The position numbers were made by a program, and so were the translations under genes. The notes beneath the pieces are model-generated. The model saw nothing but the letters and a program-made list of their open reading frames with translations, was not told the origin of the DNA and searched no databases. Shown piece after piece: positions 1 through 64,000 of a stretch of DNA of 64,000 bases (its first letter is position 1; each line of letters begins with the position of its first letter). Origin of the DNA: Octopus vulgaris (lineage: Eukaryota); contig OX597817.1 in the NCBI GenBank assembly GCA_951406725.2, positions 72,726,001-72,790,000 on the forward strand. The letters are read 5' to 3'.

Positions 1-2747
1 CACACACACACACACACAGACACACACACGTGTGTCTGTGTCTTTGTGTGTGCACACGATTGCTTGACAGTCGATGTTGGTGTTTTTACGTTCCTATAAC
101 TTAACAGTTCAGCAAAGAGATCGACAGAATTAGTACCTGGCTTTAAAAAAAAATATTGTGGCTAATTCATTCAACTAAAAATTCTTCAAGGCAGTACACC
201 AATATGGCCACAGTCTAATGGTTGAAACAAGTAAAAGATAGAAGATATCACAAGAATCAAACACTCCAGAAAAAATACAACTCCAAATGAATTTTTAATC
301 TTTTTCTTTTTGAATTTAAACAGTTGTATTGTTTTCAACAGGTTCTAGTAATATTTTATTAATCTGAATTTATATTATAATTATTTATTTACTTTACTTT
401 TGTTTGTAATTAATGAACTTATACTGTGTGCTTTATATGGTTACTAAACACAGTGAAACGGTAGAACCCCAGAAAACTAGTAATATTCTGTTTGGGGCTT
501 GTTTCTTATATCTATGTTAGCTGGGGTAGTTAGTCTATAGGTGCATAACAAATAATAGTGTTGAAAGACAGGGAGTGTGTAATAAACTATAGGAGTTAGA
601 TTGCAGGAGCAGGCTTAAACTCTAACAATAATTTACACTGTATTGGATGTAGTGGTTCTCCAGTATTTATATCAGTCCTTCAATAGGCCATTAGATAGAT
701 TGCATTACAGTACTTGTTCCATTTCTCTATACTCTGAGTTCAAGTACTGCTGAGATCAACTTTATCTCTTTTCATCCTTTCGGGGTTGGTGAGTAAAGAA
801 CCACTCTTGTGTTGAGTCAATTCTTCTCTTTTCTTTTCTCTCTGGAAGAAAACAGCTGTGGTCAAGCCTAGAGAGGGATGTTTTCCACCAGGTATAAAAA
901 TACCCAAGACATACTATTTGTTAGGACTGTGTCCCATGGAACCTATCGAGAAGTCGAGGTCCCAAGGCAAACCAAAGTATTATCTAAATATGTTGCACTA
1001 TTCACAATTTTCTTTACATTTTAATAAGTAGATTTTTGGTACTGTCATTTGGCTTCTTGGAAAGGAGAAGAAAGTAAACCCTGGCCTTCTATAAATATGG
1101 TGAAACTAATCAGATTGATCCTCGTTTCAAGCTACTTAAAAGACTTATGCCTGTGCCACTGCCTTCAAGGATTTTAGATGATCATATCAACTCAGATAGT
1201 ACTTAATTCAGCTTGATACTTATTTTAAGAAACCACTAAATCCCATACTGACATAAAAGAATACCCCATGGATTTACACTAGTAAATAAACACTGACATC
1301 AGATACATACACACACACACATATATAGGCTTCATATTTTGGCACAAGGCCAGCAATTTCAGGGATGGGGTTAAGTTGATTATATCAACCCTAGTGCTCA
1401 ACTGGTACTTATTTTATTGACCCCAAAAGGATGAAAAGCAAAGTCGACTACTGAGGAATTTGAACTCAAACTGTGAAGACACATGTTGCTAAGCATTTTG
1501 ACCTGCATGCTAACAATTGTGCCAGCTTGCCACTTTACACACCCACATACATACACACACATTATATTGAAGAGACAACTTTGTTCAAGTTGGATCTCTT
1601 TTTTTATTAAAGATTTTTCATTTTTCTTTATGAGTTCTTTATATTTAGTTTGGAATAATGTTTCTAATGCCCATCAGCATTTCAGGACCATCTCAACCCT
1701 ATCATCAGAATGGCAGGCTAGTGGTATGATGTTTTAAGGTGATGAGAGCAACATTTGAAACATTAAATATAGAAGTCTAATAAGAAAATATAAAAAATAT
1801 TTTAAATAATAATTATGATAATAATGAAATTGTTGTGTATAGTGCTCTGGTGCACTACAACTCATCAATGGTGCATGTACAGTACATAGAATTATGTATA
1901 AAAGTCTGGAAAGTAAACAGTTTATGAGTCATGATATACATTTAAAATGATTAAACCTGAAAACACAGAATATTGGAAATGAATGACACTGCTTGTATGA
2001 CAGTGACAGTCATTTACAAGTGTCATGTGATGTCAATACAGGGAGACACAAGCACAGTGTACATACACAATGTCTTGCTTTCAGCTACCATCTTCCAAAT
2101 CCACAATCCACTCACAAAGCTTTGGTTGGCCAAGGGCTATAGTAGAAAACACTTGCATGAGTTGCCAGAAAATGTGACTGATTCTGACACCCTGTGGGTG
2201 GACAGCAAACTTCTAAATCACACATCCAAACCTGCACACACAATGTGCTGCTTTCAACTACCATCTTCCAAGTCCACTCACAGGGCTTTGGTTGGCCATG
2301 GGCTATAGTAGAAGGCACTTGCCCAAGGTTCCACACAATGGGATTGATTCTGATACTGTGGTTGGAAAGCAAATTTCTCAATCACCTGCACAGATACACA
2401 CACACACATATATAAAGCAATCTGGCAGAATCATTAGCAGTATTCAAATTCCACCAACATTGACTTAGCCTTTCATCTTTTCAGCGTCAATAAAATAAGT
2501 ACCAGTTGAGCACTGGGGTCAGTGTGATTGACATAACTACTCCTGGGTATGAGTGTAAGAAACAAAACTGCACCCACTCGGCCAAGCCATGTTGAGCCAG
2601 TGTGACAGAGTAGGTTCATCGAACCAGTATGATCTCAAACTAATTCACAACCTACATATCAAACCGTGTTTGGAGGAGAAAACATGCTGAGGCCTGCTTT
2701 TGTCCTACAGTGGACTGAACATGGGCAATCCAAATCCAATGTGATTG

Positions 2748-2905
2748 GTGCAGGAGTGATGTGTGTAGTAAGAAGCTGGCTTCCAAACCACATGGTTCCA
2801 GGTTCAGTCCCACTGCATGGCACCTTGGGCAAATGTCTTCTACTATAGCTTCAAGCTGACCAAAGCCTTGTGAGTGGATTAGGTAGATGGAAACTGAAAG
2901 AAGCC

Positions 2906-2971
<66 letters not shown>

Positions 2972-3160
2972 CTATGTTTGTTCCCCTATCACCACTTGAC
3001 AACCAGTGTTGGTGTGTTTATATCCCCATAACTTAGTGGTTCACCAGAAGTACCTGGCTTAAAAAATAAGTACTAAGGTCGATTCATTCAACTAAAAGTT
3101 CAAGGCAGTACTCCAGTATGGCTGCATCTAATAAGTGAAACAGGTAAAACATAAAAGACA
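2748..3160 (+). mobile_element. tRNA-derived SINE family A, decayed copy with internal (TA)n
   Basis: Colinear with copies at 13462-13846, 35229-35600 and 60251-60627. B-box-like ggttcagtccc. Confidence 0.8.
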
Positions 3161-3514
3161 TATATATACATGGTGGACTTCTACGTAGTTTCCATCTATC
3201 AAATTCCACTCAAAGCATTCACTAACTTGTAACTACAGTAGAAGACACATGCCCATAAGAACCACATGGTTGTAAAATGGATTTCTTTACCTCTCAGCTA
3301 TTTAAACATATGGATATGACTTCATTTGCAAATTTATTTCCTAATTTATATTCCACTTGATAGAAAAGTCATGTGAATCTGATCAATTTTCTGAGATTCC
3401 TTAGTCACCAGTCCAATTTACACCTGAACATACTGCACATAGAATATCTGGACAATTAAGCTGTTGTGCACTTGACAAGAGACAAGTTGATTAGACTCTT
3501 TCCCAAGACAACTC

Positions 3515-3800
3515 TCTCTTGCATCTTATCCTTCCTCTCTCTCTCTCTCTCCTTTCTTTTTCTCTTTCCTTCTCATTTTCTCTTTACCTTACTCTAGCTT
3601 TTTATTTCCTCCTTTCTAGCATTTCTGTTTCTCTCTCTCTCTTTCTCTCTCTCTCTAGCTTTCTGTTTCCTCTCTTTTTCTCTTTAGTTTTATCTTTCCC
3701 TTCTTTTCCTCACTCTTGTTTTCTCTCTCACCAGTCTTCTCTCTCTCCTCTCCATCTCTCTGTTTTTTTCTCCTCTCTCTCTCTGTCTGTCTGTCTCTAA
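3515..3800. repeat. CT-rich polypyrimidine low-complexity tract
   Basis: Degenerate (CT)n and (CTTT)n. Confidence 0.85.
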
Positions 3801-4674
3801 TAAAAGACAAGAAGTTTTTTTTAATTTATTTTACTTTTATTTAAAATAACAAAATGGAGAAAGCCAGTGATAAGGAAGATAGAGAAGAAAATAGACATAT
3901 AGGATTTGCCATTGATGTAAAGAGAATTTGAAGTTTCAAAAAAATAAAAACCAACAAATAAATAAATAAATAAAAGAACAATCAAAACACTAATTGTATC
4001 TTATTTGGTCTCTAGCATGCTATTTAAGCTGGTGTCTGGAACTTTACTTCCTGAACACTGCTGGGAGCAGGTGCTATCACCTTAAGTTTAATCTAAGCTA
4101 AACAATTTGGAAGACTGAAAACACCTATGGGGGGTTGGTAGTCTTTGTTGTTGTTATTTAGCTAGTAACAATAGCCATCCAGTATTTAGATTAACAGCTG
4201 CTAAACCTGCTTCTTCAATTTCTCTTGGTTTTATTGCTCTCACTTCATCCTCTTCTCCTAGCAGTTCAACATATTCAACTACCAAGGAATTAGTTATCTC
4301 TATTTTTGTCTTGATTGATTAATCAATTGGTTGGTTGATTAATTGATTGATTGATTGATTGCTTAAGTCTTCAAATTTATATCTCGAAAAGTACTAAAGC
4401 TAGTTAGGAAGAGCAAATCTTGTTTTTTAATTTGATAGAGAAACAGTATGTGGAAAGCCATGTCATATGTGTGCATGCATGTGTGTGTTGAAATGCAAAA
4501 ATGATGCTGCATTGGGTTGCTTTTTTTTTACATCAAGAGTTAACTTAACCATTCAGTAAATAGTGAACAGTAAAATAAGTTCTGCAGTCAATATGAACAA
4601 AACCCTTCTGGGCAATCCCCTAGAATGGTTGCAGTGTAAAAGAAAATGTGTTTGTATGCATGTGTATATAGATG

Positions 4675-5024
4675 GGGTAAAGGGTAAAGACCCCCTTCGG
4701 TCAGGCACTGACCATGGGTTTGCACCTAGAGAGATACCCTCTGAGGCACAAGTCTGGGCAAGGTTGTTTTATGGAAGACCAGCAGTCGCCCATGCATACC
4801 GGCCTCCCCTCTCCACGTCACCGATGTTGTCCAAGGGAAAGGCAAGGGCCGATACAGCTTGGCACCTGTGACGTCGCAACTCATTTCTACAGCTGAGTGA
4901 ACTGGAGCAACGTGAAATAAAGTGCCTTGCTCAAGAACACAACACGCAGCCCTGTCCGGGATTCGAGCTCACAACCTCACGATCGTAAGCTCGACGCTCT
5001 AACCACTGAGCCATGCGCCTTCAC
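4675..5024 (-). mobile_element. tRNA(Arg)-like-headed SINE, full length, with TSD
   Basis: Minus-strand head gtgaaggcgcatggctcagtggttagagcgtcgagcttACGatcgtgaggttgtgagctcgaatccc. 12-bp TSD tgtatatagatg at 4663-4674 and 5025-5036. Confidence 0.85.
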
Positions 5025-6039
5025 TGTATATAGATGAGGGTATGCATATTTATATACATGATAGAAGATGCCTTGGCACAATCTCTTTGTATGTGTATAT
5101 GTACATGTGTGTCTCTGTGTTTCTACTTCCAGTACCAAATTGTCAACATCCAAACAGCTGCACCTAAATTGACTGATTCCTCCATATTGATATCATTGAT
5201 GGCTGAGAAAGCCATCCTTACATAAAATAGGCAGGGACAAAAATGACAAAGAATAGTTGGCAGGTGTGTGGTTATTGTTGGCTCACATTGTAATCTTTGT
5301 TTCTTTTCCTTTTTTGACTTCAAAGAGGTCAGATCTGGTGGTGATGGGGTCGACACCATTTGCATCACTTACAGGCTTCAGTTCCCCAAGATTTTTGTCT
5401 CAGTTCCAGCTATTTTGAAGATTGATTTTAGCTGGCCTTTGTCGTGGCAGAAAGAACATTTTTATTGTCTTTTCCAAGTGGTCAATTCACTGAAAAGTAT
5501 TTGACAAGAAATCCCTCTTCTTTCATTCTAACCACATATCTTAACTATTGTAGACAGAGTTTCATCATGGTTGATTCTATGCTTCAGCTGTTGGCTTTTT
5601 TTTGAGACTGTATTGTTGGTTATGTAATCCTCTTGGTTGATGTTTAAGATAACATGGAGCTTTTGTTGATGGAAATGCTCCAGCTTTTTTTTTTTATGTT
5701 CTAACCATAAAGTTCCATGTTTCACAACCTGGGGCTATTGAAGATATTTGCTCAAAAATTCACTCAGTAGAATCAAACCCAGAATTATAAGGTTGGAAAG
5801 TGAACAGCTCAAACACATACCCATGCCTGTGCCAATGATATTCCTGTATATTTTTTGCTAATGTATAATGGCAAAGAATATAGATATTGGTAAGAAAAAA
5901 AAATGAAAAATTGGTGCTGTTTGTATGAAGTCCTTAACTGTATTTATTTTTCACCACACTACACATACAGTAATCAATTCACTGGAATCCTGTAATGAAC
6001 TTTCATTCATTACTTGCTATAAAATTTTAAAAATTCTAT

Positions 6040-6893
6040 TGTCTGAAGAGGGTCATTCTCTTTTAGTACCTTATTAATTTTACACACTCTCCAGTCTGAT
6101 TTCCATTTAATTTTACTAAAATTTTCATTGGGTCCTGCAACCTTTTCAGTAATGGTTGACTCTGTCCGTTATCGAAACTGCATTCTTTTTTTTTTTGGAT
6201 GGATGCATGTGCATCAGTGTGTGTGCACATCCACATATGTATGTGTATGCATGTTTGTGTGTGTGTATGCTTATATATATGTATGCATTTGTGCATGTAT
6301 ATACTCTGTATGTGTGTGTGTATGCATATATATATGTAGGCATGTATGCACATTTGTATGTATTCTGCATATCCATGTTTGTATGTGTGTTTTTATTTGT
6401 GTACCTCAGTCTCCTTGTGTGTGCATATTTGTGTGTATCTGTATAGGTTTGTGTGACCTTCTACTTAGGTGTCATACCCCAATACCCACAGTCTATAATG
6501 TAGACTCTGTATAGTCACTCAAGCCCATACACAGACACACTCAAACATGCACGCACGAGGAGACAGAGGCACACACATACAAAAACACACACAAGCATGA
6601 ACACAAGTGCATGGATATGCAGAATACATACAAACATGCACACATACATACAAACGTACACACATATACACACACACACATACATATGTGTATGTGCACA
6701 CACACTGATGCATGTGCACAAACAAACAAACAAAATTGGAACGCAGTTCCAATAATGGACGGAGTCAATGACTGTTGCAAAGGTTGCAAACTGCAACAAA
6801 AATTTTAGTAAAAATAAATAAGTAAATGAGTGGAAATCAGACCAGTGAGTGTATTAAATTAATAAGGTACTAAAAGAGAATGACTCTCTTGAC
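6040..6893. repeat. Long imperfect inverted repeat (~400-bp arms)
   Basis: gtcattctcttttagtaccttattaattt at ~6052 mirrors aaattaataaggtactaaaagagaatgac at ~6856. The TG-rich arm mirrors the CA-rich arm. Confidence 0.85.
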
Positions 6894-8869
6894 ATAATAA
6901 AATATGCTTCAACACACAAATTCACATAAAGAATTTTGCAAACCAAATACAAAAAAAAAAAAGTGCTGACTGAAAAGTTCAAATCCGTTAAGATTCAATG
7001 TTGCCTTTTTACTATTTCAAGATTGCTGAAATAAGTACTTGTTGTTGGTGTTGTAGTATAACACAGTTCAGCTCTTATCAAGCAGACCTAACAGAATATT
7101 TTTTATTAGTACCACTAGTATACTGAACTTCATTAATTTTTCTAAAGGCTTCTCCCTTCCTCTACAAGAATTTAGTGGCTGCTCAAAATTTATCAGTCTG
7201 ATATGCAAATGTATCTGTGACTTAATAAATGAATTATTGGATTTACATAAAAGCTATTTTGAAAATTTAGGTAGAAAGGAAATAAAAAATCTGAATTAAT
7301 AATGAACCATAAACAAATATCCATCAAAAAAAATCTCTGAAAGCTATTATGGGTTGATACTTAGTTCTGGTTCTTGGTCTTAAGTAGGTAAGAGATAAAA
7401 CTCTAACTAGGTAGTACTTGATAATCTGAAGCTGCTGATGTTCTTATTTATTCATTTTTTATGCAAGTTAGTCAAAGGAGGTGGGGGTGTTCATGCAGGA
7501 TCTTTGCAGGCCACACTTCCAGACTGGTGAGATTGATACTGTTGGCACCTAGATTGAACATCTGCGAGAAAAATCAGAGGTGGTAGAACTCGGGAGGTTG
7601 AAAGGCCCACATCTAAAGTTTGTTACTTGATTTTTAGTGGCTCTTCAACATTTAAGAGACATTCCTTTTATATTTATATTACATTTTAATTTCAGTTCTC
7701 TCTCTTGTAAAAAAAAAGATATTCACTTGCTATCATATATCTTGTTCAACAATTCTCAAATAGTGTGCCACAACACACTGGTGCATCTAGATGCAATGTG
7801 AAATTTTATAGATATGATTTAAGCATTAGAGCATCTATATTAATACTTTGGGGATCTTGAAAAACATTATTGATAATTATGCTCTGCACAAGTTTGGTTA
7901 ATGAAACAAATGAATAGTTCTCTTTTTTTCTCCCCCCCCCCCCCATCGTCCAAATTTTAATCAGTAAAAGCTTTCTCTCTAAGATGCACAGGTGCATGGT
8001 TATGCAGTGACTGTACTGAGACTGTGCATATTAAACTCTTACCGCTCATTTTAATTTACAAGTGTATGCTTGATAAACTGCAAGAAAGTTCGAATGTCAC
8101 ACATTAATTTTGAATTTAAAATATTTTTGCTCAAATTGTCAATTGTTTTGCTCAAGGGCTGGGGAAAGTCTGAAGGAATACTTCTTCTATGTGAAGTTCT
8201 AAAGTAATTTTTTTTCATCTAGTGTACCAGTATTTTTTCTTTTGTTTTTGCTTTATTTTTGTTTTATTCTTCATTGTGTCACAAAATCAAAAACAACCAC
8301 TGATCTGGTTAAAGGGAAAATTTCCTTGATTTCTCCAGTCTACATAAGATAAGAAATGTTGTGTACTCAACTATTGTGCCAATCTACTTTTGCCATGGGT
8401 CTCTATCTATGACAACATTAGCAGCGTCATTGAATCCAATATTGCATCTGACTAGATCATCATTAGCTTAGTTAATAATGTATGTGTTTTTATAAAACAT
8501 ACTTCACCAACACACTAAAAAAACTCATTAGTTTGATTTACAGTTGACAAGTAAATTGCATGTCCTATTTGTTCGTCTTAATTTTGCCTTTGGTGTTTTT
8601 CTTTATTGACACATATTCCCCATTTTTCACCATTATGTATTAACTCCTAAACAATTTTATATTTATTTTCAGAAAAAGTTCTTTTATTTAAATCATGGAA
8701 GAACTATTTTAGCCAGCTAAAACACATAAAAACTATTATTTACTTTTCATTTATTTTATGATGTATCAAAATTATTGTTGTATTACTGTAATTTGATCTA
8801 TTTTTAAATGCTGTTTTTATAGGCCTCAAGTGATCTCTTAAACTTTTAAGTATTTAAACTGGCCATACT

Positions 8870-9185
8870 GGTGGCATGTAAAAAGCACCGTTCAGGCATG
8901 GTCGATGCCAGTGCCGCCTGACTGGCTCCCATGCCAGTGGCGTGTAAAAAGCACCATTCAAACATGGTCGATGACAGTACTACCTGACTGGCCCTCGTGT
9001 CGGTGGCAGGTAAAAAGCACCCACTACACTCTTGGAGTAGTTGGCATTAGGAAGGGCATCTAACTGTAGAAACTTTGCCAGAACAGATTGGAGCCTGGTA
9101 CAGCCTTCTGGCTTGCCAATCCTCAGTCAAACCATCCAACCCATGCCAACATGGGAAGCGGACATTAAATGACGATGATGATGAT
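8870..9185 (+). mobile_element. SINE family C with internal ~59-bp tandem subrepeats and (GAT)n tail
   Basis: ggtggcatgtaaaaagcacc repeated three times, then tggcattaggaagggcatc, then a (gat)n tail. Related copies at ~15180, 20340, 26820, 40590, 44370 and 46310. Confidence 0.75.
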
Positions 9186-10050
9186 GTCCAGCCCCAATAT
9201 TCAGCCTATTTTTACGTTCAAACTGGACATATCTGGCCTCTCACACTTACCCTATAATGTTATTCTAAAAATAATCAATCACATCATCAAAATCTTGAAA
9301 CTGAGGAATGCAGTATTAATTCAAAACAATGGGAATAAATAAGTATTACGTTTGACAGAGTAATCTAAATGCTAAAGAGTTAAACAGATCTATAAGGACT
9401 CTCCCATTACTAAGTTTCAAACAGTTACAGTGTAAAAAAGTGTTAGCAATAAACCACTTTTGTGTGTCTTTGGGTGATTAATTGGCTTTACTATGATGTA
9501 ACAGCATGGCCTCAGATCGAATCACTTACAAGGCGTGACAAGTGCGGAAAGTTCTTTTACTTCTTTCTGCCATCTAAGAGTATAGTAGTTCCATATTCAA
9601 TCCAATAGCTTTAAATCTACTCAAGTATTGTTAACAAAATTGAGTAAACAGAAACTGTGTGGAAGCGTCTTGAATTCTACATGTTCTTAAGTAGTGAACT
9701 TAATCTGTCATGTAGTTTAAAACTGCCACCTTCACTTTGATATTCTTAGCAGAGTATTCTGCTGCAGGAATTGAAACCAGGTACTCTGCCTTCCCACAGC
9801 AGTACACAAGTCATTATTTCTTCCTTTTTATGCACCAGCCTTCAAAGCCCCTCTAATATGTCATAAGTGTGCCTTTTCCCTCTAATTAAACCTTATTTTT
9901 TTAAAGTTTTTGTTTCCTGTTTGATAGTTTCACTTTAAATATCTAAAATTATTTTTGTTATTTGAGAAAACGTTCACTACAAGAATTTTTTTTTTTTTTT
10001 TTTTTGCTTTATTTTAGAGGTTCCATTTTGTTTGCTTTAATATTATAAGC

Positions 10051-10218
10051 ATGGATTGGCTGTTTGGTCGCAAGAAGACGCCAGAGCAGATGCTGCGTCA
10101 GAATCAACGTGCTTTAAACAGAGCCATGCGAGATTTGGACCGAGAAAGAAATAAAATGGAATCTGATGAGAAAAAGATTATAAATAACATAAAGAAAATG
10201 GCGAAAGAAGGACAAATG
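10051..10218 (+). CDS. CHMP2A: CHMP2A (charged multivesicular body protein 2a, ESCRT-III) coding exon 1
   Basis: ATG at 10051 translates MDWLFGRKKTPEQMLRQNQRALNRAMRDLDRERNKMESDEKKIINNIKKMAKEGQM, recognisably the CHMP2A/Vps2 N-terminus. GT donor at 10219. A poly-T tract plus AG acceptor at ~10016-10019 implies an upstream non-coding exon that I could not locate. Confidence 0.95.
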
Positions 10219-10306
10219 GTTTGAAATTATTATTATAATTATTATTATTATTATTACTACTACTACTGTTCCAGCTCTTTATGTTCCGAATTCAATCCTC
10301 TATTCA

Positions 10307-10376
<70 letters not shown>

Positions 10377-11769
10377 TTATACATATATATACATAAAAAG
10401 AGTAACAAAGAATGATATTGAGAATGAGGAAGAATTGTGAAAGGAAATAGTTCCAAAGAGAGGGAAACGTAACTACTAGCACAAAGGGGATAAAATGTGT
10501 GCAGATTTGGCTCTCCTCTTATTGCAGCAATTGAATAGTACTATTGTTATAATATTGACAGTGAGGTAGGTGTTACTTGTACAGTATTCACTCATGATGA
10601 GTTGAGCCAGCTCTGGCCAACAAGTTCACCATGTCCCTCACAAGTGCTGACAACATCCAACAGTCAGCTGCAGTCAAGGTTTTAATGGACACCCACTCCT
10701 GGTTCCACATTAAAAGCATCCAGTCCACACTGTAATGTGGTTGGAATCTGAAAGGGCATCACTCTGTAAAAATCTTTCCAAAACTAACTTTGTTGGTGCT
10801 AGTACAATGTAAAAATCTCTGGGTCCACTCTGTAGAGTGGTTGGTGTTAGGAAGGGCATCCAACTGTAAAATCCTTGCCAAAACAGACACAGTAGCTTTG
10901 GGTAGATTTTCTACCTAGCTGGCTCCTATCACCCATCCTACTCATGTGTGTGTATATATAAACGTGTGTGTGTTACTGTCTCCTTGCTGTAACATCATAT
11001 GATTGTTGTAAATGAGTGCCACTATCACACAAGCAGTGTCCTTCATTTCCAATCTTCTGTGAAAATATGTTTGACCATGGAGAAATATTATCTTGCTTGG
11101 AAACAGAGGTCAGGCAAGCAGCTATAGAAATTCTAGCATCAGCAAATTCCATGCAAGTATCAAAAAGTGGGCATTAAAATGATGATGATGATGTAGAATA
11201 ACTGCTGAGTTTTTATAATTGACTCTTATTTGTAAATGTTATAAAGAAATTTAATGTTCTATCTAATTATATGCATAGTACTTTTAAACATTACACATCA
11301 TTACTGAACCATAGATTAGTCTTGATTGAGCAGACATAATAAAAAGCATTCCAATTATGACCTTCCAGGGCTGCTAGATCAATTTCTTAAAACACACACT
11401 AGCACTTTGTGTCAGAAAGGAGTCCAAAATAAACATTTTGTTACTAATTTGAAATATATAGATGCCTGCAGGTTAGTTCTAATTTACTTAATTAATAATT
11501 TGATGAGATATTCAATAGAATTCTTCCCTTTAAACAATAAAATTGTAAAATAACATGTAGTACAAATTAAAAAAATAATAGCCTGCAGTGCTGAATTGTA
11601 GCAAACTCTGGTATTTGTTGTCCAATCTGGCAACCCTGCAGCCATCTTGTCCTTATCTCGGGCATTGCTTAACTAGGACCACATCCAGTTTGTCCTATTC
11701 CTGGACAAGACAGTAGGATGTAATATGATATGATATGGGCTTGGCTGCTGTTTCTAGCTGGCATCTGAC

Positions 11770-11990
11770 TACAAGGGTGTGCTGAAAAGTTCCTGCTTTT
11801 GGATAAAAAGAAAATAAGGAGGATCAGTTAATTATGATTTTATGCAACATATTCCCCTATCAGATTCACACACTTATTGCAGCAGTCATTCAGTTTTTCT
11901 AAGCCTTATAAAAGAACTCAGAATGGTGGGCCTCCAACCAGGCTTTTTGCAATACCCTTAAAGCCAGGAACTTTTCAGCACCCCCTCATA
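11770..11990. mobile_element. Mariner-type MITE (~220 bp)
   Basis: TIRs tacaagggtgtgctgaaaagttcctgcttt and aaagccaggaacttttcagcaccccctcata, with TA at both ends. Confidence 0.85.
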
Positions 11991-13461
11991 TTTAGATGCC
12001 TGCTTGTTAAACTGGTTGCTGGCGGCAGTTCTGAATTCTAACTACTTCTTCACAGTTCACAGAACACTGATGTAACAGGAATCTCAAGGCTAATTGTTTT
12101 TAGATGGGTCACTTACAAAGCAGTAAAAATGATCTGAGCCATATGCTAATGTGCCACTACAAATTTAATTTATGTGGCACTCTGCCTATGTACTTTTTTT
12201 TTTGCTGATGCTTGTGAGGCATGATTCTTTCGAACACACAGTGTTATGTACTTTAATATATCATATGCATTGCTATACTTCTATTTGATGCTAATTTGGC
12301 AGTGACTGTGAAAGAAATTGGGTCACTGTTTACACCATGTGTACATGAAAACTAAAAATTATATTTGTATATGTATACATTTATGTGTGTGTGTGAGAGA
12401 GAGAGGGAGAGAGAGAGAGATAATTTTCGTGTACATTCTTTGTTTTTGTTTGTGTATTTGTGTTTCTGTTTATATAATTTCCAAAATGTGATGTATATAA
12501 ACAATAAAACATCATTGTATATTAATTAATCTTTGTGTGTGTGTGCATGCTCATGTGTAATAATTTGTTTTAATGCTTACATCACTTCTGCCTTCTTTCA
12601 CTCTTCTGTAGGCAGATTGCACTGCAAACCTTAGACATTTGCATATAAAATGAGGAAGCTAGGGTATTTATAGACAGTTGTTCTTCCTGCTGCAATTTTC
12701 AGTATCCTCAAACTATAAAACGGAAGTGGTGCCTGTCTGAGGCTAAGTAGTCTCAGGATAAAAGGAGTAAATGTATTTTTGAGTCTGTGGAAAAAAAAAA
12801 AAGCCTGTGATCAAATTTAAGAATAGTCTCCCTTTGAAACCAAAACCAGTCTGACTTTTAACATTAATGATTAGGGTGATTAGGCTGTGCCAGTATATAT
12901 AGCCTCATTACCCTGGCCCCCTTCCACATGCATGTACATGTACACACCACACACTTGAATTTAGTGTGTGTATGTGTGTCTGTAAATAAATAATAACCTT
13001 CTTGAAGAATCTGTTAGCTTATATCCCCAGAAATCATGTCAGGCTATTAGCTAATGGTAGTAAAGAGTAATTAAAGTTTACTGAAATCCTATAAGCTAAA
13101 ATTACCTATGTTAGGAAGGTTAATTCAACAGACTTCTCTTAAGAGACCTGATGTAATAACGAAAAATGCCAGAGGATCACTACTTCATGCCAAACGTACT
13201 CATAAATTGGTTGTGGCAGTGGTAACAGCAGCAGGAGGAACTGCAATACTTGTAGTGGGAAGAGGAGACAGGGGAAAGAAGGATGTATGTATTTCTCTCA
13301 AGTGTTTCAGGCTCTGCTGATATACATATACAGAAGGTTAAATGCTTTGCAGAATATATAGCCTTCAATAATGTGGTGCCATTTTGGCAGCATTACTGCC
13401 CCCATCCCCTGGTCAAATAAATACACTGGGCCCAATATTTATTAAATGTATCAGCACAAAT

Positions 13462-13846
13462 TTAGCTGTGTGGTAAGTAGCTTGCTTACCAACCACATGG
13501 TTCCGGGTTGGTCCCACTGCGTGGCACCTTGGGCAAGTGTCTTCTACTATAGCCTCGGGCCAACCAAAGCCTTGTGAGTGGATTTGGTAGATGGAAACTG
13601 AAAGAAGCTTGTTGTATATGTATATGCATATGTGTGTATATGTTTGGGTGTCTGTGTTTGTCCCCCCAACATCGCTTGACAACCGATGCTGGTGTGTTTA
13701 CATCCCCCGTAACTTAGCGGTTTGGCAAAAGAGACCGATAGAATAAATACTAGGCTTCCAGAGAATAAGTCCTGGGGTCGATTTGCTCAACTAAAGGCGG
13801 TGCTCCAGCATGGCCGCAGTCAAATGACTGAAACAAGTAAAAGAGT
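13462..13846 (+). mobile_element. tRNA-derived SINE family A
   Basis: Near reverse-complement match to 60251-60627. Confidence 0.85.
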
Positions 13847-14927
13847 ATATATTTTAAACCAAATGTCAATGAAGACAAGTAACATCATAGCTACTGGGGT
13901 TTAAACCTATGACTTCTGGGTGATGTGGATTCAATTCCCACCAGTTGTTTTTTTTTTTATTTCTTGCATGTAATTGCACCAGCTCCATCATATATTGTCC
14001 CCCTCTCTCTCTTCACTGCCTTCTCTCATTCAACTTCTATTACATGTACAGAATGTTAAATGCTTTGTAGGTTGTACAGTTTTCATTGTGACTTAGATTT
14101 CTCATAAATAAATTGTCTGTCTTTCAATTAATTTTCAATCTCAGATTTCAGAGGGGTTTTACTAAAATATCTGTAACTTTATGTATGCATGTTGGTGTTG
14201 ACTAACTGAAATCTCATGATATCTTATATGTTATAATGAGATTTTATCATTGGGATTTTATAGTAAATATGAATACGTTCGTACAGGCAGTCTTAGGAAG
14301 GTATGTATTAAAATGGTAACATATCTGTTTTACTGAGACAGAACATTATAGATCTCTCACTGTGGCTCTCAAGACCAAACTATTTCATTGATAGGAGAAT
14401 ATAATTAAAATAAGATTACATGACGTTAAGTTTCTTGGAAGTGGACTCTATTATTCTCTCCTCTTGCTACAATATAAAGTATTTCAAGTTAACAAAAAAT
14501 AACAGCTGCATATCCCTCAACTATCTTTAAATAGTTGTAGATGTACTTTGCTTGAATGAAAAGTGAGATGGTCATGGCTAGAATGCCTTTGATCATAGAT
14601 CCTTCCAGTATTGCCGACCTGAAGGTAACCAACAACTAATCAATATGTGTAGCTGTGTGTAAGAGGTTCTGGTGTATGGTCATCATTTTATGTCCACTTT
14701 TTCATGTGTGCAGGGGTCATATAAAATTCATTGAGGTAAATTTTCTACTGCCTGGTGCAACTTCCTGCTGTCAATCCTTAGCTGTTTCTAAGTAAAGTAA
14801 TATTTCACCATGCCTGGACATCTTTTCCTTAAAGATTGGTAATGAATGAAATTGCTTGTGTGATGGTGATCCTTGTCTACAACTATTACACAATATCAAG
14901 ACAAGGATACACTCAAACATGCACATG

Positions 14928-14958
<31 letters not shown>

Positions 14959-15539
14959 ATGTGTATGTATATACATACATACGTACATGTGTTTCCATTA
15001 ATCAAATCCATTCAAAAGTCTTTGACTAACCCACGACTTGGATAGAGAACACCCAAGATGCTATGTGGTGAGACTGAACATAAAACTACATTGTTGGAAA
15101 GCAAGCTTCATATACACAGAGCTACATACATATACGTATGTACATATATGCACACACTCCATAAAGTCGTTAGCAGGAAGGGCATCCACTACACTCTCAG
15201 AATGGTTGGTGTTAGGAAGGTCATCCAGTTGTAGAAACCTTGCCAGATCAGATTGGAGCCTGGTGCAGCTGCTGTGTTTCCAAACCTCAGTCAAACTGTC
15301 CAACCTATGCCAACATGGAAAACAGACGTTAAACGATGATGATGATGACATTGATTGAAATATATTGTTTGTCTCAGATAAAGAGATTTGGTGCAATTCT
15401 TTGATATTCTTTGAATGACACCACTGACAATGTTAGCAGCTAAATTTTCCTGAAGCTGGTGTATTTCTGAAGCACTATAATTCATTCTTTAAATTCTCAC
15501 CTTCTTAGTGTTCTGTATCTGTCTCCACTTATCTCTCTT

Positions 15540-16135
15540 CGTCTCTGTTTATGTCTGTGTCTTTCTATCTATATATAGCTATCTAGCTATGACTGTCCTT
15601 TTGTCAAGTTATTTATTTCTGTCTAGCTATCTATGTCCATTTCTGCCTGTTTTATCTCCATCTGTCTAGCTATCTACATCTGTGTCTGTCAGGTATCTAT
15701 GTTGGGATGTCTCTGTAGCTATGTTAGTCTCTTTGCCTAGGTATCTAACTATATCTTTGTGACAAGCTATCTTTGCCTGCCTATCTGCTTACCTAGCTTT
15801 AGCTGTCTAAATTTGTCTAGCTATCTATGTCTGCTGTCTGGCTATCCATGTCTCTGTCAGGTATTTAGTATAGTGTCTGTTTAGCTGTCTAGATAGCAAT
15901 GTTTGTCTGTCTAACTCTCTGTTTCTCTAGCTACCTACATATGTCTGTCTAACTGTCTGCCTGTCTAGCTCTGTACATCTGTGTATCTATCAAGCTTTTT
16001 ATATCTGTTCATTTAGCTATCATACATCTCTGTAGATATCTAGACAGACATCATAAAACCTAGTCGATAGTTCTGTCTATCTTGCTTTACTTGCCCCTCC
16101 ATCTATCTATGTATGTATCTGTCTGTCTGTCTCTA
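15540..16135. repeat. Degenerate (TCTA/TCTG/GCTA)n low-complexity tract
   Basis: Recurrent tctagctatct and tctgtct motifs. Confidence 0.7.
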
Positions 16136-16866
16136 ATCTCTTTATACCAAACTCTGACCTGTTGGTGGTCTGATCTCTTCAGGGGTTAGAAACAACTGTC
16201 TAACAAAACTGCTGTTAAATCCATATAGTTTCTAACAGCAAGGCTAAATTTTTAATTTTCTTACATTTGTTTTGTTTCTATTACTCCACCATAGCCTCTT
16301 CCCCCACCATTTACATGCACACACACTCATACACATGCCTAGTTAAATTCTTTTTGAATAGGCGCATACATGCATACATCATATAAGTGTGTCAGTTTTT
16401 AAGTATCAGTTTGTCTAAATGTTGCCTTAAGTATGGGATAGTGTGTGTGTGTATGCAAGCATGGAAAAGTATCATTAAGCCAATAATGGTGATGTTGATG
16501 GCATAGCTGTATGGCCAGAAGTTTCCAGGTTCAGTTCCACTGTGTGGCACCTTGGACAAGTGCCAACTACTATAGCTCCAGGTCAACCAAACACTATGAG
16601 TGAATTTCGCTGATAGAAACTGAAAGAAGCTGTTATATATATAATATGTATAATACATATATGTATATATATGTATATATATGATAGATCGCTAGCCACA
16701 ACACATTCTTTATTTTCTGTCTTTGTTTCTTTCTGTGTTCCTTTCTGTGGAAGAGCGTTAGGCTCGATTTTTCACTTCCCGAACGTTAAACTAATACATC
16801 TGTTTGTTGTCTACCCCATCTGTCTTCGTCTTTAATTTTTTTGTGAATTCTCCCTATGTATATGTA

Positions 16867-16919
<53 letters not shown>

Positions 16920-17130
16920 ATGTATGTTTGTGTGTGTATGTATGTATATGTGTGTGTGTGTATGTATGTATATGTGTGTGTGTATGTATGTATATGTGTG
17001 TGTGTGTATGTATGTATGTGTGTGTGTGTGTGTATATATGTATGTATATATATGTGTGTGTGACTGCGTGTGTACCATTGGCGATTTTTTTTCCTCTGTC
17101 TTCCCTTCTCTGGATCTTTCCTTCTCCTAT

Positions 17131-17165
17131 GTTTCTGACGAAGAGCTCCGCTCGAAACGTTGAAC
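17131..17165 (+). ncRNA. Minimal type I hammerhead ribozyme motif in a Penelope-like repeat fragment
   Basis: gttt CTGACGA a gagc-tcc-gctc GAAAC GTT gaac: conserved core, 4-bp stem II, palindromic ACGT stem III. The downstream flank (17188-17260) recurs at 46655-46712. Confidence 0.7.
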
Positions 17166-17289
17166 CCTCCTTCTTTCCTGAGCATCCAATAATACTATAT
17201 TTGTTCCACGTCCTCGCATTGTTGTGTTTTTTTGTGCTTTCTTGTTTGGATTAACGTTATATATATATATATTCTTATACAATATTGTT

Positions 17290-17336
17290 GACAGTGACTT
17301 CGAAGTTTTAGCCAGCTAAGCCATCGTCAGACAGTC
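17290..17336 (-). ncRNA. Degenerate hammerhead ribozyme motif
   Basis: Minus strand gactgt CTGACGA tggcttagctggct aAAAC ttcgaa GTC actgtc. GAAAC is mutated to AAAAC and stem I has one mismatch. Confidence 0.5.
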
Positions 17337-17775
17337 TATATCCTGCAGCCTTATCAAGACATCTTGTTAGATCTCTGAATTTCTCATTCTGTCCCAACAC
17401 ATCTCTACCTCCTACCTTAGCATTTCCTTCAAAATATTCACAGGCCTTTATATCATTATGCATTATAAAAATACTTTGAAAAGGTTTGGTGAGAGAGTTC
17501 TACTTTTTCTGGCGTCTACTCTTTTAAACCACATAATGAATTTTCCACCAAAAAAAATTACCTTATAAAATAAATTTGGTCATCTGGTGTTGTATTTTCT
17601 TATAAGTCAGTGATGTAGGTGTAAAGGTCTGACTAATGCTCCAAGTATTTCACTGCTTAAATATTAACACTTACAAGCACGATCTGTGTACCATAGTTAA
17701 TACTTAATGCAGACACATCACAGAAAGCCAAATTAACTGTACTATTCTTCCTGAAATAACATCTCTTATAAACAT

Positions 17776-18091
17776 TTTTTTTATTTATGCGCCCTTTTCA
17801 AGCCTAGCCAGGCTCATGGGCCCTGTTTCCTGGTTTCTATGGTGTATGTGTTCCCTCTAGCTGGACAGGACGCCAGTCCATTGCAGCATTTCTCAAGAAA
17901 CAGGAAGAAAGATTGAGAGAAAGTTGGGGTGAAAGAGTAGAACAGGGGTCGCCACCACCCCCTGTCAGAGCCTCATGGAGCTTTAGGTGTTTTCACTCAA
18001 TAAACACACACAATGCCTGGTCTGGGAATCGAAACTGTGATCCTCTGATCGCGAGTCCACTGCCCTAACCACTGGGCCATTGCGCCTCCAC
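17776..18091 (-). mobile_element. tRNA-headed SINE with TSD
   Basis: Minus-strand head gtggaggcgcaatggcccagtggttagggcag...gtttcgattccc. TSD cttataaacat at 17765-17775 and 18092-18102. A relative lies at 60909-61165 (+). Confidence 0.8.
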
Positions 18092-18992
18092 CTTATAAAC
18101 ATACAGTATTTAAAAAGGAACACATAAATATATCAGTAGTAAACAAAAATCCAACTGCAGTGGATGCACATTTTTGCCTTTTGGGGGTTTTGTCAGTAGC
18201 AACTGCATGCAAAGACACAATCCATTGTCAGTGACATTGGAAAACTATTGTTGAAATATCACTGATGGTGCAATTAGTTGGCCAGCTCAGTAAAAATTTA
18301 GCTTTCCAAGATGTATATGTAATCAGTATGATACACAGATTGCTATTTTAAACTTCTTCAGTTGCAAATAACCAATTAACATTTACATATTAACTTGAAT
18401 GTTTCTTCTTTCCTGGAAATCAAACTTATTTAACTGAATAACAATGTTTGAATAGGACATTTGGTTCAAGGCTTTTTTTTTTCTATCTTAAAACTAACAG
18501 ATCAGCTCTTATATTGCATTTTATTTACACAAAACCAGTTACGCTAATCTCTAAATTAGGATTAGTATGAAACTGCCAGTAATAGATCTTAGATTTCTAG
18601 TGTCAGGGCCAGCAATTTTAGGGGAAGGGTAAGTCAATTACATTCAACCCTATTGCTCAACTGGTGTGTGTGTGTGTGTCAGAAAAAGCATCCAGCTGTA
18701 GAAAATCTACTGCAGCATATTTTTATTTATTTGTCCATGCCAGCGTGAAAAAATGACTGTAAAAACAAACATATCAATCATTATTATTATTTCATTCTCA
18801 CAATTAAAACATAGAGCATAACTTTGCTTGAGTGTCTAATTAAACCAATTATACCATTAAACTAATTATGCAATTATTTTCACACTTAGCATTTCCTTTC
18901 ATTAGCCATGATATAACAATTTAATCCATTTACTTAACCATTCTATAGTACAGAAAACTCTACAAATTTTACAAAAAATTTTAGTGACACAT

Positions 18993-19460
18993 TCACCTCC
19001 ATGCTTCAACAGTTCTGCAATTTATGTTGTCTATTCTAAGGGATTTATTGCATTCCAGGGGATTGATTGCTTGTGTAACTTCTGAAGTGCATTTTAGCTC
19101 ATGCTGAATATTAAAGGGGCTTTCATTTCTTGATTGTTTTAGCACATTGCTAACTACCCCTGCTTTGTGACTGAATTTCTTCAAAATACTCTCGTCATCT
19201 ATCAGCTACTACCTTTGCTTCATTTAGTAGGTTGCTATATTTATCTTCAGTTTCATATTTAAAGTACTTATTCTTTGCTTTCGCAGATATTTAAGCATTT
19301 TATAATGCTTTTTCTTGAATTATATTTGATCTGGTACAACATCTTTCCATTTCTTCTCCATCTTTTGTCAATCCTTGTATTGCTTGTTGCTCTAATTTCC
19401 TTTTCAATTCCAAATAGCTAATTTGCTCCATTTCTGATGTTTAATTTTCATACTGTTTTT
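18993..19460 (-). mobile_element. Decayed LINE ORF2 fragment (RTE-like)
   Basis: Interrupted translation has (W)REYFEE and SEVTQAINPLECNKSLRIDNI, resembling the EVxxAIxxLKxNKSPGxDNI motif that precedes non-LTR RT domains. Confidence 0.6.
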
Positions 19461-21496
19461 TGTTTCGGATCAGTTATTAAATGTAATCAGTTTCGTTAAC
19501 CACATACATACACCCCACACACACACATACACACACTGTTATGTACACTAATGCATGTGTAAATTTACATGAAAAATATTTTTGTTATGACAGTTACATA
19601 AAACCTATGTAACCTGTGAATGTATGTGTAAACACACACATACTTAGGTACATCATGATAGTTACATCTAAACACTTGATGCATATATTCACATCATACA
19701 TTAATTTGCATTTGCATCCACTTGTTACCCTTGTTCTAGAATATTGAATTTAACTAAGTATTAGAATTATGAAAGAAAAACTATTTCCCAAATGGTGAGT
19801 TGGTTTTAATTCTATATTCTCACTGCACAAACCAAAAGTTTCAGTTCCCACTTGGGAAATTACAATCTTTAAAAAAATGCAGTAGCAAAGATAAAAACAC
19901 AATTTAATAAAGTGCTGAGGCTGTTTACCTGGCAAGCAACAGTGTGTTTCACAAGCTAATGAGGGAGAGTTTGTGGTTGCTCAAAATAGCAGTCAAATCA
20001 CATCCTGCTGTCTTGTTAAATGTTAGGATTTATGAATTAATCATAGCTACAGTACATTTGAATAAAAGGATTGAATAGTTTTGGTTGGAATATCTTCGAA
20101 CTTGGGTCTGGTTGATCAGAGCTGTCAGGGATGGAAAGTAACAGCAACCATAACACAGAACTTTTCTTTCGTTGTTAAAAATAAGAAGCTGTATAAAACT
20201 CTGTGGGAGGGGGGAGTGAGGAACATGGAGGCAATGACCAAGACCTTTGGCATTATGTCCTGCTTGAGAAGAAGACCCATCAAGCTGAGCAAAATAGCAG
20301 TTGTGGCAGATAGCAGTGTCATGCAAATGCCACCCATGCCAGTGGAATGTAAAAGCACCCCAGTGTCACGCAAATGGCACATAAAAGACCCATAATACTT
20401 TCAGAGTGGTTGGCATTAGGTAGGGCATCCAGCTGTAGAAAACCATCCTGGAGCCTGGTGCAGCCTTCCAGCCCAGTCAAACCATCCAACTTATGCCAGC
20501 AGGGACAATAGACGTTAAATGATGATGATGATGATGTACACAAAAACTAATTCATCACTAAAATGTAAAGATGAAAGAAAAAGAGTATGAAGGAAGCTGT
20601 ATTGTGCAAATAAGACATAACTAAAAAGTGAGAAGATACATTGTTAGGGAGAGAATCAGTAAGTGTTAAAGAGAAAGGGCTTTTAGATGCCACTGAAGAA
20701 AAAGGAGAGGAGTACAATGATAAGTACACACTGCAGATGTTATGTTATGTGTTTTGACCACATAGAAAGAGCAGCTGATATATTAGGTGACTGAGGGTCA
20801 AGAGAAGAAAGTGTATCATTTTGTACTTGCTACTTATGTTTTTAGGGTATGAAATAGTTATATTACCATTTTTGACTTACATTCATCATAATCATCATCA
20901 TTTACTGTCCACTTCTCCATGCTTGCATGGGTCAGACAGAATTTGTTGAGTTACATTTTCACAGCTGGATACCCTTTCTGTCACCAAACCTCACCTGTTT
21001 ATGAACAAGGTAATATTTCCTCATGGCCAGATGTGATTTTCATGGCAAACTGGTAACAAACAACATCTCTTGTATGATCAAGACAGGTGCGCACGCACGC
21101 ACATACACACACACACACACACTCCTTTCAGTTTCTGTCTACCATTCACAAGGCTTTGGTCAGCCCAAGGCTTTTGTAGAAAACATTTGCTCAAGGTGGT
21201 GCAGTATGGGGCTGAACCTGAGACTACATGGTTAGGAAGTAAGCTTCTTAACCACACAACCACACCTACACCTACAAGTTGTATTTCAAAAGGATTATAA
21301 GAAAAGCATTGGGAAAAATAAATATTGTTGATCTATTTTTGTCATTAATTTTTGTTACCAACCTGCCTCAGATTGCCTATGTTTCTATGATATAAACTTT
21401 GTTTTAATATGATTCAAATTGAAACTTTCCATCAGAATTTTGCACTAATTTATGTCCCAAACACCGACTTAATAATGACAGTTATTTTAGTAAATT

Positions 21497-21912
21497 TAAG
21501 GCAGCGAGCTGGCAGAAACGTTAGCACGCCGGGCGAAATGCGTAGCCGTATTTCGTCTGCCATTACGTTCTGAGTTCAAATTCCGCCGAGGTCAATTTTG
21601 CCTTTCATAATTTCAGGGTCGATTAAATAAGTACCAGTTACGCACTGGGGTCGATATGATCGACTTAATTTGTATGTCTGTCCTTGTTTGTCCCCTCTGT
21701 GTTTAGCTCCTTGTGGGTAGTAAAGAAAAAGGTATTTCGTCTGCCGTTACAATCTGAGTTCAAATTCCGCCAAGGTCGACTTTGCCTTTCATCCTTTCAG
21801 GGTCGATAAATTAAGTACCAGTTACGCACTGGGGTCAATGTAATCGACTTAATCCGTTTGTCTGTCCTTGTTTGTCCCCTCTGTGTTTAGCCCCTTTGGG
21901 TAGTAAAGAAAT
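21497..21912 (+). mobile_element. SINE family B, partial-dimer copy with TSD
   Basis: ggcagcgagctggcagaa head, B box gagttcaaattcc, body present twice. 17-bp TSD agttattttagtaaatt at 21480-21496 and 21913-21929. Confidence 0.85.
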
Positions 21913-22081
21913 AGTTATTTTAGTAAATTCTTCATTATTTTCAAAAGTACATAAGACAATGACAGTGTATTTCAATAGAAATATAACAAGATTAATCTCA
22001 TAAGTTTTTGAAATGTAACCATTGGTAGTTAAATTTTTTATATTTATTGTTATTTCTGTTTATTTATCTATGGTCCTTTAG

Positions 22082-22261
22082 GATGCTGTAAAAATCATGG
22101 CCAAAGATTTGGTGCGTACGAGGCGATATGTCAAGAAGTTTATCTTAATGAAGGCCAACATTCAAGCTGTCTCACTGAAAATCCAAACACTACGCTCTAA
22201 TAATGCCATGGCCCAAGCAATGAAAGGTGTTACACGAGCTATGCAAACTATGAACAAGCAG
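22082..22261 (+). CDS. CHMP2A: CHMP2A coding exon 2
   Basis: AG acceptor, then DAVKIMAKDLVRTRRYVKKFILMKANIQAVSLKIQTLRSNNAMAQAMKGVTRAMQTMNKQ, then GT donor. 180 nt, phase 0 on both sides. Confidence 0.96.
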
Positions 22262-23283
22262 GTTGGTAAACAGTTTGCTATATTTTGTTTGTTTTTCTTT
22301 TCTTGTTTATAAAGATAAAAATGTCTTACTGGCAGTGACAGCAGCAATGTTGTCATTTAACCATTCAAGTTAGCCATAGTTGAGCAAAACTATGATTGAA
22401 GACTTTCCAGCTGTAAACCATCCTATCTTTTTCAGTGTACTTGTAAGACTGCGTTATTTAGTCTGTCTTCTTTGTCTAAGACAAAGTATGATTTGATGAA
22501 GATTTAGCTACTATTTCAAACAGGCTGAGGCTCTCAGCACCAGTCCATACATATTGCAGTATTTAATTGTTCTGAACTCAAAGACTTTGCCAAAGAACTG
22601 TTAGAGCCTCTAACAAAAGGTCTTGCTGTATTTAGTTACAACTTTTTGAGTTCAAATCAACTTTGCCTTTCATCCTTCTGGAGTCAATAAAACAATATAC
22701 CAGTCAAGTACTGAAATCAATGTTCTCAACTAACCTATTCTCCTCAAAAATTACTGGCCCTGTGCCTAAATGAGAAGCTATTGTCATTGTTGGCAATGAA
22801 GCACCACAGAAACGAAATAATATTACTACTGAATTAATCCAACTTTGTTTGTTTGTTTGTTTGTTGGGGTTTTTTTTTTTTGTTTTATTTTTTTCCAGTC
22901 CACTTTGTATATAATAGAAAATGGTACCTACAAATGAACAGATAACTTCTCTTGAAGAATTTGTTAACATTTGATTTTGATATCAAAATAAATCAGCTAA
23001 ATCTGTGGAAACAAGTGATACAGTCTGTCAGCAAATAGTTTTTTTTTTTTTTTTGTTCCACTGACCATTAGAAATGCAGTAAACCTGTGATTGGCCCTGT
23101 CACTTGTTTCTCCCTCTTTTCCCTCTCTCTCACACACATACATACACATTCACTTATATGCACACATATATGAAAACCAGTGATGAAACTATTAATAGAT
23201 TGCAGGCTGCCAAATTTGAAACTTGAAAACCTGAAACAATCTGGAATATCAAAGTATTAACTTCTAATTTATTTATCTTTCAG

Positions 23284-23411
23284 CTGAAGTTACCTCAGAT
23301 TCAAAAGATCATGATGGAATTTGAGAAACAGTCTGAGATGATGGATATGAAGGAAGAAATGATGAACGATGCCATTGATGATGCAATGGGAGAAGATGAT
23401 GAAGAAGAAAC
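23284..23411 (+). CDS. CHMP2A: CHMP2A coding exon 3
   Basis: tttcag acceptor, LKLPQIQKIMMEFEKQSEMMDMKEEMMNDAIDDAMGEDDEEE plus AC, then gtatgt donor. 128 nt. Confidence 0.95.
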
Positions 23412-23685
23412 GTATGTTGATAAAGCTTTCCTTATTTTATTCTTTCACTGGTTTCAGTCATTGGACTGCAACCATCCAGGAAGACTGCTATCAACTATGT
23501 CACCTCATTGAACTGGGACACTGCTTTGATTCATGGTGAAACAGCACCTAATTAAAGGAGATTGCAAGGGAAGATTCTAGATATAGTATCCAAATCTCCC
23601 TCAGATCAACCATATGTTACTTTGCTCAGGTGTTTTATATTATATATGTGATATATATTTTTGTGTGTAAATATATCTATATCCA

Positions 23686-23686
23686 T

Positions 23687-23730
<44 letters not shown>

Positions 23731-23748
23731 ATATATATATATATATAT

Positions 23749-23795
<47 letters not shown>

Positions 23796-23797
23796 TA
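23686..23797. repeat. Compound self-complementary microsatellite (TATC)n(TA)n(GATA)n
   Basis: Read directly from the sequence. Confidence 0.9.
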
Positions 23798-25287
23798 TGA
23801 ACACACGCATACTTTTTGTTGACTTGACCACGTCATTTGCTCAATAACATGTTTTTATTTCTTCCTCTACTCTAAACATCATATATTATTTATATATGTG
23901 CTTATAGATCTATGCATAGTTCTAAGAAGAAATATTTTCATAATAAATCATATACATTATAAACCATACACATGTATGTTTTATTGTTTCCATAATTAAT
24001 CATACATACATATGCATACATCATGCCATGAGTTGTTAGGTATTTGTAAGTCAAAACATAAAGGCTTCCAAATGAAATGTCTTTAAGAATTGACAAACAA
24101 AATCAAAACACTAACAATTTGACAATGTTGACAAGCAACACCACTGCTGCACATCAAACTGTATATATCAGAGATTCCAATTTTCTCTTTTCTCTCTCCA
24201 TCCAACTTATATTGTCATAAAAACTATCTCTTCTGATCCAAAACATAAAATGCTATGGATGACCTAGGTAGAACATTGACTAATATGTATTTGTAGCCAC
24301 AGGACCATCTTCTGTCGTTTGACCCAAAACTGGTGCCTTTGATAAGTACTACTACCCCCAGCCAGAGCAGACCTGCAAATAATAGTAACTAAGGACTAAC
24401 TCTATTCTCCTGCAAACTTCCAAGCTGTGGCCTTCCTACTGTATGTAGTTTGTCTTCCCCAGGGCAATTCCTTTAGTCACCCAAACCCAAAAGATGTTGA
24501 CAAGTGTCTGTGGGTGCACATACGAGCAGTAGAGTCAGTACATTACACTTCTTTTCTTCCTCACTGTATAAAACTTTTTCCATTGTTTGAAATATTCACA
24601 TACGCATATATACACTAGTGCTAACATTCATATACATGTTTACACACACACATACACGAGTGCATTTAAACATACCCATATATTATATACAAATGAGTGT
24701 TTTTTTCAAACCTGAAACCATACAGTTGTAAAATAATCTTAACTATACAGTCATGCCTTCATCCATACTCATATCTATGTGGATACAAGCATATGTGTAC
24801 AATTACATACATTGTACTTGAAAACAGGTAAGGGTTGATGACAGGAAGAGCATTCAGTTGTAAAACCCTGCCTCACGTAAGTCCTTGTTAAGTATACACA
24901 CAGCTACATACATACAATAATTTATGTTTGAGATTGATGTAACAATAAGCAGGTGTAGATGTAACAGGTATTTCCCACTAATGTTTCATTTCTGCTTCTT
25001 GCCTATTAATTCCTAAGCAATGTTTATCACTGTTGACATTGTCAGATTGAATGCTACTTCCCAGATGTCAAAACCATAATGATATCTGTTAAGCGGCTGA
25101 TGATGAATGTGTACATTTGATGTGTCGCTTGATTGTGAACCTTTTGTATCTTGTGTTCTCATGGTTCTAAGTTGTCCTTCATTGAAATTCTACTTCTCAT
25201 AGGATTAAGTTTGTTTAGGGGTACCTAGTTTATGGAGGTTTTGTTGCATCCACACACATGCGTGCACGCATGCACACACACACACAC

Positions 25288-26597
25288 ACATGGTGTAGTG
25301 AATAAATTGTTATCAAAAAAACGCAGAAATGAAAATAACACTGATGTCTCATTTTAACAGATATGTTTACCAAAATCAAATAAAAATATCTTGAAATACT
25401 AAAGAGTAAATTTATTCAATAAAATCACCATTGGCTTCAACCACAGCCTTCAGACAACTTCAGAATCCCCTGCAACTCTTCTGGATAGTCTGCTTGTTTA
25501 AGCTTGTAAATGCTGCCATAATCCTTGCTTTCAGTTCATCTTTGATGTTACAAGGAGTTTTGTTAGTCTCTCACTTAACTGCACCCCACACATAATAATT
25601 AAGGGGTTTGCAGTCTGGGAAGTTAGGCGGCCAGATGTTAGGGGTGATGTGGTCGCAGAAATTGTCTGACTGTCATAAATGGGTTCTCCTGCTTGTGTGG
25701 CATGGTGCAGAGTCCTGATGTCAGACATAGATTCTTCCAGCAGCCACCTGCTTGACCCAGGGCAGCACTACCTCCTCCAGTCACTTGATGTAGGCCTCCA
25801 TGTTGAGTCTGAGGCCGTGTGGGAAGATGAATGGAGGCATGACATTGCCATCATTCATTACTAATGATCACTCCAAACACTATGATGTTGACTGGATGTT
25901 TGATTCCTATCACTCTCGGTACATGTTTTGGAGACACAGCAAACCTACAGTTCAGTGTGTTCACCATCTGATCCTGGCAGAAATTTTTCTCATCTGAGAA
26001 AAACCAAAGCATGCTCAGTTGGAGGGGATGCTTAAGTTTGTTCAAAAGCTTTGTAGCACGGTCTTTCCTCTTGTCCTTGATGACTTGGGATAAAAATTGG
26101 CCCTTTCTCATTTTGTATGAGGAATACCTAATGTTTTCATGCACTACCTGCCTGATAAGAAACTCAGACACTCCCATGTCCCTGGTGAAGGACCTGATTG
26201 ACTTGGAAGGATCGTTATCAATCATGGCCTGGATCTCACCAACAAATTTAAGAGTTCTTTTCTTATCATAATGATCAGAGTGTGTTTCCGAGCTGCCGTG
26301 CCTTTGTAATCACCATTAGAGTCATCCAACTATTTCCGGATCCTCTACACTGTCCTCAGATTGACAACCAAACAATTGAAATGTTCATATTGGAGCTTCC
26401 ATGATGAATGCTAAGCAGTACAGCATGTTGTTTCCAAATTTCTGACCGAGTGAATTGCATCATGGTGCTGTTTTTCTCACAGATGGTGCCCAACTGACCC
26501 TACTATACTGTGTAGTCAACAAAATCAAAAACAAACAATGTACATGCACAAAATTAAAAGTATATAATAGTGACAATTTACCTATTGCACCCTGAAT
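25288..26597 (-). mobile_element. Decayed Tc1/mariner-superfamily transposon (maT-like), ~1.3 kb, in a CHMP2A intron
   Basis: Fragments DPSKSIRSFTRDMGVSEFLIRQVV, WFFSDEKNF and WPPNFPDCKPLNYYVWG (WPPxSPDLNPxD motif). Degenerate TIRs catggtgtagtgaataaattgt and acaatttacctattgcaccctg. Confidence 0.85.
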
Positions 26598-26655
26598 ATG
26601 TATAATAATTGTGTGTTTGATTTCTGTTGTAACTTTTCATCTGGTTTCTTTTCAG

Positions 26656-26717
26656 TGATGCAATTGTAGCACAAGTTCTTGATGAATTAGGTCTACAGAT
26701 GTCAGAGGAACTATCTG
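26656..26717 (+). CDS. CHMP2A: CHMP2A coding exon 4
   Basis: tttcag acceptor, T plus DAIVAQVLDELGLQMSEELS plus G, then gtaaat donor. 62 nt; phases fit both neighbouring exons. Confidence 0.93.
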
Positions 26718-27684
26718 GTAAATTGTCATCTTTTATTTTAACCATTTTATCTAACATTTATGATTTCCTTACATTATACACTTCTGAGTTGAATGTCTTA
26801 TTATTCATTCATCATTAGCATCATCATCATTTAATGTCCATCTTCCATGCGGGTATGGGTTCGATGGTTTGACTGGAGCCAGTCAGATAGAAGCCTACAT
26901 CAGGTTACTGTGTCTGTTTTGGCATGGTTTTTATGGCCAGATGCCCTTCCTAACAGCAACCACCCCAGAGACTGGACTGAGTGCTTTTTACATGGTACCA
27001 GCACAGGTGAGGGTACCCTTCCAAAAAGCCAACCACTTCATAGTGTGGACTGGATACTTTTTACATAGCACTTGCACCAGCAGGGTCACTCAATAACTTC
27101 CAAAACAAGAAATTTTGTGAGGGGAGAAGGCATTTAAGGAGGTGATCTTGTGTCAGATGATGAAAGATAAAAGTGTGACAGAGAGAGAGAAACAGGTGTC
27201 TTGCTATAGAGGAGATATGTGGTTATCCAGCCAAGGGAGAGGAAGAGAAAGGTAACAAGAAAGGGGACAGAGACAGAGAGTGATCAAGAATGTGGGCAGA
27301 AACAGATGTGCTACTGTAGAGGAGATACATGGTTACCCAGCCAGAGGGAAGAACAAGGGAAAGAGTGAAAATGGGAGAAAGCAATAATGCAAGAAAGTGC
27401 AGGAGAGAGCTGATATGGTGAAGTGCCAGGATATATATTCCTGGTTTTTGGGGGGTTATGTCTACATATGGATACTCATATCATTTATTTAACCTTTTAG
27501 TGTTCAAACCGGTCAAAATTAATTCCCCTTTATTTGTTCAAACCGGCCAAATCCAGCCATATCCAACTGCTCTACGAAATCGTTAAAAAAATAAACAAAT
27601 CACATTATGGAATTCTTGTAGCTTCGATGTTTGAATTCTTTGTATGAATTCTTGTTTGAATTCTTGTAGCTTCGATGTTTACAC

Positions 27685-29470
27685 AGGTAAAAAGTTGAGA
27701 CAGTGTCACATGACAACTTGCTGGGGCTGCCTGCTGGAGCCTAGCAGCAGGTATTTAAAGGGAAATTTGATAGACAGTCAGTCGCCTGCTGACACTCGTT
27801 GATGCTACATCGAAGCGGCTAGGGAACAGAAGAAAGAAGACATGCACCCAACACCAGAGGTAGAGGAGTAGGGGCCGAAACCATATGTGGTTCCTCCTGA
27901 TGATGTCTTGAGCTAACTGGATCATATAAAGGAGCAGTTGTGATAGCAGACCACGAAACACGGTTGAAATTCCTCAGATACTGACTGCAGGGAAAAACTT
28001 GCTGACAATCCAGAAAGAGGGATGACAAAGCAGAGAGACGCTTGACAGTACGACAGCATAACGAAGGATCAAATGGGCTTGCAACCCGATCCAGGGTAAA
28101 ATTGCAACAAAAAAGCATAGGAAATCATGCCCCCATGATCCCGGACCATGGGGGGGAGAATAAAAGATCAAATAGGAATGGAAAAAAATGAAATGGACTT
28201 GGACCGGAAATGGACAATGAGAAAGGAATGGTAGATGAGGAGTTCAGCTGCTGCGGAAAGGTGTTTGCTAGTTACATTGGGCTGAGAATCCACCAAAGGA
28301 AGATATGTCAGAAGAAAGTAATTCAACAACGCGGGTTGATATACCATAAGACGTGTGGCCAGAACCTCCTGGAAAATAACCATAGCGAGGTTCATTCCAC
28401 AGTTGAATTGGAACAGTCAAAAAGACTGATAGGCATGAAGAGGACAAAGGTTAAGTGGCTGAAAGCAAATGACGCAGCGAGTTATAAAAAATTTGACAAG
28501 GTAGCAAGACTGACCACCAAATTCAAAAGCGACGACAAACAAAAGCTCAAAAACCTGGCTAAAACAATCTACCAGGAAGGAGAGAAAAAATTTGGACTGG
28601 AAACAACAGGGAAGGTAGAATCAACAGCAAAGAGCAGACCATCGAAGAGAGAAAGACGGATTGCAAAGATTTGAGAAGAGAAGAAAAAACTCAGAACAAG
28701 ATGGAGGGATGCAAAGGAGGAGGAAAGAGAAGGGCTAAAGCAGCTATATGAAGAGATAAAAAAGAGGCATCGAGATCTGCTAAGAAAACAAAGAAGGAGG
28801 AGCAGAAGAAAGGAGAGAGAAAAAACTATCGTTGCTTTGTGAACAATCCCTATCAATATATGAAACATCTATTTACTGAAAGTAAAAGTGGAAAATTGGA
28901 TTGCACGAAAGAAGAGCTTGAACAACATCTGAAAGAGACATACAGTGACTCTGACAGAAATAAAGTACTCCCAGAAATGCATGGACTGAAGAAACCACCT
29001 GAACCAAGGGTACCATTTGATTTGAGTGACATCAAACAGAAAGAAATGGATGAGTTCATAAGAAAAGCAAGAGCAAAAAGTTCACCAGGGAACAATGGAG
29101 TGAGCTACAAGGTATATAAATATTACCCGAAATTACGTTTGCAGCTGTTTGCACTGATAAGAGAAATGTGGAAGAAGAAAGATGTAGCGGAGTGATGGTG
29201 TATAGCCGAAGGTATCTATCTACCTAAAGAGAAAGATGCAAAAACACTAGGACAATTTAGACCAATTTCATTATTAAATACTGACAGGAAAATAGTTTGG
29301 AATTATTGCTCTCTCTCCAGCAGTCACATCCATGTTGTTCCAATGAAGGGAGGAGGGTCAAGAGAATGTTTGCATCTGCTTGCAACTACATAGGCACCTA
29401 AAACAATTAGCAAAAGCATCATACCAGCTATCAGATCATACTTGCATGCGAGTCGCAGCTAAGCGTTTTC
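27685..29470 (+). mobile_element. RLE-type non-LTR retrotransposon remnant (HERO-like), internally deleted
   Basis: N-terminal zinc finger CCGKVFASYIGLRIHQRKIC. RT start KARAKSSPGNNGVSYKVYK...EGIYLPKEKDAKTLGQFRPISLLN. Contains stops and breaks off at ~29310. Boundaries approximate. Confidence 0.8.
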
Positions 29471-29559
29471 TCATCCCTCTCTTTAATTACCTGTTATATT
29501 TGATATCTTACTAATTTCTTTTTATTTACGTTTCTCTCCATTTCTCTCTTGTGATACAG

Positions 29560-29684
29560 GACTACCCAGTGCCAGTGGCACTCTGGCTCCTGGAGCTAAA
29601 CAACAAGCTCAGGCAGCAGCAGCAGGAGTCAACGATGCAGATGCTGACTTAGAAGCCCGTTTAGAGAACCTTCGACGACAGTAA
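29560..29684 (+). CDS. CHMP2A: CHMP2A coding exon 5 (last)
   Basis: Pyrimidine tract and cag acceptor, then (G)LPSASGTLAPGAKQQAQAAAAGVNDADADLEARLENLRRQ*. It ends in the Vps4-binding MIM1 motif (DLEARLENLRR). Total CDS is 663 nt, 220 aa. Confidence 0.95.
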
Positions 29685-32091
29685 AATGCAATGATATATG
29701 AGTGTATGAATGCATATGTTTGTTTGTGACAAGATTTGAGTTGGTTGAAGTTTCTTTTTGTTATTTCACTGAATGAATGTGTGTGTGTATGTGCATATAC
29801 ACACATGCATACACACACACACACACACAAACACACACACTAAAACCAACCTTTCACATTTTCTAACTTAAAGTTTCTCATTGCCAATTTGTTACTATAA
29901 GTTTGGGAATGTGAAGTGTCAGCTTTAGTGAATATGTTATAATACTACTCTACACATGCACACATGTGTATATGAATATATATTTACATATACATATTCA
30001 CACGTGCACATACATTTGTACATATTTTTTTACAAATGTATGTGTATAAATACATATATATATATATATAGATGTGTGTGTGTGTGTGTGTGTATACTTG
30101 TACATATCTATTTAAACATGTATATATATATGTGTGTGTGAGTTATTTATCTATCTGCATATATATATATGTATATATATACACACACAGTCACACTTAT
30201 ATGAATATATGTAATTATACATGTACATATCTCTGTATACATGTATTTATGCATATATATATATATATATAATAATTTATGTATGTTTATGAGGGTATTT
30301 ATCTATATATATCTACATATCTTTGTATATCTACACACACACAAACATACTATGTTAAAGCGCTGAATAGTGACCTACACATATTCAGCATCGAATCAAT
30401 ATTTCTCCTGTCAGTTTTTTTCCACTGTCCACTTCTCTCTCTACAACTTCCTTCACCCAATAATACCCCAATCAGCCAGTAGTTTCACAGTTCCTCTCTT
30501 GACATCAGGAGTGTATTCTGTCTATTGCCAAGACTCTTGTCTCTGAAGTATTCCTCTCCATCAAACTATAATTAGGTACTCTAATGAATAAAGTAGTGTT
30601 AAATTTGGATATCTCTTTGGGTACAACTCAGAAATGAATGAACACCACATAAGATGATTTGCTTTAATAAATCTTCTTCTTTGTAACCCCTTCAAGTCTG
30701 AGAATGATATTTCTGCAAGTTCTTGCTGAACAACCTGTACAGATAATTTGTTTATATTGCTAAAATGTTTTTGTTGTGCATTTGCTCACTCCCTCCATCA
30801 AATCAACATCGCTTGTACAGGTGCACAGTGTGTTACATGTCTGGTATCAAAGTGATCGCAGAACCATGTGAAATTAAATACTTTGTTCAAGAATGCAATG
30901 CACTATCTAATTTGGGAATCAAAACCATTTTGATAAATAAGTTATGCACAAAGACAAGAGCTTTTAATAGTGAACCCCCTTGTCCCATGATTGCTCCTGT
31001 GAATTACACTACATTATTGTAATTCACATGGCAATACAATACATTGAAATACACTTATATATAATCAACAAAAAGGTTGAAAGAGATCAATTGTTTTCTC
31101 CATGAGCAGGAATCAGTATTTTAACAAATAAAAATAAAAGTGTGTTATGTAGGGCACAGGCCCAGTTGAATCACTAAGAAGTTCCTTTAGCAATCATGAG
31201 CCACTAAGGTTTGATCCTATTGGGTCTGGCTTGGGCAAATATCTTCTACCATAGCCTCAGATCAGCCCAAGATTTCTAGGTGAAATTTCGTAGACAGAAT
31301 ATGTGTAGAAGACCTGCAGAAGGACTGTTTCTGTTAGTCACCAGACATGCCTATACTACACTGAGTCTACTTCAGGGTTACATGTAGGATACATGGATCT
31401 GTGGAATGCTCAGTTTCTTGCACTGTAATACAAGGTGAACTAGCCTGCAATTCAGATGTCCAGCATTGTCACAACACTGAGTCTGTCTGAGGATTATGAA
31501 TGGTTTATTTCATTGAATGAAAAACTGGAACTCTTGTTGAAACCAACACAGAATTGATTTACTTTTATATATACTAAGAAGATACATCTAATTCAATGTG
31601 TTAAATCATTTATACTTTCACTAGTTTTAAAAGTATTTAAGCATGGCCTGGGTTATATCATGAAAGCAAGCTTAGTTGATAATTGAAACAAGTAGTGTAT
31701 GTTCATTATCCTTGCTTGGTTTATTCAGACTTTTACGCAGTCTTCCCAACTTCACAGCTCTCTGAGTTTGTGGCTTTTTTTTTTAACTTTTGGGTTTTCT
31801 GATTTTTTTTTTGTATTTTTTCTGGAAATAATTCCTTTTAACATAAACAATAAACACACAGGTTTAAAAACTAATTTCAAATATATTTAAAAATTGCCCA
31901 CCAAAGAAAAGTGTTGACCTGCATGTTTATTGTTTATATTACAAACCTCAGTTGGTGCCTCTTCCTCTTACAATCATCCCCTATGCATTCTGTCTTTCTC
32001 TCTGTTAATATGAAATTGTAAGTTCTGAAAGTTCATGACTGAGTATATGTGTGTGTGTATATATATATATACATATGTATATTAGAAAGTT

Positions 32092-32282
32092 AGAAGTTAT
32101 GGCCAGTCATTGGTTTTGCATCTATAAAGCACTTAGCAGTATAAGGAACTTGTCAGACTTAAATGGCTGAAGGTGCATAACCTCATGCATCTTCAGCCTT
32201 ATGAGTCTGATGAGTCTCCTATGCTGCTAAACACTTTCTAGGTGTGAAACCAATGATCATTCTATGACCAGCCATAACTTCT
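32092..32282. repeat. ~190-bp imperfect palindrome with a decayed hammerhead-like motif
   Basis: Centre ggctgaaggtgcat-aacctc-atgcatcttcagcc. Outer agaagttatggc pairs with gccataacttct. The right arm reads gagt CTGATGA...GAAAC caatg ATC attc. Confidence 0.75.
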
Positions 32283-33103
32283 TCCTAAGAAATATATCAC
32301 TGCTCTAATACTTTAGACTGTTCTTTTTTGGATATATGGACTACTGACAAGATATATTAATATATTAAAAAAAACTATAATAAATGCACAGACAAATGGA
32401 AAATAGACACAGAAGGTCACCAAATCCTCATCAGTTATTGGCCAGAGGGTCAAATGCAATTTCACGCCTTCAATGATAATATTGCTACCCTCTGGTGGTG
32501 CCAGTAGCTGGTTGTTGGGGACAGCAGAATTGGTGCAACCGTTAGAGAGACATCCTGGCTGTTTTCACTGGTATCAAAGGGTTCAAAATCCCACTGGTAT
32601 TAATCAAACAGTACTCAATTATATAACGAAGACAACGAGTACCTTGCTTTTCCAATTTTCCCAGTCTTCTCCCAATATTGATCATGCTGTTTGAGAACAC
32701 ACAGGTGTGTGACATACACTGCACACCTAATTAGACCTCTTAGGTAAGTGTTAAAATATGTCTGTGTGTGTGTGTATATACTTTATTTGTAGATTAACAA
32801 TGTTACTAATGGTTTCATGTTAGGTGCTTGCAATTTTTAAAACATTCCCTTCAAAAATTTTAGAAATTCACTTCCATGTTAAGTGACATGGAAATGGATT
32901 ACCAGCATTCTTAAGTGGAACTCTTGAAAAATTGTGAACCTCCCACATGAAAGCATTGGTATCTATCATTGTTAATCCACAAGAGTATGTGACAGGAAGA
33001 GCATCCAGCTGTAAAACTATTATACATGTAAACCATGCTAGCCTGGAACAATAGACAGAAAAACAAATGACATCTAATTATATATGTGTGTGTATTTGTG
33101 TAC

Positions 33104-33135
<32 letters not shown>

Positions 33136-33246
33136 ATATATATGCATACGTACAATTATATGCATATAAATATATATGCACATATTTATACACACATATA
33201 CATACGTATGTGTGTCTGTATACACGTGTCTGTGTGTACATATGTG

Positions 33247-33284
<38 letters not shown>

Positions 33285-33846
33285 CACATAAATATATATG
33301 TACATATACACACAGATATATATATATATAAATATATATATAGATATATGTGTTTGTGTGTGTGTGTGTGTGTATTTCAAAAGTTGATAAGTATGTTGAA
33401 TGAATGACAAAGAAGTATGCAATACTCCTAGAATGAACAGTTTATTTAAGCTGAATATTTATCTTGTGAATCCAGTTTCACACCACGCTGCAAATCTTTG
33501 TCTGAGAACTGTTACAACCTGATGCAATTGTTTACATCCATTGGTGTGGCCTCTTATTAATGTCTATTCACACACATACACATATGATTACATGTTGGCA
33601 TACTGGATTATTTCTTCATACTTGGTGAGTATCATACTTGTCATAAAGCCTGGTGGTGTTGAGACTTATTGGTGGGTGCAGCTGACAGCACATCAATTAC
33701 ACAAAACCTTTAGGTCTGAGAGAACATAATCCAGTTTACCAACACACAGTTACAAACTCTACATGCAGGTGTGCATTGAGCACTTTTTATATCTGCATAA
33801 AAACGTAAATACGATGTGTGTGTGATGATATATATATATATATATA

Positions 33847-34125
33847 TACAAAATAAGAAAATGGAGAAATACACCTTAATCAATAATCAACTACCAGATA
33901 ATACCCAATCACATAATTCATTAACCCACTACATATGAACATCAAAGTCAAACATAATAGTACAGAACAAAACAATGCACATCAATGAGTAATATGATAC
34001 AATAAGTACAATATGTATGTTTGACCTTGATGTTCATATGTAGTGGGTTAATAAATTATGTGATTGGGTATTATCTGGTAGTTGATTATTGATTAAGGTG
34101 TATTTCTCCATTTTCTTATTTTGTA
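33847..34125. repeat. Near-perfect inverted repeat, 110-bp arms, 59-nt spacer
   Basis: 33847-33956 is the reverse complement of 34016-34125, with 2 mismatches seen. It is embedded in (TA)n. Confidence 0.92.
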
Positions 34126-35001
34126 TTATAAATTTGTGGTAAAACATTTTACCTTCGCCCATATAATACAATAAATGAATTAATTGCATCGCAATTCTTA
34201 ACATTTATGTACTAACTTTGTTGGGTGCTTTACTGGCAGTATATTGGATATATGTTATCCCAGTATATTGGATATATGTTATCTCAATTTATATATATAT
34301 ATATATACATACACACATGTAATGTTTTGGTTCTCTGACAAAAGAATGTAATATACATAATTATTTTTATGTGTATATAATATTTGTTGTAATAGCAAAT
34401 GCTAAACTACTTTGCTTCACTGCTTGAACATCTACTGCTGTTGGACTGTGTGTGTGTGTATGTTTGAGCATGTATGGAAGTGTATAATAACTATACAGAT
34501 GTATATAACTATAACAGATGTATAACCACAGATATATAATAACTATATAGATGTGTGTGTGTATCTATATATATATTTATATATACAGACATGGCTATAT
34601 GGGTAGAAGTTCACTTTACAATCAACATGGTTTGGGGTTCAGTCTCACTGCATAGTTCTTTGGGCAAGTGTCTTCTTTCAACCTACAGGTCAACCAATAC
34701 CTTTTAATGGGATTTTGTTAATGTAAGCTACAGGATAGCTTGTGTGTGCCCATTGGGCATTTGTGTGCATGTATGTGTGTGTGTGTGTGTGTGTGTGTAT
34801 GAGTATTTGTGTTTGTTTTTTTCACCACTTGACAAACAGTGCTGGCTTACTTTCATTGCCGTAACTTTGGGCTAGAAGAAACCGCTACAATAACTAACAG
34901 GTATAACACGGAAAATAACTGGTATCAGTTTAATCAGATATAACTGTCAAGGCAGTGCCCAGCTATGGCCACAATCCAATGACTTAAGTAAAAGAACAAA
35001 A

Positions 35002-35041
<40 letters not shown>

Positions 35042-38000
35042 TGCACACAGATATATATATGTATATACACACACACACACTAATATATATTAATAATATT
35101 TAACAGAATCAGCAGAGGTAGTCAAGGATGGAAAGTTTCATGCATTAACACTTACCAAACACATAAAACTCTTGGCCCTTGAGTCACTCTGTTGCTTCTT
35201 CTAAATAATAATTGAAATAAAAATATATGTGGTAAGAAGCTTGCTTCCCAACCACATGGTTCTGGGTTCAGTCCCACTATGTGGCACCTCGGGCAAGTCT
35301 TCTACTGTAGCCTTGAGCTGACTAAAGCTTTGTGAGTGGACTTGGTAGATGGAAACTGAAAGAAGCTGTTGTATATATATATATATATATATATAATTTG
35401 TGTGTCTGTGTTTTCCTCCCACCAACGCTTAGCAACTGATGTTGGTGTGTTTATGTCCCTGTAACTTAGCGGTTCAGCAAAAAGAGGCCGATAGAATAAG
35501 TACTAGGCTTACAAAAAATAAGTCCTAGGGTCAATTTGTTCAACTAAAGGCGATGCTCCAGCATGGCTGCAGTCAAATGACTGAAAGAAGTAAAAGAGTA
35601 GAACAAAGAAGAGTATACATGGATGTGGATGTCAATTATTTTATGTGAACTGATGGGTGGTGGTGATCATCATTGTAATCTATTCAATATCTGCTTTTCT
35701 ATGAAACATTACAATGACTCTTGTATAGCGTGTGTGTGTATGTATCTACATCTGTTACATTTTGCACATATGTGCTGGAATAAATAAATTTTATATTCTT
35801 AAAGAAGGCAGTGATTCCTGTGATGTTTTTGTTTTTTTCTGTATTCCATCAATGTGATATTTTTCTATAATTTAGTGGGGAATTCACTCAGAGCCCTTCT
35901 ACTGCATTGGTCTGTTTCTTATATATTTCTTCTTTCTGTTACATTGCCTTGTGTCTATTAACTACAATATTGAAAATGTTTTGTGGAACAATGGCAGAAG
36001 GATTAGAATGTTAGACAAAATATCTTGCAGCATACATTCTGAGTTCAATCCTGCTGAGGTTGATTTTTATCATCTGTTCTACTCATTGGAATTTATGTGG
36101 ATTGACAGAATCATTAGAGCTTTAGAAAAAAATGCCTTATGGTATATATTTCTTCCATGTCTTACATTCTAAGTGCAAATCCTGCCGAGGTCAACTTAGC
36201 CATTCATCCTAGTGCTAGATTCACTATTACTGACTAGTCCCCCTCATTCCAAAACCACTGACCTTGTGCCTAAATTAAAAGCCATTATTATATTTATTAT
36301 CACTATCAATGTAATAATACAAATATTATTTGTTTCAAATTTTGGCACAAAGCCAGCAATTACGGGGGAGGGGTAAGTCAGTTACATTGACCTCATTATT
36401 CAACTGGTACTTAATTTATTGACCCTGAAAGGATGAAAACAAAGTCAGGCCCAGCAGAATTTGAACTCAGAACATAAAAATGGACAAAGTGCCACTAAGC
36501 ATTTTTCCCAACATGCTGCCTTATATTATATAAATGAAATTATATTTATTATTAACAAACACCTCCCTTCAAAATTGCTGGCCTTGTGCCAAAATTATTA
36601 ATAATGTCATTGGATTGGCAGAATTGTTTGAGCATCATAAAAATGATTAAAACTACTTCTTTCAGCTCTTTACATTCTGAATTCATATCCTGTGAAGATC
36701 AACTCTACCTTTCATCTCTCCAGAGTTGGTAAAATAAAATACCATCAGAGTATCAGGTTAGTTTAATCAACTAACCTCTCTCATAATTTCCTGGCCTTAT
36801 GCCTATTTTAAAAGCAGTTAATATTATGGGGGGGCTGTAAATAAGGTAAAATGATGGCACACCAGATCATACGCTTTGCAGTATTTAATTATTTTGATGA
36901 ATCCAATCCTGCTCAGCTGGTAATTTATTTTATCAACTCCAAAAGGATGAAAAGCAAAGTGAGCCTCAGTGGAATTTGAACTCGGAAGCTAAAGCCAGAA
37001 GAAATGCTGCTAAGTATTTTGTCCAGCGTGCTAACTATTCTACCAGCTCACTACCCTGATATAACCCATATATTGAAGTCAGTCTTTTTGGCTTGACTTG
37101 TTCCTTGCAAAACAATTTGGACTTGTGACAAGAAGCTGCTTATAAAACAGACACCTCCAACCACCCAGCAAAGCAAAGTCACAAAATCCTGACACTACTG
37201 TTCTGATAATGCTTTTTTTTTTTCCAACTTATTTCATCATCCTAATAAATTATTTCCCTCCAAGACTTAGAATGCATACTAGCTGTACTTCCTATATTGC
37301 AACTCCTTATATGGAAACCAAACATAAGACTTTGCTGGTATTTTTTAATATTTTTTCTTCAATAAACTCAATCTTCTAAAAAATTTTTTTTTTTTTTTTT
37401 CACAAAAGTTTACTTTATAATATTTCTGCTTTATATGTGCAGCTATTATTCTATGTATGAGGTCTAATGTGTGAAGTAGCCATCATCACTGTAATCATTT
37501 TATATTATCTGCTTATATTTATTATTTATTGTTGTCTGGTGTTTTAATTTTCCTTCTAAAGTTGATAAAATAAGGTATCAGTGAGTATGGGAGCTTATAT
37601 AAGAAAGTTTTACTATTAGAGCTTAGTTTTGGACAAAATGACTTGCTGTATTAGTTGAGTCTCTTTACATTTTATGTTCAAGTGCTACTAAGGCCTGCTT
37701 TGCCTTCCATCATCAATAAAATTAGTACCACTCAAATGCTGGTTTTAATATATTTGACTAAACCATTCCCCCATCAAATTTGCTGGCTTTGCACCTAAGA
37801 AACTGTTAGCATTAGTTGTAGTGGAAGGCGGCAAACTGTCAGAATTCTTAGTGTCAGGTAAACTGCTTTGCATTATTTTTTCAAGTCCTTTCTATTCTCG
37901 CCAAATCTCGCCACGGTCAGCTTTGCCTTTCACTCCTCTAGTGTTGATAAAATAAGTACCAGTTAAGCACTGGAGTTGATGTTATCTGCTTACTCCCACC

Positions 38001-38295
38001 ACTAAAATTTCTGGCCTTGTGCCAAAATTTGAAATCATTATTGTTAATGGAAGATTAGTAGAATCAGTAGATTGACAAACAAAGCACCTTGCAATATTTA
38101 GTTACAGCTCTTTATGCTCAAAGTTTGAATCCTGCTCAGGTTAATTTTTGTCTTTCAAAAACCCCTTCTGGGCAGTGTGGATGAAATAAATACCAGTGGA
38201 GTACCAAGGTTAATATAATCAGTTGTTTCTTACATCATTTTTAGTACTACTCTCTCAAAAAGAAATTTAAAGTCTCGTATCCCTATTACAAACTA

Positions 38296-38848
38296 TTATT
38301 ATTATCATTTGGTTTGACTCGGGTTCGGTCTTATTTCTAGTAGGATTTATGTGGGTAGTAGGTTACTACCTATAAACATGTATTCCACAAGTTTTCAGTA
38401 GTCTTTCAAATGCTTAGAACCTCCTGATGATCCTTGCTGTCCCTAAGAGACAAACTTCCTGTAGGAGCTCTACAGGGCATTCTGTTTCAATCTCCTTCAG
38501 CCATTTGTATATATCTTGGCTTATAGTTCCCAGTGCACCAATTATTATAGGCACGACCTTTACAGTTTTCATATTCTAAATTCTTCCTCTTTCAAATTTT
38601 AAGGGATTGTATTTTTTTGTTTTGCATTTTCTTCCTTTTCAATCCTGTAATCAAACAGGCATGATGGGTTTATTAGTAAGCAACTTCACTTTTCCTTATC
38701 TATAATCGCTATGTCTGGTCTATTATTTTCTAACTTCTTATCCATTTGAATAGGAAAGTCCGTTTGAGTAGGAAAATCTTACATTTTCCCAACTCCAGTA
38801 CTCTTTCAACTTGGTGATTGAACCATGTGTTTCCAGCTTTCAAAGCTT
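38296..38848 (-). mobile_element. 3' end of an R4/Dong-like RLE retrotransposon in (TAA)n
   Basis: DFPIQMDKKLENNRPDIAIIDK (PD-D/ExK endonuclease motif), VKVVPIIIGALGTI and LQEVCLLGTARIIRR. Flanked by (TTA)n, the known Dong target. Confidence 0.85.
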
Positions 38849-39240
38849 ATTATTATTATTAAGGTGAGCTGGCAGAATCATTAGCAAGCCAGACGAAATG
38901 CTTTGTGGCATTTCTTCTGGCTTTATGTTCTGTATTCAATTTCCACCAAGTCAGCTTTTGCCTTTCAGGGTTAATAAAATAAGTACCAGTTGAGCACTTG
39001 GGTCAATGTTATCAACTAGACCCCACCCCCAAAACTTCAAACCATGTGTTTATTGTAGAAAGAAAGAATGATTATCATCATTATTGTTGTTGTTGTTCTT
39101 ATTAAGGCAGTGAGCTGGCAGAACACTTAGCAGCATTTCGCCCATCACTACGATCTGAGCTCAACTTATGCCAAGGTCAACTTTGCCTTTCATCAATTTC
39201 AGGGTTGATAAAATAAATACCAGTTGAACACAGGAGTTGA

Positions 39241-39523
39241 TATACATTATTTACAATTGTTTTCATCTTGTTTGTTGTTAACACAACGTTTTGGCTGATA
39301 TACCCTCCAGCCTTCATCAGGTGTCTTGGGAAAATTTCGAACCTGGGTTCTCATTCCTAAGGTATTTTTTGATGTTATTATTACTATTCAGGTTACTGCC
39401 TGGAATCGAACTTGGAATCTTGGGGTTAGTAGCCTGCACTCTTAACCACCACACCATATGCCCATCAAATATCTGTCAACTGTAAATAATGTACATAATT
39501 CCTCATCTCTTAAATATAGAACT
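39241..39523 (-). mobile_element. tRNA-headed SINE with a hammerhead ribozyme tail and a 5' inverted terminal segment
   Basis: Minus-strand head with A box tggtgtggtgg and B box gttcgattcc (39463-39390). Hammerhead at 39325-39280. A second, headless copy is at 60214-60775. Confidence 0.7.
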
Positions 39524-40589
39524 GGGGTTGATGTAATCGACACATCCCTTCCCCCAAAATTGCTGCCCTTGTGGCAAAATTTAATGCCACCATTATTACT
39601 ACTACTACTACAACTAAGGTGGCAAACTAACAGAACCATTAGCATGCTGGGCAAAAACGCTTAGCATTCCATCCATCCTTGTGTTCTATGTTCAAATTCT
39701 GCTTTGGTGACTTTGCCTTTCATTCTTTCAGGGTCAATAAAATAAGTACTAAGCACCAGTTGCATATGGGGGTTGATGTAATCAACTAACCCCCACTCCC
39801 AAAAAGATTTCAGGCCTTGTGCCTATAGTAGAAAGGATTATTATTATTATTATTATTGCAAGCTGGCAGAATCATTAGCATGTCTGACAAGATGTTTAGT
39901 GGCATTTATTCCAGCACTTTAGATCCTGATTTCAAATACTACAGTCAACAAAATAAAGTACCAATTGAGCACTGGGGGGATGGGGTGTCAATGTATTTGA
40001 CTAATCTCCTCCCTTTAAAATGACTGGCCTTGTGCCAAAATCTGGAACATTATTATTATTGAGTGCAATGAGAAAGGGGACCATTAAAGCTCTGAATGTA
40101 ATTGCTTTGCATATATACATCTCTTTGTACTATGCATTCAAATCTTTGTGGGACCGTCTTTATTTTTCATCCTTCTAGTGTCGAAGAAATGAGTATCCCT
40201 CAAGTGCTGGGCCCCATATAATCAACAGTTCCCCTCTATCTTTCCATCCACTTTCTGGCCTTGTACTTATGTTAGAAATGGTGAATTTATATTTGTTCCA
40301 GCTCTTTACATTCTGGGTTCAAATCCTATTTGCCTTTCATCCTTCTTGGGTGACTAAAATAAGATACCGGTCAAACATTGAGGTTGCTTCAGTCAACTAG
40401 CTCCTCTACCTAAATTTCAGGTATTGTTAGAATGTCTATTTTAGAAATATTACTATAATATTAGCATTGACCCTTTAGCATTCAGATTACTCTGTTAAAA
40501 ATAATGCTCTTTTATTAGTGATTGTGTTGAATTAATCATGCATTATCTTATTGCTTTGAGGTTTTGATGATGATGATGATCATCATCAT

Positions 40590-41075
40590 TATCATCGTTT
40601 AACGTCCGCTTTCTATGCTAGTATGGGTTTGACAATTTGACTGAGGACTGGCGAACCAGATGGCTGCACCAGGCTCCAATCTGATCTGGCAGATTATCTA
40701 CAGCTGGATGCCCTTCCTAATGGTGACCACTCCAAGAGTGTAGTGGGTGCTTTTACGTATCACCGACACGAGGGCCAGTCTGGCGGTACTGGCAACAGCC
40801 ACACTCAAATGGTGTTTTTTACATGCCACCTGCACAGGAGCCAGTCCAGCAGCACTGGCAACGACTTCGCTCGAATGTTTTTTAACGTGCCAGTAAGGCG
40901 ATGCTGGTAACAATCACGCTCGAATGGTGATTTTTACGTACCACCAGCATGGAAGCCAGTTAGCTGCTCTGGCAACGATCACACTTGTATGCTGCTCTTA
41001 GCGCTCCACTAGCACGGATGCCAGTCATCGAATTTGATTTCAATTTCACTTGCCTCAACAGGTCTTTGCAAGGCT
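40590..41075 (-). mobile_element. SINE family C, long copy with internal subrepeats
   Basis: Colinear with 44371-44925. Confidence 0.8.
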
Positions 41076-44000
41076 AGATATGGCCAGTTTGAATGTAAAA
41101 CATGTAGAATATTTGACCAGCTATGGCCGGTTTAAATGCTAAAGGATTAAAGGCAGCAAGCTGGCAAAATCATTAGCATGCCAGACAAAATGCTTAGCAG
41201 CATTTCTTCCAATTTTATGTCCTGAGTTCTAGTTCTGCCACAGTTAACTTTGCCTTTCATCTATTCAGTGTCTGTAAAATAAGTATCAGTTGAGCACTCA
41301 GAATTTCAAACCTTGTGTCTATAGTAGAAAGGTTTATTCTGCCACAGCCAACTTTGTCTTTCATCCTTTTGAGGATCAGCAAAATAAGTGTGTGATGTAA
41401 TGGAGGATCAATAAAATAAGTATGAGATGTAATCAACTAATCCTGTTCCCACCACCACCAAATGCCTATAGAAAAAAGAAATTATCATTATTATTATTAT
41501 TAGCATTTTATTTTCAATGAGAACACAATTTGTTCATGCTACATGGCTGGAAATAATTTATATTAATTTTTTTATCAGGGTCTAATTGCATAAGAAACAA
41601 AGAGATTTTTTTTCTGTTATTAATGCTAAATTATGAACAAAACATTGCAAATGAAAGGTATCGACTGCCTCAAAACTTGCAGTAAAACTAAAACATATTG
41701 TTGAGATATTTGATGTATCAACGCCATTTTAACTGAATGTTGTCCTCTCAAGCTCAGGTAAAATTTTGGGTTTTTTTCTCTCTCTTCAGTAACTCTTGCA
41801 ATATAGAGTGCCTTCTGATACTTCACTTAACCTACATGTTAATAAAGTTGAAGAAATTGAAATGTAATAAAGATCAAGATAAAAACTATATAATTATCCA
41901 TAGATGTGTGTGCATGTGTGGTGTATTTTATATGCATGTGTTTGTGTGCATGTATAAATATATGTTGAGATAGTTTGACATCTCATTACCACTATTTCTA
42001 CCTTCTTTCCAGCTACTCTTGCCCGCTCTTATAAAATGCAGAGTAACCTTGTTTCATCTCTATAACAAGACACCTATTCTTATCCTTCTGTCATACTTTA
42101 GCCTCTCAACACCTGGGATAAAACTACTGGCCTACCCCAACTCTCAAATACTTGTCAAAGTAACTTTTATCCTTTTTCCCATTCTTTTTTTGGGGGCTTG
42201 CAAGTTATTTGGCAACCTTCCTAGTTTTAGTTGCACCAAAAAAAAAAGCATCTAGCACACACAGTAAAGTGGTTGTCATTAGGAAGGACATCCATCAGTA
42301 GAAAGCATACCAAGCTGATGCGGTCCTAGGACTCAACAACACCTATCAAATCTTCCAATTCATACCAGCATCGAAATTGAAATTTAATTATGATATATAT
42401 CATACTAAAATAAATGTGATTCATTAAAAATGGTCATGTTTCATTTTATTCAAGCTTTTCAAATAAATTCATTTGTAAAGTTCATAGAATAAAATATATT
42501 GCTATCTACGGTAAATCACATTTATTTTAATTTATTACATAATGAACTCTAACTCCATCTTAAGTCCTTTGAGAGTGGTTTTATGTTGATAACTATACTT
42601 TCAAATGTGTATATGAAAGAGAATGTAATGGCATAAACACTTGTGAATAGCATTATTTTATAGGACAGAAAATATAAGTGCCCAATACACCTTCATATTA
42701 GATTGTTGGTGATTAACCCTAGATAAGCCCTAAGCAAGCAGATGTATGATCAAATGTGTTCCAACCATAGCCATTGCTTTTTCTTGTTTGTTTTTCTAAG
42801 ATTACACTGTCCAGTATGACCATTTTATTAAGAAAGATTGTTCTATCAATAAGATTATAACTTGTATCAACTTCATCTTCAGAATACATTTTAATATATA
42901 TTTTGTGCTTTGATCACTTTGCATGTCAATTCTCATCAGATATCTTATTCTTGGATCTGTACAGAGTTCTTGCCTGGATTTAAACTAGAAACTTTTATTG
43001 GTAAATTATGAATTTTTTTGATAAGGACATTACTGACTTTAGTTTAGAAAGAAAGGTTCCTAGTGAAAATCCAGTCTTGAATTAGGTAACAAAAATACAC
43101 CTGATGCCAGAGATTTAAGTGATTGAAGCAACATTGATGTAAATAAACTCTGTAAATATGAAGGTTAATTGTCTGGAAAATTATAACTTTAATTGTATCC
43201 ATAGTGTGACATTAGTGATATTTTAAAAAATACGTCTGAAGATTTAGGTTTATTGCATTATTCTAGATATAGATTAATAAAAAAAACTGGCACTCTTTTA
43301 CAATGATGAGGTTAATTGTCTGGATGAGTATTCCAGTTGATCTGATCAATGGAACAGCTTGCTTGTAAAATTATTGTGCAAGTGGCTGAGCACTCCATAG
43401 ACGTGCATGCCCTTAACATAGTTCTCAGGTAGATTCAGCATGACAGAATGTGACAAGGCTGGCCCTTTGAACTACAGGTATGACTCATTTTTGCCAGCTG
43501 AGTGGACTGGAGCAACGTGAAATAAAGTGTCTTGCTAAAGGATATGACACACTAGCAGAAATCAATCTCACGACTCTATGATCAGAAGCCAAATATCCTA
43601 ACCACTATGCTACATGCAGATAAATAGACTGATAGAGCATTGATCTGACTGCTATTCTGAGGGTCAATGACCCTTAATTCTCCACTGACACTGCACAATG
43701 TACACAACATACTTAATCCATGACAGCCCATTCACTTTGTTAATAAGTGTTATGGAACAAACACAGCTCAATACTGCAATTAGCAAATAATAAATGTTAT
43801 GTCTGATAACAAGAACTCTCTACAAAGTAGTCTTCTTTTACAATTCTGAAGATGCTTGATCTTCAACATCTGCAAGGTTACTAAGACTAATTCTACTACT
43901 CAAAGGAGAATGAACTCTCATGGTTTATGATACTAACATTTCAAAACCATGTTGTCTTGATAGAAATCTTGATTAAACACTAAGTACAAACATACTTCTT

Positions 44001-44370
44001 TTTTTTAATCACTGCATCTGAACTCTCCCGCTGTGTATGTGTGTGTGTGTGTAAGCTGTACAGTTTGGCAAGTAAATTGATCTGAAATCATATTGACAGT
44101 GAAGCAGTTTGTAGCCTTTGTGGCCATTAAAACATACTAGTACTGTTATAGTAACTTTTGCTGAATCATTATTTTATAAAAACATATATCAGGTGCAGGT
44201 GTAGCTGTGTGGTTAAGAAGCATGCTTCCCAACCATGTGACCTTGGGTTCAGTTCCACTGTGTGACGCTTTGGGCAAATGTCTTCTACTATAGCCACAGG
44301 CAGGTTAAAGCCTTGTGAGTGGATTTGATTGACAAAAACTGAAAGAAGCCTGTTGTATATATATATATAT

Positions 44371-44925
44371 CATCATCGTTTAACGTCCGCTTTCCATGCT
44401 AGCATGGGTTGGACGATTTGACTGAGGGCTGGCGAACCAGATGGCTGCACCAGGCTTCAATCTTGATCTGGCAGAGTTTCTACAGCTGGATGCCCTTCAT
44501 AATGCCAACCACTCTGAGAGTGTAATGGGTGCTTTTACATGCCACCAGCATGGGGCCATTCAGGCAGTACTGGCAACGACCTCACTCGAATCTTTTACAC
44601 ATGCCACCGGCACAGGTGCCAGTAAGGCAATGCTGGTAACGGTCAAACTCAAATGGTGTGTTTTATGTGCCACTAGCACGGAGACCAGATAGCCACTCTG
44701 GCAATGATCACACTCGGATAGTGCTCTTAATACCCTACTAGCACGGGGCTTGAGTGCCAGTAAGGCACACTCGAATGGTGCCTTTTAAGTGCCACTGGCA
44801 CGGAAGCCGGTTATCTGCTCTGTCAATGATCACACTTGTATGGTGCTCTTCGCACCCCGCTAGCACGGATGCCAGTCATCGATTTTGATTTTGATTTCAC
44901 TTGCCTCAACAGGTCTTCACAAGCA
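44371..44925 (-). mobile_element. SINE family C, long copy nested in the (TA)n of a family A SINE
   Basis: (CAT)n tail, about six ~59-bp subrepeats, flanked by (TA)n. Confidence 0.8.
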
Positions 44926-44949
44926 AATATATATATATATATATATATA

Positions 44950-45835
44950 AACTTAGATATGTTTCGACCAAAGATTGGTCCAGGCCATGTCTAACTTAAT
45001 AGCACCACCTGATAGGATTATCTAAATCCTGTTTAAGTCAAGTTCTGTTTATGGTCCATTCAAGGAGTGAGTTGTATCCAGGTATGGGTGGCTTATCCGG
45101 TATTCCTTGAAGAAATCTGTCCAAACTCCGTTTAAAGATGATGGGATTCTTTTCCTCTTTGATCTCTTTCGGGACAATGTTAAATAGAGCAGGACCTGTT
45201 GAGGAAAAGAAATTATGTTGCAGTGTACCTATATGCTGTGATCCTGAATTGGGCAGGAGACGTATGGCTCGTGGTCCCAGCCTTTGATGAACCTTGAAAC
45301 TAATGTTCACGTCATTTGGGCAAAGTTGGCGGTATATTGTCCACATCGTACAAATGATGAACCGCTCGTGGCAGCGCTGGAGAGTGTAGAGTTTCAAGGC
45401 TTTAAGGCAGTCCCAATAATCGAGAGCAGTCATGCCTTCAATTCGTTTAGTGGGTGCCCTCTAGGGTGATTCAATCCTCGAGATGTTTTGTCTTGTATGG
45501 GGAGACCACAATGGGCAGCAGTATTCGAGGTGTGACCGTACAAAGGAGGAGAAAAGTGATATGGTGACACCTTGTTCTCTGGACCGGAAGGTTCTTAAGA
45601 TCCAGGAGCTCATCCTATGAGCTAGATCAACCTTATTTTTGAGGTGGGCACTCCAACTGAGATTGTCATCAACAATTACGCCTAGGTCTCTGATATTGTT
45701 AGAGGCTGTGAATGGTTCCCCTAAAGGAAGAGAGTATGGCTGTTTTAGTGTGAACTTTCTTCCAAAATGCATCAGCTCAAATATTCCCTCGTTTAGTTGC
45801 CTTTTGTTTTTGTCTGCCCATTGACTTAGCATATA
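44950..45835 (-). mobile_element. 5'-truncated CR1-group LINE (ORF2 C-terminus and 3' UTR)
   Basis: IRDLGVIVDDNLSWSAH, FVRSHLEYCCPLWSPH, LKALKLYTLQR and FKRSLDRFL. In-frame stop at ~45461. Confidence 0.88.
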
Positions 45836-46891
45836 GATCATTCATTCATACATACATACATACATACATACATACATACATACATACATACATGCACACA
45901 CACACACACACACACACATACATAGATACATACATACATACATACATATATGGTGGTTGTCTAGTCCTTATGTAGTGTCTGACCACCCCCTGTACCTACA
46001 CCTTAGCACCTTCATGGCGTCTGATGTGGCTTTTTAAACCAGACAATGTTTTGAAAAGATACACACATAGATTGCATATCCAATTTAGACCACTAAGTGC
46101 TGCAATTAAGTTCTGATCATTGTGGATCTTAAAATCTCATTTGAGGCCTTTGTTAGGTTTGCAGACCTTATGGCATACATGATACTGAAATGTGTGCACA
46201 GACATATAGGCAGAATAGTTGGTTGAGGTTCGTTTTCCATGAGTCTGCAAATGAGATTTGAGCCCAGCGAAAGAAAGGCATGATCTGTAACAAACTGTAC
46301 ACACATATCATCATCATCATCATTGTTTAACATCCACCTTCCCTGCTAGCATGTGTGGAAGGGTTTCACAAGAGCTGGCCAGGCAGAAGCCTGCCCAGAC
46401 TTCTGTGACTGTTTTGGCAGGATTTTTAGAGATGGATGCCCTTCCTAACACTGACCACTCAGAAGAGTGGACTATATATAATGAATTTATAATAAAGAAG
46501 AATAGCAATTTATATCCGGTGGTGGCTATATGGAGCAAGGCCAGATTGAAAACAGTTAAGTGTTTGGTGGAGTGGTTGGTATAGCAAAAGTCACTTTTTT
46601 GGAGGTGGATATTCACAGATGTTCAGAAAATCTGTCAATACATATATATATATAATAATACTATATTTGTTCCACGTCCTCGCATTGTTGTGTTTTCATG
46701 TTTGGATTAACTTTATATATATATAGAATGGTTGTATACTGTCAATCTAACAAGAACGTGACAGTAGGGGGTACACCACTGCTGTATAGCCCTAGGAAGC
46801 ATCGAACGCCTCCTGATAGCTTTGACACATTTTTTCCCTGTGTCCTTATATACATGTACGAAGGGGAGACAAACACCCCCGGCTGCCAGAA

Positions 46892-46949
46892 CTGCATCTA
46901 GGGACACCGTGTTTCAGGATCATTGCCCTTCATCGGCCTAGAGTAGCAG
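46892..46949 (-). ncRNA. Type I hammerhead ribozyme (CCGAUGA core variant), same strand as the ORFs
   Basis: Minus strand ctgctactctagg CCGATGA aggg-caatga-tcct GAA aca-cgg-tgt C cctagatgcag. Confidence 0.75.
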
Positions 46950-47240
46950 ACACCGGTCAGCTGGTGATATTATATCTTTATTATGGGCACGATGGCCCTA
47001 ATTCAGAGGGGACATTACAAGACGGGACGTGGGGTACATGAAGTAAAAATAAAATATGAAATAAAGATGAATTATATATAATGAGATGGAACGGCTTACG
47101 AACCCCCAACTCGCAGTTCCGTTTAAAATACAATTGTACATTTTACAATTACATATATTCCAGTTCAAAATACAATTTTACATTTTACAATTTTACAATT
47201 AACAATTTTACATTTTAACATTACATATATTCCAGTTCTT

Positions 47241-48602
47241 TTATATTGGACGTTCGTCCGTCATATATTCTATTAAGTCCATTTGGTCTATTACATTTGG
47301 TAAATTGTCATACCGTACATACTGCGTTATATAAATAGCATTAAATATCTTTTTCAATTTTGTGAATGTTTCTTTTTCTATAACTGCGCCTTTTACATCG
47401 TCACCATACAGTTTTGGGTTCAACTTCACCCTGACCAATCCTTTCCTACCTGCAAGTCTCTTTTCCACTTCTGTATCCTTGATATACATCACAAATGGTT
47501 TCAGGTTTTTCCCTGCAGGTCTTCTTCCCCTCTTACACGCCTCCAACTACTCTTTCACTCTTGTCTCCTATTCTTGGTCAAACTCTGTCCTTGTCTGCTC
47601 TCTCGCTTCTCTTTTACTTCCTTTTCTTTGCACGTTCTTTCTTCTTTTTCTTCTGTTATCTTGCTTTTGATTCTTTTCTTTTTAGAACTTTCGGTGGTGA
47701 TTCCACCCTTGTTCTCTTCCTATCTTCTGTTCTTTCCTCCTCTGCACTTGCTCGTTCTTCTTCCATATCCTCATTTAGCTGCTCCTCCGTTTGTGCCTCC
47801 ACTGCTTTCGCTTCCTCCTGCACTTCTCCCTCCTCCACACACGCATCTTTACACTCCTCTATTACAGCCTCCGGTGCCTTCGTTTTCTCCAGCGGGCACA
47901 CATCCTTCATGTGGCCCCTCAATTTACAATGATAGGAGACTGGGGGTCTTCCCTCTACCACGACTCTAAGCCGTGTCTCATCAGGGAAGACCAACTCCTC
48001 CGGGATGTTGTACAGGTCTCGCACGGTTATATGTGCCAGAACCTGCACCGCATATCCCCACCACTTTACCTCTGTTGACTTCTCCACCTTCAACACCTCC
48101 ACACTATCCTTGCAGTTGAAGACTACTGCCGCTAATAACCTCTCCATATTAAATTCGGGCGAAATTCTACTAATTCTTATCCTCACTGCCCTCCTTCCGC
48201 AGTAACTTGGTAGTAAAGTCCACCTTTCCGTTTTCAAAATTCTTGTTGCATTCTTTCTTGCTTCATTTTCAGTTTTAAAATATACCACCACTGTGGCATA
48301 TTTCCTTCCTCTTTGAAAAATGTGGGTTCACCCTCAATTTCCTTCAGACACTTTTCTACTTCTTCCGTTTCTGCTACTTCTATTTTTTTCGACGCCACAC
48401 ACCATGTCCTGTACGTTATCATTCGCTTCTCCGCGTTGTTTTCTTCTTCCTCGGACGGTGTGACTCTCACGCAGTCACCCTCCCTCTTCAAACTGTCGAA
48501 ATACTTTTCTAGAGTCTTCCTCTCAACCACCACTTCTTCCATTTCCAGTTCACTGGCAACCAGGCCTCTGCCTGCTGCTCTCGCATAAGTCTGGTCTTGC
48601 AT
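47241..48602 (-). pseudogene. Disrupted second copy of the CCHC zinc-knuckle ORF1-like gene
   Basis: Colinear with 49049-50404. 1-nt deletions near 48312 and ~47680, a TAG near 47548, and the first knuckle Cys changed to Ser (SYHC). Confidence 0.85.
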
Positions 48603-49048
48603 TTTCAAAAATCTCCAAAAAAAATTTTTTCACGTCCTCCAGCAACGAACTCGAACTCACAACCTCTTCACAATGACGCACTCGAAACAAACACACCAGA
48701 ATAATGACTCCAAAAAAAAAATAGGTCGGCTGGTGATATTATATCTTTATTATGGGCACGATGGCCCGAATGAAGACGGGACATTACAAGACGGGACGTG
48801 GGGTACATAAAGTAAAAATAAAATATGAAATAAAGATGAATTATATGTAATGAGATGGAACGGCTTACGAACCATCAACTCGCAGTTCCGTTTAAAATAC
48901 AATTTTACATTTTATACTTTTACAATTTACAATTTTACATTTTAACATTACATATATTCCAGTTCAAAATACAATTTTACATTTTAACATTACATATATT
49001 CCAGTTCAAAATACAATTTTACATTTTACAATTTACAATGTTACAATT

Positions 49049-50404
49049 TTAAAATCTCAGTTCTATTGGACGTTGGTCCGTAATGTACTTTGTCAACACC
49101 ATTTGATCCACCACATTTGGCAAATTCTCATAACATACGTAATACGTTGAATAAACCTGCTCAAACATACTTTTCAATTTACAAAATGTTCCTTTATCTA
49201 CAAGTACCCCTTTCATATCGTCATCATGGAGTTCTGGGTGTAATTTAACCCTAATTAATCCCTTCCTACCTGCAAGTCTTTTTTCCACTTCTGTGTCTTT
49301 CACATATAACATCAATACTTTCAGGTATTTTCCTTCAGGTCTTTTTCCTTTTTTACATGCATCCAACTGTTCTCTCACTTTTTTGCTCCATTCTAAGTGT
49401 ACCTCTGTCATTGTCTGTTCGTCCTTTTCTTTGCACCTTCTCTCTTTTTCTTCTGTTATCTTGCTTTTGGTTTTTTTCTTCTTTAGAACTTTCGGTGGTG
49501 ATTCCACCCTTGTTCTCTTCCTATCTCCTGTTCTTTCCTCCTCTGCACTTGCATGTTCTTCTTCCATATCCTCGTTTAGCTGCTCCTCCGTTTGTGCCTC
49601 CACTGCTTTTGTTTCTTCCTGCACTTCTCCCTCCTCCACACACGTATCTTTACTCTCCTTCGTTACCGCCTCCGGTGCTATGGTTTTCTTCAGCGGGCAC
49701 ACATCCTTCATGTGGCCTCTTAATTTACAATGATAGCAGACTGGGGGTCTTCCCTCTACCACGACTCTAAGCCGTGTCTCATCAGGGAAGACCAACTCCT
49801 CCGGGATGTTGTACAGGTCTCGCACGGTTATATGTGCCAGAACCTGCACCGCATATCCCCACCACTTAACCTCTGTTGACTTCTCCACCTTCAACACCTC
49901 CACACTTTCCTTGCAGTTAAAAACTACTGCCGCTAATAACCTCTCCATATTAAATTCGGGCGCAATTCTACCAATTCTTATCCTCACTGCCCTCCTTCCG
50001 CAGTAACTTGGTAGTAAAGTCCAACTTTCCGTTTTCAAAATTCTTGTTGCATTCTTTTTTGCTTCGTTCTCATTTTCAAAATGTACCACCACTGTGGCAT
50101 ATTTCCTTCCTCTGTTGAAAAATGTGGGTTCTCCCTCAATTCCTTTCAGGCATTCTTCTATTTCTTCTGTCTCTGCTACTTCTATTTTTTTCGACGCCAC
50201 ACACCATGTCCTGTACGTTATCATACGCTTCTCCGCGCTGCTTTCCTCTTCTTCGGACGGTGTGACTCTCACGCAGTCACCCTCCCTCTTCAAACTGTCG
50301 AAATACTTTTGTAAAGTCTTCTGTTCGACCACCACTTCCTCCATTTCCAGTTCACTGGCAACCAGGCCTCTGCCTGCTGCTCTCGCATAAGTCTGCTCTT
50401 GCAT
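49049..50404 (-). CDS. Intact 451-aa L1/Tx1-type ORF1-like nucleic-acid-binding protein with CCHC zinc knuckle
   Basis: ATG at 50404 (the ORF track starts two codons earlier at TTG). TYARAA N-terminal motif, IPEELVF...RVVVEGRPPVCYHCKLRGHMKDVC (CX2CX4HX4C), acidic/basic linker and an uncharacterised ~105-aa C-terminal domain. No RT or endonuclease ORF follows. Confidence 0.8.
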   Translation of the reverse strand: MQEQTYARAAGRGLVASELEMEEVVVEQKTLQKYFDSLKREGDCVRVTPSEEEESSAEKRMITYRTWCVASKKIEVAETEEIEECLKGIEGEPTFFNRGRKYATVVVHFENENEAKKNATRILKTESWTLLPSYCGRRAVRIRIGRIAPEFNMERLLAAVVFNCKESVEVLKVEKSTEVKWWGYAVQVLAHITVRDLYNIPEELVFPDETRLRVVVEGRPPVCYHCKLRGHMKDVCPLKKTIAPEAVTKESKDTCVEEGEVQEETKAVEAQTEEQLNEDMEEEHASAEEERTGDRKRTRVESPPKVLKKKKTKSKITEEKERRCKEKDEQTMTEVHLEWSKKVREQLDACKKGKRPEGKYLKVLMLYVKDTEVEKRLAGRKGLIRVKLHPELHDDDMKGVLVDKGTFCKLKSMFEQVYSTYYVCYENLPNVVDQMVLTKYITDQRPIELRF

Positions 50405-50870
50405 TTTCAAAAATCTCCAAAAAAAAAATTTTCCACGTCCTCCAGCAACGAACTCGAACTCACAACCTCTTCACAATGACGGACTCGAAACAAACACACC
50501 AGAATAACCAAAAAAAAAGGAGGCTGGTGATATTTGCCTCGACTTCGTAATTGTATATACCTATATTCAGTGAAGTTTATTCACTGATTATCAAAATAAG
50601 AAATATTGAATTTCTAAATCTCTCGTAGAGACATGTACGGTGGTGGGGCGATAGAATGGTTGTATACTGTCAATCTAACAAGAACGTGACAGTAGGGGGT
50701 ACACCACCGCTGTATAACCCTAGGAAGCATCGAACGCCTCCTGATAGCTTTGACACATTTTTTCCCTGTGTCCTTATATACATATACGAAGGGGAGACAA
50801 ACACCCCCTTCACTGAATATAGGTATATACAATTACGAAGTCGAGGCAAATATCACCGGCTGACCGGTGT

Positions 50871-50928
50871 CTGCTACTCTAGGCCGATGAAGGACAACGA
50901 TCCTGAAACACGGTGTCCCTAGATGCAG
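50871..50928 (+). ncRNA. Type I hammerhead ribozyme (CCGAUGA core variant)
   Basis: Stem I tctagg/cctaga extended by ctgc/gcag, stem II agga/tcct, stem III aca/tgt. Predicted cleavage after GUC at 50917. Confidence 0.78.
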
Positions 50929-53664
50929 TTCCGGCAGCCGGGGGTGTTTGTCTCCCCTTCGTATATGTATATAAGGACACAGGGAAAAAATGTGTCAAAG
51001 CTATCAGGAGGGTTTGATGCTTCCTGGGCTATACAGTGGTGGTGTACCCCTACTGTCACGTTCTTGTTAGATTGACAGTATACAACCATTCTATCGCCCA
51101 CCACTGTACATGTCTCTACGAGAGATTTAGAAATTCAATATTTCTATATATATATATATATATATGACAAGTTTCTTTCAGTTTCCATTTACCAAATCAC
51201 CTCACATGGCTTTCATTTCTCCAGAGCTATAGTACAAAACACTTGTCCAAGCTGGCAAGACTATATGGTTGGGAAGCAAGTTGTGAGGCTAAAATTTAGG
51301 GCAAGTGTTGGAACATTACCTAGTTTCATTGTGGTGATATGGGTTATGTAAGCAAGATCTATATTTCTATTTATTTTTACTATTCAGTATTCTTTAAGAA
51401 AGAAAAAAAAGATGCTATACAATTTATGTGAGTACTAAAGTACTATGTAGCTTTTGTGTTCTTTTATTGTCAGATCTTTACCACAAGCTGACACATACAC
51501 CAATACATCATATAATAAACATAGTTCACAACCTATTAAAGATGTATGCAGTTAGGTTATTGGGCTCACAATCTTTAGGTCATAGGTTCTATTTTCAGAC
51601 TGGTGGCATATAGTGTCCTTGAGCAAGGTATTTCATTTCACATTGCACCAGTCCACTCAGCTGAAAATGAGTACCAATAGCAGGTAGCAGTTGTATATTA
51701 ATTTTGCATCAGACTGGTGAAGTCTTATACAGGGAGGAGCCATATATTCTCAATTTCCTAAATAACTTGGAAACACAGATTAGCCCTGACTTCATAAATC
51801 TGTTAGCTCAAGGTAGAATTTTGGTACACAATCTGAAAACAGGGTATATATACTTTGGTAATGTCAGGGTTAATAATGGTGATGGATGACAAAATCAGTA
51901 GAATAGCTGACAACATTCCTCACAGTATTCATATAGTTTTATATGTAACTTTTTAGATTACTCAGAAGGTTGAATAGGTGCAGCAGCCTTCTAAGACTGA
52001 TAATTGATTTTGCTGATACCAACCCAGCCTGCTCATCAATAGGAAAATGTGGGTGGAGAGTTTTGTCCAAATATTTGCAAGAACTTAGCAAAAGGCAACT
52101 AGGGATCAAACAGTAGGGCTAAACACCAGTTTTTTTACTTCTTTTTTTTTTTCTTGATTTAATCAAAAAAGGAAGGGTGTTATCTGTGATACTTTTCAGA
52201 GCCACTAAGAGTAGTTGGAGGAAATCAATCTCAAACTGAAGACCTGGCCTGCATTATTCTTGCAGCAGAGTGAACTCAGCTAAGTGTCGGAGGGCAATAG
52301 TAAATAGGGAAAACTGATAAGTTTACCATCCAGAAACTACGAATGGTCCCTCCTGTAGACTTCCATCCAGTTTCCATCTACCAAACTCCATGCATTAAAA
52401 ATGGTTGAAGACACTTGCTCAAGATATCATGCAGAGGAATTGAATCCAAAACCATATAATTTCAAAGAAGAATTATTAATAAGACCATACCTATGTCAAT
52501 TTTAATCTTACAGCTCTGAGTTCAACTCACATTGTAGTTGAATTTGCCTTACTTTCCTTTTTTCTTTTTTTTAATCAATGTAATTAGTACTAGATACTTA
52601 ATTAGGTTGATTTTCCCACAAAATCACATTATCTTACAACAATGTTAAAAACCAATCTATGAGCAGTCAAGATTAAAAGATATAAAGCAACATCAGGTTA
52701 CCAAAGTTTAACTCTTTGTTTTCACTTGTGACACTTTCCAAGGAATGAGAGAAAGACAATGTGAGAATTGTTAACAATTTGGACAAGAGACAAGAAAAAG
52801 TGTGTGAGAGAGAGAGATATTAGCTTAGTCTAGAACTGAAGCTGTATCACAAACTCAGCTTTCTAGGAGCTTACCACTATATGACAGCAGGAATAAGCTC
52901 TTAGATATTAGTACATTGAAATTACAATCTCACAATCACCAAGCACATGCTCTCTCTCTCTCTTTCGCGATTTTAATCCTGATATCACAGCTGCACTAAG
53001 TATGCTTTTCTTTGCAGAATTAATCCTTTTGCTGTATTACATAATTTATGCCACATGCTCATTGTTAAATTACCAACCACCAGCTGAGGATAACCAAATA
53101 AATATAACCCAACAAAAGAGATGCTATACAGTCACTCAGTTTGTTAGAAATGACAACCAAAATCTTCTTCAATCCATACTCTCCAATACCTTACGAAAAG
53201 GACACATTGCAAAATGTAGTCTTAGATACACCATGCCTAAAAATGATGGGGTGATAACAGTGGCTGGAATGTCTGTTTTATCAAAGTTGACCTGGGGTTA
53301 AACAACAACAATCAATGTTTGTTTTACCTCAACTATGATCATTATTAAAAGTGATTTATTTATCAGGGCAACCTATTTTTTGAGTAAGGTTGTTCCAACT
53401 AGAACAAGCAACAAACCTCTGAGTATCATTAATACAACCATCTGAAAACAGTACAAAATCATCATGCTCCAAAACTTCTTGACACACCTAGAATTCTACT
53501 AATGTTGTATAAGGACATTGAAACAGACCGCCTTATGTCTACAAGCCGATTTCAATTCAGTGCACCATCCTTCTTCATTTGGGATGAATCCAACATAGAG
53601 TTGATAGCTATCTATCAATAAAGTATAATGATATTGAAATACTCGAGATTGTGAATCTTTTCTA

Positions 53665-54000
53665 TTCTAGACACAAAGCCCGAAATTCTTTGGGAAGGGG
53701 CCAGTCGATTAGATCGAACCCAGCTGGTACTTACTTTATGCAACTGGTACTTATTTTATTGAGCCCGAAAGGATGAAAAGCAAAGCTGACCTCGGTGGAA
53801 TTTGAACTCAGAATGTAAAGACAGAAGAAATAGACACAAAGCCCGAAATTTTAGGGGAGGGGGCCAGTCGATTAAATTGACCCCAACAGGTACTTAATTT
53901 ATGCAACTGGTACTTAATTTATCGACCCTGAAAGGACGAAAAGCAAAGCTGACCTCAGAATGTAAAGACAGAAGAAATACTGCTAAGCATTGCCACCTTA
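53665..54000 (-). mobile_element. SINE family B, two tandem partial copies
   Basis: tagacacaaagcccgaaatt...cagaatgtaaagacagaagaaata occurs twice. Confidence 0.75.
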
Positions 54001-54957
54001 CTCAAGATTGTGAATGAGTACACTAAGACTAATTAGGGTGTGATAGAATCCTAGTTCTTGTCATAACTTTTATCTAGAAAAGGAGCAAATGAGCCTTCTT
54101 AGACATGGTGGTTATTTTTTTAATTTTTTCTCTCGTTTCAATCATTAGACTGTTGCCATGCTGGAGCACTGCCTTAAAGAGTTTTAGTCAGACAAATTGA
54201 TCATAGTACTTTTATTTATTTTTTTTTGCCTGGTACTTATTATATCAGACCACTAAGTTATAGGGGTGTAAACAAACCGACACCGGTTGTCAAGCAGTGG
54301 AAGGGGACAAAGACACACACGCACACATACACACACACACGAACATACATGATGGGCTTCTTTTGTTTTCTATCTACCAAATCCACTCAACTAGCTTTGG
54401 TTGGCCCAGGGCTATAACAGAAAATACTTCGCAAAGATTCCTTGCAGTGGATTGAACCCAGAACCATGTGGTTGCAAAGCAAACTTCTCACCACACAGCC
54501 ATCTGTCAGAACAACTATCTATAAAAGAAGTAAACATGGTTCCTTAGATGTGGTATTATTGGAAACAATCTTGAAGACAAAACACTAGGAATTTAAACCC
54601 ATTCTGTCTTGTGGATCTTTTTGTTTTAGGAAGGACTAAAAGGATACACTGATATGAAACCTGAGAATTTAGTATCGTCCAGTTGTCTCATATCTTTATT
54701 GTACTACAGGAATTGTATGCAGTGCATGCTTGATTTACTATAAACAAATTCACAGAGGCATATCTTTTTGTAGTGTCATTGTCATGCAATTTTCACCTAT
54801 AGTGTGGTTATTGTCAAGTCTTTTGACAATAGATGTTTTTTTTCTTTTTCTGTGACATGTACAAGCTTAACAGATTAAGTATGTAATCAACATCTCATAC
54901 ATGGATAAGAACTTATCTATATCCCTTTAGTATCTACAAGAGGACATTAAGGAAAAC

Positions 54958-57600
54958 TACTCTTGGGTCCCAAAATAATAGCCAGGGCTGGAAAAAGCAG
55001 GTGGGTGGGACATTTGCTTAAATTCATATAAACGGGTGGGCTGGAATAAACAGGGGCGGGGTGGAAAATCTGTAATTGTGTAGCGGTAGCTATATAAAAT
55101 CTTAAAATGTTCTAGTTTCTCTCCCTTGATTTTTTTTTTAAACCAAATAATAGGGGGTGTTGCAATAAGCGGGTGGGCTGGATATTTATTTAAATTCATA
55201 TAAGTGGGTTGCAGTAAACGGGGGTGGGTGGGAATCAGTAACTGTATAGTGTAAGTGCAAAAATTAGGAAAAAGGATCTTACAGCACATATGACAACACG
55301 AGGTAAAAGAAATGAACAAGAGGGAAGTGAAATTAGCACATACGTATGCATCACTTTAGTTAAGATATACATTTGGATAATAAAAATAAGACATTTGTTA
55401 ATTATGGTAATGATGGGATTCTTTCTAAATGCTGTGGACTAAACAGATATTGATGCAAGCAACACATCTTAGAAAGAAATGTAAAACACAATGCAAAGAG
55501 TATAATTACTGTTTTGTGAACTTGCAGTATTTATCAAACTTTAGATAATAAAACATAGCACTCCTTAAATAGGTATAAATGATAAACTCATGATTTTTCA
55601 TCACTGTCCTTCTGCAGGTTTCTTGTTTCAATATTCACATCTTTATGGATCACTGACAGTTGACATGAGTATTTTTTCAAGGAACAGGGCATCTTTATTA
55701 ACTTGATCATCACTGCTGATTCCTACAAGAGAGATAGAGCATCCCCTCATCATGTTTGGCCGACTGTGCTTTGGCTCCTGTGAAACCTCCATGAGGATTT
55801 CTCCAGATGGGTCAATCACCTCCAAAAGATTCCCAGGTGGCTTGCTTTCATCTTCTCACTCACTTTTGGCAGCTTTTTCAAACTCTCACATTGATGAACC
55901 AATGAGGTGCATGATTCATTCTGACACCTTATAATCTTCAGAGCCGTCAAAAGCATTTGTGGCCTACATCGACTTGAAAGCAGCTTCGACATCAATCTTG
56001 CAATCTTCATGTGCTTGATGTAGCATCTGCATCATCTCAGATTGATTGGGTATTTTATTCAGAGTTTGAATTATTTTTCTAGCATCTTTGCTTTCTCTAT
56101 TTCACAATATTTTGCTTTCAGTTGTTTGTGCAAGTGTATGCCATTAACTTGAACAAATCCAGTGATACTACCTCTGATGATGACTAACACATAACCCCTT
56201 TTCCAGCAGGTGTCTCTCACCTTTGGCATCAAATGTACCATGAAATCATCAAGCACATAAATGGCAAAGTTTGCATGTGAAAACATATTGAATCGGTTTG
56301 GAAAGTTTCCAACAGTACAAAGCAGCTGTTTTAATTTATAAGCACCTTTAGGAGACTGCTGATATTTCTTTGAAGGTGAGGCATTCCGTAGTGATGGTCT
56401 TTTTCCAGTTCCTTTAAATACAAACTCTGGAATAAGATTGATTTTGGTATCATTGCTAACCTGGGTGGACATTGTGATAAGTTCTTTAGACAAATAGTGG
56501 TTTTCTTCGACGAATGTATCTTGATTTCTGAATGATAAGGTAGGTTGTCCACTACTTTCATTCCGGTGCAAGGGCATTTGATCTCCATTGATAATAGAAG
56601 GATCCACACCAATTTTGTCAAGGAAATAACGACACACACTCCATATCTTCTGCGGGATGACGTCAGCAGCTGGGGAGCTGGCCAGAACTTGGGGCTGACT
56701 GGAAGAGGAAGGAGCAGGAGTGACGCGCACACAGGCAGGGCAGCATTGGGCCTTTTCGATCGAGGTAGCCGAGCAAGTCAGATGTGTGAGCTCATTGTTA
56801 AGGTAGGGGAAAAGCAGCTGCTATTTCTAGTGTTCGGGGCAGGCCGCGTGGAAGGGTGCATTACCACTGAAGAGGTCTCTGTCAACGAAAAGAAGGTAGG
56901 TGTTCTTATTTCAAATCTCCCGCATACACCACATCTTCTTCAAATAATCCTGAATGCGCTCAACACATTGCTCTTTGAGGATTGATATGGGTTTGTTTAC
57001 AAATTTACAATAGGACAAAATTTATATTATTTACTCTCAACTGAAGCAAGGTTCTATAACCCCATACTCTTTTTGTCAACCTTTCATCCAGCTTTTTGAA
57101 AAACAAAGCTTTTCCTCAGTTGGTGTGTCTGGGTGTTGGCAAATCCACTCCTCATGAAATTTCTCAGCCTGTAATAGAAAAAGAGCTTGTGATAATCTCA
57201 CATGTAGCGATGTTCTAACATCCACAAACCATTCAAACAAGGCATCTCTCATACCTGGTGCTTTTGTTTTACTACCTCCTCCAGCAACTCTAAAATGTTT
57301 CTTTGGATTTTTTTCAACACTGTCGAGTTTGCCTTTCAGATATTTTTCAGAGCAGCATTTAGCTACATTAACAGCAGAATCAAATAGTCAATCAGAGTTT
57401 TTGACACCAGCCAAATTTGAGTAAACCAAACGAACTGCTTTGGTGAGATATCGCTGTTTTGGGGTGCCAAGGACATGGCATTTCCTTTTAGTATCCCAAT
57501 GAGTTTTCCCTTTCATTTGCTCTAATTTAGAATCATACCTGTATCTTATATGTTTTTTCATACAGAATTCAAAAATAATGTCAAATTATCTGTACTAAGT
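54958..57600 (-). mobile_element. Decayed DDE DNA transposon (pogo-like) with G-rich subterminal repeats
   Basis: IINGDQMPLHRNE, YVLDDFMVHL and GSITGFVQVNGIHLHKQLKAKY resemble pogo DDE motifs. Upstream LFEWFVDVRT fits an HTH region. aa(a/g)cgggtggg-type repeats at 54995-55235. Confidence 0.7.
56651..56924. mobile_element. 274-bp GC-rich insertion with TGCGGGA...TCCCGCA termini (solo-LTR or MITE-like)
   Basis: It interrupts the transposase between ...DYLKKMW and KIWSVCRYF. Flanks contain ccatatcttc and ccacatcttc. Confidence 0.6.
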
Positions 57601-57814
57601 TCACATATTCCATTCACCTTTATAATACCAAGAAATTGTATAAACATCACAACTTTTGCTATACATGAAAAATATGTAAAATATTAAGACAATTGGTGAA
57701 AAATATCTATAATAAAATTCTAATTGATAAACATAAATTTTTATTAAAACAAAACACGCGAGGAAGTGGAAGAAAGGGTGGAAGATGAGGAATGGGAGGA
57801 GGAGGAAGGGGAAG

Positions 57815-58113
57815 GGGTGAGTGGGACTTCCTGGAAAATTCAGAGGAAGGGTGAGTGGGAATTCCTGGGAAATTTCAAGGAGGGGGAGAAGGACTTCCTG
57901 GAAAAGTCTGATGTTGGGGAGTATTTCTTTGAAAATTCCAAGGAGGGTGAGTGTGACTTCCTGGAAGATTTTCAAGGAGGGGGTGAAGGACTTCCTGGAA
58001 AAGTACGAAGGTGAGGGTGAGTGGGACTTCCTGGGAAAGTCCGTGGAGGGGTAAGTACTTCCTGGAAAATTCCGAGGAGGAGAACGGGAGGAAGGACTTT
58101 TTGGAAAATTCCA
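57815..58113. repeat. ~33-bp-period minisatellite, about nine units, core ggACTTCCTGGAAAa
   Basis: The core recurs at roughly 33-nt spacing with purine-rich linkers. Confidence 0.85.
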
Positions 58114-59509
58114 AGTATGTCACACCACGTTTTTGGCCTTGTCTGTTATCCCAATGAGTATCATATCTCTTACTTTGATACTGTTCATAGCTTGTGCTCT
58201 TGAAAATGAGAAAATACTGGTTGAGGCAAATGTATTCCAACTTTTTCAAATGCTTGCCCTTGAGCCTTATTAATTGTCATTGGATATGCAAGTCTAAGTG
58301 GAAACTAAAGTCTGTTTAGTGTGAATGGAAAATTTGCATCACTTGGGGTAAGTTTAATTCTGGGATTTTTTTTTCCATTTCTTCTGGCGTGCAGTTGTTG
58401 AAAATTTCTGAGTACAAATGAACAAATTGAAATGCAAAAGAACAAAATAATAAATGGATTTATGAATGAAAGTTTGGTAATTGCGTTTATTTCCACCACA
58501 CGACACTTATTGCAAACATGGACTTGAATGTAAAAATAATATAAATCATAGGTTTGTTCGTTCCATCAGGTTCCACAAAGTTAATAGAAGGGAGATAACT
58601 ATTAAAACATTCGACACTATGTAAAGGGAAATAACTTCCACACAAAATATCGAAAGTTTTGTTTGGTTTTTTTTCATCGAAATAGGCAGTAAATTAACAG
58701 TTGCTTGTTCGATCGTCCTCTACGTTATTGTATTCACGGGAATACTGATTCAACCTTTTTATTATAGTTCAGCGTCATTTACCATCCTTTCATCTGTATT
58801 TCTCCTATTTCCTGTCGAACCTCTTTGCTGCTACCATTCATTGACTTGCAAATTGGTGGAAGATTGTTATTCCTAAATTTGAGCTTGCTGCAATACGGTG
58901 TGGTGGACAGTGACAATTAGTATGGGGCGTTAAGTGGTATTATAGGTATACTATGAGTTCTTATAAACACTGTAGATCATCATCTGAATGCTTACAAGAA
59001 CGGAAAAAATTGTTGATAGTAATCATTGGTTAGTTAGGCGTCAATGTCCAGTGAGTTTTGAGAAATGGTGCACTAAATTAAGACTGAATTAAGACTTCCA
59101 GCTTTCGCTAACTATATTTACTTCGTGTAGATGAAGTAAAATATAGTTAGTGTTCTACTTGAATGATTAAAATGTTGTGACAAAATTTACGTTATAAATT
59201 AACAACAATACGTTGTCACCAGTGGCTCGGGAACAGGATTTGCTTAGTGGGGTGCAAACCCAGGTCAAAATCTTTTGATGAACAAGGTGGATTTTTCCAA
59301 TCTTGATATCAAAACACACACACACACACCCATACGCAGGATTTGACTGAAAGTGGCAAGCCGGAGCGCTGTACTCGGTTTCAGCCTGATTTATATATAC
59401 ACACACATATATAATGAATATACACGTATTCGGCATTGATATAAAAGATTGTGGTCAGTGGTGCCTTTGGGAATAATTACTGAAAACTGCCGTCTCGTAG
59501 AATGTTCTC

Positions 59510-59716
59510 TTCTACACGAGGCACAAGGCCCGAAAGATTTTGGGAGGGGACCAGACGATTAGATCGACCTCGGTACGCAACTGGTACTTAATTTATCGAC
59601 CCCGAGGATGAAAGGCAAAGTCGACCTCGGCGGAATTTGAACTCAGAACGTAATGGCAGACGAAATACCACTAAGCATTTCGACCGGTTTGCTAAAGTCT
59701 TTGCCAGCTCATCGCT
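59510..59716 (-). mobile_element. SINE family B, CpG-intact copy
   Basis: gatgaaaggcaaagtcgacctcggcggaatttgaactcagaacg. Confidence 0.8.
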
Positions 59717-60250
59717 TTCTGTCTGGTACAGTATTGAAGCAAAATGAATCACACATCAGCTCACACAGACACACACATATATACACGTGCACGTGTATGC
59801 GTGTACTCATATCCTTTTAATGATAGTACTGCAGCCATTCTGGAGCACCGCCTTAATGTATTTTTCTATTAGGCTTTGTTGTTGCTTCTTGACTGGAAGG
59901 TGGTCTATGATTGAGTTTTCCAGCAGCTGTTCTCCTCTGAATGCATCATCCTTGAATGGTTGACTTCTAAGATATCGTTAAGATACCAATAAGTTTTTGG
60001 AAGGTTTTTTAAATGTTTCAGTAGAAGTCTTTTTTATATTTCTTTTAATTTTGATAGGTAGTTGAACAGCTGAGGGAACTCTAAATGTCAGATTGTTACA
60101 ATAGAGTATTTTACCCCATGATTTTGAACGTAGTATATTTGCAAGCTTTGAGTATATAAATGTTTGTGCATTAAAAATCTCTCTAGTGCTGAAGTTTGGA
60201 ATATGTCCCTCCACAGTTCTATATTTAAGAGATGAGGAATTATATACATT

Positions 60251-60627
60251 ACTCTTTACTCTTTTACATGTTTCAGTCATTTGACTGCGGCCATGCTGGC
60301 GCACCGCCTTTAATCGAGCAACTCGACCCGGGACTTATTCTTTTGTAAGCCCAGTACTTATTCTATCGGTCTCTTTTGCCGAACCGCTAAGTAACGGGGA
60401 CATAAACACACCAGCATCGGTTGTCAAGCAATGCTAGGGGGACAAACACACACGCGCATATATACGACGGGCTTCTTTCAGTTTCCGTCTACCAAATCCA
60501 CTCACAAGGCTTTGGTCGGCCCGAGGCTATAGTAGAAGACACTTGCCCAAGGTGCCGCACAGTGGGACTGAACCCGGAACCATGTGGTTGGTAAACAAGC
60601 TACTTACCTCACAGCCACTCCTGCGCC
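60251..60627 (-). mobile_element. tRNA-derived SINE family A, complete copy nested in the hammerhead-SINE tail
   Basis: Head ggcgcaggagtggctgtgaggtaag, tail gtaaaagagtaaagagt. The host sequence resumes on both sides. Confidence 0.88.
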
Positions 60628-60672
60628 TATATTTACATTCGATGGATAATTGTCCGCATCTTGTTTGTTGTT

Positions 60673-60718
60673 AACACAACGTTTCGGCTGATATACCCTC
60701 CAGCCTTCTTCAGGTGTC
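60673..60718 (-). ncRNA. Minimal type I hammerhead ribozyme, intact core
   Basis: Minus strand gacac CTGAAGA a ggctg-gagggtatat-cagcc GAAAC GTT gtgtt. Confidence 0.75.
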
Positions 60719-61266
60719 TTGGGGAAATTTCGAACCTGGGTTCTCATTCCTAAGGTATTTTTCGATGTTGTTGTTGCAATAAAAGATATAACTGGTACAT
60801 ATTATATAGCGTAATATTTAGTAAACAACAAATGGGTAGTTCAAAACATCACTACATTTCTTTCAATAACGGAGTTTATTTCAAATAAAATCCATTACAT
60901 AGGTTATTTGTGGAGGCGCGTGGCTTAGTGGTTAGGGTGTCAGCATTATGATCATAAGATTGTGGTTTCGATTCCTGGACCGGGCGACGCGTTGTGTTCT
61001 TGAGCAAAAACTTCATTTCATGTTGCTCCATTCCACTCAGTTGGCAGAAATGAGTAACGCTGCGATGGACTTGCGTCCCATCCAGCTGGGGAACACATAC
61101 ACCATAGAAACCGGGAAACCAGGCCCATGAGTTTGGATAGGATTTAAAAAAGGGTGCATTTATTTATTTTTTACATAGCTTATTAAGATAACATTGCGTA
61201 AATTCATATTGTTATATAACTATTCCATTTCTTCGGGTGATATTCTGCCAAATATTTTGGCAGAAA

Positions 61267-61700
61267 TACGAGGTGTATTCTAGATGCTTTTTAGACTTTC
61301 TTAGGAGAGGTAGTTATAAGTTCTCTAGATTATTGTAATTTTAGTATATCATTACTACACATTTAATAAGCTGACCTGCCAACGTTTGTTATTCCAGATG
61401 GAAGGAGACGGCTCCCTACAAAACAATGCTTGTCATACCTGACTAGTTTGCAGAATGCAGTTGTGATGTGAAGACAAGCCTGCTATGCATTTTATGTTAA
61501 ACTGCATAAAATCGGTACAGAAACTTATGGATTAACTTGTATGAGGCGAGCATCTGCTTTTCGATGGCACAAAAAGTTCAAGGATGAGAAGTGTAGGAGG
61601 GAGAGGGACATCAGAACACCTGATATAGTTGAGAAAATTTGCAATTTTCTAGATGAAAACCATCGCGTATCCATAAAGACAAAAAGCATACAGCAACCGT
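61267..61700 (+). mobile_element. Mariner 5' fragment
   Basis: Starts with a tacgaggtgt TIR-like end. KLHKIGTETY...RASAFRWHKKFKD...PDIVEKICNFLDENHRVSIK resembles the mariner HTH region. Confidence 0.7.
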
Positions 61701-64000
61701 CAATCTGTCTGGATTCCTAAGCATGACCTACTAAGCCTACGGACGGATGGACGTCCGCCCGCCCATCCATCCAATTGATTGATCAAAGGTGATCGGTGGT
61801 CTCAATGCCTCTTTTTTGCATTTAGGGTATTTCTGCTCAGAAATACAACCAAATATTTCAACCGATTTAAATCTTTACCTGTCCAAAGCATGTTCATAAT
61901 TTTGCCCTAAACGCTTATGCTTGTTTTCAGATTTCTCTTATTCCATACGTTCTGACTAATATAATTTTTTTTCCTTTTCAAAAGTCGCAAATCATCCAGG
62001 TGAGTCGCTGAAAGAATTTGGGAATGCATATCATATATGATGCATGAGCATCAAATATGATACACTGGATAGGCAAAGGGATGAATAAATCATCTCTTAG
62101 AGGCCTGTTATTCTGGACTTTTCCTGATTTGTGGTGTGATGACATTATAAACGATATTTTTCTACATAGTAACAAAACAAAAAGGCTTTGGACTTTGTTG
62201 ATAAACGTCATTTAAGAAGAAAATCTTTGCTCAATATTATTACGAATCTTTAAAACGAGTTTAGGAAAGGAATATGTCATAGCGGTAATTCGAACCGCCT
62301 ACGACTTTTGCACAGACAACTCCAGGCACTCGGACACACAAGTAGCTTCCTACATTCACTGAGCAGTTTTTCTCTCCTCCCAATCAGTAATTATTAATAG
62401 TGTTCATTGCATAAATAGCCAACGCCAAATATATCATGTCCAGCAATAAATATTACGGTTAAATATTCGTGAGTTTGCTTCAATTTTTATTCACTGCAAT
62501 AATGCCGAGATAATGTTCATGCAACAAGATAAAGCCAATCCATTTCGACAATTTAGAGACTCAGTCGTTTGAAATACATCATCATTGACCATATCAGCTT
62601 AAGCAACACACAAACTACACGACAATGTAAACTAAGATTTAATGAATGAAAACCTTATGAAACTTTTGCTTTCCTCTGCAAACGTAATCTAGTCTTTTAT
62701 ATTGCAAATATTCTTTATGTCACCGATTTCGCCTTTCATATAATCAGTAAAACTCTCCCAGCATACCTTATATTTTAGAGTAGAACTGTGAAGGCCAGCA
62801 ACGTGTTCCCTTTACGAATAATGAAGTAAAATATAGTTCAGAACAAGGATTTAAAAAATATATTATAAACCATCACGATCAATGGCAGTCTGGTTGTGTA
62901 CATATTCAGACACACACACACACATATATCAAATACTGAGACATGAAAAGCAAATGGAAATATCTCATGCTGGAAAAGTTTAGTATTTTTATTGTCACAC
63001 ACTGAAGAAATCATTGATTCATATATATATATTCATTCAGGAATGCATAAATACCCACGCACAGACTTACATGCATTACATTACATATGACTTTACTGTC
63101 TTTCTAAATTATTCCTACTTATTGTTTACATAATTTTTTATGAAGTAGTTCAGTGGTAGAACTAACAAAGGTTACAAGTTCAATTCCTTTTGGGGGATAA
63201 AAATTTTCAAGGTGTTATAGGTGATTGATTTGAAATTTCTTACTTTGGCACAAGGCCATCAATTTATTTAAGGTTGGGGACTAGTCGATTACATTAACCT
63301 CAATGCTCAACTGATATTTATTTTACCAACCCTGAAATGATGAAAGGCAAAATCAACCTCAGTAGCATTTGAACTCAAAACGTAAAGCTGGAAGAATTAA
63401 TGCTAAGCATTTTGTCTGGTGCAGTAACAATTCTACCAGTTTATTGCTTTAATAATAATAGAAAGCTTATGAATATCTAAGGTTACAGTTAGTAACCCAC
63501 TATCCACATAAATTCTAATTGGAATAAGAACAAACCTGAGTCAAATCAAAAACAGCAACAACAACAATAATAATAATAACAATGAACAGTAAAAAAAACT
63601 TATAGGATTTTTTTTTATTGGAGGAAACTAATGGAATGAAAATTTATTGGAGTGAAATAGGAGACATGTTTTCATTATACAGATTTTTTCATTAACTGAA
63701 AAATGTTCATCAATCATAATAACATGACTAGTTTGTACCATACAATTCTTTATACAAACAGCCTCAAATTAGTTGATTTAATTAAGTTTGATACTCTAAC
63801 TACATGTGGGCCAAGTGCACAAGTCTTTTAGATAATTTTCTAATTTGTGAATACTAAAAATTGTAACAACAGAAATAATGATGATGGTGATGATGATGAT
63901 GGATTTCAATTTTGGCACAGGGCAAACAATTCTGAAGATAGGGGAGTAAGTTGACATTATCAACCTCAGTATTTGACTAGTACTTCATTTTATTGACTTC

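Follow-up and report, generated by a model that had tools for sequence, protein, structure and literature searches.

Two cassettes of an ORF1-only retroelement family are inserted in tandem at one precise site in a repeat of Octopus vulgaris that carries a hammerhead-like ribozyme motif, within a 64,000-nucleotide stretch of contig OX597817.1 (the window). The arrangement is neither a product of chance nor a misassembly, because exact junctions between element end and target recur at 13 places on 10 contigs, with none in the reversed control, and contigs from three other runs span the empty site. We regard as quite probable an overall explanation in which a Penelope-type retrozyme has received two ORF1-only insertions, mobilised by a LINE and placed at what may be the transcription start of the host.

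The repeat unit is 361 nt long, comprising 337 nt and a 24-nt linker at 50575-50598, and the features of the locus are listed in Table 1. The first-pass annotation had described an uninterrupted monomer on the forward strand, with one motif copy followed by the hammerhead. That copy is real, but it is inverted and 5'-truncated relative to the full unit, which is found on the minus strand together with a partial unit. The break of the minus-strand unit at the target motif, and its resumption beyond the two cassettes at the same motif and through the hammerhead, were correctly described.

Table 1. Features of the interrupted hammerhead repeat and of the ORF1 protein of cassette A (window positions, or amino acids where marked aa).
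Feature	Position	Strand	Remark
Inverted, 5'-truncated repeat copy (unit positions 1-337)	50808..51144	+	empty target site, (TA)n end
Empty target motif	50849..50865	+	single copy
Type I hammerhead-like motif	50879..50922	+	stem I 5/5, stem II 4/4, short palindromic stem III, GUC site
Partial upstream repeat unit (positions 133-337)	50599..50808	-	head-to-tail with interrupted unit
24-nt piece of 361-nt unit	50575..50598	-	absent from + copy
ATCAGTG word within 24-nt piece	50588-50582	-	putative snRNA-type promoter element
Interrupted unit, 5' part	50519..50574	-	terminates in 5' copy of target motif (50534-50519)
Transcription start	near 50531	-	inferred
Cassette A	48741..50518	-	ORF1-only non-autonomous element
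Intact 451-aa ORF1 of cassette A	49049..50404	-	
ORF1 RRM domain	aa 50-137		
ORF1 second RRM-like domain	aa 138-218		
ORF1 single CCHC knuckle	aa 222-237		weak Pfam E 0.72
ORF1 disordered linker			after CCHC knuckle, before C-terminal domain
ORF1 C-terminal alpha/beta domain	aa 334-440		
Target motif copy / leader separating cassettes A and B	48722..48740	-	
Cassette B	46972..48721	-	second insertion, other subfamily, frameshifted ORF
Target motif, 3' copy	46955..46971	-	
Interrupted unit, 3' part (positions 42-287)	46723..46971	-	(TA)n end
Hammerhead-like motif in interrupted unit	46941-46898	-	motif and pairing

Elsewhere in the genome the repeat occurs with a period of 361-364 nt (1825 first-look candidates), and inspection covered the best 30 monomers of more than 1800 candidates, all 30 of which, having been chosen for being uninterrupted, carry a single, empty motif. 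No Penelope RT/GIY-YIG ORF was recognised among frames of at least 200 aa lying within 1.5 kb of these monomers. Excerpts from the retrozyme literature describe metazoan non-LTR retrozymes as short tandem units with type I hammerheads and without protein (10.64898/2026.07.22.740005; PMC7229834), and the window repeat appears to be of this kind, with short tandem non-coding units each bearing a type I hammerhead-like motif. It also resembles Penelope-like elements, for which passages of PMC8557442 report inverted 5'-truncated copies, a short tail at one end and a preference for (TA)n. Judged by its sequence, the host is a high-copy Penelope-type hammerhead retrozyme that is itself non-coding.

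The hammerhead was called from motif and pairing and not from Rfam, which gave no hammerhead in the window at gathering or E-value thresholds. In three repeat families, 12 of the 16 segments scored reached motif/pairing values of at least 10, whereas none of 3000 shuffles scored 9 or more; a lenient parser mis-paired stem I in four of the 16 segments. A strict pattern matched in 2 of 20 LINE flanks and in none of nine further loci. The core in the window differs from the consensus at one base, and its cleavage is a prediction.

Cassette A consists of a T-tract, a 5' UTR, the ORF and a 3' UTR terminating in AATAAAGAT. We rejected a reading in which the T-tract is the poly(A) tail of an element in antisense orientation, the AATAAA end being the constant junction; furthermore, 5' truncation removes the T-tract end (locus L235) and the polarity of the LINE described below is identical. 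The first-pass annotation gave each cassette one CCHC ORF of about 450 aa, which holds for A, while that of B has lost its frame through single-nucleotide deletions (near 48312 and near 47680) and an insertion of 17 nt (near 47618); the reported lack of RT and endonuclease in both was confirmed. Cassette B is 86% identical to A, which belongs to a different subfamily, and 96.5% identical to a copy located in another hammerhead family. Structure searches with the 451-aa protein gave nothing clear for the C-terminal domain (best Z 4.6, rmsd 6.7 over 87 residues; no Foldseek match at E<=0.001 and no Atlas match). This domain is undetectable in the LINE ORF1 and in the other ORF1-only lineage, which proves neither novelty nor absence.

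The cassettes are members of a multi-copy, non-autonomous family of about 1.75 kb with an RRM-RRM-CCHC ORF, for which we found 59 DNA matches (39 scored of 238 candidates) and 150 scored protein matches. When the flanks of the best 30 loci were tabulated they proved not to be mostly random: 21 matches (18 places, 14 contigs) lie in the window-type hammerhead repeat, 20 of them with the same-motif junction, one lies in a second hammerhead family and eight in other targets. Inspection beyond the first 30 covered 20 of the 150 protein matches, all more diverged, with 17 in hammerhead repeats, two behind TATA words and one in an unidentified target. A 13-19-nt target motif is repeated at the cassette ends. 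At motif position +10 empty sites carry T in 29 of 30 cases, while the family-1 5' copies carry C in 16 of 16, including all nine with T in the 3' copy, and it is this difference from empty sites that indicates that the leader is element-borne. Within cassette units no ORF2 was found (30 loci and 14 longer regions). The ORF1-only units form a clade of their own (support 100/99), with at least two deep lineages coexisting, and dN/dS values of 0.09-0.31 for the core and 0.30-0.67 for the C-terminal domain (11 comparisons) point to purifying selection on the ORF. That the locus is a single deleted LINE is very unlikely.

Most of the cassette copies examined thus lie in hammerhead repeats, and the first-pass annotation had offered as one reading a protein-coding retrozyme. 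In such an element the cassette would be integral to the hammerhead unit and be moved by Penelope machinery. Loci L005 and L166 are truncated between the upstream word discussed below and the insertion site, as could be expected if a composite RNA had been 5'-truncated, and occasional hitch-hiking may therefore occur. As the main route this reading is largely refuted, and we consider it very unlikely, given that cassettes are also present in targets other than hammerhead repeats and, among the latter, in three families, that those 96.5-98.9% identical occupy unrelated hosts, including three (98.8-98.9%) in three unrelated targets, and that the distances between cassettes do not follow those between their flanks (Mantel rho 0.21, p 0.20, 8 loci). 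Moreover, the tandem cassettes derive from different subfamilies, their AATAAA end precedes the ribozyme, autonomous LINEs occupy the same site and the uninterrupted monomers are all empty.

These LINEs supply the longer relative with an APE-RT ORF2 for which a search had been suggested. The partner element is 5.5 kb long, of L1/Tx1 type, and shares with the cassettes its sites and a short 3' tail motif. It has the domains of the L1 group, namely a CCHC-knuckle ORF1 and an ORF2 with APE endonuclease, RT and a C-terminal zinc motif (Exo_endo_phos, RVT_1, zf-RVT), the best PDB match of ORF2 being human L1 ORF2p (E 1.6e-66; R2 3.7e-23); 'Tx1-type' denotes a resemblance, with no named Tx1 reference among the 120 homologues listed or the PDB matches. 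Twenty of 42 matches were fetched, with four in the window-type repeat family, 13 in family 2, one in an array terminating in family 3 and two at U2. One group, 93-96% identical to the query, occupies both family-2 repeats and U2, and one LINE at U2 has 12 additional leader nucleotides that match the site in family 2. LINEs and cassettes are stacked in either order, and cassette L214 has a LINE-type 5' end. The LINE ORF1 is 27-29% identical to the cassette core and no LINE with an ORF1 close to that of the cassettes was found among those examined, so the case for trans-mobilisation is made by the shared sites, the short 3' motif and L214. With tail motif and sites in common, the LINE is the likely trans-mobiliser. 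Very probably, its APE-RT would copy cassette RNA by target-primed reverse transcription, while the cassette ORF1p would bind and package its own RNA in cis.

The lineage has no single target sequence. Three repeat families that otherwise have little in common carry it immediately 5' of the hammerhead, its 3' end is joined to U2 +1 at six places on three contigs (control 0), one of them an ORF1-only cassette, and it is joined to U1 +1 at one place. The earlier suggestion of an ORF1-only element that specifically parasitises a ribozyme retroelement therefore holds for the insertion but not for its specificity, since two other hammerhead families, U2, U1 and TATA-bearing repeats are also used.

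The host insertion thus comprises head-to-tail 361-nt units with an inverted, 5'-truncated copy in (TA)n, and two ORF1-only family members later entered it at a single site, about 30 nt before the hammerhead core. Very probably the site is recreated each time, so that unrelated subfamilies can stack. We lean, by a little, towards targeting of transcription start sites combined with borrowing of the promoter, the start sites themselves being predicted. The retrozyme would supply an snRNA-type promoter; the element would land at about -3 to +14 of the host start, be transcribed from the borrowed promoter and stop at its own AATAAA ahead of the hammerhead, and the first 10-16 host bases would travel along into the next insertion.

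The U1 and U2 +1 junctions were predictions of the start-site idea that were then borne out. All 20 U1 loci, 18 of which belong to a single cluster, have ATCAGT 57-59 nt upstream of +1, and U2 has it at 59 nt. Counted from the insertion site, the word lies 56-59 nt upstream in 17 of 18 cassette loci and 57-60 nt upstream in 13 of 16 outer LINE junctions (one counted by eye), the range across two hammerhead families being 55-60 nt (background 0.2% per site); in the window ATCAGTG lies 57 nt upstream of the inferred start. Copies within a family are not independent, and the match thus amounts to two families sharing with U1 and U2 a short word of 6-7 nt at a matching distance from +1. In family 3 the word is altered at two bases. 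The word forms one arm of a hairpin in all three families, and RNA structure could explain its retention. It is present in none of 15 U6 matches, many of which look like retrocopies, and is absent from 2 of 29 occupied versus 7 of 30 empty units (p 0.15; counts by eye). At non-hammerhead junctions, TATAAA starts 18-30 nt upstream in eight of nine cases (background 1.1%), which represent about 4-5 independent target types with the interval chosen post hoc, so that a binomial p-value computed for seven independent targets is too strong; one of seven distances in one junction-distance list (L212) is a mis-parse.

The same positions could arise by ordinary DNA-sequence recognition by the LINE endonuclease, if subfamilies had drifted to different multicopy targets and the start-site link were a by-product of expressed copies multiplying. 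This is a credible alternative, to which we give rather less weight. Master-copy selection leaves unexplained why nearly all daughters examined share the relative position, and near-identical elements occur at very different sequences, as seen for the three cassettes and for the LINE group at family 2 and U2. Nevertheless, many duplications start with a loose W-rich ATC, there are insertions in units from which the upstream word is missing (L005, L166) or in which it lies at 50 nt instead of 57-60 (L161), and Tx1 families are known from passages of PMC4494074 to target snRNA genes, microsatellites and other transposons.

It is hardly credible that the junctions are template-jump chimeras, formed by copying a small RNA to its 5' end and jumping onto element RNA, or result from LINE deletion or assembly error. 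Parts of PMC4494074 describe how partners of Tx1 elements undergo template switching with snRNAs, and the U1 case, a 5'-truncated LINE, has the 3' junction alone, with no U1 promoter or duplication on its 5' side; the second of two matches to the U1 pattern is just the upstream DNA of an intact gene. The U1 junction nonetheless lies within the U1 gene cluster, and host upstream DNA and a duplicated motif are present on the 5' side at U2 (L163) and in retrozymes, although the U2 cassette L236 has a degenerate 5' side. The pattern is repeated at dozens of loci, and the ORF1-only units are a clade under selection.

L1 derivatives with ORF1 alone have been described before, as have Tx1 elements with other repeats as their targets. 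The mammalian L1 derivative HAL1 (half-L1) encodes ORF1p alone and needs an L1-group ORF2, according to sections of PMC5753468. Likewise, the cassette has a single ORF homologous to L1-group ORF1, a presumed dependence on an L1-group ORF2, its own amplified family, target duplications and a maintained ORF, but its parent is an invertebrate LINE with target selectivity, its ORF1 combines RRM-RRM-CCHC with an additional domain at the C-terminus, and at least two deep lineages and single-site stacking are found. Tx1-clade LINEs (Keno; crocodilian Tx1-Mar with SINEU) are described in parts of PMC4494074 as APE-RT elements with snRNA-gene or transposon targets, whose tandems sandwich duplications, whose non-autonomous partners are mobilised to the same sites and for which transcription from the flank is possible; the window lineage is similar in its APE-RT, its snRNA-gene and repeat targets, its tandems and its non-autonomous partners. 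Keno and Utopia, however, insert before U2 nucleotide 39, while the window lineage joins U2 and U1 at +1, and sections of the same 2015 survey list as snRNA-gene targeters only these two (U2) and the DNA transposons Dada-U1 and Dada-U6 (PMC4640811). Neither hammerhead-repeat targets nor protein-coding passengers are mentioned for target-specific Tx1 LINEs in the corresponding parts of PMC4494074 and PMC4640811. For newt satellite 2, which is also a hammerhead repeat, transcription from an snRNA promoter is reported (passages of PMC2220036, citing Coats 1994); the window repeat differs from it, and from retrozymes, in being a landing site for another class of retroelement. A published repeat library that lists 13 recently active L1-Tx1 families may already include the window consensus sequences, and hammerhead, ribozyme, nested and target are not mentioned in the main text of the paper (PMC13282606). 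R2 relies on host transcription, in the setting of rDNA (excerpts of PMC4494074). We found no literature report of the combination of ORF1-only element, LINE and hammerhead repeat.

Dictyostelium TRE5-A, yeast Ty3 and fission yeast Tf1 reportedly insert at specific positions relative to host promoters, the settings being Pol III genes or Pol II upstream regions. An animal L1-group LINE at +1 of snRNA-type or TATA promoters would be distinct from these and from R2; the promoter could be recognised by ORF1p, by the endonuclease or through open DNA at the start, and tethering through ORF1p is a guess by analogy with TRE5-A. Evenly balanced, in our opinion, is the broader proposal that an L1-group LINE and its long-lived ORF1-only passengers select a promoter position and not a sequence, namely +1 of snRNA-type or TATA promoters, with retrozymes, in their thousands, as the main safe harbour and promoter source and with guidance by ORF1p and the initiation complex as a possibility.

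For the target-specific LINEs known so far, the explanation is an endonuclease that recognises a DNA sequence. Near-identical elements in unrelated sequences, at a common position relative to likely promoters, make it possible to test a different rule of targeting in an animal. The insertions mark a candidate promoter and start of a mollusc retrozyme to within a few bases, and transcription of retrozyme RNA is little studied in the parts of the retrozyme literature cited here. They also reveal a dependence on three levels, of ORF1-only passenger, LINE and Penelope-type retrozyme, in which ORF1-only lineages selected across deep divergence are well suited to the question of why passengers retain an ORF1p of their own. 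Should the promoter link fail, a tidy but modest result would be left, namely that a Tx1-type LINE has a HAL1-like family and that the set of targets is new; if it is true, start-site aiming would be an unusual landing rule for such elements.

The arrangement proposed in the first-pass annotation, in which a hammerhead repeat is interrupted at a short target motif by two tandem ORF1-only cassettes, A and B, is present in the window sequence (see the table), together with a further copy of the motif between the cassettes and (TA)n on both flanks of the whole. The accompanying claim that each cassette carries a single open reading frame holds for cassette A and fails for cassette B. The cassette 3' UTRs contain short AT-rich tandem repeats, with a period of about 42 nt, whose copy number differs among cassettes.

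Positions of features in the window and at genomic loci fetched for comparison (L) or genome contigs (G000 C)
Feature	Position	Strand	Description
Partial host repeat unit	50808-50599	minus	Leads into a 24-nt linker, then 53 bases from the start of the next unit
Target motif, 5' copy	50534-50519	minus	Ends 5' part of interrupted unit
Cassette A	50518-48741	minus	ORF intact, 451 aa
Cassette B	about 48721-46972	minus	ORF frameshifted
3' UTR tandem repeats	48890-49051 and 47121-47238
Interrupted unit, resumed part	46971-46723	minus	Includes hammerhead
Uninterrupted host repeat copy	50808-51144	plus	Inverted, 5'-truncated
ORF of 154 aa	28210-28674	plus	Weak C2H2 finger (E 0.005); probably N-terminal fragment of a retroelement
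Near-perfect inverted repeat	33846-34126		111-nt arms, 98%, 59-nt gap, AT-rich, adjoining TA tract
Decayed LINE RT fragment	45500-45780	minus	CR1/L2-like by eye
U2 snRNA genes joined at +1 by LINE or cassette	L163:6532-6725 and L162; G000 C3:20.79-20.83 Mb, C7:33.74 Mb, C23:43.32 Mb		One pair of LINEs arranged in tandem
5'-truncated LINE at U1 +1	L235 (G000 C18:49.05 Mb)		Within large U1 gene cluster; 5' side lacks U1 promoter

A search of the 2.8 Gb genome, for which all copy numbers are lower bounds, yielded 59 DNA matches and at least 150 protein matches to the cassette family. Among the 30 best cassette loci, 21 matches lie in the window's repeat family, one in a second hammerhead family and eight in other targets, and 20 of the 21 have their junction at the same motif, the remaining one being rearranged. 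Hammerhead repeats also harbour 17 of 20 more diverged cassettes chosen from the 150 protein matches. The units, of about 1.75 kb, frequently form head-to-tail stacks of as many as seven or more, in which subfamilies with amino-acid identities between 95% and about 31% are mixed, and no ORF2 was found inside the stacked units examined. A second, distant ORF1-only lineage (loci L121, L136 and L137; 33-37% identity), with a different C-terminus, is stacked in the same arrays.

The cassette ORF is under purifying selection, with a core dN/dS of 0.09-0.31 in 11 comparisons, and seven of the eight homologues looked up are named from three Octopus species or Argonauta, the eighth being nameless. In the structure model (mean pLDDT 80), the predicted RRM best matches the La protein (Z 9.3, rmsd 2.8, 82 residues) and would be followed by a second RRM-like domain, a CCHC knuckle, a disordered linker and a C-terminal domain; the latter is well predicted and gave no clear match in structure searches. 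An unrooted tree, with rows cut to the core domain and including 15 database rows whose structure is unknown, gives three supported groups: cassettes of the window type, another ORF1-only group, and the ORF1s of the LINE.

For the host monomer, 1825 first-look candidates were found in the genome, and scoring of 40 of these gave 106 matches. The repeat is arranged in tandems of 361-364 nt accompanied by inverted truncated copies, in line with Penelope-like features (PMC8557442), and agrees with the definition of a retrozyme (10.64898/2026.07.22.740005). Its hammerhead obtained no Rfam score. Motif order and stem pairing are kept in three repeat families with different paired sequences, and beyond the ribozyme blastn finds no similarity between these families. 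The motif and pairing score was at least 10 in 12 of 16 segments from the three families and at least 9 in none of 3000 shuffles. Since several cores deviate from the consensus, hammerhead activity is given here as a sequence-based prediction. The third, hammerhead-like family (L227, L229 and L234) has degenerate cores, with a compact stem III form in L234. The surroundings of the 30 best monomers contained no recognisable Penelope ORF. A 430-aa frame adjoining a cassette array (L126:1784-3073, minus strand) appears by eye to be a Penelope-type RT fragment (weak RVT_1, E 0.075) and has no link to the hammerhead repeat.

The first-pass annotation had offered two readings, an ORF1-only parasite of a ribozyme retroelement or a protein-coding retrozyme. 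Three cassettes that are 98.8-98.9% identical occupy three unrelated targets, a family-2 copy matches cassette B at 96.5% identity, and cassette and flank distances are uncorrelated over eight loci (rho 0.21, p 0.20). Given the near-identity in unrelated targets and the uncorrelated flanks, a protein-coding retrozyme is not the main explanation, and the cassettes move independently of the repeat; loci L005 and L166 leave room for a cassette occasionally hitch-hiking with it.

The longer relative with an APE-RT ORF2 that the annotation had suggested seeking exists as a 5.5-kb LINE (42 matches), related to the cassettes, which starts immediately after two of them and shares its sites with them. 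Its ORF2 carries APE, RT and zf-RVT domains, with human L1 ORF2p as the nearest solved structure; by resemblance it is Tx1-type, and a short motif is common to the 3' ends of LINE and cassette. Of the 42 matches, 20 copies were fetched: four of these share the cassettes' insertion site in the window's repeat family, 13 are in family 2 a short way upstream of its hammerhead, one belongs to an array that ends in family 3, and two occupy position +1 of a U2 snRNA gene.

The duplicated target motifs differ among target types and their relative position is the recurring feature. In L163 the word ATCAGT begins 59 nt before U2 +1, and all 20 of the 20 U1 loci (18 from one cluster) have it 57-59 nt before +1. 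Relative to the insertion site, it is placed 56-59 nt upstream at 17 of 18 cassette loci and 57-60 nt upstream at 13 of the 16 outer junctions of LINEs, compared with a background of 0.2%; these loci stand for two repeat families only. Family 3 has a variant of the word, and the word also makes up one hairpin arm. In pattern searches run as a test, an element end was joined to U2 +1 at six places on three contigs (control, none), once as an ORF1-only cassette; U1 +1 gave a single such join. The U1 upstream region near the -58 word (L171-L188) resembles the sequence (GAGGCAA...) leading into the window's target motif, a likeness that may be due to chance. None of 15 U6 matches has ATCAGT upstream; tandem variant U6 genes at L199-L203 (G000 C1:139.42 Mb), about 1.1-1.4 kb apart, carry an octamer and TATA without the word.

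Outside hammerhead repeats and snRNA genes, TATAAA begins 18-30 nt upstream at eight of nine junctions, one such target being an LTR-like repeat in which CCAAT and TATA boxes are present. This repeat (L123-L126, L021, L026 and L218), of about 1.2 kb and beginning TGTAG, hosts arrays of one to seven cassettes, located 22-26 nt past its TATA word. Another cassette target (L209/L233; G000 C4:98.7 Mb), with a 17-nt duplication, lacks TATAAA and an Rfam match and may be a new small RNA gene.

At nine of nine loci where the 3' motif copy has the host T at +10, the 5' copy has C, and one LINE inserted at U2 has an additional leader of family 2 that starts at ATC. The 5' motif copy is thus partly element-borne, as expected if the element RNA begins at the host start site, which in the window would be the ATC of the motif at 50531 on the minus strand. 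Counter-cases are the U6 matches, all 15 without the word, one locus with 50-nt spacing and two occupied units without ATCAGT, and start-site targeting as the insertion rule stands at about even odds.

ORF1-only derivatives such as HAL1 (PMC5753468) and Tx1 families with passengers, targeting snRNA genes and other transposons (PMC4494074), are already known, as are retrozymes. Keno and Utopia target U2 nucleotide 39 (PMC4640811), whereas the octopus lineage joins U2 at +1. Titles and abstract openings in the open literature described neither hammerhead repeats as targets of LINEs, nor ORF1-only passengers of Tx1 type, nor a LINE that targets an snRNA gene at +1. An octopus repeat paper names active L1-Tx1 families, with no target description in the text covered (PMC13282606).

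Very probably, the LINE ORF2p trans-mobilises the cassettes by target-primed reverse transcription, with ORF1p acting in cis, and stacking would follow because the target site is restored with every insertion. Pol III would terminate at the 5' T-tract, so that Pol II is the likelier enzyme. Our guess, by analogy, is that ORF1p may be tethered to the initiation complex, as is reportedly the case for TRE5-A. An snRNA promoter is reported for newt satellite 2, a hammerhead repeat, in PMC2220036, citing Coats 1994. We lean slightly towards the insertion site being where transcription starts at an snRNA-type or TATA promoter, which the element would borrow.

What the first reader, a model, noticed from the sequence alone, without database searches (positions are those of the whole stretch)
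46955..50534. The same ~16-nt motif marks all three cassette junctions (TSD-like, repeated targeting)
ggtcagctggtgatatt (46955-46971), ggtcggctggtgatatt (48724-48740) and ggaggctggtgatatt (50519-50534) bracket the two cassettes. The empty site has a single copy (reverse complement, 50849-50865). This is the pattern expected from two successive insertions at one site. The cassettes also differ at their 5' junctions and C-termini, which argues against a simple recent tandem duplication.
Basis: partly seen in the sequence, partly recalled or inferred. Interest (0 to 1): 0.75.

Follow-up and report, generated by a model that had tools for sequence, protein, structure and literature searches.

The report
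Half-LINE pair inside a ribozyme repeat
Two related mobile elements that carry only the RNA-packaging gene of a LINE retrotransposon sit back to back at one spot inside another, ribozyme-bearing mobile repeat: a known habit of site-choosing retrotransposons, but with a target that seems not to have been described.

Summary
The motif is real. It bounds both 1.75-1.78 kb cassettes, and the empty host copy has it once (4 matches, 0.42 expected). Read on the minus strand, both 3' junctions are identical (AATAAA, 5 nt, then the motif, no poly(A)); the upstream copies are 17 and 13 bp plus extra bases, as expected of target-primed insertion. Each cassette encodes only a type I LINE ORF1-like protein (two RRM folds, one CCHC knuckle, an extra C-terminal domain), with no RT or endonuclease. 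A and B differ by 10.7% under purifying selection (omega 0.46), while host copies differ by 1.9-3.3%, so local duplication is rejected. A is decayed and B intact, so A probably came first. The host is a 361-bp non-coding repeat with a hammerhead-type motif, laid out like a Penelope-like insertion (partial tandem, inverted 5' copy, (TA)n ends). Best reading: an ORF1-only, Tx1-type non-autonomous retroelement inserted twice at one site in a Penelope/retrozyme-like repeat. Tx1 targeting of other transposons, TSD-sandwiched tandems and ORF1-only elements are each known; this target and combination were not found in my searches. One locus only; family-wide targeting is untested.

The parts
46714..46725 (.). 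(TA)n run at the left end of the whole insertion; overlaps the host end by a few bases
46723..46954 (-). Host repeat, part downstream of the insertion site; its last 158 bp (46723-46880) repeat 50651-50808 (partial tandem, pLTR-like)
   Evidence: 3 substitutions in 158 bp
46897..46942 (-). Type I hammerhead-type motif: 6-bp stem I, 4-bp stem II, short near-palindromic stem III; core has U4 to C and an A-U pair at 10.1/11.1. Predicted cleavage after 46903, 69 nt downstream of the 3' junction of A
   Evidence: activity not tested
46955..46971 (-). Motif copy 1: target copy downstream of cassette A (17 bp)
46972..48723 (-). Cassette A, 1752 bp. ORF1 remnant 47241-48602 with three frameshifts, two in-frame stops and loss of the first knuckle Cys; AATAAA at 46977-46982; T10 run at 48712-48721
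48724..48740 (-). Motif copy 2: between the cassettes (17 bp)
48741..50518 (-). Cassette B, 1778 bp; AATAAA at 48746-48751, AT-rich 15/42-nt repeats in the 3' UTR, T9 run at 50510-50518; no terminal repeats
49049..50404 (-). Intact 451-aa ORF: RRM fold (aa 48-137), second RRM/ferredoxin-like fold (138-219), one CCHC knuckle (224-237), acidic linker and helix, C-terminal alpha/beta domain (about 360-437)
50519..50534 (-). Motif copy 3: upstream of cassette B; 13 bp match (50522-50534) plus 3 extra bases
50535..50808 (-). Host repeat, part upstream of the insertion site; holds a hairpin near 50563-50591 and is 5'-truncated at the inversion point 50808
50808..51145 (+). Inverted 338-bp host copy; its 3' end runs 52 nt beyond that of the direct copy
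50849..50865 (+). Empty site: single motif copy
50878..50923 (+). Second copy of the hammerhead-type motif, in the inverted host copy
51145..51165 (.). (TA)n run at the right end of the whole insertion

Best explanation
A non-autonomous Penelope-like (retrozyme-like) repeat of 361 bp first inserted into a (TA)n run as 1.4 direct units plus an inverted copy. An ORF1-only derivative of a sequence-specific L1/Tx1-type LINE then inserted into the direct copy by target-primed reverse transcription, borrowing endonuclease and RT from an autonomous partner elsewhere: the first nick at a fixed position gave the exact 3' junction, the second nick 17 bp away gave the duplication. The site survived upstream of the first cassette and was hit again by a second subfamily, with a 13-bp duplication. 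The order was probably A, then B. Shown: motif layout, empty site, junction asymmetry, ORF anatomy, absence of RT/endonuclease, divergence, host architecture. Inferred: the mechanism, the partner, the Tx1 clade, the order, and that the family prefers this site genome-wide.
For: Fixed 3' junction and variable 5' junction on the ORF strand. All three filled motifs share a base the empty site lacks, as if copied from one allele. Two tandem RRM folds (Foldseek E 3e-5 to IMP3 RRM1-2; Z 9.3, rmsd 2.6, 83 aligned to La RRM) plus a CCHC knuckle fit type I ORF1p, the type tied to Tx1 in non-mammalian animals (PMC5203782, passages). Atlas leads are CCHC and ZCCHC3-like eukaryotic clusters at 0.79-0.84, leads only. 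384 homologues at E <= 0.001 show a large family. Omega 0.46, p 1e-4, 441 codons. Six disabling lesions in A, none in B (two-sided p 0.03). The neighbouring inverted host copy is empty though 96.7-98.1% identical at aligned positions. Precedent: Tx1 families target other transposons, and tandem SINEU-3 copies sandwich a TSD, read there as sequential insertion (PMC4494074 sections 14-15).
Against: One locus only. No RT, so the clade cannot be assigned, and no partner LINE was seen in the window (the ORF1 profile hit only A and B). No poly(A) tail, and an unexplained T9-10 run at both 5' ends. Both upstream motif copies share a C at position 13 that both host-side copies lack; CpG decay or A-first order explains it, but so does a motif carried in the element's own 5' end. 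The age difference is weak on substitutions alone (3 vs 0, p 0.25), and 1-nt deletions may be assembly errors. Query B itself has no Pfam hit above cut-off (knuckle E 0.73).
Confidence: 0.65

Rival explanations
1. Cargo: the two insertions happened in an earlier master copy, and host plus B plus A were copied here as one 3.9-kb unit by a Penelope-like RT. The motifs are then inherited duplications and this locus is no evidence of insertion here.
For: The cassettes lie between two 158-bp direct repeats and in the same sense as the hammerhead, like the body of a Penelope-like element. PLEs can retrotranspose other sequences in trans (PMC8557442, passage). A looks at least as decayed as the host copies are divergent.
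Against: The inverted copy of the same insertion spans the site and is empty, so two different templates would be needed. It still requires two earlier insertions at one site.
Confidence: 0.15
2. One event: the element RNA carries target sequence at its ends (read-through), and the RT jumped from one template to a second, so the pair arrived together and the middle motif is part of an RNA end, not a duplication.
For: No poly(A) and identical 3' junctions suit priming through RNA-DNA homology; both upstream copies share C13.
Against: A is decayed and B intact. The upstream copies differ in length (17 vs 13 bp). The shared position-10 base points to copying from this allele.
Confidence: 0.12
3. 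Local tandem duplication of one cassette, for example by unequal exchange between its two flanking motifs, followed by divergence in place.
For: It gives the same three-motif layout; nt 601-750 of the cassettes are 98.7% identical.
Against: 10.7% divergence against 1.9-3.3% among host copies, 19-29% in the C-terminal region, omega well below 1, and different 5' junctions.
Confidence: 0.04
4. The motif is a recombinase core shared by element and target, as in tyrosine-recombinase retroelements with a gag-like ORF (recalled family trait), so every junction regenerates it.
For: One core at every junction and at the empty site; CCHC gag-like ORF; no poly(A).
Against: Core length varies and extra bases flank it; no terminal or split repeats in cassette B; the two-RRM plus single-knuckle layout is that of LINE ORF1.
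Confidence: 0.03

Closest known systems
Tx1-clade target-specific LINEs and their SINEs (Tx1L in Tx1D piggyBac; Tx1-Mar and SINEU-3 in Mariner-N4_AMi; PMC4494074)
   Same: Insertion at a fixed site in another transposon; tandem copies sandwiching a duplication of similar size (the one quoted for SINEU-3 is 16 bp); type I ORF1.
   Different: No ORF2 here; the target is a hammerhead-bearing Penelope/retrozyme-like repeat, not among the targets listed in the sections read (piggyBac, Mariner, Harbinger, LTR elements, U2, U5, 5S, satellites, microsatellites); extra C-terminal domain.
HAL1 (half-L1; described in PMC5753468, citing Bao and Jurka 2010, which I did not read)
   Same: Non-autonomous LINE derivative encoding only ORF1p.
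   Different: HAL1 comes from mammalian L1, whose ORF1p is type II (Transposase_22); this ORF is type I, apparently site-choosing, and lacks a poly(A) tail.
Penelope-like element pLTRs and non-LTR retrozymes (PMC4209133, PMC8557442, PMC7229834, bioRxiv 10.64898/2026.07.22.740005) - for the host
   Same: Type I hammerhead with a short palindromic helix III; unit of 361 bp; partial tandem plus adjacent inverted 5'-truncated copy; (TA)n ends; one end longer than the other.
   Different: No RT-GIY-YIG ORF; only one hammerhead per strand here; two departures from the core consensus; extension of 52 nt rather than 30-40.
Terminons (PMC6431247, passages)
   Same: Accessory ORFs in the same unit as a 3' hammerhead.
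   Different: Telomeric, tens of kb, RT-encoding; here the ORF cassettes have their own target-site duplications.

Membership tests
Tx1 clade LINE | RT domain groups with Tx1 in a phylogeny | not testable with these tools
   No RT in either cassette; the source genome was not available to find a partner.
Tx1 clade LINE | ORF2 with APE endonuclease and RT | tested here: not met
   Cassettes are 1752 and 1778 bp, and the 451-aa ORF ends about 310 nt before the 3' junction. So not an autonomous member.
Tx1 clade LINE | Type I ORF1p: RRM(s) plus CCHC knuckle | tested here: met
   Tandem RRM folds; knuckle at aa 224-237, Pfam zf-CCHC in 21 of 74 aligned members but below cut-off in B itself. Type I is not exclusive to Tx1.
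Tx1 clade LINE | Target preference (more than 20% of copies flanked by one sequence, criterion of PMC4494074) | tested here: inconclusive
   2 of 2 copies in the window, both at one locus, so not independent.
Non-LTR retroelement (TPRT product) | Target-site duplication of variable length with a precise 3' junction; no terminal repeats | tested here: met
   17 and 13 bp; no terminal repeats in B.
Non-LTR retroelement (TPRT product) | 3' poly(A) or simple-repeat tail | tested here: not met
   AATAAA, 5 nt, then the motif; at most 2 A that are also target bases.
HAL1 | Encodes ORF1p only, under selection | tested here: met
   Single ORF; omega 0.46, p 1e-4.
HAL1 | Derived from mammalian L1 (type II ORF1p, Transposase_22) | tested here: not met
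   Architecture is type I with a CCHC knuckle; no Transposase_22 among the 21 Pfam families hit by 74 members. Works like HAL1, is not HAL1.
Penelope-like element (host) | Type I hammerhead with minimal, palindromic helix III | tested here: met
   Descriptor allowing U or C at position 4 finds both host copies, 0 hits in 100 shuffles; self-duplex -10.7 kcal/mol. Rfam found nothing, the fold is not the minimum-energy one (-6.5 vs -11.9), and cleavage is untested.
Penelope-like element (host) | Partial tandem plus adjacent inverted 5'-truncated copy; microsatellite target | tested here: met
   compared with PMC8557442 passages.
Penelope-like element (host) | 30-40 bp tail at one end | tested here: inconclusive
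   One end is 52 nt longer.
Penelope-like element (host) | RT plus GIY-YIG ORF | tested here: not met
   None within 46723-51145; at most a non-autonomous derivative.
Non-LTR retrozyme (host) | Two or more consecutive tandem units each with a complete hammerhead; circular RNA | tested here: not met
   1.4 direct units with one hammerhead, criterion from the bioRxiv methods. Other loci and RNA were not testable.

The most novel reading that the evidence does not exclude
A hyperparasite tuned to a ribozyme: the ORF1-only element chooses a site 69 nt upstream of the host's hammerhead cleavage point so that read-through RNA gets a defined 3' end bearing target homology (hence no poly(A) and exact junctions), and once inside it can also ride the Penelope machinery. 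It would then use two unrelated reverse transcriptases, with a new C-terminal ORF1 domain exchanged between subfamilies as a possible specificity module.
Probability: 0.15. Interest if true: 0.72.

Novelty: new variant of a known kind. Interest (0 to 1): 0.42.

Why it matters
It would add Penelope/retrozyme-like repeats to the targets of sequence-specific LINEs and show an ORF1-only, HAL1-like lifestyle in a site-choosing, type I ORF1 lineage of an invertebrate. It gives a short, testable recognition site for an uncharacterised LINE endonuclease, and a natural case for asking whether a target's ribozyme can replace polyadenylation. If the census fails, it is an ordinary nested insertion.

Tried and rejected
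Word-indexed protein searches: nothing for B, 1 of 8000 candidates with a 19-sequence profile, itself an input, nothing among longer proteins; weak negatives, so fused ORF1-ORF2 relatives are neither shown nor excluded. Pfam on 29 of the 150 listed homologues showed no APE or RT domain. Names and organisms of the homologues could not be obtained. Prokaryotic genome collection: 85 pattern matches, none confirmed, for the protein; 0 matches for the hammerhead, as expected for animal DNA. Rfam on 46000-52000: no match at E <= 5. PDB by sequence: only knuckle-level and low-complexity hits. C-terminal domain: no Atlas hit, no Foldseek hit at E <= 0.001, best Z 5.4, generic ferredoxin-like arrangement; no family assigned, which is not evidence of a new fold. 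A tree of 24 core domains left B unresolved. Plus-strand reading (A-run as poly(A) tail) rejected: it puts the variable junction at the priming end and the ORF antisense. Nei-Gojobori omega 0.39 ignores transition bias, and fourfold sites differed at only 14 of 134, so I refitted with a codon model: 0.46. Literature: searches listed no paper that, in what I read, describes a LINE targeting a pLTR or retrozyme, or an ORF1-only Tx1 element; Repbase, Dfam and subscription papers are not covered. The supplement of PMC13282606 was listed but not read, and its repeat library is on Zenodo, out of reach; it could already hold this family.

Full report
Observation. The three motifs and the single reverse-complement copy are at the stated coordinates. 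The 12-mer core occurs 4 times in the window at up to one mismatch, against 0.42 expected; no shuffle of 100 reached 4. The empty copy reads straight through from the sequence outside one end of the cassette pair to that outside the other.

Junctions. The ORFs lie on the minus strand. On that strand both cassettes end identically: AATAAA, five bases, then the motif, with no poly(A). Upstream, A has a 17-bp copy, two extra bases and ten T; B has a 13-bp copy, three extra bases and nine T. A fixed 3' junction with a variable 5' junction is what target-primed reverse transcription with a precise first nick gives (established knowledge). All three filled copies share a base at position 10 that the empty site lacks. 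At position 13 the two upstream copies agree against the two host-side copies; this fits A first and B second, or CpG decay (most host differences fall at CpG sites), or a motif carried by the element. Cassette B has no terminal repeats.

The cassettes. A is 1752 bp and B 1778 bp; BLAST identity is 85.7% with gaps, and 184 of 1724 aligned columns differ. B has an intact 451-aa ORF; A has three frameshifts, two stops and has lost the first knuckle cysteine. Six lesions against none gives p 0.03, but only p 0.25 for substitutions alone. A codon model on 441 codons (gapped codons and three where A reads stop left out) gives omega 0.46, p 1e-4. Divergence is uneven, 1-9% in the first 1050 nt and 19-29% in the C-terminal region; 0 of 300 permutations matched this, though domain-specific constraint can contribute. 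Host copies differ by 1.9-3.3%. A and B therefore diverged as coding elements before this locus formed, which rejects local duplication.

The protein. HMMER found 384 relatives at E <= 0.001 among 1.84 billion representatives. A model from a 74-sequence alignment (mean pLDDT 77) shows two tandem RRM-type folds: Foldseek E 3e-5 to IMP3 RRM1-2; Z 9.3, rmsd 2.6 over 83 residues to La, and Z 7.9 for residues 138-220. A CCHC knuckle follows; 21 of 74 members hit zf-CCHC, B only weakly. That is type I ORF1p, linked to Tx1 in non-mammalian animals (PMC5203782, passages). Atlas neighbours are eukaryotic CCHC and ZCCHC3-like clusters, several mostly molluscan, all under 0.9. A C-terminal alpha/beta domain is shared with 7 of the 150 listed homologues and has only generic fold matches. 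There is no room for ORF2.

The host. Removing the cassettes leaves a 361-bp unit present as 1.4 direct copies (46723-50808) and an inverted 338-bp copy (50808-51145), with (TA)n at both outer ends and one end 52 nt longer. Partial tandems, an adjacent inverted 5'-truncated copy, a one-sided tail and microsatellite targets are described for Penelope-like elements (PMC8557442, passages); a purified Penelope protein cuts AT-rich DNA on both strands and starts at two RNA sites (PMC11167929, parts 1-2 of 4). A hammerhead descriptor, written after seeing the motif and allowing C at position 4, finds both host copies and one unrelated site, and nothing in 100 shuffles. Helix III is short and near-palindromic, as in pLTR ribozymes that work as dimers (PMC4209133, parts 1-2 of 4). 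Against activity: U4 is C, the 10.1/11.1 pair is A-U, the fold is not the lowest in energy, Rfam has no match, and only one copy lies on each strand. Animal retrozymes are reported as non-autonomous Penelope derivatives (bioRxiv 10.64898/2026.07.22.740005, part 1 of 5), with 300-400 nt monomers in mussel (PMC7229834, passages). The predicted cut lies 69 nt downstream of A, in the same sense.

Mechanism. Most likely (0.65) the host inserted first; an ORF1-only element, mobilised in trans by a sequence-specific LINE, inserted at the motif; a second subfamily hit the surviving site. The empty inverted copy argues for insertion in place. Rivals: the whole unit copied as Penelope cargo (0.15), one event with a template jump and RNA-borne motif (0.12), local duplication (0.04), recombinase core (0.03).

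Comparison and novelty. Tx1 families insert into piggyBac, Mariner, Harbinger and LTR elements, and tandem SINEU-3 copies sandwich a duplication, read as sequential insertion (PMC4494074, passages and sections 14-15). ORF1-only HAL1 is known from mammalian L1 (PMC5753468, passages). The element works like a HAL1 with Tx1-like targeting; it is not HAL1, and Tx1 membership could not be tested without an RT. A Penelope or retrozyme target was not found in nine searches, which do not cover Repbase. The flanking repeats look like octopus repeats (recalled, no call); Octopus vulgaris has 13 recently active L1-Tx1 and 31 Penelope-like families (PMC13282606, part 1 of 3), so both helpers are plausible if that guess is right. 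PMC6431247, PMC9004415 and PMC3747384 were seen as passages only.

Verdict. Real feature, new variant of known kinds, interest 0.42. It is limited by resting on one locus. Unexplained: the 5' T runs, the missing poly(A), the mosaic divergence and the C-terminal domain.

Noticed in passing
window 60673-60718 (-): A second, unrelated type I hammerhead-type motif with a longer stem II, found by the same descriptor; probably a remnant of another Penelope-like family.
   Followed up: partly
window 48712-48721 and 50510-50518: T9-10 run at the 5' end of both cassettes on the ORF strand, just inside the upstream motif; unexplained.
   Followed up: partly
window 50563-50591: Hairpin in the host repeat (z -3.8 for 50555-50600), about 30-55 nt upstream of the insertion site; the inverted copy begins at the matching position.
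   Followed up: partly
window 48893-49055 and about 47122-47238: AT-rich 15- and 42-nt tandem repeats in the 3' UTRs differ in copy number between A and B, while the last 150 nt differ at only 8 positions: a likely partner-recognition signal.
   Followed up: partly
window 45038-45841 (-): Two ORF pieces that look like the C-terminal part of a LINE ORF2 (recalled resemblance; no Pfam hit).
   Followed up: no
window 56071-56730 (-): 219-aa ORF whose end resembles a pogo-type transposase remnant (recalled resemblance; no Pfam hit).
   Followed up: no
window 57810-58080: 34-bp minisatellite, about 8 copies.
   Followed up: no
proteins P0031, P0053, P0071: Homologous ORF1 segments embedded in WD40, RGS and LDL-receptor gene models, probably intronic copies spliced in by gene prediction.
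   Followed up: no
window 46654-46725: The left flank matches 17188-17269 at 85%, so the host landed at the TA-rich end of another dispersed repeat.
   Followed up: no
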